Source: a virus
Lineage: Duplodnaviria > Heunggongvirae > Uroviricota > Caudoviricetes
Virus record (IMG/VR): IMGVR_UViG_2529292977_000014
Direction: 5' to 3' (one strand)
Length of the DNA stretch: 5,162 nucleotides
In this document: in pieces, positions 1 through 5,162 of the stretch
How the letters are laid out: each line of letters starts with the position of its first letter
Position numbering within the stretch: the stretch's first letter is position 1
Program-made: the position numbers and the translations under genes
The notes under the pieces: generated by a model
The model's database searches: none
What the model was told of the DNA's origin: nothing
Seen by the model: only the letters and a program-made list of their open reading frames with translations

Positions 1-234
1 ATGCGTGATGATCGTTTTAATTCCCTGAAACAGGAATTTTCCGGCGTTCCTGATGATGCGGCTGATGCGCTTTCGTCAATGCCAGAGCTTATTAGAGCGG
101 CTTTTTTCTTACTTTCCACGAGAGAATATAAATCAACGGGGCTTGATGTACTGAATATCGCCGCCGATTATGCGGAATATGTGGCAGAGGCGCGTTATAG
201 AAGAAAATTTCCTGAGGATGTAAGCCATGCGTGA
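1..234 (+). CDS. hypothetical protein (possibly 5'-partial; window starts at an in-frame ATG but the true start may lie upstream)
   Basis: Open frame 1-234 (77 aa) ending at TGA 232-234; same strand as and overlapping by 8 nt the next ORF; no recognisable motif. Confidence 0.35.
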   Translation: MRDDRFNSLKQEFSGVPDDAADALSSMPELIRAAFFLLSTREYKSTGLDVLNIAADYAEYVAEARYRRKFPEDVSHA

Positions 235-460
235 TATTTACCACCAAACAATAGACCGCGCATTTCTTGCACTTTCTCACAGTGAAAACATGATGGAAAT
301 ATTTCGCATATGGCTTGAAACACTTGGCGACAATGAACGCGACAAACAAAAATCAAGAATTGCCACGGCATTAATAACGCTTCTTGAGCCTGTAATAATG
401 GAACTGCAAGAAATAGATCTATTGCACGACAGATATAAAGAACAGCACACCGGAGAATAA
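227..460 (+). CDS. hypothetical small protein
   Basis: ATG at 227 preceded by GAGGA (213-217) at about 9 nt; 77 aa; overlaps the upstream ORF stop, suggesting operon coupling; no recognisable family. Confidence 0.45.
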   Translation: MRDIYHQTIDRAFLALSHSENMMEIFRIWLETLGDNERDKQKSRIATALITLLEPVIMELQEIDLLHDRYKEQHTGE

Positions 461-465
461 AAATA

Positions 466-765
466 ATGAAACTTAAATATTCTGGCTTAACTGCCAGTGG
501 CAACACTCACCCTAAATTTACGCGCGGTGATATTTACCGCGACCAGTACGGCGGCACGGTAATGATTAAGGGCGTGGAAGAACGGCGCGTAACCTACCGC
601 CGTGAAGGTTACGAATATGATTGCGTGATGCCTGTTTATCAGTTCCGGCGTGATTTTTCTCTGGTACAGACCGCGCCGCATAACGTGCCCACCAGCAACG
701 CCAGGGCACGGGCAAACATCCAGAAGCTGAAAACCATGGTTAACGGATTCAGGGGCAAGAAATGA
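466..765 (+). CDS. hypothetical protein, translationally coupled to downstream replication gene
   Basis: ATG at 466 preceded by GGAGA (450-454); 99 aa; its stop overlaps the start of the next gene as ATGA (762-765); basic, Arg/Tyr-rich; no recognisable family. Confidence 0.5.
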   Translation: MKLKYSGLTASGNTHPKFTRGDIYRDQYGGTVMIKGVEERRVTYRREGYEYDCVMPVYQFRRDFSLVQTAPHNVPTSNARARANIQKLKTMVNGFRGKK

Positions 766-2162
766 AAAGCGCACCGAACTTAAAAAAACAGCCTTACGAC
801 AAGATGACCGAAGTCATTATTTTTGCGGGTAGTGATGCCTGGGCACATGCGAAACAGTGGCAGGAACAGGACGGGCGACTGGCTGGCGATAATGTGCCTC
901 CCGTTGTGCTGGCTGATGATCAACTGGATGAACTGGCAGAACTGAGAATCATCGACGAGGGGCGCTATTGTGTCCGGCTGTACAAGGCAGGCCACATCAG
1001 GCCATCAAATATTAATGCCATTGCGCACAAGCTGGCGGCGGCGGGTGTAACTGATGCGAATTATTACCCCGAAGGGATGCACAGCCATATGCGGGAGAAC
1101 TGGCGCGAATACCTGGAACGGGTGCGCGGGAAAGAGCCGGCGGAAGAAAAAAACCACCAGCGAAAAACCACGCTACCGATGAGCGTTGGATCTACCGGAT
1201 ACGACACGCAACTGGATTACGTGGTTAAGGGGATTATTCCGGCGGTATCGCTATGCAGCATATACGGGGCTAGCGGGTCCTATAAATCATTCCTTGCCGG
1301 ATCGTGGGCGTGCCATGTTGCCACTGGTCGCCAGTGGGGAGGCCGCAGGGTTGCACATGGTGCGGTTCTCTATGTGGTTGGTGAAGGCGGTATAGGTGTT
1401 CCGCGTCGTGTAAAAGCCTGGGAGGTTGTGCACGATGAGCAGGTGAAAAATCTGTATCTGGTAAACCGCCCCATCTTTCCGGCTGCCCCGCTTGATGTTG
1501 ATGAAATGGTTATCGCTGCCCGTCAGGTGGAGCGGGAAACGGGTAAACCTGTACGCATGATTATTCTGGATACGCTGGCGCGTTGCTTTGGTGGGAATGA
1601 TGAAAATGATTCCCGTGATATGGGGGCGTTTATCCGTGGTTGTGACGAACTGAAACGACGCACAGGGGCCACGGTGCTGGTGGTTCACCATTCCGGCAAG
1701 GATGAGACGAAAGGCGCGCGCGGTTCCAGTGCATTTCGTGCTTCGCTGGATGCTGAATACCGGATACGCAGGGAGGACGCAGGAAGCGAAGCGCTGGTTA
1801 TCTCATGCACCAAAATGAAGGACGCGGAGGAACTCAAAGAAGCCGCATATGACTTACGCGTGGTGGAGCTTTTTACCGACGCTGACGGTGAATTAATCAC
1901 GTCGCTGGTGGTGGTGGATGATCCGCGCCCTCCTGTTGAACTGGAGCGCATCGAGGAGGCAGGGAACAAGACGGAAAACCATACCGCGCTATGGGGGTGC
2001 ATCCGTTCACGCACACAGAACGGCGACAAGTGCACGATCCCGCTGTTACGTGATGACATGAAAAAGCTGGGGTATGAAATGAAAAACTTCCGGCGCTGGC
2101 TGTACAAGCTGGAAAAAGATGGGGTTATTCGTATCGATGGGGATGATGTAGCGCCGCTATAA
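762..2162 (+). CDS. replication helicase/initiator, RecA-like P-loop NTPase (RepA/DnaB-like, AAA_25-type) with a putative C-terminal DNA-binding domain
   Basis: 466-aa ORF. Walker A GASGSYKS at aa 169-176 (nt 1266-1289); Walker B-like hydrophobic run ending in Asp, MIILD, at aa 266-270; LVVHHSGKDETKGARGSSAF motif at aa 306-325, typical of RepA-like helicases; basic C-terminal region (aa ~400-466) resembles a winged-helix origin-binding domain; iteron array begins at its stop codon. Confidence 0.75.
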   Translation: MKSAPNLKKQPYDKMTEVIIFAGSDAWAHAKQWQEQDGRLAGDNVPPVVLADDQLDELAELRIIDEGRYCVRLYKAGHIRPSNINAIAHKLAAAGVTDANYYPEGMHSHMRENWREYLERVRGKEPAEEKNHQRKTTLPMSVGSTGYDTQLDYVVKGIIPAVSLCSIYGASGSYKSFLAGSWACHVATGRQWGGRRVAHGAVLYVVGEGGIGVPRRVKAWEVVHDEQVKNLYLVNRPIFPAAPLDVDEMVIAARQVERETGKPVRMIILDTLARCFGGNDENDSRDMGAFIRGCDELKRRTGATVLVVHHSGKDETKGARGSSAFRASLDAEYRIRREDAGSEALVISCTKMKDAEELKEAAYDLRVVELFTDADGELITSLVVVDDPRPPVELERIEEAGNKTENHTALWGCIRSRTQNGDKCTIPLLRDDMKKLGYEMKNFRRWLYKLEKDGVIRIDGDDVAPL

Positions 2163-2353
2163 AAGTGAGGAGCAAAAGCGAGGGGGATAGAAAGAGGGCC
2201 AAAATTAGCCCGCTCTCCCTCACTTTTCGACCTGTATACATCCTCAAAAGTGAGGGGTAAAAAAATACTTATGAAACACACACATAGAAAAACCGAAAAT
2301 CCCAACTGCGACGAAGTGAGACGCTTGAAAAAGTGAGGCGAAAAAGTGAGAGG
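2161..2353. repeat. iteron-like repeat array; candidate origin of replication
   Basis: Exact AAAAGTGAGG at 2161-2170, 2246-2255 and 2329-2338; exact inverted copy CCTCACTTTT at 2218-2227; degenerate copies at 2174-2183 (AAAAGCGAGG), 2342-2351 (AAAAGTGAGA) and 2312-2321 (CGAAGTGAGA); A+T-rich tract 2256-2300 between copies; located immediately 3' of the helicase gene. Confidence 0.6.
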
Positions 2354-2362
2354 TTGCGAGAA

Positions 2363-2614
2363 ATGACCCAAAAACGCAGAGACAGAACAGAGCCAAAATA
2401 TAAAGCGTTAGACATGACTGAGCACACCTTAAAGGTGGCAATCAGAACGATAGACCGCCACACGCGGGAAGGATACGCGAAGGAACATCCCGACCTGATA
2501 AGCGCATTCATGACCACGGCGGCGGCAAACTTTGCCACGCTGACAGAACGGGAGATTGCCGAAGCGGAACAGGTAACAACCATCAACGTTAAAACCGGAG
2601 AGGTGGAATTATGA
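2363..2614 (+). CDS. hypothetical small protein, coupled to ssb
   Basis: ATG at 2363 preceded by GAGAGG (2348-2353); 83 aa; stop overlaps the ssb start as ATGA (2611-2614). The six-frame track extends this frame to 2333 (GTG), but the ATG with an RBS is preferred. Confidence 0.5.
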   Translation: MTQKRRDRTEPKYKALDMTEHTLKVAIRTIDRHTREGYAKEHPDLISAFMTTAAANFATLTEREIAEAEQVTTINVKTGEVEL

Positions 2615-3021
2615 CGGCACAGATAGCCGCTTACGGGCGGCTGGTGGACGACCCGCAGGTAAAACAGACCAGCAAGGGCACACCGATGACGCTGGCGCGT
2701 ATGGCGGTATCTTTGCCATGCAGCCAGGCACAGGACGGACAGGCGACGTTATGGTTATCGGTCATCGCATTTGGCAAACAGGCCGGCTTCCTGGCTAAAC
2801 ATCAAAAAGGCGATGTTGCCAGCGTATCCGGCACGATGCAGGTAAGCCAGTGGACCGGACAGAACGGAGAAACGCGGCAGGGCTGGCAGGTTATCGCAGA
2901 CAGCGTAATCAGTGCCCGCGCGGCACGTCCAGGCGGGAACAGACGCAAAACCACAGGCACACAGGGTAATCAGCCACCAGCGGGAGGCGATGACCCTTAC
3001 GGTGATGATATTTCGTTCTGA
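2611..3021 (+). CDS. ssb: single-stranded DNA-binding protein (SSB), short form
   Basis: 136 aa. The N-terminal OB-fold pattern parallels E. coli SSB (GRLVDDPQV vs GNLGQDPEV; LWLSVIAFGKQA vs WHRVVLFGKLA; SQWTGQNGETR vs RKWTDQSGQDR); Gly/Pro/Gln-rich linker; acidic C-terminal tip DDPYGDDISF resembling the SSB DDDIPF tail; RBS GGAGAGGTGG at 2596-2605. Confidence 0.8.
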   Translation: MTAQIAAYGRLVDDPQVKQTSKGTPMTLARMAVSLPCSQAQDGQATLWLSVIAFGKQAGFLAKHQKGDVASVSGTMQVSQWTGQNGETRQGWQVIADSVISARAARPGGNRRKTTGTQGNQPPAGGDDPYGDDISF

Positions 3022-3031
3022 GGGGGTGACG

Positions 3032-3304
3032 ATGGTACATGACCGCATAGCGGAGGAACTGGAGGCGAAAGGCTTTTACCGGAGGGCGGCGGCGCGATGG
3101 GGTGAAGTCATGCAGCTGGTGGAGACAGACAAGGAACGGCATCACATCACGATGCGACGGCTGGAATGTTCAAGGAAGGCACAGAGGGCACCGGAGCCGC
3201 CGGATAATTTCGGAGACCTGAAAAAGGCAGTCGATCGCACTTATGCCGAAATGGGTATAGATGGTGCTGGTGATGAAATATGGCGCAATTACCAGGACAG
3301 CTAA
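3032..3304 (+). CDS. PerC-family-like transcriptional regulator (Pch/PerC homologue), tentative
   Basis: 90 aa; ATG at 3032 preceded by GGGGGTGA; N-terminal motif EELEAKGFYRRAAARWGEVM matches my recollection of the conserved PerC/Pch motif (LE-KG-WRRAA-RW); size typical of the family; followed by an intrinsic terminator. Confidence 0.55.
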   Translation: MVHDRIAEELEAKGFYRRAAARWGEVMQLVETDKERHHITMRRLECSRKAQRAPEPPDNFGDLKKAVDRTYAEMGIDGAGDEIWRNYQDS

Positions 3305-3310
3305 TCAAAC

Positions 3311-3334
3311 AGCCGGAGAAATCCGGCTTTTTTT
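3311..3334 (+). terminator. rho-independent terminator (T1)
   Basis: Stem AGCCGGA (3311-3317) / TCCGGCT (3322-3328) with loop GAAA, followed by a T-run to 3334; 7 nt after the stop of the PerC-like gene. Confidence 0.7.
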
Positions 3335-3430
3335 GCACCAGTTGAAACGGTATGGCGCATTACCGGGTTTTCGTCACGGTCAGGCATAGTTACTATCTGA
3401 AACAAACAGACACAACAGAGGAAAAAAACA

Positions 3431-3655
3431 ATGCCGATGAAATTTGATGAGATATTAAAACAGCGTGATAAATACCATGCTGACAACATGGAGACGATGA
3501 GCATCAATGATTACCGCGCATTCCTGGAGACGGGCGCACTGATTGAAAAGGATCAGCATGGTTTTGTGAGATGTGCTCTATCCGGTGAAATGCTGGCGGT
3601 AAATCCTGAACAGATAGATGCATTGATAGAATTTCTGAAAGAGATCAGAGACTGA
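3431..3655 (+). CDS. hypothetical small protein (orphan, terminator-bracketed cargo gene)
   Basis: ATG at 3431 preceded by AGAGGA (about 3416-3422); 74 aa; acidic; own upstream intergenic region (3337-3430) and bracketed by terminators T1 and T2/T3; no recognisable family. Confidence 0.5.
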   Translation: MPMKFDEILKQRDKYHADNMETMSINDYRAFLETGALIEKDQHGFVRCALSGEMLAVNPEQIDALIEFLKEIRD

Positions 3656-3674
3656 GCCAGCACACAGCACACAT

Positions 3675-3697
3675 AGCCGGAGCAATCCGGCTTTTTT
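3675..3697 (+). terminator. rho-independent terminator (T2), near-duplicate of T1
   Basis: Stem AGCCGGA (3675-3681) / TCCGGCT (3686-3692) with loop GCAA, T-run 3692-3697; 26 of 29 nt identical to the T1 region. Confidence 0.7.
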
Positions 3698-3703
3698 GCG
3701 CCC

Positions 3704-3745
3704 AAAAAAAGCCCGATAAGGTCAGAGGGTTCTTATCGGGCTTTT
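3704..3745. terminator. second, possibly bidirectional, intrinsic terminator (T3)
   Basis: A-tract 3704-3710, perfect 10-bp stem GCCCGATAAG (3711-3720) / CTTATCGGGC (3732-3741), 11-nt loop, T-run 3742-3745. Confidence 0.6.
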
Positions 3746-3821
3746 GCATATGAGGTTTTTGGATGCACTGGCGTTCGTGATCGGGATAATCATTTCATAA
3801 TTTGCAACATAACTCAATATC

Positions 3822-3872
3822 ATTGCATAAAATGCAATTCTGATTATAATCAGGACTGGATAAACATCCAGT
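3822..3872 (+). promoter_or_regulatory. candidate repressor- or activator-controlled promoter with three palindromic operators upstream of the capsid operon
   Basis: Consensus -10 TATAAT at 3845-3850 inside a perfect 14-bp palindrome CTGATTATAATCAG (3840-3853); weak -35 TTGCAT (3823-3828, 16-bp spacer) inside palindrome ATTGCA-N5-TGCAAT (3822-3838); third palindrome ACTGGAT-N4-ATCCAGT (3855-3872) near the predicted start site; AT-rich intergenic region following two terminators. Confidence 0.45.
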
Positions 3873-3906
3873 TATGATTTTTTTAGTCGAAGAGGAATTT
3901 CTTACT

Positions 3907-4113
3907 ATGGCTGAAGAGAAAAAAAGCGGTGTTTCGGTGTACATAAGCCCCGAAATCGTGGAGGTGCTCAAGCAGCGCCACAAAAAAAACTATGAAGCTG
4001 GCGTTGCGGCTGGACTGGATCCGCTGATGACGCCGGAGCCGTCGATAGGTTCACTTGTACGCTCTTATTTACTTGCGGCGCTTGGGATGCATAAAAATTA
4101 TGGGGGTGAATAA
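3907..4113 (+). CDS. hypothetical small protein preceding the capsid gene (possible capsid-accessory protein)
   Basis: ATG at 3907 preceded by AAGAGGA (3890-3896); 68 aa; stop TAA overlaps the capsid ATG (TAATG, 4111-4115). The track ORF begins at ATG 3874, which lacks an RBS and sits inside the operator palindrome. Confidence 0.5.
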   Translation: MAEEKKSGVSVYISPEIVEVLKQRHKKNYEAGVAAGLDPLMTPEPSIGSLVRSYLLAALGMHKNYGGE

Positions 4114-5162
4114 TGGCAGGCAAAGCAACGGCACTTAACACTAACCAGCTTTTCATGTACCTGAATCGCGGGGATATTGCGGATTTTAAATTCAGCCCTC
4201 TGTTTACCACGCTGTTTTTCCCGAACGTGGCGACATTCAGCACGCAAAACATCATGCTGGATACCCTGGACATTGAAGAAGTCACCATGTCGGCGTTTTG
4301 TTCGCCTATGGTGGGTAGCCAGGTTCAGCGCGATAAAGGGTACGAAACCAGCACAATCAAACCTGGCTACATGAAGCCAAAGCACGAAATCGATCCAACG
4401 AAAACCATCATGCGCATGGCTGGAGAAGATCCGGCACAGCTTAACGACCCTACCTATCGCCGTATGCGCCTGATTACTGGCAACATGCGCCGCCAGATAA
4501 ACGCCATTAAGGCACGCGTGGAATGGCTGGCGGTGAATGCGGTAACGACCGGAAAAAACATCATTGAGGGCGAAGGCATAGAACGCTATGAAATCGACTG
4601 GAAAATACCGGAAAACTGCATCATAGAGCAGGCCAAGGGTAAAAAATGGTCCGAGCAGGATAAAGACATGCACGACCCAATCTATGACATCGAGCTTTAT
4701 GCTGATCAGGCTGGTTGCCCCGCAAACGTCATGATTATGGGCGCTGAGGTATGGCGCACATTACGCAGCTTTAAAAAATTCCGTGAGCTGTACGATCTTT
4801 CCCGTGGTTCAGAATCCGCCGCCGAACTGGCCTGTAAAAACCTGGGCGAAGTGGTGAGCTTTAAAGGCTATCTTGGTGATCTGGCCCTTATCGTCTATTC
4901 CGGCAAATACACTGACAGCGATGGTACCGAAAAATATTTCCTTGAGCCTGATTTGCTGGTCCTGGGTAACACCAACAATAAAGGGCTGGTGGCCTATGGT
5001 GCGATAATGGATCAGGAAGCGGTAAGAACGGGCGCTGCGGCACTGGGGATGGCGGATATCTCTGATGTGATGATTGCTCAGGGCCTGCTGTTGCCTGCGA
5101 TTGTGGTGCTGGGGCTAAATATCTGGACCACCAACGATAACGCGCTCTATGCGTCGGGTTTA
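4113..5162 (+). CDS. major capsid protein, lambda gpE-like (Phage_cap_E family), 3'-partial
   Basis: Open frame from ATG 4113 to the window end (350 codons, no stop), RBS GGGGGTG at 4102-4108. Strong motif-by-motif correspondence with lambda gpE as recalled: FKFSPLFTTLFF vs FKFDPLFLRLFF; KPGYMKPKHEIDP vs TPGYVKPKHEVNP; DPTYRRMRLITGNMR vs DPAYRRRRIIMQNMR; KWSEQDKDMHDP vs EWSKRDKSTYDP; SFKGYLGDLALIVYSGKY vs SYKGMYGDVAIVVYSGQY; VLGNT in both. Confidence 0.85.
   Translation, partial: MAGKATALNTNQLFMYLNRGDIADFKFSPLFTTLFFPNVATFSTQNIMLDTLDIEEVTMSAFCSPMVGSQVQRDKGYETSTIKPGYMKPKHEIDPTKTIMRMAGEDPAQLNDPTYRRMRLITGNMRRQINAIKARVEWLAVNAVTTGKNIIEGEGIERYEIDWKIPENCIIEQAKGKKWSEQDKDMHDPIYDIELYADQAGCPANVMIMGAEVWRTLRSFKKFRELYDLSRGSESAAELACKNLGEVVSFKGYLGDLALIVYSGKYTDSDGTEKYFLEPDLLVLGNTNNKGLVAYGAIMDQEAVRTGAAALGMADISDVMIAQGLLLPAIVVLGLNIWTTNDNALYASGL

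Follow-up and report, generated by a model that had tools for sequence, protein, structure and literature searches.

Introduction

The closest characterised relative of the locus analysed here is EcCICFT073, a satellite of the Gram-negative PICI type, whose replication protein, Pri-Rep (WP_000761835 / AAN79964), has a motor composed of D5_N, DUF5906 (SF3) and Pox_D5. Intact Pri-Rep, including its N-terminal domain, together with the adjoining origin (ori), is sufficient for plasmid maintenance in DH5alpha and MG1655, and replication in E. coli needs neither a helper nor further island genes (PMC6092414, PMC11338833). For base-editing payloads in vivo, this 'primase-ori' pair already provides a conditional replicon (PMC11338833). 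In databases and papers, the replication proteins encoded by E. coli PICIs usually go by the names 'Pri-Rep' and 'DNA primase'.

Several other initiators and helicases are relevant for comparison. P4 alpha is a single-polypeptide satellite initiator-helicase with the same D5_N, DUF5906 and Pox_D5 regions, in front of which lie a zinc ribbon (Zn_Ribbon_Prim, aa 30-66) and a Toprim_3 domain with an EGYATA motif (aa 210-299). T7 gp4 consists of an N-terminal module, a linker and an SF4 RecA-fold helicase, the module being a Zn-ribbon joined to a catalytic Toprim in which a Glu and an Asp cluster are conserved. RSF1010 RepA (1g8y) is a RecA-fold, SF4-type ATPase core of 279 aa and nothing else. 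RSF1010 encodes its primase (RepB') and initiator (RepC) separately. In Gram-positive hosts, SaPI Rep and PriRep5, members of the MCM-like and SF3 families, are self-loading initiator-helicases in which a C-terminal winged helix reads iterons just 3' of rep (PMC9371898), and a recognisable primase is encoded, either separately or as a fusion.

Here, we examine the replication gene of a 5,162-nucleotide viral DNA (IMG/VR record IMGVR_UViG_2529292977_000014; hereafter, the window) and, in particular, the N-terminal domain of its product (N-domain), its distribution and its possible functions.

The island and its replication gene

The window is the O157:H7 allele of EcCICFT073, located at the same roxA|phoQ site, with the att site and scaffold of that island. 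Its int-alpA-...-rep gene order, read in a single direction, and the six iterons at 2161-2351 conform to the description of Gram-negative PICI replication modules (PMC6092414, Fillol-Salom 2018), with which the layout of the putative ori also agrees. The following features are relevant:

466..765, + strand: DUF4222 gene upstream of rep (PF13973, E 1.6e-24), with an ATGA overlap with the rep start
762..2162, + strand: rep gene, a 466-aa initiator-helicase ORF
762..1133, + strand: N-domain, aa 1-124, a predicted separately folded alpha/beta module (AF2, family alignments A1 and A2)
1134..1202, + strand: linker, aa 125-147, pLDDT 40-68, variable in length and the location of recombination junctions
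1203..1706, + strand: RepA-like RecA-fold ATPase core (AAA_25, PF13481), aa 148-315
1266-1289, + strand: Walker A variant GASGSYKS, aa 169-176, inside the AAA_25 core
1959..2159, + strand: C-terminal domain, aa 400-466, three helices and a beta hairpin, winged-helix-like in the full-length model
2161..2351, no strand assigned: putative ori, six AAAAG(T/C)GAG(G/A) copies in two sets flanking an AT-rich stretch
1128..2434, + strand: swappable cassette that takes in the linker, the helicase core, the C-terminal domain and the ori, plus the 5' portion of the following small ORF

The rep product thus reads, from N- to C-terminus, N-domain, linker, RepA/AAA_25 core and winged-helix-like C-terminal domain. 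It is annotated as a 'helicase RepA family protein' (WP_000833628.1) and is matched over its full length by phrog_2850 (E 3e-267). The core is that of a RepA/AAA_25 (SF4-like) helicase, as indicated by the AAA_25 profile (148.5 bits vs a cut-off of 27), the P-loop and the similarity to 1g8y, which aligns with aa 150-321 (E 0.0055); AAA_25 is the Pfam family common to Rep and RSF1010 RepA, although the latter lacks both the N-domain and the C-terminal winged helix. The first-pass annotation, made from the letters alone, had correctly placed the start of Walker A at aa 169. It had treated everything before that motif as one domain of about 165 aa (762-1265); the domain is in fact about 124 aa long (762-1133) and is followed by the linker, and the ATPase model begins at aa 148.

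The full-length AF2 model of Rep is poor (pLDDT 64.8, from a shallow alignment), and the fold search performed with it, which returned RadA, Rad51 and T7 gp4, confirmed the RecA-like core only; the best PDB match of this low-confidence model is T7 gp4 (5ikn, E 4e-4, TM 0.17). Within the same model, the elements of the C-terminal domain (H405-419, H426-435, H443-452, E456-459 and E462-465) are predicted with a pLDDT of about 90. The six iterons of the putative ori compare with 0.06 expected copies.

Rep and EcCICFT073 Pri-Rep share the island scaffold, the insertion site, an upstream DUF4222 gene, an iteron ori directly downstream and N-domains that are 62% identical over about 125 aa. They differ in the motor, which is RepA/AAA_25 in the window, and in the iterons, CTGTCTACC-like in EcCICFT073 and AAAAGTGAGG in the window, with no DNA similarity over window positions 1128-2434.

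The N-domain family

The AF2 model of aa 1-140 has a mean pLDDT of 91.5 and a pTM of 0.82, with the elements b18-22, a26-40, b48-50, a52-56, b70-75, a81-93, b98-102 and a115-124 and an ordered N-terminal tail, K-x-A-P-N-L-K-x-Q. The full-length model reproduces this fold, followed by the low-confidence linker that precedes the core. The possibility that the region is disordered or simply part of the ATPase fold is thereby rejected, and aa 1-124 are predicted to fold autonomously into a compact alpha/beta domain whose family has not been described.

An exhaustive profile search among 1.84 billion representatives yielded 127 clusters with this domain, which is N-terminal in every one of them and occurs in Enterobacteriaceae and Pasteurellaceae. 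Four core types follow it: RepA/AAA_25, D5/SF3 (D5_N+DUF5906+Pox_D5), DUF927 and VapE. The family signature consists of K-x-A-P, E-h-h-I-h-A-G-x-x-A-W, P-P-V-x-L-x-x-x-Q-L and A-G after strand 3; the window protein, which heads alignments A1 and A2, carries it, and matches phrog_864 over aa 3-129 (E 4e-14). The domain maps to the N-terminus of phrog_2850 and to positions 84-190 of phrog_864. Members from Enterobacteriaceae and Pasteurellaceae keep a common fold at identities of about 25%, and the DNA of the domain is present in 1820 of 5426 complete E. coli genomes. A4, G23, A26 and L55 are invariant across the family, E17 and E112 are the only conserved acidic positions, and no H, C or D is conserved.

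The statement in the first-pass annotation that this region has no family assignment holds: no Pfam model matches any of 41 diverse family members even at E<10, no NCBIfam model covers the part of Rep before AAA_25, and no Pfam model covers aa 1-147. A profile search of PDB sequences gave no match, and the PDB fold search gave nothing significant (top 50, best E 0.16, TM <=0.42); the structural neighbours in PDB and BFVD are generic Rossmann, flavodoxin, REC and SLOG folds. Neither Pfam nor the PDB-sequence profile search linked the N-domain to SaPI Rep or PriRep5, and literature searches found no study of it. Pfam has no entry for the family, which, as a marker, would be specific to replication modules of the PICI type in Enterobacteriaceae and Pasteurellaceae. 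A role in DNA binding is unlikely for a near-neutral to acidic domain (family median pI 6.2, median net charge -1).

Exchange of helicases and origins

In a blastn comparison with the CFT073 island, the window is similar over 1-1127 (84%), 2435-3255 (92%) and 3663-5035 (92%), with nothing between these segments. The same pattern was obtained with two further E. coli islands, L007 (D5 type) and L008 (DUF927 type). DNA similarity ends at window position 1127 in the comparison with CFT073 and at 1153 with L007 and L008, placing the recombination junctions at aa 122-140, just past the N-domain. All N-domain helicase types in E. coli share one island scaffold, and DUF4222, a part of the conserved E. 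coli backbone, adjoins the N-domain in all three of them. The N-domain belongs to the conserved backbone of Gram-negative PICIs, and interchangeable cassettes, each a helicase core with its C-terminal DNA-binding domain and the iterons that fit it, are joined to it via a recombination-prone linker.

The N-domains of L007 and L008 are 100% identical, and their iterons, ACTGTTCACC vs TAACCCGCA, are unrelated; therefore, the N-domain does not set origin specificity. We rejected it as an origin-recognition domain, given that iterons follow the helicase and C-terminal type. The C-terminal domain, with which the iterons co-vary, is probably the iteron reader.

Possible functions of the N-domain

Because the N-domain remains constant while helicase class and origin both change, a function independent of both is most likely. 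We favor, with a probability of roughly 0.38, the possibility that the N-domain is a non-catalytic adaptor that connects interchangeable helicases to one constant host partner, possibly DnaG. The host priming and replisome machinery is the leading candidate for this partner, with DnaG the first to consider. A host factor is proposed because neither the Rep proteins nor the islands contain a recognisable primase, yet the CFT073 homologue with its ori replicates: Pfam detects no primase in the Rep proteins and none in eight small ORFs of the island that lack an assigned function, and the remaining island genes are annotated as non-primase. Under this scenario, the C-terminal winged helix would bind the iterons, the helicase core would then self-load at the AT-rich region, and the ring or tier formed by the N-domain would recruit the host factor that starts DNA synthesis.

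A constant N-domain in front of four unrelated helicase classes points to a common host handle, and such a handle could explain how helicase-plus-origin cassettes are exchanged without loss of replication competence. If it captures the host primase, any helicase-plus-ori cassette could become a plug-and-play replicon, and the N-domain would be a new kind of priming or initiation module. The function of the N-domain accordingly bears on the host range and containment of the CFT073 'primase-ori' replicon. D5, DUF927 and RepA cores have N-terminal tiers of their own elsewhere, and hexamer assembly therefore does not strictly require an adaptor. The N-domain could instead be regulatory, or host DnaB and DnaG could take over after origin melting without direct recruitment.

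Two alternatives to the host adaptor appear doubtful to a similar degree. One is that the N-domain descends from a Toprim primase of the DnaG/P4-alpha type that lost its catalytic residues and persists as a structural spacer or N-terminal tier. The first-pass annotation had suggested a degenerate Toprim or primase remnant, and in position this is borne out: related proteins have a primase at this place, P4 alpha its Zn-ribbon and Toprim_3 before D5_N. The Toprim fold is a four-stranded parallel sheet in the order 2-1-3-4. The modeled b-a-b-a-b-a-b succession of elements along the chain is compatible with Toprim, G23 and G77, both invariant, follow b1 and b3 at the positions of the Toprim EG and DxD..G, and about nine DnaG/Toprim phage primases appear among the top 40 BFVD matches, albeit weakly (E 0.03-0.6, TM about 0.3). 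Against these hints, no Toprim or AEP model of Pfam matches any of the 41 family members at E<10, and hhalign returns 0.3% for the family profile compared with P4 alpha and 0.2% for its comparison with a P4-type Toprim_3 profile, the latter built from 27 sequences of low diversity (Neff 2.1). Profile comparison thus shows no similarity between the N-terminal part of P4 alpha and the N-domain; a by-eye alignment with the P4 alpha Toprim had looked suggestive and failed under hhalign. No Toprim structure is among the top 50 PDB fold matches.

The residues themselves differ as well. Where Toprim has its Glu ('EG', at the C-terminal end of strand 1), the N-domain has Ala22-Gly23 (FAG, within KMTEVIIFAGSDAW, aa 14-27); position 22 is Ala in 78% of the family and never a conserved acid. 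Where DxD would follow strand 3, K/R/Q-A-G follows b70-75, with no conserved Asp family-wide. The 'acidic DDQ' once singled out as a Toprim-like trait, in VVLADDQLDELAEL (aa 48-61), is not conserved, with only Q54 and L55 kept. T7 gp4, which has a comparable layout, retains the Glu and Asp cluster that the N-domain lacks. Furthermore, a fold conserved at about 25% identity is not expected of a mere spacer. Weak structural hints aside, a Toprim remnant appears unsupported at the sequence level.

The other doubtful alternative confines the N-domain to Rep itself, either as an extra N-terminal ring that assists hexamer assembly or self-loading at the melted origin, or as a Rossmann-like small-ligand-sensing or autoinhibitory switch. 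N-terminal tiers are common in replicative helicases, and the three-tier ring of SaPI Rep includes an NTD of unknown function (PMC9371898); the b1-G-x-x-A and G77 loops resemble the phosphate- and nucleotide-binding loops of Rossmann-like folds, and the generic folds found as structural neighbours are in line with a switch. However, four unrelated ring architectures would all have to accommodate a single ring-forming domain, collars already come from the D5_N and DUF927 regions, and no ligand-binding family was matched.

It is improbable that the N-domain serves induction control or helper interference by docking a protein of the helper phage or of the island, for example DUF4222, the SSB or the product of the small ORF downstream. 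In all three helicase types in E. coli, rep is preceded by a translationally coupled DUF4222 gene and followed by the small ORF and SSB, all of which are located on the backbone side of the junctions. In contrast, AlpA lies immediately upstream of the Haemophilus and Mannheimia members, with no DUF4222 or SSB nearby, such that neither protein is likely to be an obligatory partner; DUF4222 falls to 33-37% identity while the N-domains hold 76-78%; and CFT073 Pri-Rep with its ori works without a helper or other island genes (PMC6092414, PMC11338833). Of the host/helper docking module envisaged in the first-pass annotation, host docking is therefore the surviving part, and a helper-phage or island partner is less likely, considering the helper-independent replication of the CFT073 homologue and the lack of co-conserved neighbours in Pasteurellaceae.

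That the N-domain is an active primase, as the names 'DNA primase' and 'Pri-Rep' would imply, is unlikely, and a minimal primase that dispenses with the canonical acidic triad is the most improbable reading: it would accommodate the conserved acidic positions E17 and E112, the primase position in four architectures, the lack of another recognisable primase in the island and the sufficiency of Rep plus ori (PMC6092414, PMC11338833), but the domain, at about 120 residues, is small and has no zinc-binding motif, the family alignments indicate that it lacks the conserved acidic triad, His or Cys that known primase chemistry requires, and E17 is modeled at the N-terminal end of b1, whereas Rossmann-like active sites occupy the C-terminal edge. 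An AEP/Prim-Pol identity finds no Pfam match and no conserved Asp or His, and the doubly wound alpha/beta pattern in the AF2 model is unlike the AEP fold. If a minimal primase were nonetheless present, the N-domain would be a new kind of priming module.

The 'DNA primase' label of N-domain Rep proteins thus finds no support in the sequences. We rejected the match to phrog_864, itself described as 'DNA primase', as evidence of a primase because phrog_864 is none other than the family of PICI Reps of the D5 type. The alignment between P4 alpha and phrog_864 is confined to residues 329-762, which is the helicase part. The name 'primase' therefore traces to the C-terminal, D5/P4-family helicase part of these proteins, which makes the priming of these satellites a testable question.

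Island identity and the replication module

Positions 1-5035 of the window are a 100% match to the E. coli O157:H7 island between roxA and phoQ, which encodes, in order, an integrase, an AlpA-like HTH protein, Icd-like proteins, small ORFs, DUF4222 and a 'helicase RepA family protein' (hereafter Rep), followed by a small ORF, SSB, PerC, major capsid, decoration protein and small terminase. EcCICFT073, the characterised phage-inducible chromosomal island (PICI) of E. coli CFT073, has the identical chromosomal site and gene order, which makes the window the O157:H7 allele of a classical Gram-negative PICI. Because the match ends at 5035, the window is not identical to the O157:H7 reference over its full length; the last 127 bases (5036-5162) diverge and are 89% identical to the short record 'Escherichia phage ECO95 1-6-1', which lacks annotation. 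The replication module consists of:

762-2162, plus strand: rep ORF, 'helicase RepA family protein', 466 aa
2161-2351, mixed strands: putative ori, six copies of AAAAG(T/C)GAG(G/A), from a 10-mer count against shuffles

The iterons, six observed versus 0.06 expected from shuffles, start at 2161, 2174, 2218 (minus strand), 2246, 2329 and 2342 and form two sets flanking an AT-rich stretch directly 3' of the rep stop codon. This is the published PICI origin layout (PMC6092414), and the region is probably the origin of replication of the island.

The N-terminal domain of Rep

The first-pass annotation had singled out an unassigned N-terminal region of about 165 aa in Rep; the peptides quoted there are found in the protein, as is GASGSYKS at aa 169-176, a variant Walker A motif. 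The lack of a family assignment is borne out, as Pfam recognizes AAA_25 alone (the RepA-type core, aa 148-315), and NCBIfam finds nothing on the N-terminus. The sole PDB sequence match to Rep, RSF1010 RepA, spans aa 150-321. A domain is indeed present, albeit a shorter one: in the AlphaFold2 model of aa 1-140, built with a 41-sequence alignment (pLDDT 91.5, pTM 0.82), the ordered fold comprises residues 1-124 (strands 18-22, 48-50, 70-75 and 98-102; helices 26-40, 52-56, 81-93 and 115-124), followed by a low-confidence tail. The full-length model, of low overall quality (pLDDT 64.8), reproduces this N-domain, with low confidence at 123-134 and 147-173 and a confident, winged-helix-like C-terminal domain (aa 400-466; three helices and a hairpin). 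The region is thus neither disordered nor part of the ATPase fold; the N-domain is an autonomous, conserved, non-enzymatic-looking alpha/beta domain. In the Walker A motif (window 1266-1289), invariant among 20 RepA-type homologues, Tyr replaces the last Gly of the P-loop consensus GxxxxGK[ST].

None of 41 diverse N-domain members matches a Pfam model, even at E<10, and the family profile finds nothing among PDB sequences. Foldseek against PDB yields generic Rossmann, flavodoxin and anticodon-binding-domain folds (best E 0.16, TM <=0.42), with no Toprim structure among the top 50 matches. The best structural match in BFVD, and the only neighbour there with E <0.001, is A0A6J5LID1 (E 4.7e-4, TM 0.64 on target), a stand-alone uncharacterised 112-aa protein of an uncultured caudovirus, so that phages may also encode the predicted fold as a protein on its own.

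A word-indexed search with aa 1-158 detected this N-terminus on 'DNA primase' proteins with D5_N from E. coli and Shigella. Profile searching, carried out exhaustively over 1.84 billion representative proteins, delineated a family of 127 clusters, in which the N-domain always starts within the first ~13 residues. Members come from Enterobacteriaceae (Escherichia, Shigella, Salmonella, Klebsiella, Enterobacter) and Pasteurellaceae (Haemophilus, Mannheimia, Avibacterium and others); N-domain DNA turned up in 1820 of the 5426 complete E. coli genomes, at up to 6 copies per genome. Pfam scans of full-length members identified four fusion partners, namely AAA_25/RepA, D5_N + DUF5906 + Pox_D5 (SF3), DUF927 and VapE-like, and no Toprim, AEP or zinc-ribbon domain.

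Exchange of helicase-origin cassettes

By blastn, the window aligns with the CFT073 island at 1-1127 (84%), 2435-3255 (92%) and 3663-5035 (92%), and 1128-2434 yields no alignment. Against a D5-type (L007) and a DUF927-type (L008) island, the breaks fall at 1153 and 2415-2435, and the two islands part from one another past codon 140. Together, the gap and these breaks indicate that a single cassette is exchanged, running from the helicase core through the C-terminal domain and ori into the start of the next small ORF, with crossover points in the linker that follows the N-domain and within the small ORF at 2333-2614. Same-site alleles of this island carry wholly different helicase-plus-ori cassettes (RepA, D5/SF3, DUF927). 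The N-domain and upstream DUF4222 remain with the backbone, the linker past the N-domain serving as the 5' crossover zone. The N-domain belongs to the PICI backbone and is portable across four helicase classes; PICI replication modules thus combine a constant N-domain with swappable helicase-ori cassettes.

The iterons are AAAAGTGGGG in another RepA-type island (L009), ACTGTTCACC in L007, TAACCCGCA in L008 and CTGTCTACC in the CFT073 island. The N-domains of L007 and L008 are 100% identical over 122 residues despite their different iterons, which rules out the N-domain as an origin reader: origin specificity follows the helicase together with its C-terminal domain, and the N-domain is irrelevant to iteron choice.

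Primase or adaptor

In phage P4 alpha, Zn_Ribbon_Prim (30-66) and Toprim_3 (210-299) precede D5_N, and in Pri-Rep, the replication protein of EcCICFT073, the N-domain occupies their slot. This positional analogy is real; the suggestion of a primase remnant nevertheless finds no sequence support in the Pfam scan of the 41 members, in hhalign (0.3% for the family profile versus P4 alpha, 0.2% versus a profile of 27 P4-type Toprim sequences) or at the catalytic positions. The invariant residues are A4, G23, A26 and L55, with P5, E17, P47, G77 and A92 conserved at >=90%; only two conserved positions are acidic, E17 (98%) and E112 (88%), and no His, Cys or Asp is conserved at any N-domain position. 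The Toprim 'EG' position is A-G, 'DxD' is K/R-A-G, and the acidic 'DDQ' pointed out in the first-pass annotation varies across the family. An active primase of known type is, from these patterns, very unlikely. A PHROG match to phrog_864 'DNA primase' lends no support, this being the family of D5-type PICI Reps, to which P4 alpha aligns through residues 329-762 only. The names 'Pri-Rep' and 'DNA primase' probably misdescribe the N-domain Rep proteins.

The docking alternative survives. The CFT073 rep and ori maintain a plasmid in DH5alpha (PMC6092414), and supplying the 'primase' gene in trans is both necessary and sufficient for an ori cosmid in MG1655 (PMC11338833). Since this Pri-Rep carries an N-domain 62% identical to that of the window, any essential partner is a host factor or DNA, and the near-neutral charge (median pI 6.2) argues against DNA binding. 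We propose, with a probability slightly below 0.4, that the N-domain is an adaptor that would couple whichever helicase is attached to one constant host partner. The foremost candidate partner would be the machinery that primes host replication, with DnaG at the head of the list, since no primase can be recognised in these replicons and they nevertheless replicate with host factors. The literature searched contained no truncation, interaction or biochemical data on the N-domain.

Among the alternatives, a decayed Toprim retained as a structural tier is unlikely: Toprim descent, unsupported by sequence, is weakly hinted by structure, with about nine DnaG/Toprim primases among the further, weak BFVD matches (E 0.03-0.6, TM ~0.3). 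An intramolecular assembly or regulatory domain is an equally doubtful reading; a ring-forming domain would have to serve all four helicase classes. Docking to island or helper proteins is improbable: in E. coli, DUF4222, overlapping the rep start, lies upstream and a small ORF and SSB downstream for all helicase types seen there, whereas the rep genes of Haemophilus and Mannheimia are preceded by AlpA or other small ORFs, with neither DUF4222 nor SSB close by; DUF4222 also diverges much faster (33-37% identity versus 76-78% for the N-domain). A primase of a new kind is the least probable, given the conservation pattern; no other primase-like gene is recognisable in the island.

Additional observations

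In some E. coli genomes, chimeric ORFs run from the N-domain into the island SSB (P0016, P0018, P0082, P0085) or major capsid (P0074, P0091) and resemble products of internal deletion in decaying islands. Two phage-labelled records, LR881103 ('Escherichia phage vB_KppS-Ant', 16.5 kb; L002) and PQ569648 ('Klebsiella phage P12620-1', 106 kb; L003), contain PICI-type modules with capsid genes, an integrase, a transcriptional regulator and an N-domain Rep; vB_KppS-Ant resembles a capsid-forming satellite more than a phage. On two Haemophilus-like metagenome contigs (L013/L014, 6796-8728), a 67-aa AlpA protein directly precedes an N-domain D5-type Rep, beside an IS1595 transposase and genes for host transporters. 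Integrase and capsid genes are absent for 7 kb around, and the locus may represent an element in decay or one reduced to a minimum.

In the window, two near-identical terminator-like hairpins, AGCCGGAG-A-ATCCGGCTTTTTT, at 3306-3333 and 3670-3697, 364 bases apart, enclose a small ORF (3431-3655). The island-encoded SSB (2611-3021) ends in DDPYGDDISF versus the host-type DDDIPF, an altered tip that could recruit a different set of SSB-tail-binding proteins.

What the first reader, a model, noticed from the sequence alone, without database searches (positions are those of the whole stretch)
2161..2353. Iteron array (AAAAGTGAGG, three direct exact copies, one inverted, three degenerate) as a candidate origin immediately 3' of the helicase gene
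Seen in sequence: four exact occurrences of a 10-mer (one on the opposite strand) plus three one- or two-mismatch copies within 193 bp, far more than chance predicts for a 10-mer in 5 kb, with an A+T-rich stretch (2256-2300) between copies. The first copy overlaps the helicase stop codon. The first direct copy and the inverted copy also form a 10-bp inverted repeat with a 47-bp spacer. Established knowledge: plasmid, SaPI/PICI and many phage initiators bind iterons beside their own gene and melt an adjacent AT-rich element. Inference: this is the element's ori, recognised by the basic C-terminal domain of the 466-aa protein.
Basis: partly seen in the sequence, partly recalled or inferred. Interest (0 to 1): 0.6.

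Follow-up and report, generated by a model that had tools for sequence, protein, structure and literature searches.

The report
Replication origin of a phage satellite
The repeats just after the helicase gene are very probably the replication origin of an E. coli O157:H7 phage-satellite island, and comparison with 90 related elements suggests that one amino acid of the helicase's DNA-binding tail decides which repeat sequence it reads.

Summary
AAAAGTGAGG occurs exactly four times (2161, 2246, 2329 on +; 2218 on -), with one-mismatch copies at 2174 and 2342. All six AAGTGAG cores in the window, and in the whole 11-kb island, lie in 2163-2350.

The window is a phage-inducible chromosomal island (PICI) of E. 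coli O157:H7, inserted between roxA and phoQ. It was catalogued in 2018. PICI and SaPI origins are already known to be iterons around an A+T-rich stretch just 3' of the initiator gene, so the kind is known. This origin has not been tested experimentally.

New here: about 90 relatives across Enterobacterales keep the same 200-bp layout. Base 4 of the core RTG-N-GG changes in all copies together, and it tracks the helicase residue at window position N442: N with A (26/27), H with G (12/13), K with G (33/35), S or G with C (9/9).

Compared with EcCICFT073, the helicase core, tail and iterons were exchanged as one cassette.

Verdict: an origin bound by its own self-loading RepA-type helicase, and a new member of a known kind.

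The parts
762..2162 (+). Gene for the 466-aa initiator-helicase. It has an N-terminal domain (aa 1-~122), a RepA/RecA-fold SF4-type helicase core (Pfam AAA_25, aa 148-315) and a C-terminal winged helix (aa 405-466).
   Evidence: Pfam AAA_25, E 2.4e-43. RSF1010 RepA (1g8y) matches at E 6e-5. Annotated 'helicase RepA family protein' in RefSeq.
1974..2159 (+). Coding region of the C-terminal winged-helix domain (aa 405-466): H1 405-419, H2 426-435, H3 443-452, then a beta-hairpin wing at 456-465.
2085..2087 (+). Codon AAC for Asn442, the residue immediately before recognition helix H3. It is the proposed determinant of iteron base 4.
   Evidence: Residue-to-base association: N-A 26/27, H-G 12/13, K-G 33/35, S-C 8/8, G-C 1/1. 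Tested on newly fetched loci.
2161..2170 (+). Iteron 1, AAAAGTGAGG (exact). It overlaps the stop codon at 2160-2162.
   Evidence: Base 4 (2168) is a class-splitting column.
2174..2183 (+). Iteron 2, AAAAGCGAGG (1 mismatch).
   Evidence: Base 4 (2181) is a class-splitting column.
2184..2193 (+). Relic of a third left-hand copy. It is intact in relatives (GAGAGTGGGG) and degenerate here (low confidence).
   Evidence: Alignment A3. Column 2191 splits the classes with one exception.
2218..2227 (-). Iteron 4, inverted exact copy. It is the left arm of the 11-bp head-to-head pair.
   Evidence: I2. Base 4 (2220) is a class-splitting column.
2227..2232 (-). Relic of a second inverted copy: TCGACC here, TCTCAC or TCCCAC in relatives.
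2233..2240 (.). TGTATACA, a palindromic motif between the head-to-head iterons. The consensus is GTATAYA/CATATATA, kept whatever the iteron class.
   Evidence: My strict pattern was found 54-80 bp after the stop codon in 50 of 82 loci. By eye, a majority of the 32 misses also carry a TATA-type variant there (CCTATATAC, TGTATATG, TTATATAG), while roughly a dozen show none in the 60 bp printed. Background is 0.008 per 60 bp.
2246..2255 (+). Iteron 6, exact copy. It is the right arm of the head-to-head pair.
   Evidence: Base 4 (2253) is a class-splitting column.
2256..2300 (.). A+T-rich, A-skewed stretch (27% G+C). It is the candidate DNA-unwinding element.
   Evidence: The position is conserved in all relatives.
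2312..2321 (+). Iteron 7, CGAAGTGAGA (core intact).
   Evidence: (D3).
2329..2338 (+). Iteron 8, exact copy.
   Evidence: Base 4 (2336) is a class-splitting column.
2342..2351 (+). Iteron 9, AAAAGTGAGA (1 mismatch).
   Evidence: Column 2349 splits the classes with one exception.
2352..2361 (+). Iteron 10, GGTTGCGAGA (degenerate). It abuts the start codon of the next gene.
   Evidence: Base 4 (2359) is a class-splitting column.
1128..2434 (+). Cassette exchanged relative to EcCICFT073: helicase core, winged helix, iterons and the first 24 codons of the next ORF.
   Evidence: blastn against L007 shows homology at 1-1127 and 2435-3255 only around this region.
2363..2614 (+). 83-aa ORF of unknown function (phrog_1231). 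Its start is overlapped by the right-hand iterons.
2611..3021 (+). Island-encoded single-stranded DNA-binding protein, a likely accessory of the replicon.
   Evidence: Pfam SSB, E 9e-16.

Best explanation
Positions 2160-2362 are the vegetative replication origin of a phage-inducible chromosomal island. The origin is read by the island's own initiator-helicase, encoded immediately upstream.

Proposed mechanism:
1. A helper phage induces the island's rightward operon, and the 466-aa protein is made.
2. The protein is a RepA-type (RecA-fold, SF4) hexameric helicase with a C-terminal winged helix. These winged helices dock on the RTG-A-GG cores.
3. The cores form a left group (copies at the stop codon, plus a head-to-head pair around TGTATACA) and a right group of 3-4 direct copies. 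The two groups flank a 45-bp stretch of 27% G+C.
4. Clustering of protomers on the two groups assembles helicase rings, melts the A+T-rich DNA and loads the helicase without DnaA or DnaC.
5. The island's SSB coats the strands, and host primase and Pol III do the synthesis.

Specificity. Origin choice is set largely by the residue before the recognition helix (Asn442 here, reading A at core base 4). This makes helicase and origin a matched, exchangeable cassette.

What is shown and what is inferred. Shown here: the repeat anatomy, its conservation, concerted variation, residue-base covariation, the winged-helix fold and the cassette exchange. Inferred: binding, melting, loading and replication.
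For: Identity of the element.
- The window matches the O157:H7 island between roxA and phoQ at 100%.
- The island is listed as a PICI.

Known rule for the kind.
- PICI origins lie immediately 3' of rep, as two iteron sets flanking an A+T-rich region. This was tested for EcCICFT073.
- The SaPI Rep C-terminal winged helix binds iterons placed just after rep.

Same slot, different cassette.
- EcCICFT073 has an SF3 initiator with different iterons in the same slot.
- The exchanged unit is 1128-2434.

Conservation.
- The layout is kept in E. coli, Xenorhabdus, Kosakonia, Citrobacter, Pantoea, Morganella and Yersinia.
- Core density is 2.46 per 100 bp inside the region against 0.071 outside.

Concerted change and covariation.
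- All six perfectly class-splitting columns of 231 are base 4 of an iteron.
- The association is N-A 26/27, H-G 12/13, K-G 33/35, S-C 8/8 and G-C 1/1. The helicase tree implies at least 10 changes of residue and at least 10 of base.
- On newly fetched loci the rule held for P0007, P0015 and P0111. P0114 (Gly) fell with the Ser class, which was not predicted (its prediction was recorded as 'unknown' in note). P0069 was mixed.
- A Klebsiella circular record also fitted.

Fold and context.
- No DnaA box or IHF site lies in 2160-2362, and no sigma-70 promoter, + strand terminator or Rfam family was found there.
Against: - There is no experiment on this origin or on any RepA-type PICI origin in the library searched.
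- The N442 codon lies only 75 bp from the first iteron. Physical linkage alone would therefore co-transmit residue and repeats, and the covariation is not phylogenetically independent at every tip.
- This particular copy has lost several repeat positions that relatives keep: about 6 good cores against 11 in L006. One Salmonella relative has mixed cores.
- The iterons flanking the A+T-rich stretch point the same way. The opposed pair lies to its left, so the melting site is uncertain.
- The whole-protein model is poor (pLDDT 60).
Confidence: 0.8

Rival explanations
1. The array is an origin by descent but is decayed in this O157:H7 island. The helicase still binds some copies, yet the array no longer supports efficient initiation.
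For: Relatives have 9-11 clean cores. The window has 4 exact and 2 one-mismatch 10-mers plus relics at 2184-2193, 2227-2232 and 2352-2361. The same island carries a pseudogenised Icd-like gene.
Against: The helicase ORF is intact and invariant residues are kept. The head-to-head pair is perfect. At least two good copies remain on each side, which is what SaPI origins conserve. The sequence is 99% or more identical in 369 genomes.
Confidence: 0.1
2. The repeats are mainly operators. The helicase or another island protein would bind them to regulate transcription or translation of the downstream genes (83-aa ORF, SSB, PerC), with no role in initiation.
For: The right-hand copies run into the ribosome-binding site and start codon of the 2363 ORF. 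Initiators of iteron replicons often autoregulate (established knowledge).
Against: No sigma-70-like promoter lies in 1900-2700. The array has the two-sets-around-A+T layout of tested PICI and SaPI origins. It is exchanged together with the helicase motor rather than with the downstream genes. A regulatory side-effect is not excluded and would be compatible with the main explanation.
Confidence: 0.06
3. The repeats are a packaging (cos/pac) or partition site, read by a terminase small subunit or a centromere-binding protein.
For: The island encodes a small terminase and capsid proteins. Pac and par sites are often repeat arrays (established knowledge).
Against: The repeats co-vary with a helicase residue and travel with the helicase. 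The terS gene is 4 kb away. No ParA/ParB-like gene is annotated. The same replicon cassette occurs in elements with unrelated packaging modules.
Confidence: 0.02
4. The repeats are a chance cluster or a slippage product with no function.
For: The whole-window count at <=2 mismatches is not above expectation.
Against: Four or more copies within 200 bp occurred in 5 of 1000 shuffles. Conservation is positional, and substitution is concerted across genera.
Confidence: 0.01

Closest known systems
Gram-negative PICI origin, tested in EcCICFT073 (Fillol-Salom et al. 2018, ISME J, PMC6092414)
   Same: It is the same island family, the same attachment site (roxA/ycfD-phoQ) and the same slot between the initiator gene and the small ORF-SSB-PerC genes. 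Short iterons occur in both orientations around an A+T-rich stretch. The initiator has a shared N-terminal domain and a C-terminal DNA-binding tail.
   Different: The motor is a RecA-fold RepA/AAA_25 helicase, not the D5_N/DUF5906 SF3 helicase. The iteron is RTGAGG, not CTGTCTACC/GGTAGA. Only the EcCICFT073 replicon has been tested.
SaPI Rep-ori (staphylococcal self-loading helicases; Qiao et al. 2022 NAR, PMC9371898, and work cited there)
   Same: A helicase-initiator with a C-terminal winged helix reads 5-6-bp iterons placed immediately after its own gene. Six to twelve iterons are split by a central A+T-rich region, and no separate loader is needed.
   Different: SaPI Reps are AAA+ helicases of the SF3/MCM kind that translocate 3'-5'. 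This protein is related to RSF1010 RepA (SF4). The host clade is different, and there is no sequence homology.
Satellite phage P4 alpha protein with ori/crr
   Same: Both are enterobacterial phage satellites with a multidomain initiator-helicase whose C-terminal domain binds short repeats (own knowledge; P4 alpha and its ori are mentioned).
   Different: P4 alpha is a primase plus SF3 helicase and needs a second distant repeat cluster (crr). Here the only AAGTGAG copies in the island are the six in the origin.
RSF1010/IncQ RepA helicase and oriV
   Same: The helicase core is homologous (1g8y, E 6e-5).
   Different: In IncQ plasmids a separate protein (RepC) binds 20-bp iterons and RepA has no DNA-reading tail (own knowledge). 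Here the helicase carries its own winged helix and no RepC-like gene is present.
T7 gp4-type primase-helicases
   Same: Relatives carrying the same AAA_25 core and winged-helix tail have Zn-ribbon plus Toprim primase N-termini, as gp4 does. Foldseek's best hit for the whole model is T7 gp4, but this is weak (E 2e-4, TM 0.18).
   Different: gp4 has no origin-binding winged helix. The window protein has no recognisable primase domain.

Membership tests
PICI/SaPI-type replication origin | Lies immediately 3' of the initiator (rep/helicase) gene of a phage-inducible chromosomal island | tested here: met
   The array starts inside the stop codon at 2160-2162. The island has int and an AlpA-type HTH gene, is transcribed rightward, sits at roxA-phoQ, and is listed as a PICI.
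PICI/SaPI-type replication origin | Two sets of short iterons flanking an A+T-rich region, with copies in both orientations | tested here: met
   Left set 2161-2255 (including inverted 2218-2227), A+T-rich 2256-2300 (27% G+C), right set 2312-2361.
PICI/SaPI-type replication origin | The cognate initiator is a helicase with a C-terminal winged-helix domain | tested here: met
PICI/SaPI-type replication origin | The initiator binds the iterons specifically | not testable with these tools
   Only indirect evidence is available: residue-442 to base-4 covariation, concerted substitution and cassette co-transfer.
PICI/SaPI-type replication origin | The rep-ori fragment drives autonomous replication, and deleting ori abolishes it | not testable with these tools
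   Shown only for EcCICFT073. Related elements appear as small circular records in assemblies (CP018459.1, 17 kb), which is suggestive only.
Classical iteron-plasmid origin (Rep_3 type: pSC101, R6K, RK2, F, P1) | 17-22-bp iterons in helical phase, bound by a dedicated two-winged-helix Rep protein | tested here: not met
   The unit is 10 bp with a 6-bp core and spacing of 9-17 bp. The adjacent protein is an AAA_25 helicase, not Rep_3.
Classical iteron-plasmid origin (Rep_3 type) | DnaA boxes, and often IHF sites, in the origin | tested here: not met
   No TTWTNCACA match (<=1 mismatch) and no IHF consensus in 2160-2362.
P4 ori/crr system | SF3 primase-helicase alpha, plus a second cis-required repeat cluster at a distance | tested here: not met
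   There are no D5_N, DUF5906 or primase domains. There is no second AAGTGAG cluster in the island.
IncQ (RSF1010) replicon | Separate RepC initiator and RepB' primase with ssiA/ssiB | tested here: not met
   Only the RepA helicase core is shared. The island annotation shows no RepC- or RepB-like gene. The ssi sites were not searched for.

The most novel reading that the evidence does not exclude
A one-residue, one-base recognition code may operate in this family. The residue capping the winged-helix recognition helix (Asn for A, His or Lys for G, Ser or Gly for C at base 4 of RTG-N-GG) would set origin specificity for a whole family of RepA-type self-loading helicases in Enterobacterales satellites. 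Switching this residue, together with concerted change of about 10 iterons, would create mutually orthogonal replicons. That would let several satellites share one cell without cross-initiation. It would occasionally be exploited, as in the Xenorhabdus element that carries two complete tandem origins of different specificity.
Probability: 0.5. Interest if true: 0.6.

Novelty: new member of a known kind. Interest (0 to 1): 0.45.

Why it matters
- Origin identity. If confirmed, this fixes the origin of a satellite family present in about a fifth of complete E. coli genomes. 1055 of 5426 genomes match the 321-bp query spanning the origin (window 2100-2420), which also covers the last 63 bp of the helicase gene and the first 58 bp of the next ORF. 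606 genomes cover at least 80% of it, and some of the 1055 match only the part over the next ORF. The family includes O157:H7 islands that carry PerC-type virulence regulators.
- Convergent design. The SaPI/PICI design of a helicase with its own winged helix reading iterons behind its gene has also been built on an SF4/RepA motor, not only on AAA+ motors. Interchangeable N-terminal priming modules are attached to it: Zn-ribbon plus Toprim, Prim-Pol, or DnaB-N.
- Practical use. The proposed residue-base code is simple enough to test by one point mutation. It could explain compatibility among co-resident satellites and provide orthogonal helicase-origin pairs for engineering.

Tried and rejected
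- Specificity determinant. I first suspected helix 1 of the tail (GCIRSRTQ versus QCIRTRTA). L006 has the first type but GTGGGG iterons, which rejects this.
- Host-factor sites. There are no DnaA boxes or IHF consensus sites in the origin.
- Transcription signals and RNA. No sigma-70 promoter was found. The only terminator-like hairpin is on the minus strand (2211-2196) and is within chance expectation. No Rfam family matched.
- Hairpin potential. As single-stranded DNA the head-to-head pair folds at -9.6 kcal/mol (z = -3.9). This follows automatically from two opposed iterons and says nothing further.
- Tail-only homologue search. It returned only gene fragments from E. coli and was of little use.
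- Whole-protein model. AlphaFold2 gave mean pLDDT 60 with the core at 25-50, so the Foldseek hits on it (T7 gp4, RAD51; TM about 0.2) are only a weak lead.
- N-terminal domain. Pfam finds nothing in aa 1-133. PHROGs links it to part of a 'DNA primase' family (phrog_864). I could not decide whether it is a degenerate Toprim.
- Literature. I found no paper on a RepA-type PICI origin. Figure 2a of Fillol-Salom 2018, which shows iteron sequences of several E. coli PICIs, is not held as text, so I cannot tell whether this very iteron was drawn there.
Full report
**What the window is.**
Bases 1-5035 are 100% identical to a chromosomal island of many E. coli O157:H7 genomes, for example NC_011353.1 (EC4115) 1539739-1544773. 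In EC4115 the island runs from a tyrosine integrase next to roxA (ycfD) to just before phoQ. In order it carries an AlpA-type HTH gene, Icd-like genes, small ORFs, a DUF4222 gene, a 'helicase RepA family protein', an 83-aa ORF, SSB, PerC, then capsid, decoration protein and small terminase genes. The supplementary table of Fillol-Salom et al. 2018 lists this 11.2-kb element (ECH74115_1571) as a PICI of the EcCICFT073 group. The last roughly 130 bases of the window (5029-5162) are instead 100% cytosine permease codB. The window therefore ends in a chimeric junction that has nothing to do with the finding.

**The observation.**
- AAAAGTGAGG is exact at 2161, 2246 and 2329 (+) and at 2218 (-). 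One-mismatch copies are at 2174 and 2342.
- All six AAGTGAG in the window lie between 2163 and 2350. They are the only copies in the entire island.
- Four or more copies of any 10-mer within 200 bp arose in 5 of 1000 dinucleotide-preserving shuffles.
- The stop codon (2160-2162) is overlapped by copy 1.
- 2256-2300 is 27% G+C against 50% overall.

**Comparative anatomy.**
I compared three sets of relatives:
- divergent E. coli homologues of the 2100-2420 region, at 68-78% identity;
- 80 loci from other Enterobacterales found with the helicase alignment;
- five loci fetched through specific homologous proteins.

All show the same plan in the roughly 200 bp between the helicase stop codon and the next ORF:
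1. two to four direct copies beginning at the stop codon;
2. a spacer;
3. one or two inverted copies;
4. a GTATAYA/CATATATA motif;
5. one direct copy;
6. an A+T-rich stretch of about 50 bp;
7. three to five direct copies that end at the next start codon.

The core RTGNGG occurs at 2.46 per 100 bp in this region against 0.071 per 100 bp in the rest of the loci. The window copy is somewhat eroded. Alignment shows relics where relatives have clean copies: near 2184-2193, at 2227-2232 and at 2352-2361.

**Concerted change.**
The core is GTGAGG in some elements, GTGGGG in others and GTGCGG in a third group. Within any one element nearly all copies agree. In an alignment of nine E. coli origins (231 columns), exactly six columns separate the GTGAGG elements from the GTGGGG elements without exception. 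All six are base 4 of a repeat copy: window 2168, 2181, 2220, 2253, 2336 and 2359. Two of the five one-exception columns are also base 4 (2191, 2349). This is the signature of sites read by one common protein.

**Which protein.**
Three lines point to the upstream helicase.

(a) Cassette exchange.
- Against EcCICFT073, which sits at the same chromosomal site, DNA homology covers window 1-1127 and 2435-3255 but not 1128-2434.
- In that gap EcCICFT073 has a D5_N/DUF5906/Pox_D5 (SF3) initiator and quite different iterons, CTGTCTACC/GGTAGA.
- So the helicase core, its C-terminal tail and the repeats were exchanged as one unit. The first roughly 122 residues of the two initiators are shared.

(b) Fold.
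- Residues 396-466 modelled alone give mean pLDDT 88.8. The topology is H1 (405-419), H2 (426-435), H3 (443-452) and a beta hairpin, which is a winged helix.
- An exhaustive profile search found this tail in only 75 cluster representatives, always at the extreme C-terminus. All ten long representatives checked in Pfam carry an AAA_25 core.

(c) Covariation.
- The residue immediately before H3 (window Asn442, in MK-N-FRRWLYKL) tracks base 4 of the core:

| Residue | Base 4 | Loci fitting |
|---|---|---|
| Asn | A | 26 of 27 |
| His | G | 12 of 13 |
| Lys | G | 33 of 35 |
| Ser | C | 8 of 8 |
| Gly | C | 1 of 1 |

- On a neighbour-joining tree of the helicase with that column masked, parsimony needs at least 10 changes of the residue and at least 10 of the base.
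- Within E. coli both tail backgrounds carry both states with matching iterons. L003 (N, A) pairs with L006 (H, G), and P0015 (N, A) pairs with P0007 (H, G). The last two tails differ at only four positions.
- I wrote down predictions before fetching five further loci (note). Three held outright. The Gly-bearing protein, for which I had made no prediction, fell with the Ser class. One Salmonella locus had mixed cores. A 17-kb circular Klebsiella record fitted too.
- The pairings Asn-adenine and His/Lys-guanine are the common ones in protein-DNA complexes (established knowledge). This would not be expected from linkage alone.
- The caveat is that the codon lies 75 bp from the first iteron, so co-inheritance is automatic. 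Direct contact is inferred, not shown.

**The protein.**
- The core matches Pfam AAA_25 (E 2.4e-43) and RSF1010 RepA (1g8y, E 6e-5). It is therefore a RecA-fold, SF4-type hexameric helicase.
- The tail is mildly basic (pI 8.7) on an acidic protein.
- Relatives with the same core and tail carry different N-termini: Zn-ribbon plus Toprim primase, Prim-Pol plus PriCT_2, DnaB N-terminal domain, or nothing.
- The window's own N-terminal domain has no Pfam match. It models confidently as an alpha/beta domain (pLDDT 82-91) and is the part shared with the EcCICFT073 initiator.

**What the region is not.**
- There is no sigma-70-type promoter in 1900-2700 and no + strand intrinsic terminator.
- There is no Rfam match.
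- There is no DnaA box or IHF consensus in the array.
- It therefore does not look like a classical Rep_3/DnaA iteron-plasmid origin, a P4 ori/crr pair (no second cluster) or an IncQ oriV.

**Mechanism proposed.**
The region works like a SaPI or PICI origin. In SaPIs a self-loading helicase uses a C-terminal winged helix to read 5-6-bp iterons placed just behind its own gene, split by an A+T-rich centre, and needs no loader. The Gram-negative PICIs are described as having the same organisation, with rep-ori function shown for EcCICFT073. Here the same design is built on an SF4/RepA motor. Binding of the winged helices to the two repeat groups would assemble rings, melt either the TGTATACA spacer or the 27% G+C stretch, and load the helicase. 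The island SSB and the host replisome would do the rest. Binding, melting and replication are all inferred.

**Novelty and verdict.**
- The kind is known, and the island is catalogued. The 2018 paper states that all its PICIs share this origin organisation.
- I found no paper on RepA-type PICI origins or on a residue-base specificity rule.
- I therefore rate the finding as a correct identification of a new member of a known kind. Its added value is a testable specificity code, together with the observation that helicase core, tail and iterons move as one exchangeable cassette.

Noticed in passing
window 5029-5162: The end of the window is 100% identical to the chromosomal cytosine permease gene codB, not to the island's capsid gene. 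The match to O157:H7 islands stops at 5035. This looks like a chimeric junction or assembly artefact.
   Followed up: partly
window 762-1127 versus L007 5242-5616: The first ~122 residues of the RepA-type helicase are homologous (84% DNA identity over window 1-1127) to the N-terminus of the unrelated SF3 'primase family' initiator of EcCICFT073. So the two initiator types share an N-terminal module of unknown function. It has no Pfam hit but hits part of phrog_864 'DNA primase'. It models as an alpha/beta domain at pLDDT 82-91.
   Followed up: partly
L009 4085-4515 (Xenorhabdus beddingii): Two complete origin units lie in tandem behind one helicase gene. The first has GTGAGG cores, matching the Asn-type helicase. 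The second has GTGGGG cores, the specificity of His/Lys-type helicases. This is unique among the 84 loci scanned. It may be a way to be replicated by another element's helicase, or a leftover of cassette replacement.
   Followed up: partly
L093 = CP018459.1 (Klebsiella pneumoniae 'plasmid' pKp_Goe_795-4, 16,971 bp, circular): This record, deposited as a plasmid, carries an integrase, capsid, terminase and head-tail adaptor genes plus the same RepA-type helicase with GTGCGG iterons. It looks like an excised capsid-forming PICI assembled as a circle. A 10.8-kb E. coli record (NZ_CP148328.1) with the shared N-terminal domain may be similar.
   Followed up: partly
window 2233-2240, and the same position in relatives: A GTATAYA/CATATATA motif sits between the head-to-head iterons whatever the iteron class. 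My strict pattern found it in 50 of 82 loci. By eye, a majority of the 32 misses carry a TATA-type variant there, and roughly a dozen show none in the printed stretch. Its role is unknown: a melting point, or a site for a host factor.
   Followed up: partly
L090 2889-3300 and L089 3190-3310 (Salmonella and E. coli relatives): The Salmonella origin mixes GTGAGG and GTGGGG/GTGGGT cores. Both loci have a second partial unit (inverted copy, GCGTATATATA, direct copy, A+T-rich) about 300 bp further downstream, in place of the 83-aa ORF and SSB.
   Followed up: no
P0147, P0149, P0165, P0186, P0154, P0170, P0178: The AAA_25 core plus winged-helix tail is combined with at least four different N-terminal modules: Zn-ribbon plus Toprim, Prim-Pol plus PriCT_2, DnaB N-terminal domain, and Toprim alone. 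This suggests a modular family of origin-specific primase-helicases.
   Followed up: partly
window 3312-3334 and 3676-3698: Two near-identical GC-rich hairpins followed by T runs (GCCGGAGAAATCCGGCTTTTTTT and AGCCGGAGCAATCCGGCTTTTTT) follow the PerC gene and the 74-aa ORF. They look like intrinsic terminators. The first also matches a site in EcCICFT073 (L007 10504-10526).
   Followed up: no
L091 (protein P0111): A helicase variant with KHLKRW instead of KHFRRW has cores GTGGG followed by C, A or T rather than G. This hints that residues inside the recognition helix read base 6.
   Followed up: no

Follow-up and report, generated by a model that had tools for sequence, protein, structure and literature searches.

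[quoted passage not shown]

Among described phage satellites, the nearest to the locus considered here is the PICI EcCICFT073 of E. coli CFT073, for which, rather than for the corresponding island of O157, helper-phage-induced excision, replication and high-frequency transfer have been shown (PMC6092414). The O157 island, O-island 51 (OI-51; CP-933C/Sp7), was equated with the EcCICFT073-type Gram-negative PICIs by Fillol-Salom et al. (PMC6092414). In another account it figures as a "highly degraded" cryptic prophage of 14.93 kb with a known phenotype that is regulatory, its PerC homologue being named PchE and a 99-aa regulator RgdR (PMC3378721). Single-stranded DNA-binding proteins (SSBs), together with primases, were classed by Mageeney et al. 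as PICI "Replication" genes co-localised with the origin (PMC10111431), and the SSB of OI-51 had already been noted in 2012. The gene is thus a known one: it is annotated, it is in print within OI-51, and it counts among the recognised replication genes of PICIs. What is new here concerns its C-terminal tip. The allele of O157, O26 and O145 islands is a natural occurrence of the ssb113-type serine, of single origin, on a tail that is otherwise host-like.

The second system of reference is the E. coli chromosomal SSB and its mutant SSB113 (P176S). Binding of SSB113 to ssDNA is normal, its defects concerning ExoI, RecQ, PriA, Topo III, RecG, Pol V and chi, a subunit of Pol III; replication is temperature-sensitive, cells are hypersensitive to DNA damage, and the apparent Km of ExoI is four-fold higher on SSB113-coated ssDNA (PMC3159472, PMC3045619). 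YbcN, an Orf-family protein of the Rac prophage, also loses SSB113 binding (PMC4118853).

The island and its replication module

The window, that is, the whole stretch of 5,162 nucleotides that was analysed, is 100% identical over positions 1-5035 to E. coli O157:H7 chromosomes, and the element that hosts it is OI-51, an EcCICFT073-type PICI or phage satellite. In TW14359 the island spans ~11 kb between roxA (ycfD) and phoQ, with all genes on one strand and the integrase at one end. The integrase is followed by an AlpA-like HTH regulator, Icd-like genes, small ORFs, the DUF4222 gene, a RepA-family helicase and orf83; next come the SSB (annotated "single-stranded DNA-binding protein", WP_000126695.1), a PerC-family regulator, further small ORFs and a lambda-E-type major capsid protein, and the island ends with a head decoration protein, a hypothetical protein and a small terminase (terS, Nu1-type). 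The annotated region fits the EcCICFT073 type of PICI, with its terminal integrase, alpA-type regulator, rightward-only genes and length of about 10-15 kb. The ssb gene lies within this integrase-bounded island, so that the preliminary description was right to call it element-encoded. Synteny comparison places EcCICFT073 at the same roxA-phoQ site with the same gene order, and there too ssb follows rep and the origin, with orf83 on one side of it and perC on the other. The two islands differ in the replicase next to it, a D5_N/DUF5906 primase in EcCICFT073 and a RepA/AAA_25 helicase in OI-51. Identity with the capsid-forming PICI EcCIEDL933 was considered and rejected, the latter being another element, 15.4 kb long, whose head genes are of the HK97 type, whereas the late genes of the present island are a lambda-E-type capsid, a decoration protein and a Nu1-type terS. 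We also dropped the "icd-like pseudogene" as a sign of decay, because both the mobile EcCICFT073 and O26 have a similar partial coding sequence in their annotation.

The features of the window around ssb are the following.

466-765, + strand: RgdR (ECs1581-type regulator), 99 aa, Pfam DUF4222, with RGD at aa 20-22
762-2162, + strand: island replicase, a RepA-family helicase of 466 aa (Pfam AAA_25, 2.4e-43; PHROG 2850)
2162-2350, no strand: putative replication origin, holding the iteron AAAGTGAG five times, four direct and one inverted, directly 3' of rep
2363-2614, + strand: orf83, 83 aa (PHROG 1231), its stop codon overlapping the ssb start (ATGA, 2611-2614)
2611-3021, + strand: ssb (WP_000126695.1), 136 aa, ATG to TGA, an SSB by profile, fold and alignment
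3032-3304, + strand: PchE, PerC-family regulator (Pfam PerC, 3.9e-43), directly 3' of ssb
3311-3334, + strand: terminator-like hairpin with T-run, closing the orf83-ssb-pchE stretch

RgdR, encoded upstream in the rightward operon of ssb, fits its published description in both length and RGD position (PMC3378721). The replicase, named "helicase RepA family protein" in RefSeq, also matches primase/helicase families. As to the putative origin, the five iterons compare with 0.13 expected, and none of 200 shuffled sequences reached five; in PICIs, origins have been located 3' of rep (PMC6092414). The overlap of stop and start codons suggests translational coupling of orf83 and ssb, and an ORF of 83-104 aa is found directly 5' of ssb in most of the related islands examined. 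A Shine-Dalgarno sequence, GGAGAGG, is read at 2597-2603, 7 nt 5' of the ssb ATG, and no promoter-like site was found between rep and ssb.

Fold, linker and affinities of the island SSB

The ORF at 2611-3021 is intact on the + strand, and its product, which ends in GGDDPYGDDISF, has three parts.

2611-2919, + strand: OB domain, aa 1-103
2920-2988, + strand: basic disordered linker, aa 104-126
2989-3018, + strand: acidic tail DDPYGDDISF, aa 127-136

By profile, the protein belongs to the bacterial SSB family, passing PF00436 (58.2 bits against a cutoff of 26, aa 5-99) and, narrowly, TIGR00621 (54.4 bits against 53.95); it also matches PHROG 44, "single strand DNA binding protein" (4.5e-39), and 25 SSB chains in the PDB (phmmer). 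The AlphaFold2 model has a beta1-3/alpha/beta4-5 OB fold over aa 1-103 at pLDDT 85-93, followed by a disordered segment (aa 104-136). Every one of the 50 best Foldseek matches in the PDB is a bacterial SSB, with probability 1.0, E-values down to 6e-9 and TM scores of up to 0.77 when normalised to the target. By sequence and predicted fold, the island SSB has the build of a canonical bacterial-type SSB: the OB fold comes first, then the disordered linker, then an acidic tail with Phe at its end. These lines (PF00436, TIGR00621, PHROG 44, AlphaFold2 and Foldseek) agree with the preliminary description of a 136-aa SSB with an OB fold; the fold on whose presence in a structure prediction that assignment had been staked is there, and the translation does end in DDPYGDDISF. 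Its "short Gly/Pro/Gln linker", on the other hand, was well named only in part. The linker, AARPGGNRRKTTGTQGNQPPAGG, is indeed short, at 23 aa against ~55 in the host, but its composition (G6 A3 R3 P3 T3 N2 Q2 K1) is also distinctly basic, with a net charge of +4, so that the label of a Gly/Pro/Gln linker is only partly apt.

What the island protein shares with the E. coli chromosomal SSB is the OB fold, the disorder of the linker and an acidic tail whose last three residues read Ile-X-Phe. Identity across the OB domain is only 26% (alignment; host sequence verified against PDB 1eqq). Island residues W48, F54 and W81, invariant in the island SSB family, align with the ssDNA-stacking W54, F60 and W88 of the host. 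The position of the fourth stacking aromatic of the host, W40, is occupied in the family by an invariant Pro36-Cys37, Cys37 being the residue aligned with W40, and the tetramer-interface His55 is replaced by an invariant Leu49. The host linker is Gly/Gln/Pro-rich and nearly uncharged, unlike the basic one of the island. The host tip is PMDFDDDIPF (checked against PDB 1eqq/4mz9), which supports the earlier statement that DDISF differs from the host DDDIPF. Counting back from the terminal Phe, the two tips differ by Asp to Gly at -5 and Pro to Ser at -1, and the island also has Tyr at -6 where the host has Phe. Set against the consensus D-D-D-[IL]-P-F, the island tip G-D-D-I-S-F departs at two positions and the G-D-D-I-P-F of its family at one.

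The island SSB does not fall within the host-type class (PRK09010, 26.7 bits against a cutoff of 260), nor within the F-plasmid type (PRK13732, 22.4 bits against 265). Like the island protein, the F-type Ssb of conjugative plasmids is an accessory SSB that travels on a mobile element and has an acidic, host-like tip, but the island protein lies outside that family. Plasmid relatives amount to 39 records among 72,556 (tblastn), mostly small, 33 of them non-mobilizable and 2 conjugative. Phage SSBs share with the island protein the PHROG 44 match and an acidic, Phe-ended C-terminal tail for partner binding, T7 gp2.5 being a functional analogue with such a tail; yet among 50,697 phage records no close relative was found, the best reaching 35% identity. 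A plasmid or phage origin was accordingly rejected, given the distance of the best phage match, the few plasmid matches and the failure at PRK13732. Within E. coli, relatives occur in 1159 of 5426 complete genomes, with up to 6 copies per genome, and the exact island protein is present on at least 1000 contigs. Overall, the family appears specific to enterobacterial PICI-type islands.

The tip residue and the spread of the serine allele

Two codons distinguish the O157 allele.

2785-2787, + strand: codon 59, GGC (Gly), in the O157 allele only; Asp or Glu in the other alleles examined, and aligned with host Glu65
3013-3015, + strand: codon 135, TCG (Ser); CCG (Pro) in EcCICFT073 and almost all relatives, the equivalent of ssb113 (P176S)

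The EcCICFT073 SSB (WP_000126698.1), also of 136 aa, is identical to the island SSB at 132 of 136 residues; the four changes are I52M, G59D, W92Y and S135P, and its tail ends in DDIPF. Between the two genes, 22 codon differences are synonymous and 4 non-synonymous. Nei-Gojobori dN/dS lies at 0.05-0.25 in most allele pairs, rising to 0.44 in pairs that include the mosaic allele P0023, and from these comparisons the ssb family is judged to be under purifying selection. Since the EcCICFT073 protein, only four residues apart, ends in DDIPF, we conclude from the alignment that the ISF tip reflects a single C>T transition that turned CCG into TCG at nucleotide 3013 of the window. In O26:H11 the tail likewise ends in ISF, and this allele differs from that of O157 only at G59D; because it combines ISF with Asp59, Gly59 is an additional change specific to O157.

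Across the close family the host-like IPF is the norm. A terminal Phe is present in 113 of the 120 best cluster representatives, and the residue before it is Pro in 108 of these and Ser in 5. The capsid-forming-PICI alleles P0004, P0069 and P0078 likewise end in IPF. Thus, DDISF cannot be upheld as a trait of the element's SSB family: the family consensus is DDIPF, so is the tip of EcCICFT073, and ISF amounts to a single SNP. The wider short-SSB family is more permissive at this site. In 80 representatives of clusters formed at 50% identity, P stands at the penultimate position 45 times, G 9 times, S 6, A 4, N 4 and E 3 times.

The alleles carrying ISF share a common 3' block. In a comparison by 30-nt bins, the ISF alleles examined all match the window exactly from a point inside ssb (nt 181 or nt 331) through pchE, which was linked to the ISF allele in all cases examined; their 5' parts diverge, and that of the IPF allele P0004 is nearly the same as that of the ISF allele P0003. 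Because the 3' block is identical while the 5' parts diverge, the sequences indicate that P135S arose once and was moved by recombination, with breakpoints inside ssb, in linkage with the pchE block. Recurrent, independent Pro-to-Ser mutation was rejected on account of the identical 3' block in all ISF alleles. The block is found 3' of three replicases (the AAA_25 RepA helicase, DUF927 and the D5_N/DUF5906 primase), 5' of two late modules (capsid-E/decoration/Nu1 and that of an HK97-type capsid-forming PICI) and at two chromosomal sites, roxA-phoQ and tqsA. A tie between tip variant and replicase type, also considered, was discarded in view of the occurrence of ISF with all three replicases. 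This 3' region is carried by 710 complete genomes, and a 77-nt probe covering the tip is matched at 100% identity in 323 of them, a count inflated by heavy EHEC sampling; the matches include O157:H7, O26:H11, O145 and livestock isolates. Positive selection, too, would be consistent with such a spread of ISF over several types of island.

Serine at the tip: expected effects and competing explanations

The residue altered by P135S is exactly that mutated in ssb113 (P176S), and the last five residues of SSB113, DDISF, are identical to those of the island SSB. Since the two changes are equivalent, the ISF tail should bind tip partners more weakly, and an altered partner set, as previously proposed, is a reasonable expectation by this analogy. 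The size of the effect is not quantitatively transferable from the host, because the tail context differs (Gly at -5, Tyr at -6). Indeed, given that the penultimate residue is only moderately conserved in the wider short-SSB family, the effect of Pro to Ser on the island SSB could be small. The biological settings differ as well: ssb113 is a conditional-lethal mutation in the host, whereas the island Ser is a natural allele of a non-essential accessory SSB.

We consider that a satellite replication SSB carrying a tolerated P135S polymorphism is probably the best explanation of the locus. A helper phage would switch on the rightward operon of the island, and the replicase would then open the iteron origin. 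The island SSB, probably as a homotetramer, would coat the ssDNA exposed in the burst of satellite replication, supplementing a host SSB that may become limiting, and its acidic tail would dock the host SSB-interacting replication and repair proteins much as the host C-terminus does. In the P135S allele, by analogy with SSB113, ssDNA binding would be kept while tip partners would be held more weakly. The substitution is most likely near-neutral, hitch-hiking with the pchE block, rather than a new function by design.

Alternatively, P135S might have been selected to uncouple ssDNA coated by the satellite SSB from the tip-binding enzymes of the host, the possible gains being less processing by ExoI and RecQ, no titration of host partners or the avoidance of a tip-dependent immune trigger. 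The presence of the ISF block in three replicase backgrounds, two late-module types, two sites and several serotypes would suit such re-tuning, as would the loss of ExoI stimulation and of partner binding in SSB113. A further point in its favour comes from DRT10, an ExoI-controlled system whose trigger, according to a preprint, is an SSB-like phage protein bearing the tip FDDDIPF. Hitch-hiking with pchE and the downstream module, together with heavy EHEC sampling, explains the spread equally well, however; ISF occurs in only 5 of the 113 cluster representatives, the mutation is of single origin rather than recurrent, and EcCICFT073, the one experimentally mobile relative with its tip checked, ends in IPF, as do P0004, P0069 and P0078. 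Nor do two other SSB-sensing defences point to the tip. For Retron-Eco8 to be activated, the phage SSB must bind ssDNA and oligomerise; for DARNA it must bind ssDNA, the C-terminal Phe of the T7 SSB appearing dispensable. Because both systems depend on ssDNA binding and sense SSB-bound ssDNA rather than the tip, tip variation is not an obvious route of escape, and the earlier suggestion that the variant tip could serve to evade SSB-targeting defences finds no support. We thus regard selective re-tuning of the tip as quite unlikely. Its strongest form, a naturally selected, ssb113-like "partner-blind" tail poorly engaged by ExoI/SbcB, RecQ, PriA, chi or tip-dependent immune sensors, we judge more doubtful still; if true, satellite DNA would be protected or a defence left untriggered, and this would account for how the allele has spread among EHEC-associated PICIs.

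Decay offers a different account, in which OI-51 of O157:H7 is kept for RgdR and PchE while ssb drifts, P135S and D59G being mildly disabling. This would agree with the portrayal of OI-51 as a "highly degraded" cryptic prophage with a regulatory phenotype (PMC3378721), and with the two non-conservative changes of the O157 allele, G59 (D/E elsewhere) and S135 (P elsewhere), at sites that are otherwise nearly invariant. Against it, the ssb ORF is unbroken, with the identical protein on at least 1000 contigs, dN/dS in the family is low, and the ISF allele is also present in apparently complete islands of other types, including a capsid-forming PICI at tqsA. Moreover, the island keeps int, alpA, rep, the origin and packaging genes, and its icd-like "pseudogene" is shared with the mobile EcCICFT073. 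Decay therefore seems unlikely. The last alternative, prefigured in the preliminary description, is that island and host SSB co-assemble, the mixed tetramers acquiring ssb113-like tails with a dominant-negative outcome. Both are SSB-family OB-fold proteins, so that co-assembly is possible in principle, and ssb113-type tails are harmful in the host protein. Yet with an OB-domain identity of only 26%, mixed tetramers with host SSB are unlikely on sequence grounds, and the replacement of the interface His55 by an invariant Leu49 and the failure at PRK09010 (26.7 bits against 260) tell in the same direction. Mixed tetramers are reported only among closely related SSBs. We find this last explanation highly improbable.

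Read as an accessory SSB of a routine kind, from a satellite island already in print, the protein changes little. The polymorphism nevertheless provides a natural experiment, in which two satellite SSBs, identical at 132 of 136 residues, differ at the very residue that defines ssb113. The IPF side is represented by EcCICFT073, a tractable mobile PICI, and the ISF side by the islands of O157, O26 and O145. This residue pair bears on whether the tails of satellite SSBs need the host SSB-interacting proteins at all, and tip strength could bear on satellite replication, on interference with the helper and on recognition by SSB-sensing immune systems. A search of the literature for earlier discussion of PICI SSB tails returned nothing specific. 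At the peptide level, the two tips can be set side by side as a pair of tail sequences, GGDDPYGDDIPF and the ISF-type GGDDPYGDDISF.

Conserved core and exchanged modules

Comparison of modules across the ssb-flanking regions of related islands (L002, L004, L007, L008, L011, L013 and L014) revealed a conserved core made up of the DUF4222 gene plus ssb paired with perC; a short ORF usually lies immediately 5' of ssb. Around this core the replicases are interchanged (AAA_25 RepA helicase, D5_N/DUF5906 primase, DUF927), as are the late modules: some islands have lambda-E capsid/decoration/Nu1, and others the complete HK97 head module found in capsid-forming PICIs. A single replication-accessory block is thus common to PICI subfamilies. 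The features of the window discussed here are:

466-765, DUF4222 ORF, 99 aa, with RGD at residues 20-22
2162-2350, iteron AAAGTGAG, five copies (four in direct orientation, one inverted), immediately 3' of rep; 0.13 expected by chance
2363-2614, orf83, 83 aa, PHROG 1231, directly before ssb
2785-2787, SSB codon 59 (Gly59)
3311-3334, terminator-like hairpin AGCCGGAG[A/C]AATCCGGCT followed by a T-run, after pchE
3675-3698, terminator-like hairpin AGCCGGAG[A/C]AATCCGGCT followed by a T-run, after the 74-aa ORF next to pchE

In length and RGD motif the 99-aa ORF agrees with what has been published on RgdR (ECs1581), the type III secretion regulator of OI-51, and DUF4222 can accordingly be equated with the RgdR family. 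The AAAGTGAG repeats likely constitute the iteron origin of the island. For orf83, searches of Pfam and NCBIfam returned no match; an ORF of similar size occupies its position in most related islands examined. orf83 appears to be translationally coupled to ssb, and its product is a candidate SSB cofactor or replication cofactor.

SSB variation and relatives

Among the alleles compared, glycine at residue 59 is confined to the O157 SSB; the O26, CFT073, pig, chicken and 14EC001 alleles, together with the cluster representatives, carry Asp or Glu, which aligns with Glu65 of the host SSB, in an alpha-helix. The linker also varies in length within the family (alignment A1, columns 112-142), yielding forms of 136, 140/141 and 149 aa, the longer ones with an extra KGQQGQATDALNRAKQQ-type segment in the linker; their tails often read DNIPF or SDDIPF. 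In Klebsiella and Enterobacter, relatives sharing 54-71% identity with this SSB are located on "plasmid" records (H86, H95-H103) that are small (10-40 kb) and non-mobilizable; instead of true plasmids, these records may represent excised satellites or phage-plasmids. The SSB cluster represented by P0069, an allele from a capsid-forming PICI (90% identity; cluster 3), also contains members of 82-91 aa named "PerC family transcriptional regulator"; their presence has the look of an artefact of the clustering, for which gene calls that fuse or overlap across the ssb-perC junction may be responsible.

Terminator hairpins and the 3' end of the window

The two hairpins are nearly identical and look like a duplicated terminator cassette. 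The last ~127 bases of the window (5036-5162) are foreign to the island, being codB (cytosine permease) sequence at 100% identity, and the codB locus lies ~1.1 Mb from the island in O157:H7 genomes. In these genomes the island capsid gene continues for ~130 nt beyond the point where the window leaves the island. The codB tail and this continuation show the window to be a chimera or misjoin at its 3' end, so that the C-terminus its "capsid" ORF seems to have is artefactual.

Follow-up and report, generated by a model that had tools for sequence, protein, structure and literature searches.

Among the described homologues of PerC, the group-1 Pch proteins activate solely by relieving silencing by H-NS, StpA, Hha and YdgT (PMC4764244), and group 1 alone was needed for the expression of ler and espA and for adherence, groups 2 and 3 being dispensable (PMC6265319). 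Group 3, the PchE group, was reported to have little or no effect on ler or LEE1 (PMC6265319; PMC11773190, citing Porter 2005), and the latter paper, again citing Porter 2005, describes LEE1-lacZ fusions as unaffected by the PerC-like genes of EcCIEDL933 and EcCICFT073 (PMC11773190). Over-expressed pchE repressed csgD more than 7-fold and lowered curli, biofilm formation and HEp-2 adhesion independently of ler, and deletion of pchE slightly raised Congo-red binding; its transcription was low and steady, falling 6- to 7-fold upon SOS induction (PMC6265319). In a second report, over-expression raised fliC about 20-fold, together with other class 2 and 3 flagellar genes, and lowered eae 2.7-fold (PMC7369912). 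These functional data were obtained with other strains and alleles than the one analysed here, which differs at 9 of 90 residues, and mostly by plasmid over-expression; PA20, the strain of the PchE experiments, probably carries the Sakai-type allele. A further group of small proteins, the ANRs (Aar and others), act by binding AraC-family activators and H-NS (PMC4983702, PMC5570504).

In strain Sakai, the chromosomal site concerned holds the prophage-like element Sp7, also called O-island 51 (OI-51) and CP-933C (PMC3378721). This counterpart island is the published prototype, EcCIEDL933, of the capsid-forming PICIs (cf-PICIs), and the induction of PICIs has been attributed to AlpA (bioRxiv 10.1101/2022.09.08.507074). 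Induction by a helper phage, packaging and transfer were demonstrated for EcCIEDL933 (bioRxiv 10.1101/2022.09.08.507074). O-island 51 also encodes RgdR, an experimentally shown positive regulator of the LEE whose RGD motif was reported to be important (PMC3378721).

The DNA analysed here, a stretch of 5,162 nucleotides (the window), contains on its plus strand an open frame of 90 codons running from the ATG at 3032 to the TAA at 3302-3304 (Table 1). The original prediction had described a 90-residue ORF with an N-terminal motif, and both were borne out, the motif ELEAKGFYRRAAARW occupying residues 9-23 of the protein. The stop codon of ssb (3019-3021) lies 10 nt upstream of the ATG. A reading of 130 residues from GTG 2912 was rejected, as the PerC profile begins at M1 of the 90-residue form and a Shine-Dalgarno sequence precedes ATG 3032; because the Pfam profile aligns from residue 1, the longer start is not needed. 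In O157:H7 strains, the RefSeq label of this ORF is 'PerC family transcriptional regulator'. RefSeq also holds a 42-residue 'hypothetical protein' (WP_001301569.1; 3261-3389, plus strand) that overlaps the 3ʹ end of pchE and runs through the pchE terminator, and this is probably a spurious gene call.

Table 1. Features of the window around the PerC-family gene, in order of position
Feature	Position	Strand	Basis
Iteron field: AT-rich core flanked by AAAAGTGAGG-type repeats in both orientations	2161..2353	.	Repeat families D1-D3, I2-I5
First cassette gene, ECs1586-like, 83 aa	2363..2614	+	phrog_1231, E = 3.3e-53; 90.5% aa identity to Sakai ECs_1586
ssb, second cassette gene	2611..3021	+	PF00436, E = 9.3e-16; TIGR00621, 54.4 bits; 97% aa identity to Sakai ECs_1587
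Shine-Dalgarno AGGGGG of the PerC-family gene	3021-3026	+	Read from the sequence; 5 nt before the ATG
90-aa PerC-family protein, pchE allele (group-3 PerC homologue)	3032..3304	+	PF06069, 146 bits; 81/90 vs Sakai ECs_1588; RefSeq PerC family
Intrinsic terminator, 7-bp GC-rich stem, GAAA loop, T7 run, ends the cassette	3311..3335	+	Scan; -13.5 kcal/mol, z = -3.4
ECs1589-like small gene, 74 aa	3431..3655	+	phrog_1957, E = 2.3e-42; 98.7% aa identity to Sakai ECs_1589
Second terminator copy	3675..3697	+	Repeat family D1; fold -15.9 kcal/mol, z = -4.3

The family assignment, which had first been made from recall of the motif, proved right over the full length of the protein. In a Pfam profile search, PF06069 (PerC) matched with 146.1 bits (E = 3.9e-43), decisively above the gathering cut-off of 22.6 bits, residues 1-89 aligning on positions 1-89 of the 90 in the profile. 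Among the PHROGs, phrog_994 matched with E = 3.2e-47, with further, weaker matches to several 'transcriptional activator' families. Searched exhaustively with HMMER, a set of 1.84 billion representative proteins yielded only 105 clusters at E <= 1e-3, indicating that the PerC family is small. When aligned with homologues including the genuine perC product encoded next to perB, the protein showed 24 invariant columns, among them L10, E11, K13, G14, Y16, R17, R18, A19, A20, R22 and W23, and the N-terminal core was unchanged across 28 homologues. Sakai PchE (ECs_1588), likewise of 90 residues, was identical at 81 of 90 positions, compared with 39-42% identity to EPEC PerC and to a 104-residue protein resembling group-1 Pch; this difference places the window protein, on sequence grounds, in the PchE subgroup (group 3) of the PerC family.

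The N-terminal half also resembles the ANR family. The NCBIfam model NF033650 (ANR) matched residues 7-52 with 20.4 bits (E = 3.3e-4), below its curated cut-off of 32 bits, so that by this threshold the protein falls outside the family and is probably a distant relative of it. Short relatives of 57-75 residues that consist of the PerC domain alone scored above the Pfam PerC threshold, and eight of the ten tested gave 19-31.6 bits on the ANR model. The spacing A7-E11-A19-W23 in PchE equals that of the conserved ANR residues A10-E14-A22-W26 (PMC4983702). For the N-terminal ~50 residues, the same that match the ANR model, modelling gave three helices, and the neighbours of the model were TPR-like; as TPRs are easily matched by small three-helix domains, the argument for a TPR-like fold is moderate. 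By sequence, the window protein gave no accepted match to a TPR profile, and a sequence search of solved structures returned chance-level F-BAR/PACSIN matches alone (E >= 0.01) and none for the family; Foldseek found no neighbour at E <= 0.001 in the PDB or among viral models.

Of 5426 complete E. coli genomes, 725 contained the 273 nt of the gene at 80% identity or more, and 358 contained them at 99% or more; 'PerC family transcriptional regulator' was the annotation in every row among the matches listed. The genomes with the allele at 99% identity or more include that of the O55:H7 strain DEC5A (NZ_CP038394.1), whose copy is identical to that of the window, O55:H7 being the serotype regarded as the ancestor of O157:H7. 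The comparison, made for the 273-nt gene alone, suggests that this allele, and perhaps the TW14359-type island, may be the older form, and that the Sakai/EDL933-type Sp7 may be a later replacement in lineage I. In a 2007 array study, Sp7 ORFs were absent from lineage I/II and lineage II strains, with pchE kept in lineage I/II (PMC1890555), a pattern that the window-type island explains. Between the window and Sakai proteins there are nine replacements, all after residue 27, and residues 1-27 are invariant. The codon changes between the two are 9 nonsynonymous and 6 synonymous-only in pchE, compared with 4 and 20 in ssb. This pattern fits a fixed interaction core joined to a faster-evolving specificity region, and relaxed constraint would fit equally well.

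Outside E. coli, an Erwinia genome carried a relative, and others were plasmid-borne in Klebsiella, Salmonella and Pantoea. To our knowledge, none of these genera is known for the LEE. Searches of phages by DNA and by protein found almost none that carries a pchE-type gene, and 'satellite gene' is therefore an apter label than 'prophage gene'. A plasmid record with a 100% identical protein was set aside: CP061267.1 ('plasmid pSTEC1024_3', 171 kb) contains roxA, phoPQ and further core genes of the chromosome besides this island, and seems to be a piece of chromosome that was submitted under a plasmid label.

The original prediction had the gene carried on 'the element'; this was right, and the element is a PICI-type satellite. 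Over positions 1-5035, the window matches the chromosome of many O157:H7 strains (TW14359, EC4115 and SS52 among them) with at least 99.96% identity, and the island, of about 11 kb, lies there between roxA and phoQ (annotated at 8791-19227 of our locus L001). Its order is integrase, AlpA-like HTH protein, Icd-like genes, DUF4222, RepA-family helicase, a small gene and ssb, followed by the PerC-family gene, a small gene, the major capsid protein, a head decoration protein, a small protein and the small terminase. It has the features that define a PICI, namely int, an AlpA-like regulator, a replication gene followed by an iteron origin, a size of ~10-15 kb and neither tail nor lysis genes. An Rfam scan of the window found no RNA family. 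Only two stretches are shared with Sakai Sp7: 2361-3696 (94% identity), which covers the ECs1586-like gene, ssb, pchE and the ECs1589-like gene, and 451-1116 (78%), which covers DUF4222 and the start of the replication gene. The DUF4222 gene (466-765, plus strand) encodes a homologue of RgdR (ECs1581) with 81% amino-acid identity and an intact RGD motif at residues 20-22.

The packaging module (4113-5035 in the window; 16113-18690 in L001) encodes a lambda-E-type major capsid protein (PF03864), a head decoration protein and a small terminase, and its small protein is annotated as a head-tail connector in one record. Neither portal, protease nor large terminase is annotated in the packaging module of the window-type island. 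To judge from its genes, a satellite that has its own capsid and decoration proteins, apparently without portal and protease, may follow a distinct strategy of piracy, unlike that of the cf-PICI prototype. The last 127 bases of the window (5036-5162) are not part of the island and encode codB (cytosine permease; positions 245-289 of NF008241), in frame with the truncated capsid gene, which in TW14359 continues to 1056 nt. The junction 5035|5036 is absent from all 5426 complete E. coli genomes; it is probably an assembly chimera or a join made in producing the window, and otherwise a rare rearrangement.

The ECs1586-like gene, ssb and pchE form a three-gene cassette, which extends from beside the origin to an intrinsic terminator. 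Some seven AAAAGTGAGG-type iterons lie just 3ʹ of the RepA-helicase gene, where the GC content drops to 37% (2201-2300), and this iteron field is the presumed replication origin of the satellite. Sakai has at the same place a primase gene followed by TAACCCGCA iterons, so a different iteron goes with a different replication protein, indicating that replication gene and origin are exchanged as a unit. The terminator of the cassette is repeated further on: 3670-3697 is 89% identical to 3306-3333, the two 28-nt copies bracketing the ECs1589-like gene, and a third hairpin follows at 3707-3745. Homology with Sakai Sp7 stops at 3696, at the second terminator copy. In an island inserted at tqsA (L012), the ECs1589-like gene is absent and a single terminator copy is present (L012 8274-8300), which is consistent with deletion by recombination between the terminator repeats.

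For transcription of the cassette, we relied on the 5ʹ ends reported for pchE in PA20. In that report, one set of ends lies 675-680 nt upstream of the start, mapped by RACE to a G 10 nt before a gene start, and further ends lie 110-115 nt upstream, inside ssb (PMC7369912). By analogy of position, the former would correspond to G2353 of the window, 10 nt before the ECs1586-like start at 2363 and at the 3ʹ edge of the iteron field, and a transcript starting there would make pchE the third gene of a short operon. Our promoter scan found no sigma-70-like match upstream of 2361 on the plus strand, and the DNA upstream of 2361 is not conserved with Sakai.

We consider it probable that the ORF is a functional pchE allele, a group-3 PerC homologue, which stands last among three cassette genes on a PICI-type satellite between roxA and phoQ and acts in trans on host genes, probably through protein binding or H-NS remodelling. 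The island would then represent the form that O-island 51, Sp7 or EcCIEDL933 takes in lineage I/II and O55:H7, and the protein would exert its effect in trans on genes of the host chromosome. This action would probably proceed through a small three-helix, TPR-like N-terminal domain, common to the ANR anti-activators, rather than through a helix-turn-helix; the domain would have another regulator as its binding partner or would remodel the nucleoprotein complexes of H-NS, and the faster-evolving C-terminal half would set the target specificity. Protein binding or remodelling of nucleoid complexes is the most likely mechanism because ANRs bind regulators or H-NS and group-1 Pch relieves silencing. 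The structural model and the sub-threshold ANR match make protein-protein or H-NS-modulating action more likely than classical DNA binding.

It had also been proposed that the protein may regulate host genes or the late promoter of its own element. The first part stands, by the published work on a 90%-identical allele (csgD and curli as well as adhesion down, flagella up); the second, in which pchE would be a life-cycle gene of the satellite that switches on or counter-silences its own packaging operon from the AT-rich segment 3750-3906, we regard as unlikely. This second role would suit a family that is found also in species not known to carry the LEE, and a gene that always stands at the 3ʹ end of the replication module, right upstream of whatever follows. 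Furthermore, 3801-3900 has a GC content of 29%, with direct repeats and the palindrome ATTGCATAAAATGCAAT, and such AT-rich DNA is of the kind that H-NS silences and Pch-type proteins de-silence (PMC4764244). Within 3750-3906, the direct repeats ATCATTTCATAATTTGCAA and ATCATTGCATAAAATGCAA lie 30 nt apart (3789-3807 and 3819-3837), the palindrome, which is perfect, lies at 3822-3838 ahead of the capsid genes, and there is a hairpin at 3854-3873; judged by these elements, the segment looks like a candidate operator for a dimeric regulator. However, promoter-like matches occurred at the level of chance (2 found, 2.2 expected), and the sole one in 3750-3906 was no better.

The comparison of downstream contexts, which covered Sakai Sp7, two E. 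coli islands inserted at tqsA (L012 and L013) and, in E. albertii and Erwinia, two of the at least three loci given by a genome-per-species scan for relatives, likewise counts against control of the late genes. Sakai Sp7 and the two tqsA-inserted cf-PICIs, which have a third type of replication gene, encode PchE alleles identical to that of the window at 81-84 of 90 residues. In these three islands, the pre-capsid region is 96-98% conserved and leads to an HK97-type capsid, protease, portal and terminase, and the pre-capsid region of the window (3697-4112) has only the terminator repeat in common with it. What follows PchE alleles of 86-93% identity is thus one or the other of two unrelated pre-capsid regions, or DNA that lacks a capsid module altogether. 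In E. albertii, the order is primase, ssb, ProQ/FinO and PerC, then an autotransporter gene on the opposite strand and host genes, so here the PerC-family gene precedes no capsid genes; in Erwinia, it directly follows the primase gene, without ssb, and stands before a tape-measure-type gene. These neighbours indicate that the pchE-type gene moves together with the replication side of the satellite, next to downstream DNA of unrelated kinds. The ProQ/FinO-family RNA-chaperone gene of the E. albertii satellite (L007 7462-7995), which lies between ssb and the PerC-family gene, is a sign that the ssb-PerC slot of satellites collects small regulators.

Two copies of the same terminator (89% identical) and the third hairpin stand between pchE and the capsid genes, pchE is transcribed without induction and falls on SOS (PMC6265319, PMC7369912), and PICI induction is attributed to AlpA (bioRxiv 10.1101/2022.09.08.507074). 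Because of these intervening terminators, the basal expression that falls on SOS and the AlpA dependence of induction, a role as sequence-specific late activator is unlikely, and control of its own late promoter is weakly disfavoured. A broader service to the satellite, which we hold to be quite unlikely, would make the ssb-perC cassette a working part of enterobacterial PICIs rather than virulence cargo: the TPR-like hairpin of the N-domain would bind H-NS-type silencers or a regulator of helper or host and so keep AT-rich satellite DNA, its packaging promoter included, expressible or replicable, the effects on curli, flagella and LEE being secondary. Satellites with the cassette had three different replication modules, two or more packaging modules and two sites of insertion.

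Less room is left for the protein to act like EPEC PerC or EHEC PchA/B/C, that is, as a positive regulator of LEE1 (ler) that would link the element to type III secretion, as the original prediction had suggested on the strength of the family. The same Pfam family, and the invariant core L-E-x-K-G-x-Y-R-R-A-A-x-R-W shared with the perC adjoining perB, would agree with such a role, the host strains do carry the LEE, and the published LEE1 tests used other alleles than that of the window. Nevertheless, the protein is 90% identical to PchE versus 39-42% to EPEC PerC and the group-1-like protein, and its relatives in Erwinia and on the Klebsiella, Salmonella and Pantoea plasmids belong to genera that are not known for the LEE. 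Groups 2 and 3 were not needed for ler and espA (PMC6265319), the EcCIEDL933 and EcCICFT073 genes were reported as neutral on LEE1-lacZ (PMC11773190, citing Porter 2005), over-expressed pchE lowered eae (PMC7369912), and another PerC-like protein of a PICI silences LEE1 (PMC11773190). With group 3 reported to have little or no effect on LEE1 or ler and with such low identity to PerC, the activator reading is not supported, and we judge it very unlikely; going by the PchE literature, the link to virulence regulation is real for the PchE group, though not as PerC-like activation of the LEE. That the ORF is a non-functional, decaying remnant in a degraded prophage is extremely improbable: although annotations of OI-51 long treated it as a cryptic, degraded prophage (PMC3378721), the ratio of nonsynonymous to synonymous codon changes against Sakai is high (9 to 6) and databases hold frameshifted and truncated copies, the gene is intact with a core invariant in 28 homologues, is found in 725 complete genomes, possesses a good ribosome-binding site as well as a terminator, yields transcripts and a reported deletion phenotype (Congo-red binding slightly up; PMC6265319), and sits on a type of island that is a mobilisable satellite and not debris.

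The gene pchE, its carrier element and its main phenotypes are already in the literature and in RefSeq, so the finding itself is already known; with a name, annotation in hundreds of genomes and two dedicated experimental papers, it matters little as a discovery. The description of a TPR-like N-domain and the exchange of the ssb-pchE cassette among satellites may be mildly new and incremental. A PerC-family match on an EHEC satellite does not warrant the label 'LEE activator', as group 3 differs and the LEE is even silenced by a related protein of a PICI. Experimental support for LEE activation on the Sakai counterpart island belongs to the DUF4222 protein RgdR, not to the PerC-family gene. 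If the ANR- and TPR-like reading of the N-domain is true, PerC, Pch and ANR would be one superfamily acting by protein binding or H-NS modulation, and this single superfamily would give one framework for opposite effects on virulence genes.

Compared with known systems, PchE resembles the ANR family (Aar, Cnr, Rnr; NF033650) in being a small three-helix protein with the same A-E-A-W spacing, but it has an extra C-terminal part of ~40 residues, and the AraC-family activator gene with which ANRs are typically paired is absent from the window island. EPEC PerC belongs to the same Pfam family, has nearly the same length (89 vs 90 residues) and shares the core M1, D4, A7, L10, E11, K13, G14, Y16-R17-R18-A19-A20, R22 and W23 with the window protein. 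In contrast, it is encoded in the perABC operon of an EAF-type plasmid with the AraC-type PerA, whereas the window gene is borne on a satellite after ssb, and it activates LEE1, which the PchE group is reported not to do. PchA, PchB and PchC (group 1), from lambdoid prophages of EHEC, are of the same family, a group-1-like copy having 104 residues and 42% identity and adjoining lambdoid lysis genes rather than lying in a satellite. Group-1 genes were reported as SOS-induced, whereas pchE falls on SOS (PMC6265319); their effects on adhesion are opposite to those of PchE (PMC6265319, PMC7369912), and group-1 Pch provides the sole mechanistic model of the family, relief of H-NS silencing (PMC4764244). 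EcCIMP1_025, of the PICI EcCIMP1, is likewise a PICI-borne PerC-family protein and not a LEE activator, whose authors noted an ANR-like similarity and which has ~40% identity to the EcCIEDL933 and CFT073 proteins (PMC11773190); its effect on LEE1-lux in Citrobacter rodentium is strong silencing, whereas the same source gives PchE-type proteins as LEE1-neutral (PMC11773190). The closest counterpart is Sakai PchE (ECs_1588). Its island differs from that of the window in the replication module (primase and TAACCCGCA iterons versus RepA-helicase and AAAAGTGAGG iterons) and in the packaging module (HK97 capsid, protease, portal and terS/terL versus lambda-E-type capsid, decoration protein and terS). 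The ssb-PerC order recurs in the tqsA-inserted cf-PICIs and in E. albertii, and Sakai PchE shares with the window gene the roxA-phoQ site, the position after ssb, a 1.3-kb block of 94% identity (2361-3696) and the same terminator.

Follow-up and report, generated by a model that had tools for sequence, protein, structure and literature searches.

The segment between positions 3,311 and 3,702 of the DNA analyzed here (5,162 nucleotides of IMG/VR virus record IMGVR_UViG_2529292977_000014, hereafter called the window) lies in a phage-inducible chromosomal island (PICI), a kind of phage satellite. It is real and optional, in that related islands either carry or lack it; with a probability of roughly 60% we consider it to be a single-gene module of the PICI that is delimited by terminators, exchanged by recombination and devoted to a member of a satellite-associated protein family. 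The module is composed of a conserved, ~95-nt leader that carries a ribosome-binding site, followed by a gene of 74 codons and a GNRA-capped intrinsic terminator. It sits behind a near-identical terminator that closes the PerC-family gene, and before a bidirectional terminator that opens the capsid module.

The Host Element

Pfam and PHROG scans of the window give the gene order DUF4222, RepA-type AAA_25 replicase, SSB, PerC, 74-aa ORF, 68-aa ORF and lambda gpE-type major capsid protein. Chromosomes of E. coli O157:H7 match the window with 100% identity, and the island in these strains has ~11 kb and lies between roxA and phoQ. Its further content, as annotated in one O157:H7 island (L001), includes an integrase, an HTH gene and Icd-like genes, with a decoration protein and TerS at the far end. 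As criteria for a PICI we applied int, an alpA-like regulator, a replicase with an adjacent iteron origin, integration at a specific site of the chromosome, a length of ~11-15 kb and part of a morphogenesis module. The L001 annotation and the Pfam matches of the window together supply int, an alpA-like gene, the replicase, the origin, the specific site and the partial morphogenesis module; the individual features that speak for the class are DUF4222/RgdR, RepA (AAA_25), AAAAGTGAGG iterons, SSB, PerC, capsid E, the decoration protein and TerS. The layout of the island reads int, alpA-like gene, RgdR, RepA with the iteron origin, SSB, PerC, gpE-like capsid, gpD-like decoration protein and TerS. 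In the genome of CFT073, EcCICFT073 is read at the same site and in the same order. Judged by site and gene content, the window is part of an optional-module-bearing PICI of EcCICFT073 architecture, which O157:H7 strains of E. coli and their relatives carry between roxA and phoQ.

The window island and EcCICFT073 have in common the roxA/ycfD-phoQ site, the gene order, an RgdR-family gene, PerC/pchE and a gpE-like capsid with its decoration protein, the latter two being encoded in EcCICFT073 by c1499 and c1500, respectively (PMC6092414). Unlike the window island, EcCICFT073 does not contain the cassette. Because EcCICFT073 is a mobilized prototype, which has been induced, packaged and transferred experimentally (PMC6092414), the gene is dispensable for the core satellite cycle.

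In the strains Sakai and EDL933 the same site is taken by a different satellite, the HK97-type capsid-forming island Sp7/OI-51/CP-933C (PMC3378721; PMC1890555). Sp7 of Sakai has the order pchE (ECs1588), ECs1589, HK97 capsid (ECs1590), and ECs1589 is the same 74-aa gene, a trait that links the window island to PICIs of the EcCIEDL933/Sp7/OI-51 type. Helper induction and high-frequency transfer have been shown experimentally for EcCIEDL933, the prototype of HK97-type cf-PICIs, and helper titers were not reduced, i.e., there was no interference (bioRxiv 10.1101/2022.09.08.507074). We infer that EcCIEDL933 is the OI-51/Sp7 island, and hence a carrier of the 74-aa gene. If so, strong interference by the gene is unlikely, at least with those phages, since the helpers were not depressed. 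The literature searched on these PICIs (PMC6092414; bioRxiv 10.1101/2022.09.08.507074; PMC3378721) does not discuss ECs1589 or the duplicated terminator, and our literature search found no paper mentioning ECs1589.

Predicted Terminators at the Module Boundaries

The original prediction had placed two near-identical terminator sequences on either side of the 74-aa ORF, and its coordinates and letters are exact: AGCCGGAGAAATCCGGCTTTTTTTGCACC occupies positions 3,311-3,339 and AGCCGGAGCAATCCGGCTTTTTTGCGCC positions 3,675-3,702. The two are identical in 26 of 29 aligned columns, as had been stated, and differ by one loop base, one T of the run and one A/G. A repeat search of the window returned a direct repeat of 3,306-3,333 and 3,670-3,697, with 89% identity and a spacing of 364, and a 23-nt pattern, searched with three mismatches allowed, occurred only at these two sites of the window (0.00 expected; 200 shuffles).

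The left copy of the repeat holds T1 (3,311-3,334, plus strand), a hairpin AGCCGGA-GAAA-TCCGGCT followed by seven T, which would end the early/PerC transcription unit. The right copy holds T2 (3,675-3,697, plus strand), a hairpin AGCCGGA-GCAA-TCCGGCT followed by six T. Both score as intrinsic terminators, with a 7-bp stem that includes five G-C pairs, a 4-nt loop and 6-7 T, and with predicted hairpin energies of -13.1 kcal/mol (T1) and -12.5 kcal/mol (T2). A second strong terminator had been announced at 3,704-3,745; this element, T3, is real and bidirectional. It is a 14-nt perfect inverted repeat that forms a stem of 14-15 bp, with predicted energies of -21.7 kcal/mol on one strand and -20.0 kcal/mol on the other. 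An A-run precedes it, a T-run follows, and it forms the left boundary of the gpE-type capsid module. The megablast homology of the capsid module in other islands starts at 3,705. All three elements combine a G+C-rich hairpin with a T-run and are on this basis predicted to be Rho-independent terminators. In all relatives, each of them is found just past a stop codon or at the end of a module.

What does the repeat tell about the origin of the cassette? Hairpins of the T1 type close the early operon of related islands after SSB, after PerC or after the 74-aa gene, and in islands devoid of PerC the early operon ends with the hairpin after SSB. A third copy of the hairpin is located elsewhere in the island (L001, 11,950-11,965), after a connector-like gene. 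The pattern GCCGGAG-NAA-TCCGGC with a T-run also recurs more widely: of 120 IMG/VR loci retrieved with it, 26 match none of the reference proteins of the island. One of them (L116) is a piece of the island; the other 25 are AT-rich contigs whose flanks are unrelated. To judge from these contigs, the hairpin is a generic GNRA-capped terminator that is convergent in unrelated phages. As most of the 26/29 identity sits in the constrained hairpin and T-run, and as the hairpin recurs elsewhere, the repeat alone is no proof of a duplication. A duplication through recombination at the terminator, possible according to the original prediction, likewise goes beyond what the hairpin can demonstrate, given its generic nature, its third copy in the island and its copies in unrelated contigs.

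Occupied and Empty Sites in E. coli Islands

We used positions 3,000-4,150 as a megablast query against 5,426 complete E. coli genomes. The alignments end at window position 3,332 or 3,696, or begin at 3,705, and one locus (L004) matches the cassette alone (3,310-3,696). In two other loci, L002 and L003, and in EcCICFT073, PerC is followed by one hairpin, T3 and the capsid module, with no gene between. L003 consists of the left flank of T1, one hairpin and the right flank of T2. EcCICFT073 and L002 carry the exact T2 hairpin and its downstream sequence directly behind PerC, and T2 is identical to the lone terminator of empty-site islands. The HK97-type background shows the same alternation, with L005 and Sakai occupied and L006 empty; here, the sequence past the hairpin is unrelated to the window. 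Because occupied and single-hairpin sites are found in two unrelated capsid backgrounds, the polymorphism spans one repeat period (364 nt). Related elements that lack the segment and retain a single terminator, as the original prediction had envisaged, therefore exist, EcCICFT073 among them. The proposed cassette behavior is likewise borne out: occupied and empty sites are found, breakpoints fall at the terminators, and the cassette is better conserved than its flanks.

Among the 5,426 genomes, the cassette is present at 593 places in 540 genomes, at an identity of at least 90% in all cases bar two distant matches, and the PerC gene of this group is present at 1,117 places in 962 genomes. Compared with the window, the cassette of L005 is 97.9% identical, its PerC 93.0% and its SSB 93.9%, and the other modules vary independently. 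Base composition also changes along the island, from a G+C content of 58-60% in the replication module to 42-47% in the cassette and 37-50% at the start of the downstream capsid operon. In 94 IMG/VR satellite loci, three types of replicase combine freely with presence or absence of SSB, PerC and the ORF and with two capsid modules, and the hairpin is always located at the end of the early block. The slot itself is either empty or holds the 74-aa gene in the E. coli islands examined, the only alternative being ~170 nt of non-coding DNA in L007. A transplantation of these extra 170 nt from downstream of the third hairpin of the island was considered and rejected, because only the hairpin and 9 nt match.

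A synthetic deletion-junction query detected no recent precise deletion for O157, and near-identical matches were all in two pieces (i.e., occupied). Empty sites that matched in a single piece had flanks at most 90% identical to the window, which argues that exchange is old or rare.

Directly upstream of the cassette lies a PerC-family gene of the pchE type (3,032-3,304, plus strand; Pfam PerC, E = 3.9e-43), and pchE (ECs_1588) has the same position in Sakai. The cassette was found in 15 of 36 PerC-positive and 0 of 17 PerC-negative IMG/VR loci (Fisher p = 0.001, a value not corrected for relatedness). In E. coli it was seen only behind PerC, and an SSB-ORF74 arrangement was absent from the 94 IMG/VR loci. 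PerC is optional too, with the stop codon of SSB and the hairpin as its boundaries (L008). In E. coli SB0258h1 (L009), a homologue with 74% DNA identity overlaps the stop codon of PerC (ATGCCAGTAA).

The 74-Codon Gene and Its Family

The 74-codon gene (3,431-3,655, plus strand) is preceded at a distance of 8 nt by the ribosome-binding site AGAGGA (3,417-3,422). It encodes a small acidic protein that is identical to ECs_1589 of E. coli O157:H7 Sakai at 73 of 74 positions (99%). Among alleles, pN/pS amounts to 0.09-0.20; by this measure, and by its homologues in other genera, the ORF is a real gene under purifying selection. The window protein has a pI of 4.8 and a net charge of -6, and the pI of the family ranges from 4.6 to 6.0 with one exception at 6.7. 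Conserved in the family are Y28, Q61, a DHHGF-like motif and LSGE...EQ(L/I)D. AlphaFold2, given an alignment of 18 sequences, predicted two N-terminal helices, a small beta region and a C-terminal helix with a pLDDT of 83; the single sequence yielded a poor model (pLDDT 53).

The protein matches PHROG 1957 (E = 2.3e-42, residues 1-74, 82-position profile), for which no function is annotated. It has no NCBIfam match and no Pfam family above threshold; the only Pfam family with any signal is DUF7189 (16.5 bits, E = 0.0098), which covers only the C-terminal 22 residues, stays below its gathering threshold of 27 bits and gives a signal in 2 of 18 family members. Searches of the PDB and BFVD returned no match. 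A tblastn search of 50,697 phage genomes found no match either, which argues that this is not a phage gene. The PADLOC-DB defense models contain no family matching the protein at E<=0.1, so that the suggested function in defense or anti-defense is left unsupported. A profile match to residues 82-121 of the nicking endonuclease N.BspD6I (whole-sequence E = 2.3e-4, per-stretch E only 0.12) was too weak, and lacked support by the fold, for us to accept an identity as a type IIS recognition subdomain or winged helix. A match to P0019 (1,383 aa, seven matched stretches) was discarded as a bias-driven false positive, a leucine-rich-repeat-like repeat protein.

The gene had been taken for an orphan. 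This is wrong, as the family is present in satellites of other Enterobacterales: an exhaustive HMMER and profile search uncovered homologues with 31-48% identity in Klebsiella, Citrobacter, Ewingella and Arsenophonus, the best of them reaching an E-value of 1e-31 in HMMER with the profile. Of ten contexts examined outside E. coli, nine are int-alpA-replicase satellites that encode their own capsid proteins, either of the HK97 type or of a ClpP-capsid fusion type. In seven of these nine, the homologue comes after the replicase and origin, with no further rightward gene before the capsid module begins; the two Arsenophonus elements have it behind TerL, after the packaging module. The tenth context is another small integrative element, at whose edge it lies. 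No PerC gene intervenes in Klebsiella, Citrobacter and Ewingella, where the homologue comes directly after the replication genes and origin, and a 98-aa ORF that precedes the Ewingella homologue is not PerC-like. Five loci from these three genera were scanned for terminators, which were found after the stop codon of the homologue and never before the gene; in L019, the homologue starts 12 nt past the preceding ORF. Given five loci without an upstream terminator and the overlap in L009, insulation is a peculiarity of the E. coli lineage rather than a property of the gene. Likewise, the L009 overlap and the 12-nt gap in L019 imply that the gene is not inherently an autonomous unit. Of the insulated, moron-like cassette initially proposed, the terminators on both sides thus hold for this lineage, whereas the relatives are ordinary last genes of an early operon.

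Leader, Expression and Downstream Control Region

The cassette leader (3,335-3,430, plus strand) contains a near-invariant block (3,367-3,420) that reaches into the ribosome-binding site. Among 14 distinct cassettes, 2 of 54 sites of this block are variable, as compared with 19 of 74 third codon positions. The CA-rich 3' untranslated stretch between the stop codon and T2 (3,656-3,674, plus strand) is hypervariable, with changes at 14 of 19 positions in the same 14 cassettes, and its sequence differs between gpE-type and HK97-type backgrounds. These figures argue that the leader is constrained and that the stretch acts as the right-hand mosaic junction.

A consensus sigma-70 promoter is absent from 3,335-3,430, where no site attains 9/12 consensus matches. 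The sole -10-like element of the leader, TACTAT (3,391-3,396), is located inside the conserved block and has a poor -35 partner. The leader RNA does not fold better than shuffled sequences (z = 0.05), and Rfam has no match in the leader or elsewhere. Since no promoter rises above threshold, expression could depend on read-through of T1. In RNA-seq data of the O157:H7 strain PA20, ECs1589 showed a 5-fold drop upon treatment with an SOS-inducing antibiotic relative to untreated cells (log2FC -2.3, FDR ~0; PMC5931665 supplement), and the upstream genes ECs1586-1588 had far weaker statistics in the same table (PMC5931665). The table, which gives neither counts nor start sites, suggests an appreciable basal transcription of ECs1589 that is not simply inherited from upstream. 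Independent transcription, which had been part of the original prediction, is hence plausible: the constrained leader and the precise change of ECs1589 speak for it indirectly, and the lack of a consensus promoter in the leader speaks against it.

The capsid-operon control region (3,794-3,906, plus strand) belongs to the downstream module and not to the cassette. It harbors a promoter-like site (3,794-3,823), the palindromes ATTGCATAAAATGCAAT (3,822-3,838) and CTGATTATAATCAG (3,840-3,853), and a hairpin (3,854-3,873). Islands with the gpE-type capsid module conserve this region both with and without the cassette. Nearly the same allele of the gene (98-99%) is found before two unrelated capsid-operon control regions, which argues against a sequence-specific role at those promoters.

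Discussion

Morons of lambdoid phages, a concept that goes back to Juhala and Hendrix, are extra genes that lie between genes adjacent in relatives and come with their own promoter and terminator. Consistent with this picture, the cassette gene is placed between neighbors that are adjacent in relatives, is bounded by a terminator, has precise presence/absence boundaries and differs in base composition from its upstream neighbor, while its G+C content resembles that of the downstream capsid-operon start. Unlike lambdoid morons, the cassette has no recognizable promoter of its own, its expression from the quiescent element is indicated only indirectly, and its host element is a satellite and not a phage. 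Other satellites have the gene at a constant place as a plain member of an operon. Moron-like in architecture, the cassette nonetheless codes for a protein whose family is associated with satellites and keeps a fixed place in their genomes.

Two further systems invite comparison. Staphylococcal SaPIs encode small variable proteins after their rep-ori module (Ppi and PtiA/B/M), which bind proteins of the helper phage. The 74-aa protein is similarly small, encoded just past a satellite rep-ori module and variable between islands; unlike Ppi and PtiA/B/M, to which it has no similarity in sequence or fold, it would be carried by an island, EcCIEDL933, that spares helper titers. P4 and PICIs have accessory or defense hotspots, defined slots in satellites whose content varies between similar islands. 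The cassette, too, occupies a defined slot with content that varies between otherwise similar islands. Unlike those hotspots, the slot lies inside the island, where the regulatory/replication modules give way to the capsid module, rather than at an island end, and no defense model matches its gene.

Might the cassette nonetheless be a moron in the classical sense, a gene that is transcribed from a constitutive promoter of its own while the island is quiescent and that confers a host trait such as lysogenic conversion, defense or anti-defense? The terminators on both sides, a G+C content below that of the upstream module, presence and absence among related islands and a constrained leader would all be expected of such a gene, and transcripts of ECs1589 were precisely measured in uninduced culture before their 5-fold fall after the SOS-inducing antibiotic. 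We regard this reading as possible though doubtful: a consensus promoter is not found in the leader, PADLOC has no match, and the homologues of other genera, like that in L009, simply end an early operon and have no terminator upstream. Moreover, nine of ten contexts outside E. coli are capsid-encoding satellites, seven with the gene at the fixed pre-capsid position, so that a role in the satellite cycle fits better. The history could also have run in the opposite direction. The 74-aa gene would then be the ancestral last gene of the early operon, PerC and a terminator would have been inserted upstream of it, and islands without the gene would be deletions between the direct repeats. The homologues in Klebsiella, Citrobacter and Ewingella, which follow replication genes and origin without PerC, point this way, as do the optional nature of PerC, which lies between the stop codon of SSB and the hairpin (L008; 17 PerC-less loci), and the 23-nt direct repeats, which favor deletion. 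This scenario strikes us as rather unlikely, because the gene is found in none of the 17 PerC-less E. coli loci, the SSB-ORF74 arrangement did not turn up, and the flanks of empty sites are well diverged, unlike those of recent deletions. In addition, PerC and the homologue are translationally coupled in L009, which implies that the pair can be one unit.

The protein could in principle regulate the downstream capsid operon by sequence-specific binding to DNA, as a small protein with a degenerate winged-helix-like fold. Its gene lies immediately upstream of the operator-like palindromes of that operon, and the weak match to the recognition region of N.BspD6I (residues 82-121, whole-sequence E = 2.3e-4) would be in keeping with such an activity. 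With a per-stretch E-value of 0.12 for that match, a net charge of -6, near-identical alleles (98-99%) in front of unrelated gpE-type and HK97-type control regions and many islands that have the same capsid operons without the gene, we judge DNA binding to be very unlikely. Finally, the repeat might be the chance recurrence of a common terminator next to a non-genic ORF, a notion that the convergence of the hairpin in unrelated viral contigs might encourage. This is hardly credible and is refuted by the comparative data: zero chance matches are expected in the window, pN/pS is 0.09-0.20, homologues occur across genera (HMMER E down to 1e-31), AlphaFold2 gives a confident model from the alignment, and the presence/absence boundaries are exact.

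How might the optional module favored here be gained, lost and expressed? We envision that gain, loss and exchange proceed via homologous recombination in the flanks, and that the shared 23-nt terminator may represent a short homology patch in this process. In the E. coli lineage, the gene would be expressed on its own, owing to the upstream terminator and the constrained leader, and this expression is probably weak or depends on an activator. The protein in turn would act by binding another protein rather than DNA. Its function is probably one of protein binding and possibly related to PerC or to the helper. Tentatively, we picture an accessory modulator tied either to PerC or to the exploitation of helper phages during the island cycle. 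A bolder, and in our opinion unlikely, extension would have the ECs1589 family as dedicated effectors of capsid-encoding satellites. They might be partners or antagonists of PerC/PchE that couple carriage of the island to the control of EHEC adhesion, flagella or virulence, or new factors in the hijacking of helper phages; the identical GNRA-capped terminators might, in addition, represent portable recombination joints that make a plug-and-play cassette array of the region between the replication and capsid modules.

Optional genes bounded by terminators in mosaic elements are an already known pattern, and the cassette as such will not surprise specialists. Its terminator-delimited architecture is nevertheless a clean small example of module shuffling in satellites. 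The 74-aa gene occurs in ~10% of the complete genomes of E. coli, Sakai (O157:H7) being one of them (ECs1589), and in OI-51/Sp7 it adjoins pchE, within an island reported to affect type III secretion and ruminant colonization. With its family in capsid-encoding satellites of several Enterobacterales, and just before the capsid module in seven of the ten contexts outside E. coli, ECs1589 is a cheap and well-defined target for the biology of PICIs. Natural islands without the gene (EcCICFT073) and, as we suppose, with it (EcCIEDL933 type) are at hand.

Recurrence of the terminator hairpin

How widely is the hairpin that brackets the 74-codon gene (ORF74) distributed? A third copy of the hairpin shared by its flanking terminators T1 and T2 lies outside the window in the same island, after a connector-like gene (region 11950-12040 of L001, the locus that holds the window). 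About 35 nt beyond it, just 5' of the TerS gene, stands a lambda-like cos sequence, GGGCGGCGACCTCGCGG...TTTCGCTATTTATGA. The exact hairpin, GCCGGAG-NAA-TCCGGC followed by T5, also occurs in many unrelated AT-rich viral contigs (the hairpin-only loci among L029-L141, retrieved from IMG/VR by the hairpin pattern). Its flanks differ between these contigs, and the recurrence indicates a GNRA-capped terminator that has been adopted convergently.

Terminator T1 is also spanned by a 42-codon ORF on the plus strand (3261-3389), which overlaps the 3' end of the PerC gene, is labelled 'hypothetical protein' in RefSeq and 'trigger factor' in other genomes, and can almost certainly be dismissed as a false gene prediction. 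In L007, a related E. coli island that lacks PerC, approximately 170 nt of unrelated non-coding DNA (3820-3990 of that locus) separate the early-operon hairpin from the bidirectional terminator T3; this stretch does not derive from the DNA that follows the third copy of the hairpin.

Putative regulatory and replication elements

The promoter-like site 5' of the capsid operon is overlapped by two perfect palindromes, ATTGCATAAAATGCAAT (3822-3838) and CTGATTATAATCAG (3840-3853), and by a hairpin (3854-3873). Wherever an island that was read has the gpE-type module, all three are conserved with it; they look like operators of some regulator. Directly 3' of the RepA gene, the region 2161-2372 carries iterated AAAAGTGAGG motifs (at 2161, 2246 and 2329), accompanied by a longer 44-nt repeat, and within it lies a 24-nt palindrome (2217-2256). 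The region is the putative iteron origin expected for the island. Further upstream, a plus-strand gene (466-765) encodes a DUF4222 protein of 99 aa, an RgdR-family regulator that has R20-G21-D22 in common with Sakai ECs1581. The RgdR of OI-51 activates type III secretion (PMC3378721).

ORF74 homologues and island architecture

In Klebsiella and Citrobacter satellites (L010-L013, L016-L018), the ORF74 homologue has on its 3' side one gene, about 637 aa long, in which a ClpP/S49-like protease is fused to a Phage_capsid_4 domain, and the island end holds Abi_C or other cargo. Two Arsenophonus nasoniae records of 16 kb (L014, L015) combine the homologue with a full HK97-type packaging module and two different replication proteins, one primase/VapE-like and the other Replicase/PriCT; these may represent an extrachromosomal, satellite-like element. 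A distant family member of 84 aa, on a JGI metagenome contig (L148), resides outside any capsid-encoding satellite, on the margin of a small integrative element with a rolling-circle Rep-like gene.

Among O157:H7 lineages, two distinct satellites occupy the roxA-phoQ site. The island of the window (L001) is a gpE/gpD/TerS island of the EcCICFT073 type, whereas Sakai carries Sp7/OI-51 (L145), a capsid-forming island of the HK97 type; the pchE-ECs1589 region is common to both. The lineage-specific variability reported near pchE (PMC1890555) agrees with the presence of two satellites at roxA-phoQ.

Follow-up and report, generated by a model that had tools for sequence, protein, structure and literature searches.

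Packaging operon I of the SaPIs is controlled by LexA (Ubeda et al. 2007, Mol Microbiol 65:41, as cited in PMC6092414 and PMC6739421). In the Escherichia coli island EcCICFT073, AlpA acts as a helper-induced, SOS-independent activator and Rpp as a packaging redirector (Fillol-Salom et al. 2018, 2019; PMC6092414, PMC6739421); induction by a helper phage, replication and packaging have been demonstrated for this element (PMC6092414), which also blocks lambda plaque formation through Rpp on simple infection (PMC6092414, PMC6739421). It is being developed as a delivery vehicle whose cargo sits in c1498-c1501, immediately after the promoter considered here (PMC10530653, PMC10460865). The accessible portions of the EcCICFT073 literature, including PMC6092414 and PMC6739421, contain no description of this promoter or of a LexA box.

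Here we analyse 5,162 nt of DNA (the window) that belongs to a phage-inducible chromosomal island (PICI) of the EcCICFT073 type in E. coli O157:H7; EcCICFT073 itself is the prototype of Gram-negative PICIs. We consider it likely, from motif, position and conservation, that positions 3822-3872 are the sigma-70 promoter core of the capsid/packaging operon and that the last of three palindromes there is an operator for the host SOS repressor LexA.

Island context and boundaries of the late operon

Annotation, Pfam and PHROG matches agree with the layout that defines a Gram-negative PICI of this type: int, alpA and primase/helicase-ori in one direction of transcription, ~10-15 kb, a dedicated attachment site, a late module with a capsid homologue and TerS-like Rpp, and no lysis or tail genes. 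The island spans ~10.5 kb between roxA and phoQ (L001 annotation) and runs from int through an alpA-like gene (HTH), an Icd-like gene, DUF4222/RgdR, a RepA helicase gene with iterons 3' of it, SSB and PerC to the late operon, which comprises a small ORF, the capsid E gene, a decoration gene, a scaffold-like (Nu3-like) gene, an Rpp/TerS-like gene and a further small ORF; from the capsid gene onward this order is given by both PHROGs and the L001 annotation.

Two terminators precede the palindromes, which in turn precede the late operon (Table 1). The first terminator, which has a near-identical copy at 3311-3334, ends the upstream transcription unit of replication genes, PerC and ORF 3431-3655; the second hairpin, kept in E. 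coli relatives, looks like a bidirectional terminator that insulates the late operon.

We took the start of the first operon gene as 3907 because an upstream ATG at 3874 is not conserved, with variants at 3874-3876. An AlphaFold2 model of its 68-aa product has a beta-alpha-alpha arrangement (pLDDT 73); Foldseek returned no match at E <1, Pfam none even at E <10, and there was no PDB sequence match. A ribbon-helix-helix autoregulator, considered as an identity for this protein, is therefore unsupported.

Table 1 Features in and around the late-operon promoter region, in window coordinates
Feature	Coordinates	Strand	Evidence
Intrinsic terminator, AGCCGGAGCAATCCGGCT then T-run	3675..3697	+	Terminator scan and inverted repeat I6
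Second hairpin, perfect 14-bp arms AAAAGCCCGATAAG / CTTATCGGGCTTTT, flanked by A-run and T-run	3707..3745		Inverted repeat I1
Distal conserved block ATCATTTCATAATTTGCAAC, ~-68 to -49 from predicted start	3789..3808	+	Direct repeat D1, conservation
Palindrome 1, ATTGCAT-AAA-ATGCAAT, left arm holding -35 TTGCAT (3823-3828)	3822..3838		Sequence and repeat finder
Palindrome 2, CTGATTATAATCAG, with consensus -10	3840..3853		Sequence and repeat finder
Extended interrupted inverted repeat AATCAGGACTGGAT / ATCCAGTTATGATT, 4-nt loop, then T7	3848..3884	+	Inverted repeat I4, terminator scan
Predicted LexA (SOS) box GACTGGATAAACATCCAGTT, core CTG-N10-CAG at 3856-3871, contains palindrome 3	3854..3873		Matrix score, conservation
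Ribosome-binding site GAAGAGGAA of first operon gene	3889..3897	+	Sequence; invariant in relatives
First operon gene, 68 aa, c1498 equivalent, PHROG 3255	3907..4113	+	RefSeq annotation, PHROG match
Lambda gpE-type major capsid gene, c1499 equivalent, cut by window end	4113..5162	+	Pfam PF03864, E 3.5e-42

Three adjoining palindromes and a predicted promoter

Reading of the sequence and a repeat finder agree on three perfect inverted repeats with 7-nt arms, lying back to back at 3822-3838, 3840-3853 and 3855-3872, so that the original prediction of three adjoining palindromes was borne out. The second, a perfect 14-bp palindrome with TATAAT inside, and the third, ACTGGAT-AAAC-ATCCAGT, are as that prediction described them; the first was correctly placed, but its arms are 7 nt around a 3-nt loop rather than 6 nt around 5. 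Only ten perfect inverted repeats (arms of 6 nt or more, loops of 5 nt or less) occur in the whole window, three of them within these 51 bp. At least three such repeats within 60 bp arose in 4 of 300 dinucleotide-preserving shuffles of the window, and when the 161-bp AT-rich intergenic region was shuffled 2000 times, 0.6% of the shuffles gave three or more (P ~0.006); the cluster is thus a real pattern and not one expected by chance. Two further repeats that had gone unremarked overlap the cluster: a longer interrupted inverted repeat (3848-3861/3866-3879) followed by T7, and a 19-nt direct repeat (3789-3807/3819-3837).

The predicted promoter consists of the -35 hexamer TTGCAT, a 16-bp spacer and TATAAT at 3845-3850, matching consensus at 9 of 12 positions. 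All six matches possible in the -10 are present; the -35 had been called weak, and indeed agrees with TTGACA at only three of six positions, which is why a simple promoter scan (rule: 4/6 per hexamer) did not list it. Assignment to the satellite capsid operon, as originally proposed, stands: two terminators precede the promoter, the first-gene ATG follows 57 nt on, and TATAAT and the TTGC of the -35 are invariant in 57 distinct sequences from relatives. The predicted transcription start falls at ~3855-3858, and the palindromic operator predicted beside the -10 very probably makes the promoter repressible. With so weak a -35, an activator may also be needed.

We read palindrome 2 mainly as a -10 hexamer whose flanks are conserved. 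The E. coli, Salmonella and L177 relatives all carry TGATTATAATCA unchanged, and the outer pair varies (C-G, A-T, A-G); the symmetry is lost in Lelliottia, Edwardsiella and cf-PICI relatives while the -10 itself is mostly kept, which suggests promoter sequence and probably not an operator. Of the proposal that a repressor holds this promoter off by occluding the -10 palindrome, the promoter and the repression therefore remain, but the site of repression moves: the LexA box covers the predicted +1 instead.

An alternative upstream promoter, TTCATA-18-TATCAT (3794-3823), which would yield a short terminated leader as in a lambda pR'/Q-like model, was rejected because its -10 is not conserved, reading TTTTAT or TACCAT in relatives and TTGTGT in Salmonella. 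Motifs for sigma-54, lambda CII (TTGC-N6-TTGC), IHF, Fur and HipB gave no fit by eye.

Palindrome 3 is a predicted LexA box

Palindrome 3, whose likeness to a known operator the original prediction had missed, is a predicted LexA box of the E. coli type. Its core, CTGGATAAACATCCAG, has the CTG-N10-CAG dyad, and the 20-mer matches the LexA consensus TACTG(TA)5CAGTA at 14 of 20 positions. We scored it with a matrix of 28 E. coli boxes, of which five (recA, lexA1, lexA2, umuDC and ruvAB) were checked letter for letter in K-12. With this matrix, verified in K-12 for those five boxes, the site scores 20.8 bits, above lexA1, lexA2, ruvAB and uvrD and within the 12.9-27.1 bits spanned by the known boxes; a matrix omitting the five K-12-verified boxes gives 20.9 bits. 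A heterology-style index computed from our own symmetrised matrix, not the Lewis 1994 original, is 6.2. This score has a per-position P of 4.8e-8 (2.7e-7 when the AT-rich local composition is used); no other site in the window exceeds 7.1 bits. Relative to the ruvAB box, CTGGATATCTATCCAG, only three of 16 core positions differ, all of them central and tolerant.

Measured against the predicted promoter, 5 nt separate TATAAT from the beginning of the core and 36 nt separate its end from the first-gene ATG, within the -35 to about +20 span in which LexA operators act; the box would thus cover the expected start site. In single-cell work on Salmonella, tightly LexA-dependent genes have boxes overlapping the start site (PMC8072944). 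Motif identity, statistical strength, position and, in relatives, conservation can be read directly from the DNA, and from them we infer that LexA binds palindrome 3 in vivo. With such a site at its promoter, the operon most likely responds to SOS induction, which had been among the conditions suggested with the original prediction.

Conservation of the box in related islands

In 86 of 87 related loci a LexA box scoring 17.7 bits or more lies precisely 53 nt ahead of the ATG. In the 57 distinct sequences the variable positions fall between four blocks, TTGC, AAAATGCAAT, TGATTATAATCA and CTGGATnAACATCCAG. More distant relatives, found through a search for homologous proteins and then the contigs encoding them, extend the pattern: the box scores 19.5 bits in Salmonella, where the first-gene protein is only 53-55% identical, 22.9 bits in the L177 relative, where it is displaced by 14 bp, and 21.5 bits in Lelliottia, where it is of canonical type (CACTGTTTTTTCATACAGTT). 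Across variants the LexA score stays within 17.7-23.8 bits and the hairpin energy ranges from -2.8 to -9.7 kcal/mol; with changes such as ATCCAG to ATACAG, the hairpin is broken and the LexA score goes up.

The box is not universal. None was found in the Edwardsiella, L178 (metagenome) and Cedecea islands, nor in cf-PICIs with the same -35 and -10, and LexA control would therefore be lineage-specific and dispensable. Two scans of genome contigs, one with the capsid protein and one with a capsid alignment, found no relatives, and phage records yielded no region similar to the promoter region. A scan of viral contigs with the Salmonella-type capsid returned mostly the same E. coli loci.

A candidate second input upstream of the -10

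Palindrome 1 and the distal block, both upstream of the -10, are conserved across E. coli, Salmonella, Edwardsiella and Lelliottia. In the 57 distinct sequences TTGC and AAAATGCAA are conserved in palindrome 1, whose TTGCA-N5-TGCAA motif recurs in Salmonella (GTTGCGAAAAATGCAAC), in Lelliottia (GTTGCATTTTATGAAAC) and twice in Edwardsiella; it overlaps the -35 and is a candidate operator. The distal block, the first copy of the 19-nt direct repeat, is nearly invariant in the same 57 sequences, and its Salmonella version, AATCATTTCATAATTTACAAC, is kept while the flanks have diverged; we regard it as a candidate site for an activator or architectural protein. The suggestion that more than one regulator may act here survives through these two elements.

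CytR was considered at palindrome 1. Its operators contain the octamer GTTGCATT, or TGCAA-N2-3-TTGCA (PMC3454398); palindrome 1 and its relatives likewise contain ATTGCAT/ATGCAAT, and the octamer itself is present, letter for letter, in Lelliottia and, on the reverse strand, in Salmonella. The likeness of the octamer is real but no more than a likeness: the half-sites here point the other way (TTGCA-N5-TGCAA) and we saw no flanking CRP sites, which CytR needs. CytR was set aside.

Alternative readings of the palindromes

The best surviving alternative, though in our judgement an unlikely one, is that palindrome 3 works chiefly in RNA: together with the outer arms (3848-3879) and T7 it would form an intrinsic terminator or attenuator, and the likeness to a LexA box would be secondary. 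Such an element might stop early-gene read-through or require antitermination, or its inner part might be a stabilising hairpin at the mRNA 5' terminus. The extended stem is terminator-like for RNA arriving from upstream: a T-run comes directly after it and it folds at -16 to -20 kcal/mol. Against this, the stem is A/U-rich, not G+C-rich, and half of the variants have a G.A mismatch. The terminator scan picks out 3854-3873 together with the T-run; RNA 3840-3890 has a folding energy of -16.2 kcal/mol (z -4.25), which none of 200 shuffles equalled; the L005 version makes a perfect 14-bp stem (-19.8 kcal/mol); and in L177 the palindrome is followed directly by T6. Covariation is weak, with two outer-stem pairs changed on both sides (T-A, C-G, G-C; GG/CC), a score reached by 2 of 500 shuffles.

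What weighs against this reading is the RNA that the promoter itself would make. A transcript started from TATAAT lacks the 5' arm and would contain only the inner 5-7 bp of the extended stem; the T-run is 5 nt away from this inner stem, and shuffled sequences fold as well as 3857-3910 does (z -0.01). Of 28 distinct sequences, 14 leave 3853 and 3874 unpaired. The inner stem never covaries: its only changes, ATACAG in E. coli and CTGTTTTTTCATACAG in Lelliottia, destroy pairing yet leave the LexA score as high or higher. Further upstream there are already two strong terminators, and Rfam gave no family match and nothing near threshold. An RNA-level role can in any case coexist with LexA binding and need not replace it.

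Less probable again is the model of the original prediction, in which the palindromes are operators for satellite or helper regulators, with a repressor on the -10 palindrome, an activator or both; LexA would then be irrelevant. It draws on the clustering of the palindromes beyond chance, on an invariance of TGATTATAATCA in E. coli, Salmonella and L177 that exceeds the six bases of a -10, on the C-G/A-T switch of the outer pair of palindrome 2, on the cross-genus conservation of palindrome 1 and the distal block, on the weak -35 as a sign of an activator, and on Rpp-dependent interference on infection, which implies an SOS-independent route. The candidate activators would be AlpA, the PerC-like protein, the 68-aa first-gene product or a helper late regulator. 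For AlpA, no motif of at least 9 nt is common to the promoter and the int-alpA intergenic region. The PerC-like gene is absent from the L003, L004 and L007 islands, which carry the same promoter, so its product cannot be an obligatory activator. The 68-aa protein has no detectable DNA-binding fold. Nothing here pointed to the proposed regulator derived from the helper phage, and no phage record carries a similar region. Palindrome 2, moreover, loses its symmetry in the cf-PICI, Lelliottia and Edwardsiella relatives where the -10 is kept, and LexA explains palindrome 3 fully and specifically. It is reasonable to retain a satellite or helper regulator as an additional input at palindrome 1 alone.

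A chance origin of the palindromes, in AT-rich intergenic DNA with no function beyond an ordinary constitutive promoter, is highly improbable and disfavoured by the conservation data: the region is 66% A+T, TATA-like short palindromes arise easily in it and conservation among the close E. coli relatives is weak evidence, but shuffling seldom reproduces the cluster, P for the LexA score is ~3e-7 even at local composition, and the blocks are kept in the Salmonella, L177 and Lelliottia relatives, whose flanks have diverged.

Proposed control of the late operon and its consequences

Under LexA control as we envisage it, a LexA dimer on the box would block initiation or promoter escape in undamaged cells, and two or three upstream terminators would stop early-gene read-through into the late operon. 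DNA damage would activate RecA, and self-cleavage of LexA would derepress the operon. The same SOS signal would induce resident lambdoid helper prophages, so that Rpp and the capsid-related proteins would appear as helper packaging begins. Palindrome 1 and the distal block would form a second conserved input, overlapping the -35.

LexA may not be the whole account. The Rpp-based block on simple infection implies that Rpp is expressed without an obvious SOS signal, and hence that LexA is not the sole control, that repression is leaky or that replication titrates LexA. One tentative extension, which we think somewhat unlikely as a whole, is a two-key switch: LexA at +1 would report damage, and a second factor on the -35 element and the -68/-49 block would report helper or satellite induction. 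Derepression in lytic infection could then come from titration of LexA on hundreds of replicated island copies and not from its cleavage. If true, this would give Gram-negative PICIs a late-gene control logic distinct from those of both SaPIs and P4, and the swap of the +1 operator between PICIs and cf-PICIs, with its breakpoint right after the -10, would be a case of modular rewiring.

The published SOS expression data that we found bear on other elements. The SMX-TM RNA-seq of O157:H7 PA20 maps to Sakai Sp7, a cf-PICI without the box and not an island of this type, and was set aside, as was a ciprofloxacin study of EDL933 with the same limitation. A CFT073 dam study lists no island genes.

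Islands of this family occur in ~11% of the complete E. coli genomes searched, including O157:H7, O26, O145, the CFT073 lineage and Nissle. If LexA holds the promoter, the rpp and capsid-like genes of a very common E. coli island family would answer directly to SOS. This would explain the timing of the late module without helper-dependent AlpA; SOS-inducing antibiotics would prime satellite transfer and helper interference even before helper induction; and cargo engineered into c1498-c1501 would inherit SOS control.

Comparison with known systems

Among individual boxes, the closest known is the ruvAB SOS box, CGCTGGATATCTATCCAGCA: the two have the CTGGAT...ATCCAG core in common, are identical at 13 of 16 positions and belong to the rarer G/C type (CTGG...CCAG). 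The AC...GT flanks of the present site are nearer to the consensus TACTG...CAGTA than those of ruvAB, which raises its score (20.8 versus 19.3 bits). The site described here is on a mobile element, whereas the ruvAB box is at a chromosomal repair gene.

EcCICFT073 and this island have the same architecture and chromosomal site, with equivalents of c1498-c1503 (capsid, decoration, Rpp) behind the same promoter; in Nissle 1917, a strain of the CFT073 lineage, the promoter is 88% identical. The cf-PICI EcCIEDL933/Sakai Sp7 has the same attachment site and early genes, and its promoter is homologous through the -10 (window 3705-3859, ~80% identity) but diverges downstream, where a long leader precedes an HK97-type capsid gene. 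No LexA box of at least 11 bits was found anywhere in that locus, and the Sp7 capsid genes go down 4- to 6-fold after SOS induction by SMX-TM.

The SaPIs offer the nearest parallel in logic. Both SaPI operon I and the operon described here belong to PICI-class satellites, and in each a late module, consisting of a small-terminase-type protein and capsid-related genes, has its own promoter bearing a host LexA box, here a predicted one. Packaging is coupled to the SOS signal that induces helper prophages, again by prediction in our case, and the master switch, Stl or AlpA, is SOS-independent in both. The parts differ: the SaPI box is the Gram-positive CGAAC-N4-GTTCG and that here the gamma-proteobacterial CTG-N10-CAG, and SaPI TerS and CpmAB are unrelated to the Rpp and gpE-type capsid of this island. 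In SaPIs a promoter further upstream also transcribes operon I; in this island two or three terminators stand between the early genes and the late operon. LexA control is demonstrated in the SaPIs and predicted here; if the prediction is right, the SaPI operon I rule extends to Gram-negative satellites. On the evidence of motif and position, the late-operon promoter of this island is the predicted Gram-negative counterpart of SaPI operon I, an extension of a known principle.

The island and its genes

Many E. coli O157:H7 chromosomes are 100% identical to the window. Of 5426 complete E. coli genomes, 593 contain homologues of a 501-bp query. In strain PV15-279 the window sits in an island of ~10.5 kb with roxA on one side and phoQ on the other; its early genes encode, in order, an integrase, an AlpA-like HTH protein, an Icd-like protein, RgdR, helicase, SSB, PerC and a small ORF, and its late genes a capsid, head decoration, Nu3-like and TerS-like protein and a small ORF. 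The Gram-negative phage-inducible chromosomal island (PICI) EcCICFT073 is built in this way: its c1499 is a capsid homologue, c1500 a decoration protein and c1503 the TerS-like Rpp, by which helper packaging is redirected (PMC6092414, PMC6739421); such islands also encode RgdR (ECs1581), an activator of LEE type III secretion (Flockhart et al.).

The iteron AAAAGTGAGG occurs six times in 2161-2353, in five direct copies and one inverted (2218-2227), just 3' of the RepA-type helicase gene, where a PICI replication origin is expected. Terminator hairpins at 3311-3334, at the end of the PerC gene, and at 3675-3697, at the end of the next small ORF, are near-identical (AGCCGGAG(A/C)AATCCGGCT with a T-run) and look like a duplicated terminator module; a tandem CAGCACA CAGCACA at 3658-3671, right after the stop codon of that ORF, is missing or different in other islands.

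Features of the window and LexA boxes of distant islands (genes from ORF and Pfam scans; positions in the window unless a locus is named)
Feature	Position	Details
DUF4222 protein, RgdR family (ECs1581)	466-765	99 aa; family per Flockhart et al.
AAA_25 RepA-type helicase	762-2162	
SSB	2611-3021	
PerC-family protein	3032-3304	
Small ORF	3431-3655	
Two terminator hairpins	3675-3697, 3707-3745	upstream of palindromes
Palindrome 1	3822-3838	7-nt arms, 3-nt loop
Palindrome 2	3840-3853	TATAAT at 3845-3850
Long hairpin	arms 3848-3861 / 3866-3879	4-nt loop, then T7; terminator-like
Predicted LexA box	3854-3873	includes palindrome 3 (3855-3872)
68-aa ORF	3907-4113	first late gene, beyond 250-bp gap
Lambda gpE-type capsid gene	from 4113	
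Second E. coli group, LexA box		AACTGGATGTTCATACAGTT; 23.6 bits; first-gene protein 66% identical
Salmonella islands, LexA box		CTGGATGAAAATCCAG; 19.5 bits; first-gene protein 53-55% identical
Relative L177, LexA box	L177 3750-3769	TGCTGGATGTTTATCCAGTT; 22.9 bits; shifted 14 bp downstream
Lelliottia island, LexA box		CACTGTTTTTTCATACAGTT; 21.5 bits; canonical CTGT...ACAG type

A palindrome cluster in the predicted late-operon promoter region

The three palindromes of the original prediction lie where it had placed them, with the arms of palindrome 1 corrected to 7 nt and its loop to 3 nt; TATAAT is present as claimed, and the -35 candidate TTGCAT is indeed weak, matching the consensus at three of six positions with a 16-bp spacer. 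Only 10 perfect inverted repeats of comparable size occur in the whole window, three of them inside one 51-bp stretch. When the window was shuffled with its dinucleotide content preserved, 4 of 300 shuffles gave such a cluster; shuffling only the AT-rich intergenic region gave one in 0.6% of cases. The palindrome segment ends 35 nt 5' of ATG 3907, which has a good ribosome-binding site (relatives do not conserve an alternative ATG further 5', at 3874). Because it follows two terminator hairpins and precedes this start codon, the segment is the predicted promoter region of the late (capsid) operon, as had been proposed.

Palindrome 3 is a predicted LexA box

Palindrome 3, GACTGGATAAACATCCAGTT, carries the CTG-N10-CAG core of the gamma-proteobacterial SOS box, whose consensus is TACTG(TA)5CAGTA (PMC6590174). 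We scored it with a LexA position matrix based on 28 E. coli boxes from the literature; for recA, lexA1, lexA2, umuDC and ruvAB, five of the 28, the sequence was confirmed base by base in K-12 MG1655. The site reached 20.8 bits, mid-range among known boxes and above lexA1, lexA2, ruvAB and uvrD; the second-best 20-mer on either strand of the window reached 7.1 bits. A held-out matrix lacking the five verified boxes gave the site 20.9 bits and returned those five as the top hits on the K-12 test loci. The exact tail probability of the score is 4.8e-8 per position, rising to 2.7e-7 if the intergenic composition is assumed, and the nearest known box, ruvAB (CTGGATATCTATCCAG), mismatches at three central positions only. 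The core begins 5 nt 3' of the -10, so that the expected start site would lie under the predicted box; Salmonella genes that depend tightly on LexA typically have boxes overlapping the start site (PMC8072944). We consider it likely that LexA binds and regulates at the late promoter.

The held-out matrix also gave 16.4 bits to TGCTGTTTATTAAACCAGAA in the K-12 ycgM coding region (locus L183, 204-223), perhaps a cryptic LexA site, perhaps a matrix false positive. Outside the window, the int/alpA-like intergenic region of compared locus L001 has two weaker LexA-like boxes, TACTGGATATGCGAACAGAT (6400-6419, 14.4 bits) and TACTGGTTTTTTATACACTA (6511-6530, 17.2 bits), in the second of which CAC replaces CAG.

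Conservation of the predicted promoter and LexA box

We compared 87 related loci, drawn from E. coli genomes and IMG/VR contigs. In 86, a LexA box scoring 17.7 bits or more lies at precisely 53 nt 5' of the ATG, and the sole exception carries a 1-nt insertion; across 57 distinct sequences, variable positions are confined between four blocks, TTGC, AAAATGCAAT, TGATTATAATCA and CTGGATnAACATCCAG. Loci L003, L004 and L007 have the same late promoter as the window and differing upstream modules: PerC is present or absent, RepA is sometimes replaced by a DUF927 or D5-type primase, and L004 and L007 have a 415-bp intergenic insert. Since the early modules differ before the same promoter, the late module and promoter travel as a unit.

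Homologues of the 68-aa protein and the capsid led to more distant islands (see table for their boxes). In the Salmonella islands the distal block (3789-3808 in the window), TTGCGA-AAAATGCAAC and ATGATTATAATCAT are retained amid diverged surroundings. In L177 the box lies 19 nt past the -10, against 5 nt in the window, and is directly followed by T6, with which it forms a small terminator-like hairpin within the leader. No LexA box was found in the Edwardsiella, L178 or Cedecea relatives.

Palindrome 2 has a 12-bp core, TGATTATAATCA, that is invariant among the E. coli, Salmonella and L177 relatives, with an outer pair of C-G, A-T or A-G; in the cf-PICI (capsid-forming PICI), Lelliottia and Edwardsiella relatives its symmetry is lost and a -10-like hexamer kept. 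We take it to be a probable -10 whose flanks are constrained. The AATCA in its 3' part doubles as outer arm of the long hairpin.

That hairpin, which folds at -16.2 kcal/mol in the window and, as a perfect stem, at -19.8 kcal/mol in locus L005, could be a third insulator against early-gene read-through. Both-sided changes occur at two outer pairs; the inner stem shows no covariation, and half of the distinct sequences leave one pair unpaired. RNA from the TATAAT promoter would miss the 5' arm, and the fold of that RNA is no better than that of shuffled sequence. Across all variants the LexA score spans 17.7-23.8 bits and the stability of the box hairpin -2.8 to -9.7 kcal/mol. Because the observed changes (CCAG to ACAG, CTGG to CTGT) approach the LexA consensus and reduce pairing, the pattern is, as judged from these variants, the signature of a protein operator and not of an RNA stem. 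Insulation is a possible additional role of the hairpin, ranked below the predicted main role as LexA operator.

A possible second input

Palindrome 1 overlaps the -35 with the motif TTGCA-N5-TGCAA, which recurs in Salmonella, where its outer pair is compensated (A..T to G..C), in Edwardsiella (twice) and in Lelliottia. Together with the distal block it looks like a second regulatory input. The alpA promoter region has no motif in common with the late promoter, and no DNA-binding fold was detected in the 68-aa protein. Palindrome 1 resembles the CytR octamer GTTGCATT, but the half-site orientation is wrong and CRP sites are absent; PerC was rejected as an obligatory activator, several islands having the same promoter and no PerC.

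In the Edwardsiella tarda locus L176 (~3650-3794) the palindrome-1 motif is duplicated upstream of TATAAT, as ATTGCACTTTATGCAAT and GTTGCATGTTATGCAAT, with GATGA after each copy; the LexA box is absent.

Proposed control and comparison with other satellites

The rpp-containing operon is preceded by terminators, a conserved TTGC -35, a near-consensus -10 and, at the predicted +1, a LexA box that is both strong and conserved. In undamaged cells LexA would repress the late operon, and RecA-stimulated LexA cleavage would derepress it as resident lambdoid helpers are induced. Published work shows that Rpp-dependent interference with lambda occurs on plain infection, and that alpA is helper-dependent, not SOS-dependent, with reporter data showing no SOS induction; these observations imply a leak, a second activating input or LexA titration. 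Palindrome 1 and the distal block would be candidates for the second input, and titration by replicated island copies could offer an alternative derepression route.

Full-text literature searches returned no account of the late promoter and none of LexA boxes for Gram-negative PICIs, and LexA appears in the literature found on them only in citations of SaPI work. The principle is already known, both from the good understanding of SOS boxes and from SaPIs, where LexA control of a satellite packaging operon is on record. The predicted LexA-controlled late operon is useful, testable and unsurprising.

The proposed control mirrors that of the LexA-controlled operon I of SaPIs (Ubeda 2007). The cf-PICIs (Sakai Sp7, EcCIEDL933), in contrast, use the same attachment site and a promoter common up to the -10, without the LexA box. 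Positions 3001-3158 of L008, a cf-PICI from strain JNEC-KY176, are ~80% identical to window 3705-3859 and share the second terminator, distal block, -35 and -10; L008 diverges right after the -10 into a ~250-nt leader without a LexA box, and the recombination breakpoint lies at the promoter/operator boundary. Expression of the Sakai Sp7 capsid genes dropped after SMX-TM SOS induction, a result that concerns the cf-PICI and is no evidence on the island in the window. Because cf-PICIs have the same promoter to the -10 and no box, the LexA box is a swappable module.

Follow-up and report, generated by a model that had tools for sequence, protein, structure and literature searches.

A gpE-type capsid gene in a window that very probably derives from the phage-inducible chromosomal island CP-933C of Escherichia coli O157:H7

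Introduction

The satellite EcCICFT073, a Gram-negative phage-inducible chromosomal island (PICI), was described in 2018 with a capsid gene (c1499), a head decoration gene (c1500), two cosN sites and helper-dependent alpA induction (PMC6092414), and Rpp is known to redirect TerS (PMC6739421). EcCICFT073 corresponds to O-island 51 (OI-51) (PMC6092414), which is also called CP-933C or Sp7 in E. coli O157:H7 and on which RgdR and PchE were identified (PMC3378721). Of the 29 reference Gram-negative PICIs, 21 carry a major capsid gene (PMC10111431). Islands of the EcCICFT073 type serve as models for the hijacking of lambda-type packaging by satellites, and OI-51 matters in addition because RgdR and PchE touch on virulence regulation in O157:H7.

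Here, a stretch of 5,162 nucleotides (the window) was analyzed, for which a sequence-only reading had proposed a satellite-like element with its own E-type capsid protein in a possibly undescribed arrangement. Re-discovery of a published satellite class from raw sequence is a check on the reader's reasoning and not new biology. What is added here concerns the purifying selection on PICI capsids, their distance from phage capsids, a resemblance to the lambda scaffold Nu3, and the operators and LexA-like site in front of the capsid operon.

Results

The window belongs to an 11-kb island of E. coli O157:H7

Positions 1–5035 of the window are 100% identical to many E. coli O157:H7 chromosomes, and this stretch very probably represents the central 5 kb of CP-933C (OI-51, Sp7). 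In the O157:H7 chromosomes, the island comprises 10,977 bp, lies between the chromosomal genes roxA and phoQ (RefSeq) and is flanked by imperfect att-like direct repeats of 75 nt with a perfect core of 21 nt. All of its genes are located on a single strand (RefSeq), in the order int, alpA, icd-like, rgdR, RepA helicase, iteron ori, SSB, PerC/PchE, 68-aa ORF, gpE-type capsid, gpD-type decoration, 137-aa ORF, cos, Nu1-like terS, cos. The left end encodes a tyrosine integrase (Pfam Phage_integrase and Arm-DNA-bind_3) followed by AlpA (Phage_AlpA, 5.4e-17), and the decoration and terS genes match Pfam HDPD and Phage_Nu1, respectively. Portal, protease, large terminase, tail and lysis genes were found neither in the RefSeq gene list of the island nor when its other ORFs were compared with Pfam and PHROG, and the window gave no Rfam match and the att region no tRNA.

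The island thus combines the characters of a classical Gram-negative PICI, namely int and alpA, a replication module of its own, a small size with att repeats, helper dependence by gene content, and cos with terS. We assign CP-933C with high confidence to this class, as an 11-kb element of the EcCICFT073 type with roxA and phoQ as its neighbors, and this confidence is a joint one that covers the CP-933C identity, the PICI class and the morphogenesis/packaging module described below. The satellite-like element with its own E-type capsid is therefore borne out by the 10,977-bp island with its int, alpA, capsid, decoration, terS and cos, and the proposed inspection of the flanks in O157:H7 chromosomes recovered int, alpA, att-like repeats and terS and no tail or lysis genes. 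The alternative that had been offered, an atypically ordered prophage, falls with an 11-kb island between roxA and phoQ that lacks tail, lysis, portal, protease and large terminase genes; what lies between the chromosomal genes is not a complete lambdoid prophage of at least 35 kb with terminase, portal, tail and lysis genes in conventional order. Nor is the arrangement undescribed, as in EcCICFT073 this module occupies the same chromosomal site and CP-933C/OI-51/Sp7 has been published (PMC6092414, PMC10111431, PMC3378721); the satellite arrangement is already known and its class is in the literature. The module was found in 598 of 5,426 complete E. coli genomes and at several att sites, and the compact order of intact genes recurs at no fewer than four different integration sites.

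Genes and origin upstream of the capsid operon

All genes of the upstream part are encoded on the plus strand. The gene at 466–765 is rgdR (ECs1581 family, 99 aa; Pfam DUF4222, 1.6e-24), and its translation has RGD at residues 20–22, as has the 99-aa ECs1581/RgdR protein from OI-51 (PMC3378721); the product is an island-encoded regulator of type III secretion. It is followed at 762–2162 by the gene for a RepA-family replicative helicase of 466 aa (Pfam AAA_25, 2.4e-43; RefSeq 'helicase RepA family protein'), which is the replication initiator of the island and whose transcript and protein increased 5.3-fold and up to 34-fold, respectively, in EDL933 treated with ciprofloxacin (PMC11125564, S1 table). 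An iteron-type replication origin (2161–2353, without assigned strand) is located directly 3' of the helicase gene and carries AAAGTGAG(G) six to seven times, in either orientation, together with repeat families D1–D3 and inverted repeats I2–I5; in Gram-negative PICIs, the ori is located immediately 3' of the replication gene (PMC6092414). Downstream are genes for a single-stranded DNA-binding protein SSB of 136 aa (2611–3021; Pfam SSB, 9.3e-16; RefSeq annotation) and a PerC-family regulator (3032–3304; Pfam PerC, 3.9e-43), the PerC-like gene of OI-51 having been named PchE (PMC3378721), with a terminator hairpin at 3311–3328 after the PerC gene.

The helicase, origin, SSB and PerC-like regulator had all been recognized from the letters and are supported here by the AAA_25, SSB and PerC matches and the AAAGTGAG iterons, and portal, protease and scaffold genes are indeed absent upstream of the capsid gene. 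That a 68-aa ORF and an operator-rich promoter precede the capsid gene was also correct, whereas the content of the interval between PerC and the promoter had been overlooked: it holds a 74-aa ORF (3431–3655; phrog_1957, no assigned function) and two or three terminator hairpins, with a terminator at 3675–3692 and a second hairpin at 3707–3745 downstream of the ORF.

The promoter of the capsid operon and its LexA-like site

The promoter/operator region of the capsid operon (3789–3873, plus strand) was read from the sequence and contains the repeats D1, I3 and I4. The predicted promoter consists of a -35 element TTGCAT (3823–3828), a spacer of 16 nt and a -10 element TATAAT (3845–3850). An inverted repeat, ATTGCAT-AAA-ATGCAAT, covers 3822–3838, the palindrome TGATTATAATCA spans the -10 element, and the palindrome ACTGGATAAACATCCAGT is located at 3855–3872 within a LexA-box-like site, GACTGGATAAACATCCAGTT (3854–3873). 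These operators are kept in the islands of CFT073, FDAARGOS_943 and U90.

The capsid operon might be SOS-repressed in the manner of SaPI operon I, which is controlled by LexA (reference cited in PMC6092414), with the palindrome at 3854–3873 serving as a LexA box until DNA damage occurs. A matrix derived from 18 E. coli LexA boxes (PMC3009722) gives the site 20.3 bits, a mid-range value for real boxes, and the site is of the CTGG...CCAG type found in ruvA and cho. It is the sole match of at least 8 bits in the window, only 3 of 167,214 scored loci positions reach its score or above, and it directly follows the -10 element and is kept in the CFT073 and FDAARGOS_943 islands. However, in EDL933 exposed to ciprofloxacin the capsid showed a -1.8-fold change in transcript and a 1.0–1.6-fold change in protein, compared with the strong response of the helicase given above (PMC11125564), and both the capsid protein and the product of the small ORF in front of it are detectable in EDL933 without induction. 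The U90 and helper-embedded islands, which are more distant, lack the box, and a hairpin or an operator for some other protein would explain the site just as well. Because ciprofloxacin did not induce the capsid gene in the published data despite the genuine-looking score, LexA control was set back to a minor rival that we consider unlikely.

A conserved small ORF precedes the capsid gene

The conserved 68-aa ORF (3907–4113, plus strand) belongs to phrog_3255, a family without known function, and its stop overlaps the capsid ATG (TAATG), so that it is predicted to be translationally coupled to the capsid gene. The frame can be read from 3874 on, which would give 79 aa. The start at 3907 is favored because the N-terminus MAEEK is conserved in 11 homologues from E. 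coli and Salmonella, because AGAGGA provides a ribosome site and because RefSeq annotates this start, and the longer reading is probably not used. Its dN/dS values range from 0.08 to 0.44, and its product, EDL933_1785, was detected by proteomics in EDL933 (PMC11125564). The AlphaFold model (pLDDT 71.7) presents an extended N-terminal stretch and two helices, for which Foldseek returned nothing at E <= 0.001. The proposed comparison with decoration and scaffold families gave no Pfam or NCBIfam match, there was no PDB sequence match either, and decoration, scaffold or ribbon-helix-helix regulator roles, which were sought with Pfam, NCBIfam, PHROG, PDB and Foldseek, found no supporting match.

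The gpE-type capsid gene and its junction with codB

The ORF starting with the ATG at 4113 matches Pfam Phage_cap_E (PF03864) over residues 28–309 with an E-value of 3.5e-42 and 145 bits, against a cut-off of 22.9, and so the profile-HMM comparison that had been proposed confirms the E-type capsid gene. In the window, codons 1 to about 308 of 351 of this gpE-family (HK97-fold) major capsid gene are present (4113–5035, plus strand). The full-length O157:H7 protein (351 aa) matches lambda gpE structures (PDB 7VI9, E 1.6e-80) and is 43% identical to lambda gpE over 327 aa; its membership of the gpE family is therefore evident from a score above the Pfam gathering score and from full-length similarity to gpE. 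It also matches PDB 3BQW (E 9e-232), the solved crystal structure of c1499 from CFT073, to which it is 97% identical.

All six PICI capsid genes examined were intact, and dN/dS was 0.13–0.16 in unsaturated pairs, which indicates that purifying selection acts on them. PICI capsids reach no more than 47% identity with any of 50,697 phage records, and 54–64% among PICI lineages. The capsid protein was detected by proteomics in EDL933, also without induction (PMC11125564). Within the joint assignment made above, we regard the capsid gene with high confidence as the main gene of the island's own morphogenesis/packaging module.

The sequence-only reading had let the capsid interval extend to 5162, and its final part is in fact codB from 5029. 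Many E. coli genomes have a codB that is 100% identical to this fragment (5029–5162, plus strand; cytosine permease, from codon 245), which lies outside the island. The match to the island runs up to 5035 and that to codB sets in at 5029, leaving 7 nt of microhomology (CGGGCGC) with the frame preserved, such that the capsid codons continue in frame into CodB residues. Neither GTDB representative genomes nor JGI metagenome contigs nor IMG/VR contain an exact 36-mer across the junction, and none of the complete E. coli genomes spans the junction. It is either a chimera of assembly or library construction or a real rearrangement; if real, the capsid gene in the source molecule would be inactive.

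Decoration, scaffold-like and packaging genes downstream

Downstream of the capsid gene in O157:H7, the decoration protein is 36% identical to lambda gpD over 76 aa. The 137-aa ORF matches phrog_1999 with 1.7e-68, residues 117–200 of lambda Nu3 match the profile of the same family with 2.7e-26, and hhalign gave E 9e-5 and a probability of 59% for this link, whereas direct BLASTP against lambda gpC/Nu3 was not significant. On account of these profile matches, a resemblance of the 137-aa ORF to the C-terminal scaffold domain of Nu3 is suggested. In some genomes it bears the NCBI name 'head-tail connector', for which NCBIfam, Pfam and PDB offered no support, and the profiles favor the Nu3 C-terminal domain. 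Lambda W, FI and FII were discarded as relatives of the small island ORFs, with which they have no PHROG families in common.

Two exact lambda cosN 12-mers in inverted orientation flank the Nu1-like terS. Its product of 180 aa is 36% identical to lambda Nu1 over its full length to residue 180 and matches Pfam Phage_Nu1 with 3e-23. Rpp proteins are about 144–153 aa long and have an N-terminal TerS-like wHTH and their own C-terminal dimerization helix without the TerL-binding part of TerS; RppA from CFT073 matches Nu1 in the N-terminal HTH only (residues 8–40 with Pfam, 7–47 with PHROGs). With 180 aa aligned to Nu1 including the C-terminal region, the O157 protein was rejected as an Rpp.

Discussion

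Proposed life cycle and role of the capsid set

For CP-933C, the course of induction, replication and packaging is inferred by transfer from EcCICFT073. By this analogy, a lambdoid helper would turn on alpA, Int would excise the island, and replication would proceed from the iteron origin by means of the RepA helicase and SSB. Concatemers of the island would be cut at its own cos sites and packaged by the large terminase of the helper, recruited through the small-terminase-like protein of the island, and the helper would supply portal, protease, head completion proteins and tails.

The capsid, decoration and Nu3-like proteins may assemble on the helper portal and protease into or with helper heads and thereby supplement or modify the shells that carry the island, a role that we put forward tentatively and hold to be possible though doubtful. 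Intact capsid genes with low dN/dS, proteomic detection and occurrence in 598 of 5,426 genomes count for functional genes. Against a structural role stands the finding that deletion of c1499 or c1500 in EcCICFT073 left the interference with lambda in place; moreover, the island in which c1499 had been replaced by a cat marker still transferred, and no phenotype of c1499 was found (PMC6092414). EcCICFT073 was packaged in phage-sized heads (PMC6092414), and when the EcCICFT073 genes located after ori were expressed singly, rppA alone blocked lambda (published data). More far-reaching and rather improbable is the idea that the capsid, decoration and Nu3-like proteins of EcCICFT073-type islands constitute a satellite-specific shell-forming set, which would make heads of its own, possibly of altered size or stability, with only portal and protease from the helper; in that case, the choice of helpers and assays would account for the absence of a phenotype in EcCICFT073. 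If this were true, 'classical' PICIs would be an evolutionary intermediate between capsid-stealing satellites and cf-PICIs. Most Gram-negative PICIs keep a conserved and expressed gpE/gpD pair without known phenotype and, as the present analysis suggests, a Nu3-like protein too, and solving the role of this pair would clarify how satellites evolved from capsid thieves to capsid makers.

Other readings of the capsid gene

Instead of contributing to shells that carry the island, the capsid homologue could be a factor for size redirection and interference that co-assembles with the helper capsid to give small heads excluding the 45–50 kb helper genome. Precedents are Ccm from SaPIbov5, a capsid homologue that does just this, and PmCI172, which encodes a capsid homologue and has small heads (PMC6092414); the island's own decoration protein and Nu3-like scaffold candidate and the separate grouping of PICI capsids also speak for such a function. 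With a capsid 97% identical to that of O157, however, EcCICFT073 occupies phage-sized heads, and the persistence of lambda interference without c1499 or c1500 and the block of lambda by rppA alone tell against it in the same way, so that we consider a Ccm-like function distinctly improbable. Still further from the evidence is a decaying P4-like or lambdoid prophage remnant, as the name 'cryptic prophage CP-933C' implies, in which the capsid gene would be a leftover without role. OI-51/Sp7 has been described as an unusual, highly degraded prophage consisting mainly of P4 remnants (PMC3378721), and c1499 is without phenotype (PMC6092414). Yet the same gene order with intact genes at four or more integration sites, the capsid dN/dS values, the intact att repeats and cos sites, the mobilization of the sister island EcCICFT073 at high frequency by lambda and phi80 (PMC6092414, PMC6739421) and the detection of island proteins by mass spectrometry in EDL933 make decay very unlikely.

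The presence of capsid, decoration, scaffold-like and small terminase genes might also recall a capsid-forming PICI (cf-PICI), which makes whole heads with proteins of its own and hijacks nothing but tails. Since cf-PICIs encode capsid, protease, portal, head-tail connectors, HNH, terS and terL (10.1101/2022.09.08.507074) and portal, protease, connector, HNH and terL genes are all missing from the 11-kb island, this reading is extremely improbable and, like that of a full prophage, was rejected on gene content. EDL933 does harbor a cf-PICI, EcCIEDL933 (15.4 kb), whose organization was called unusual beside the classical EcCICFT073 and EcCIED1a (10.1101/2022.09.08.507074), and because its size and gene content do not fit the 11-kb island it is taken to be a different element.

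Comparison with known systems

EcCIEDL933 shares with the O157 island int, alpA and rep of the same kind and is likewise a satellite with a major capsid protein gene, and differs in also encoding protease, portal, connectors, HNH, terS and terL, of which the O157 island has only terS, and in forming small heads of its own (10.1101/2022.09.08.507074). SaPIbov5 resembles the O157 island as a satellite that uses helper cos packaging and carries a homologue of a helper-type major capsid protein (PMC6092414; 10.1101/2022.09.08.507074). Host phylum and capsid lineage are different, and Ccm leads to small capsids and blocks the helper, whereas with the EcCICFT073-type capsid interference persists on deletion and neither small heads nor a phenotype were observed (PMC6092414). 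Helper-embedded PICIs (11capE type, PMC10111431) share this backbone, in which the capsid and decoration genes follow SSB, and their capsids are 54% identical to that of O157; they sit inside gene E of a lambdoid prophage and not in the chromosome, they do not have the 68-aa ORF, and an HTH regulator replaces the Nu3-like ORF.

With lambda, the island has in common homologues of Nu1, Nu3, D and E and an identical cosN 12-mer, the 137-aa ORF being related through phrog_1999 to the C-terminal 85 residues of Nu3. It lacks A (large terminase), W, B (portal), the C protease, FI, FII and tail and lysis genes, its order of capsid, decoration, scaffold-like gene and terS contrasts with Nu1, A, W, B, C/Nu3, D, E in lambda, and its head module comes after the replication module on an element of 11 kb. 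EcCICFT073 differs in carrying the 144-aa RppA between its cos sites in place of the full-length 180-aa Nu1-like terS of O157, and its 68-aa ORF is just 66% identical. Otherwise the two islands agree in the chromosomal site next to phoQ, in the order of PerC, 68-aa ORF, capsid, decoration, 137-aa ORF, cos-flanked packaging gene and 93-aa ORF, in two lambda-type cosN sites and in the conserved promoter operators and LexA-like site, and their capsid, decoration and 137-aa proteins are 97%, 98% and 96% identical, respectively.

Gene content of the window and of the surrounding island

In a megablast search of 5,426 complete E. coli genomes, window positions 1-5035 were 100% identical to many O157:H7 chromosomes, and in strain TW14359 (locus L001) the window falls within an island bounded by roxA (ycfD) and phoQ. 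Only two base differences from TW14359 were seen across the 5,035 island bases, at 87 and 304, and for O157:H7 genomes other than TW14359 the identity was reported as 100.0%. In order, the island contains an integrase gene, an AlpA-family regulator, Icd-like genes, three small ORFs, DUF4222, RepA helicase, an 83-aa ORF, SSB, PerC, a 74-aa ORF, a 68-aa ORF, the major capsid gene (351 aa), the head decoration gene (111 aa), a 137-aa ORF, small terminase (180 aa), and a 93-aa ORF. Pfam matches in the island included Int, AlpA, HDPD, and Phage_Nu1. Imperfect att-like direct repeats of 75 nt with a perfect 21-nt core, one immediately outside int and the other immediately before phoQ, are separated by 10,977 bp, and no tRNA gene was detected at this site by a tRNA scan. 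Genes for tail, lysis, portal, protease, and large terminase proteins are absent from the O157 island. The sequence-only reading had proposed a satellite-like element with its own E-type capsid protein, and the combination of int, AlpA, direct repeats, and small terminase with the lack of tail and lysis genes bears this out; the flanks consist of chromosomal neighbors and not of a prophage reaching 35 kb, and the capsid ORF does match a capsid profile.

Six-frame ORF analysis and Pfam scans place all genes of the window on the plus strand. Two small ORFs (1-234 and 227-460) precede the DUF4222 gene (466-765), which is rgdR (ECs1581), encoding a 99-aa protein with RGD at residues 20-22, an OI-51 product known to regulate both type III secretion and motility (PMC3378721). 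The rgdR stop codon overlaps the start of the RepA/AAA_25 helicase gene (762-2162) in the sequence ATGA. A non-coding stretch (2161-2353), in which repeat analysis revealed six to seven AAAGTGAG(G) iterons, is followed by the 83-aa ORF, the genes for SSB (2611-3021) and for a PerC-family regulator (3032-3304) that corresponds to PchE of OI-51 (PMC3378721), and the 74-aa ORF (3431-3655). Between the PerC gene and a promoter region that precedes the 68-aa ORF (3907-4113), a hairpin scan indicated two or three terminator hairpins. The stop codon of the 68-aa ORF overlaps the capsid ATG, and the capsid ORF (from 4113) matches the Pfam profile Phage_cap_E (E 3.5e-42). The earlier observation that a capsid gene lies beyond replication and regulatory genes, with no portal, protease, or scaffold gene upstream, was therefore correct. 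A 30-nt terminator hairpin, AGCCGGAG-A/C-AATCCGGCTTTTTT, occurs in three near-identical copies (window 3305-3336 and 3669-3700, L001 25944-25973), terminating the PerC gene, the 74-aa ORF, and the 137-aa ORF, respectively, as if marking module boundaries; it is also present in the related islands of CFT073 and FDAARGOS_943.

The island is an already described element, named OI-51, CP-933C, or Sp7 (PMC3378721), and its satellite class has been published. The suggestion of a possibly undescribed arrangement did not hold, as the same module occupies the same site in CFT073 (PerC, 68-aa ORF, capsid, decoration, 137-aa ORF, 144-aa ORF, 93-aa ORF, phoQ), where it is EcCICFT073, the published model Gram-negative PICI, of which O-island 51 has been recognized as the counterpart (PMC6092414). 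The satellite interpretation was right, for an arrangement already described, and the remaining interest lies in the role of the PICI capsid module and in the origin of a junction with codB.

The capsid::codB junction

Window positions 5029-5162 match codB, which encodes the cytosine permease, at 100% identity in the same megablast comparison, and none of the 5,426 complete genomes spans both parts. Base-by-base comparison showed that island identity stops at 5035 and codB identity begins at 5029, leaving a 7-nt microhomology, CGGGCGC (5029-5035), across which the reading frame is kept and codB is joined from codon 245. Of the 351 capsid codons, the window therefore retains 1 to about 308, and CodB residues come next. 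In O157:H7 genomes codB is located more than 1 Mb away from the island, and an exact 36-mer over the junction had no hit in GTDB representative genomes, in JGI metagenome contigs, or in IMG/VR. The junction may be a genuine rearrangement or a chimera that arose in the assembly or the library, and it does not affect the remaining analysis. The phage record OR845282.1 ("Escherichia phage ECO95 1-6-1"; 4.7 kb, without annotation, and with O157:H7 ATCC 43895 as listed host) shows, at its own positions 3121-3229, 89% identity to the codB part of the window and seems to contain bacterial permease-like DNA.

Expression and promoter of the capsid operon

In EDL933 treated with ciprofloxacin, CP-933C helicase RNA increased 5.3-fold and its protein up to 34-fold, capsid RNA changed -1.8-fold and its protein 1.0-1.6-fold, and the product of the small ORF preceding the capsid gene, EDL933_1785, was detected by proteomics (PMC11125564). 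By these data the capsid operon is active, with no obvious induction by SOS. A candidate promoter was recognized by eye (TTGCAT at 3823-3828, 16 nt, TATAAT at 3845-3850) and was not listed by the scan tool because the consensus of the latter is TTGACA. Three symmetric elements overlap it: an inverted repeat ATTGCAT-AAA-ATGCAAT (3822-3838) over the -35, the palindrome TGATTATAATCA over the -10, and the LexA-box-like palindrome GACTGGATAAACATCCAGTT (3854-3873) directly 3' of the -10. The -35 and -10 elements (3822-3853) are both kept in the 66%-identical U90 island, where the -35 repeat has a similar perfect form, ATTGCA-AAAAA-TGCAAT.

The product of the 68-aa ORF is a candidate binder of these operator-like elements over -35 and -10. 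Its N-terminal residues, MAEEK, are conserved, and homologues occur in E. coli and Salmonella; searches of Pfam, PHROG, and NCBIfam gave no family of known function, and no PDB sequence matched. Its AlphaFold model (pLDDT 71.7) combines two helices with an extended N-terminal segment and gave no significant Foldseek match; that it might be a ribbon-helix-helix autoregulator is a guess from sequence.

Control of the capsid promoter by LexA was evaluated using a score matrix derived from 18 LexA boxes of E. coli (PMC3009722). GACTGGATAAACATCCAGTT scores 20.3 bits, in the mid-range of genuine boxes and reached or exceeded at only 3 of 167,214 positions, and it is kept in the CFT073 and FDAARGOS_943 islands, not in more distant ones. 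However, as ciprofloxacin did not induce the capsid, LexA control appears unlikely, and no description of such control was found in the literature searched for any Gram-negative PICI capsid operon. Several islands have other LexA-box-like sites close to their left end: between int and alpA (L001 18160, 19.0 bits, and 18049, 13.4 bits, within 18049-18179), just upstream of an alpA-like gene (locus L005, 5081-5100, 24.8 bits), and after alpA (locus L007, 2727-2746, 20.5 bits). The alpA gene of EcCICFT073 is reported to respond to helper phage and not to SOS (PMC6092414).

Spread and conservation of the module

Of the 5,426 complete E. coli genomes, 598 carry the module at a coverage of at least 80%. 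Further sites of the same backbone are a position near yejO, the interval from gcd to hpt, and gene E of lambdoid prophages, where the insertions are the published helper-embedded PICIs. Capsid genes were intact in all six PICIs compared, with dN/dS of 0.13-0.16 for unsaturated pairs and 0.04 between two helper-embedded copies, and dN/dS was also below 1 for the decoration gene and the small ORFs. These genes are maintained and are not debris. No phage capsid more than 47% identical to the island capsid (L001 24113-25168) was found by tblastn among 50,697 phage records, whereas between PICI lineages the capsids share 54-64% identity, suggesting that the satellite capsids form a long-separate, satellite-specific branch of the gpE family.

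Comparison with lambda and with EcCICFT073

The O157 capsid is 43% identical to lambda gpE over 327 aa, and the decoration protein 36% identical to gpD over 76 aa. The 137-aa ORF (L001 25529-25942), downstream of the decoration gene and outside the window, matches phrog_1999 (1.7e-68), as do residues 117-200 of lambda Nu3 (2.7e-26), its C-terminal 85 residues. Direct BLASTP against Nu3 was not significant, and hhalign with a small family alignment aligned residues 39-107 to Nu3 114-178 (E 9e-5, probability 59%). With moderate confidence, the 137-aa ORF is predicted to be homologous to the C-terminal scaffold domain of Nu3, which makes it a scaffold candidate; if so, the island would have four lambda head gene homologues (E, D, Nu3, and Nu1) without A, W, B, C protease, FI, and FII. 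Some NCBI records name this ORF "phage head-tail connector protein", a label rejected here in favor of the profile it shares with the Nu3 C-terminus.

The O157 island is, with high confidence, a classical PICI. It cannot be the capsid-forming PICI EcCIEDL933, which is 15.4 kb long and carries protease, portal, connectors, HNH, and terL (10.1101/2022.09.08.507074). By analogy with EcCICFT073, a helper phage would induce alpA, excision would follow, replication would employ RepA, ori, and SSB, and after cos cleavage the helper large terminase would package the DNA through the island small terminase, with portal, protease, and tails coming from the helper. In EcCICFT073, cosN is present twice and packaging is into heads of full size (PMC6092414). 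In the O157 island, two exact copies of the lambda cosN 12-mer GGGCGGCGACCT, in inverted orientation and each inside an inverted repeat of about 47 nt, bracket the Nu1-like terS (L001 26003-26014 and 26870-26881), so that inversion of this segment, or cutting at either end, could in principle occur.

As to the role of the capsid, we tentatively prefer that capsid, decoration, and Nu3-like proteins co-assemble with helper head proteins, a possibility favored by the adjacency of capsid and decoration genes in every lineage examined, by the constraint under which both evolve, and by the production of the proteins. Genetics in EcCICFT073 speaks against it, as deletion of c1499 (capsid) or c1500 (decoration) did not relieve lambda interference and no phenotype was seen for c1499 (PMC6092414). 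Ccm-like redirection of head size is a weaker rival to co-assembly. Among 29 reference Gram-negative PICIs, 21 have a major capsid gene, which is not needed for transfer (PMC10111431). Apart from the RppA gene of EcCICFT073, none of the post-ori genes, each expressed alone, blocks lambda (PMC6739421).

The O157 capsid is 97% identical to that of CFT073, for which a crystal structure exists under the title "putative capsid protein of prophage" (PDB 3BQW, matched by the O157 capsid at E 9e-232). The two islands differ in that EcCICFT073 has the 144-aa RppA, which turns helper TerS towards the island cos (PMC6739421), in place of the 180-aa protein. The presence of terS in some Gram-negative PICIs has been noted before (PMC6092414). 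The 180-aa protein is 36% identical to lambda Nu1 over its full length, C-terminal part included, whereas RppA matches only the N-terminal HTH, and therefore the O157 island carries a true small terminase where EcCICFT073 has Rpp.
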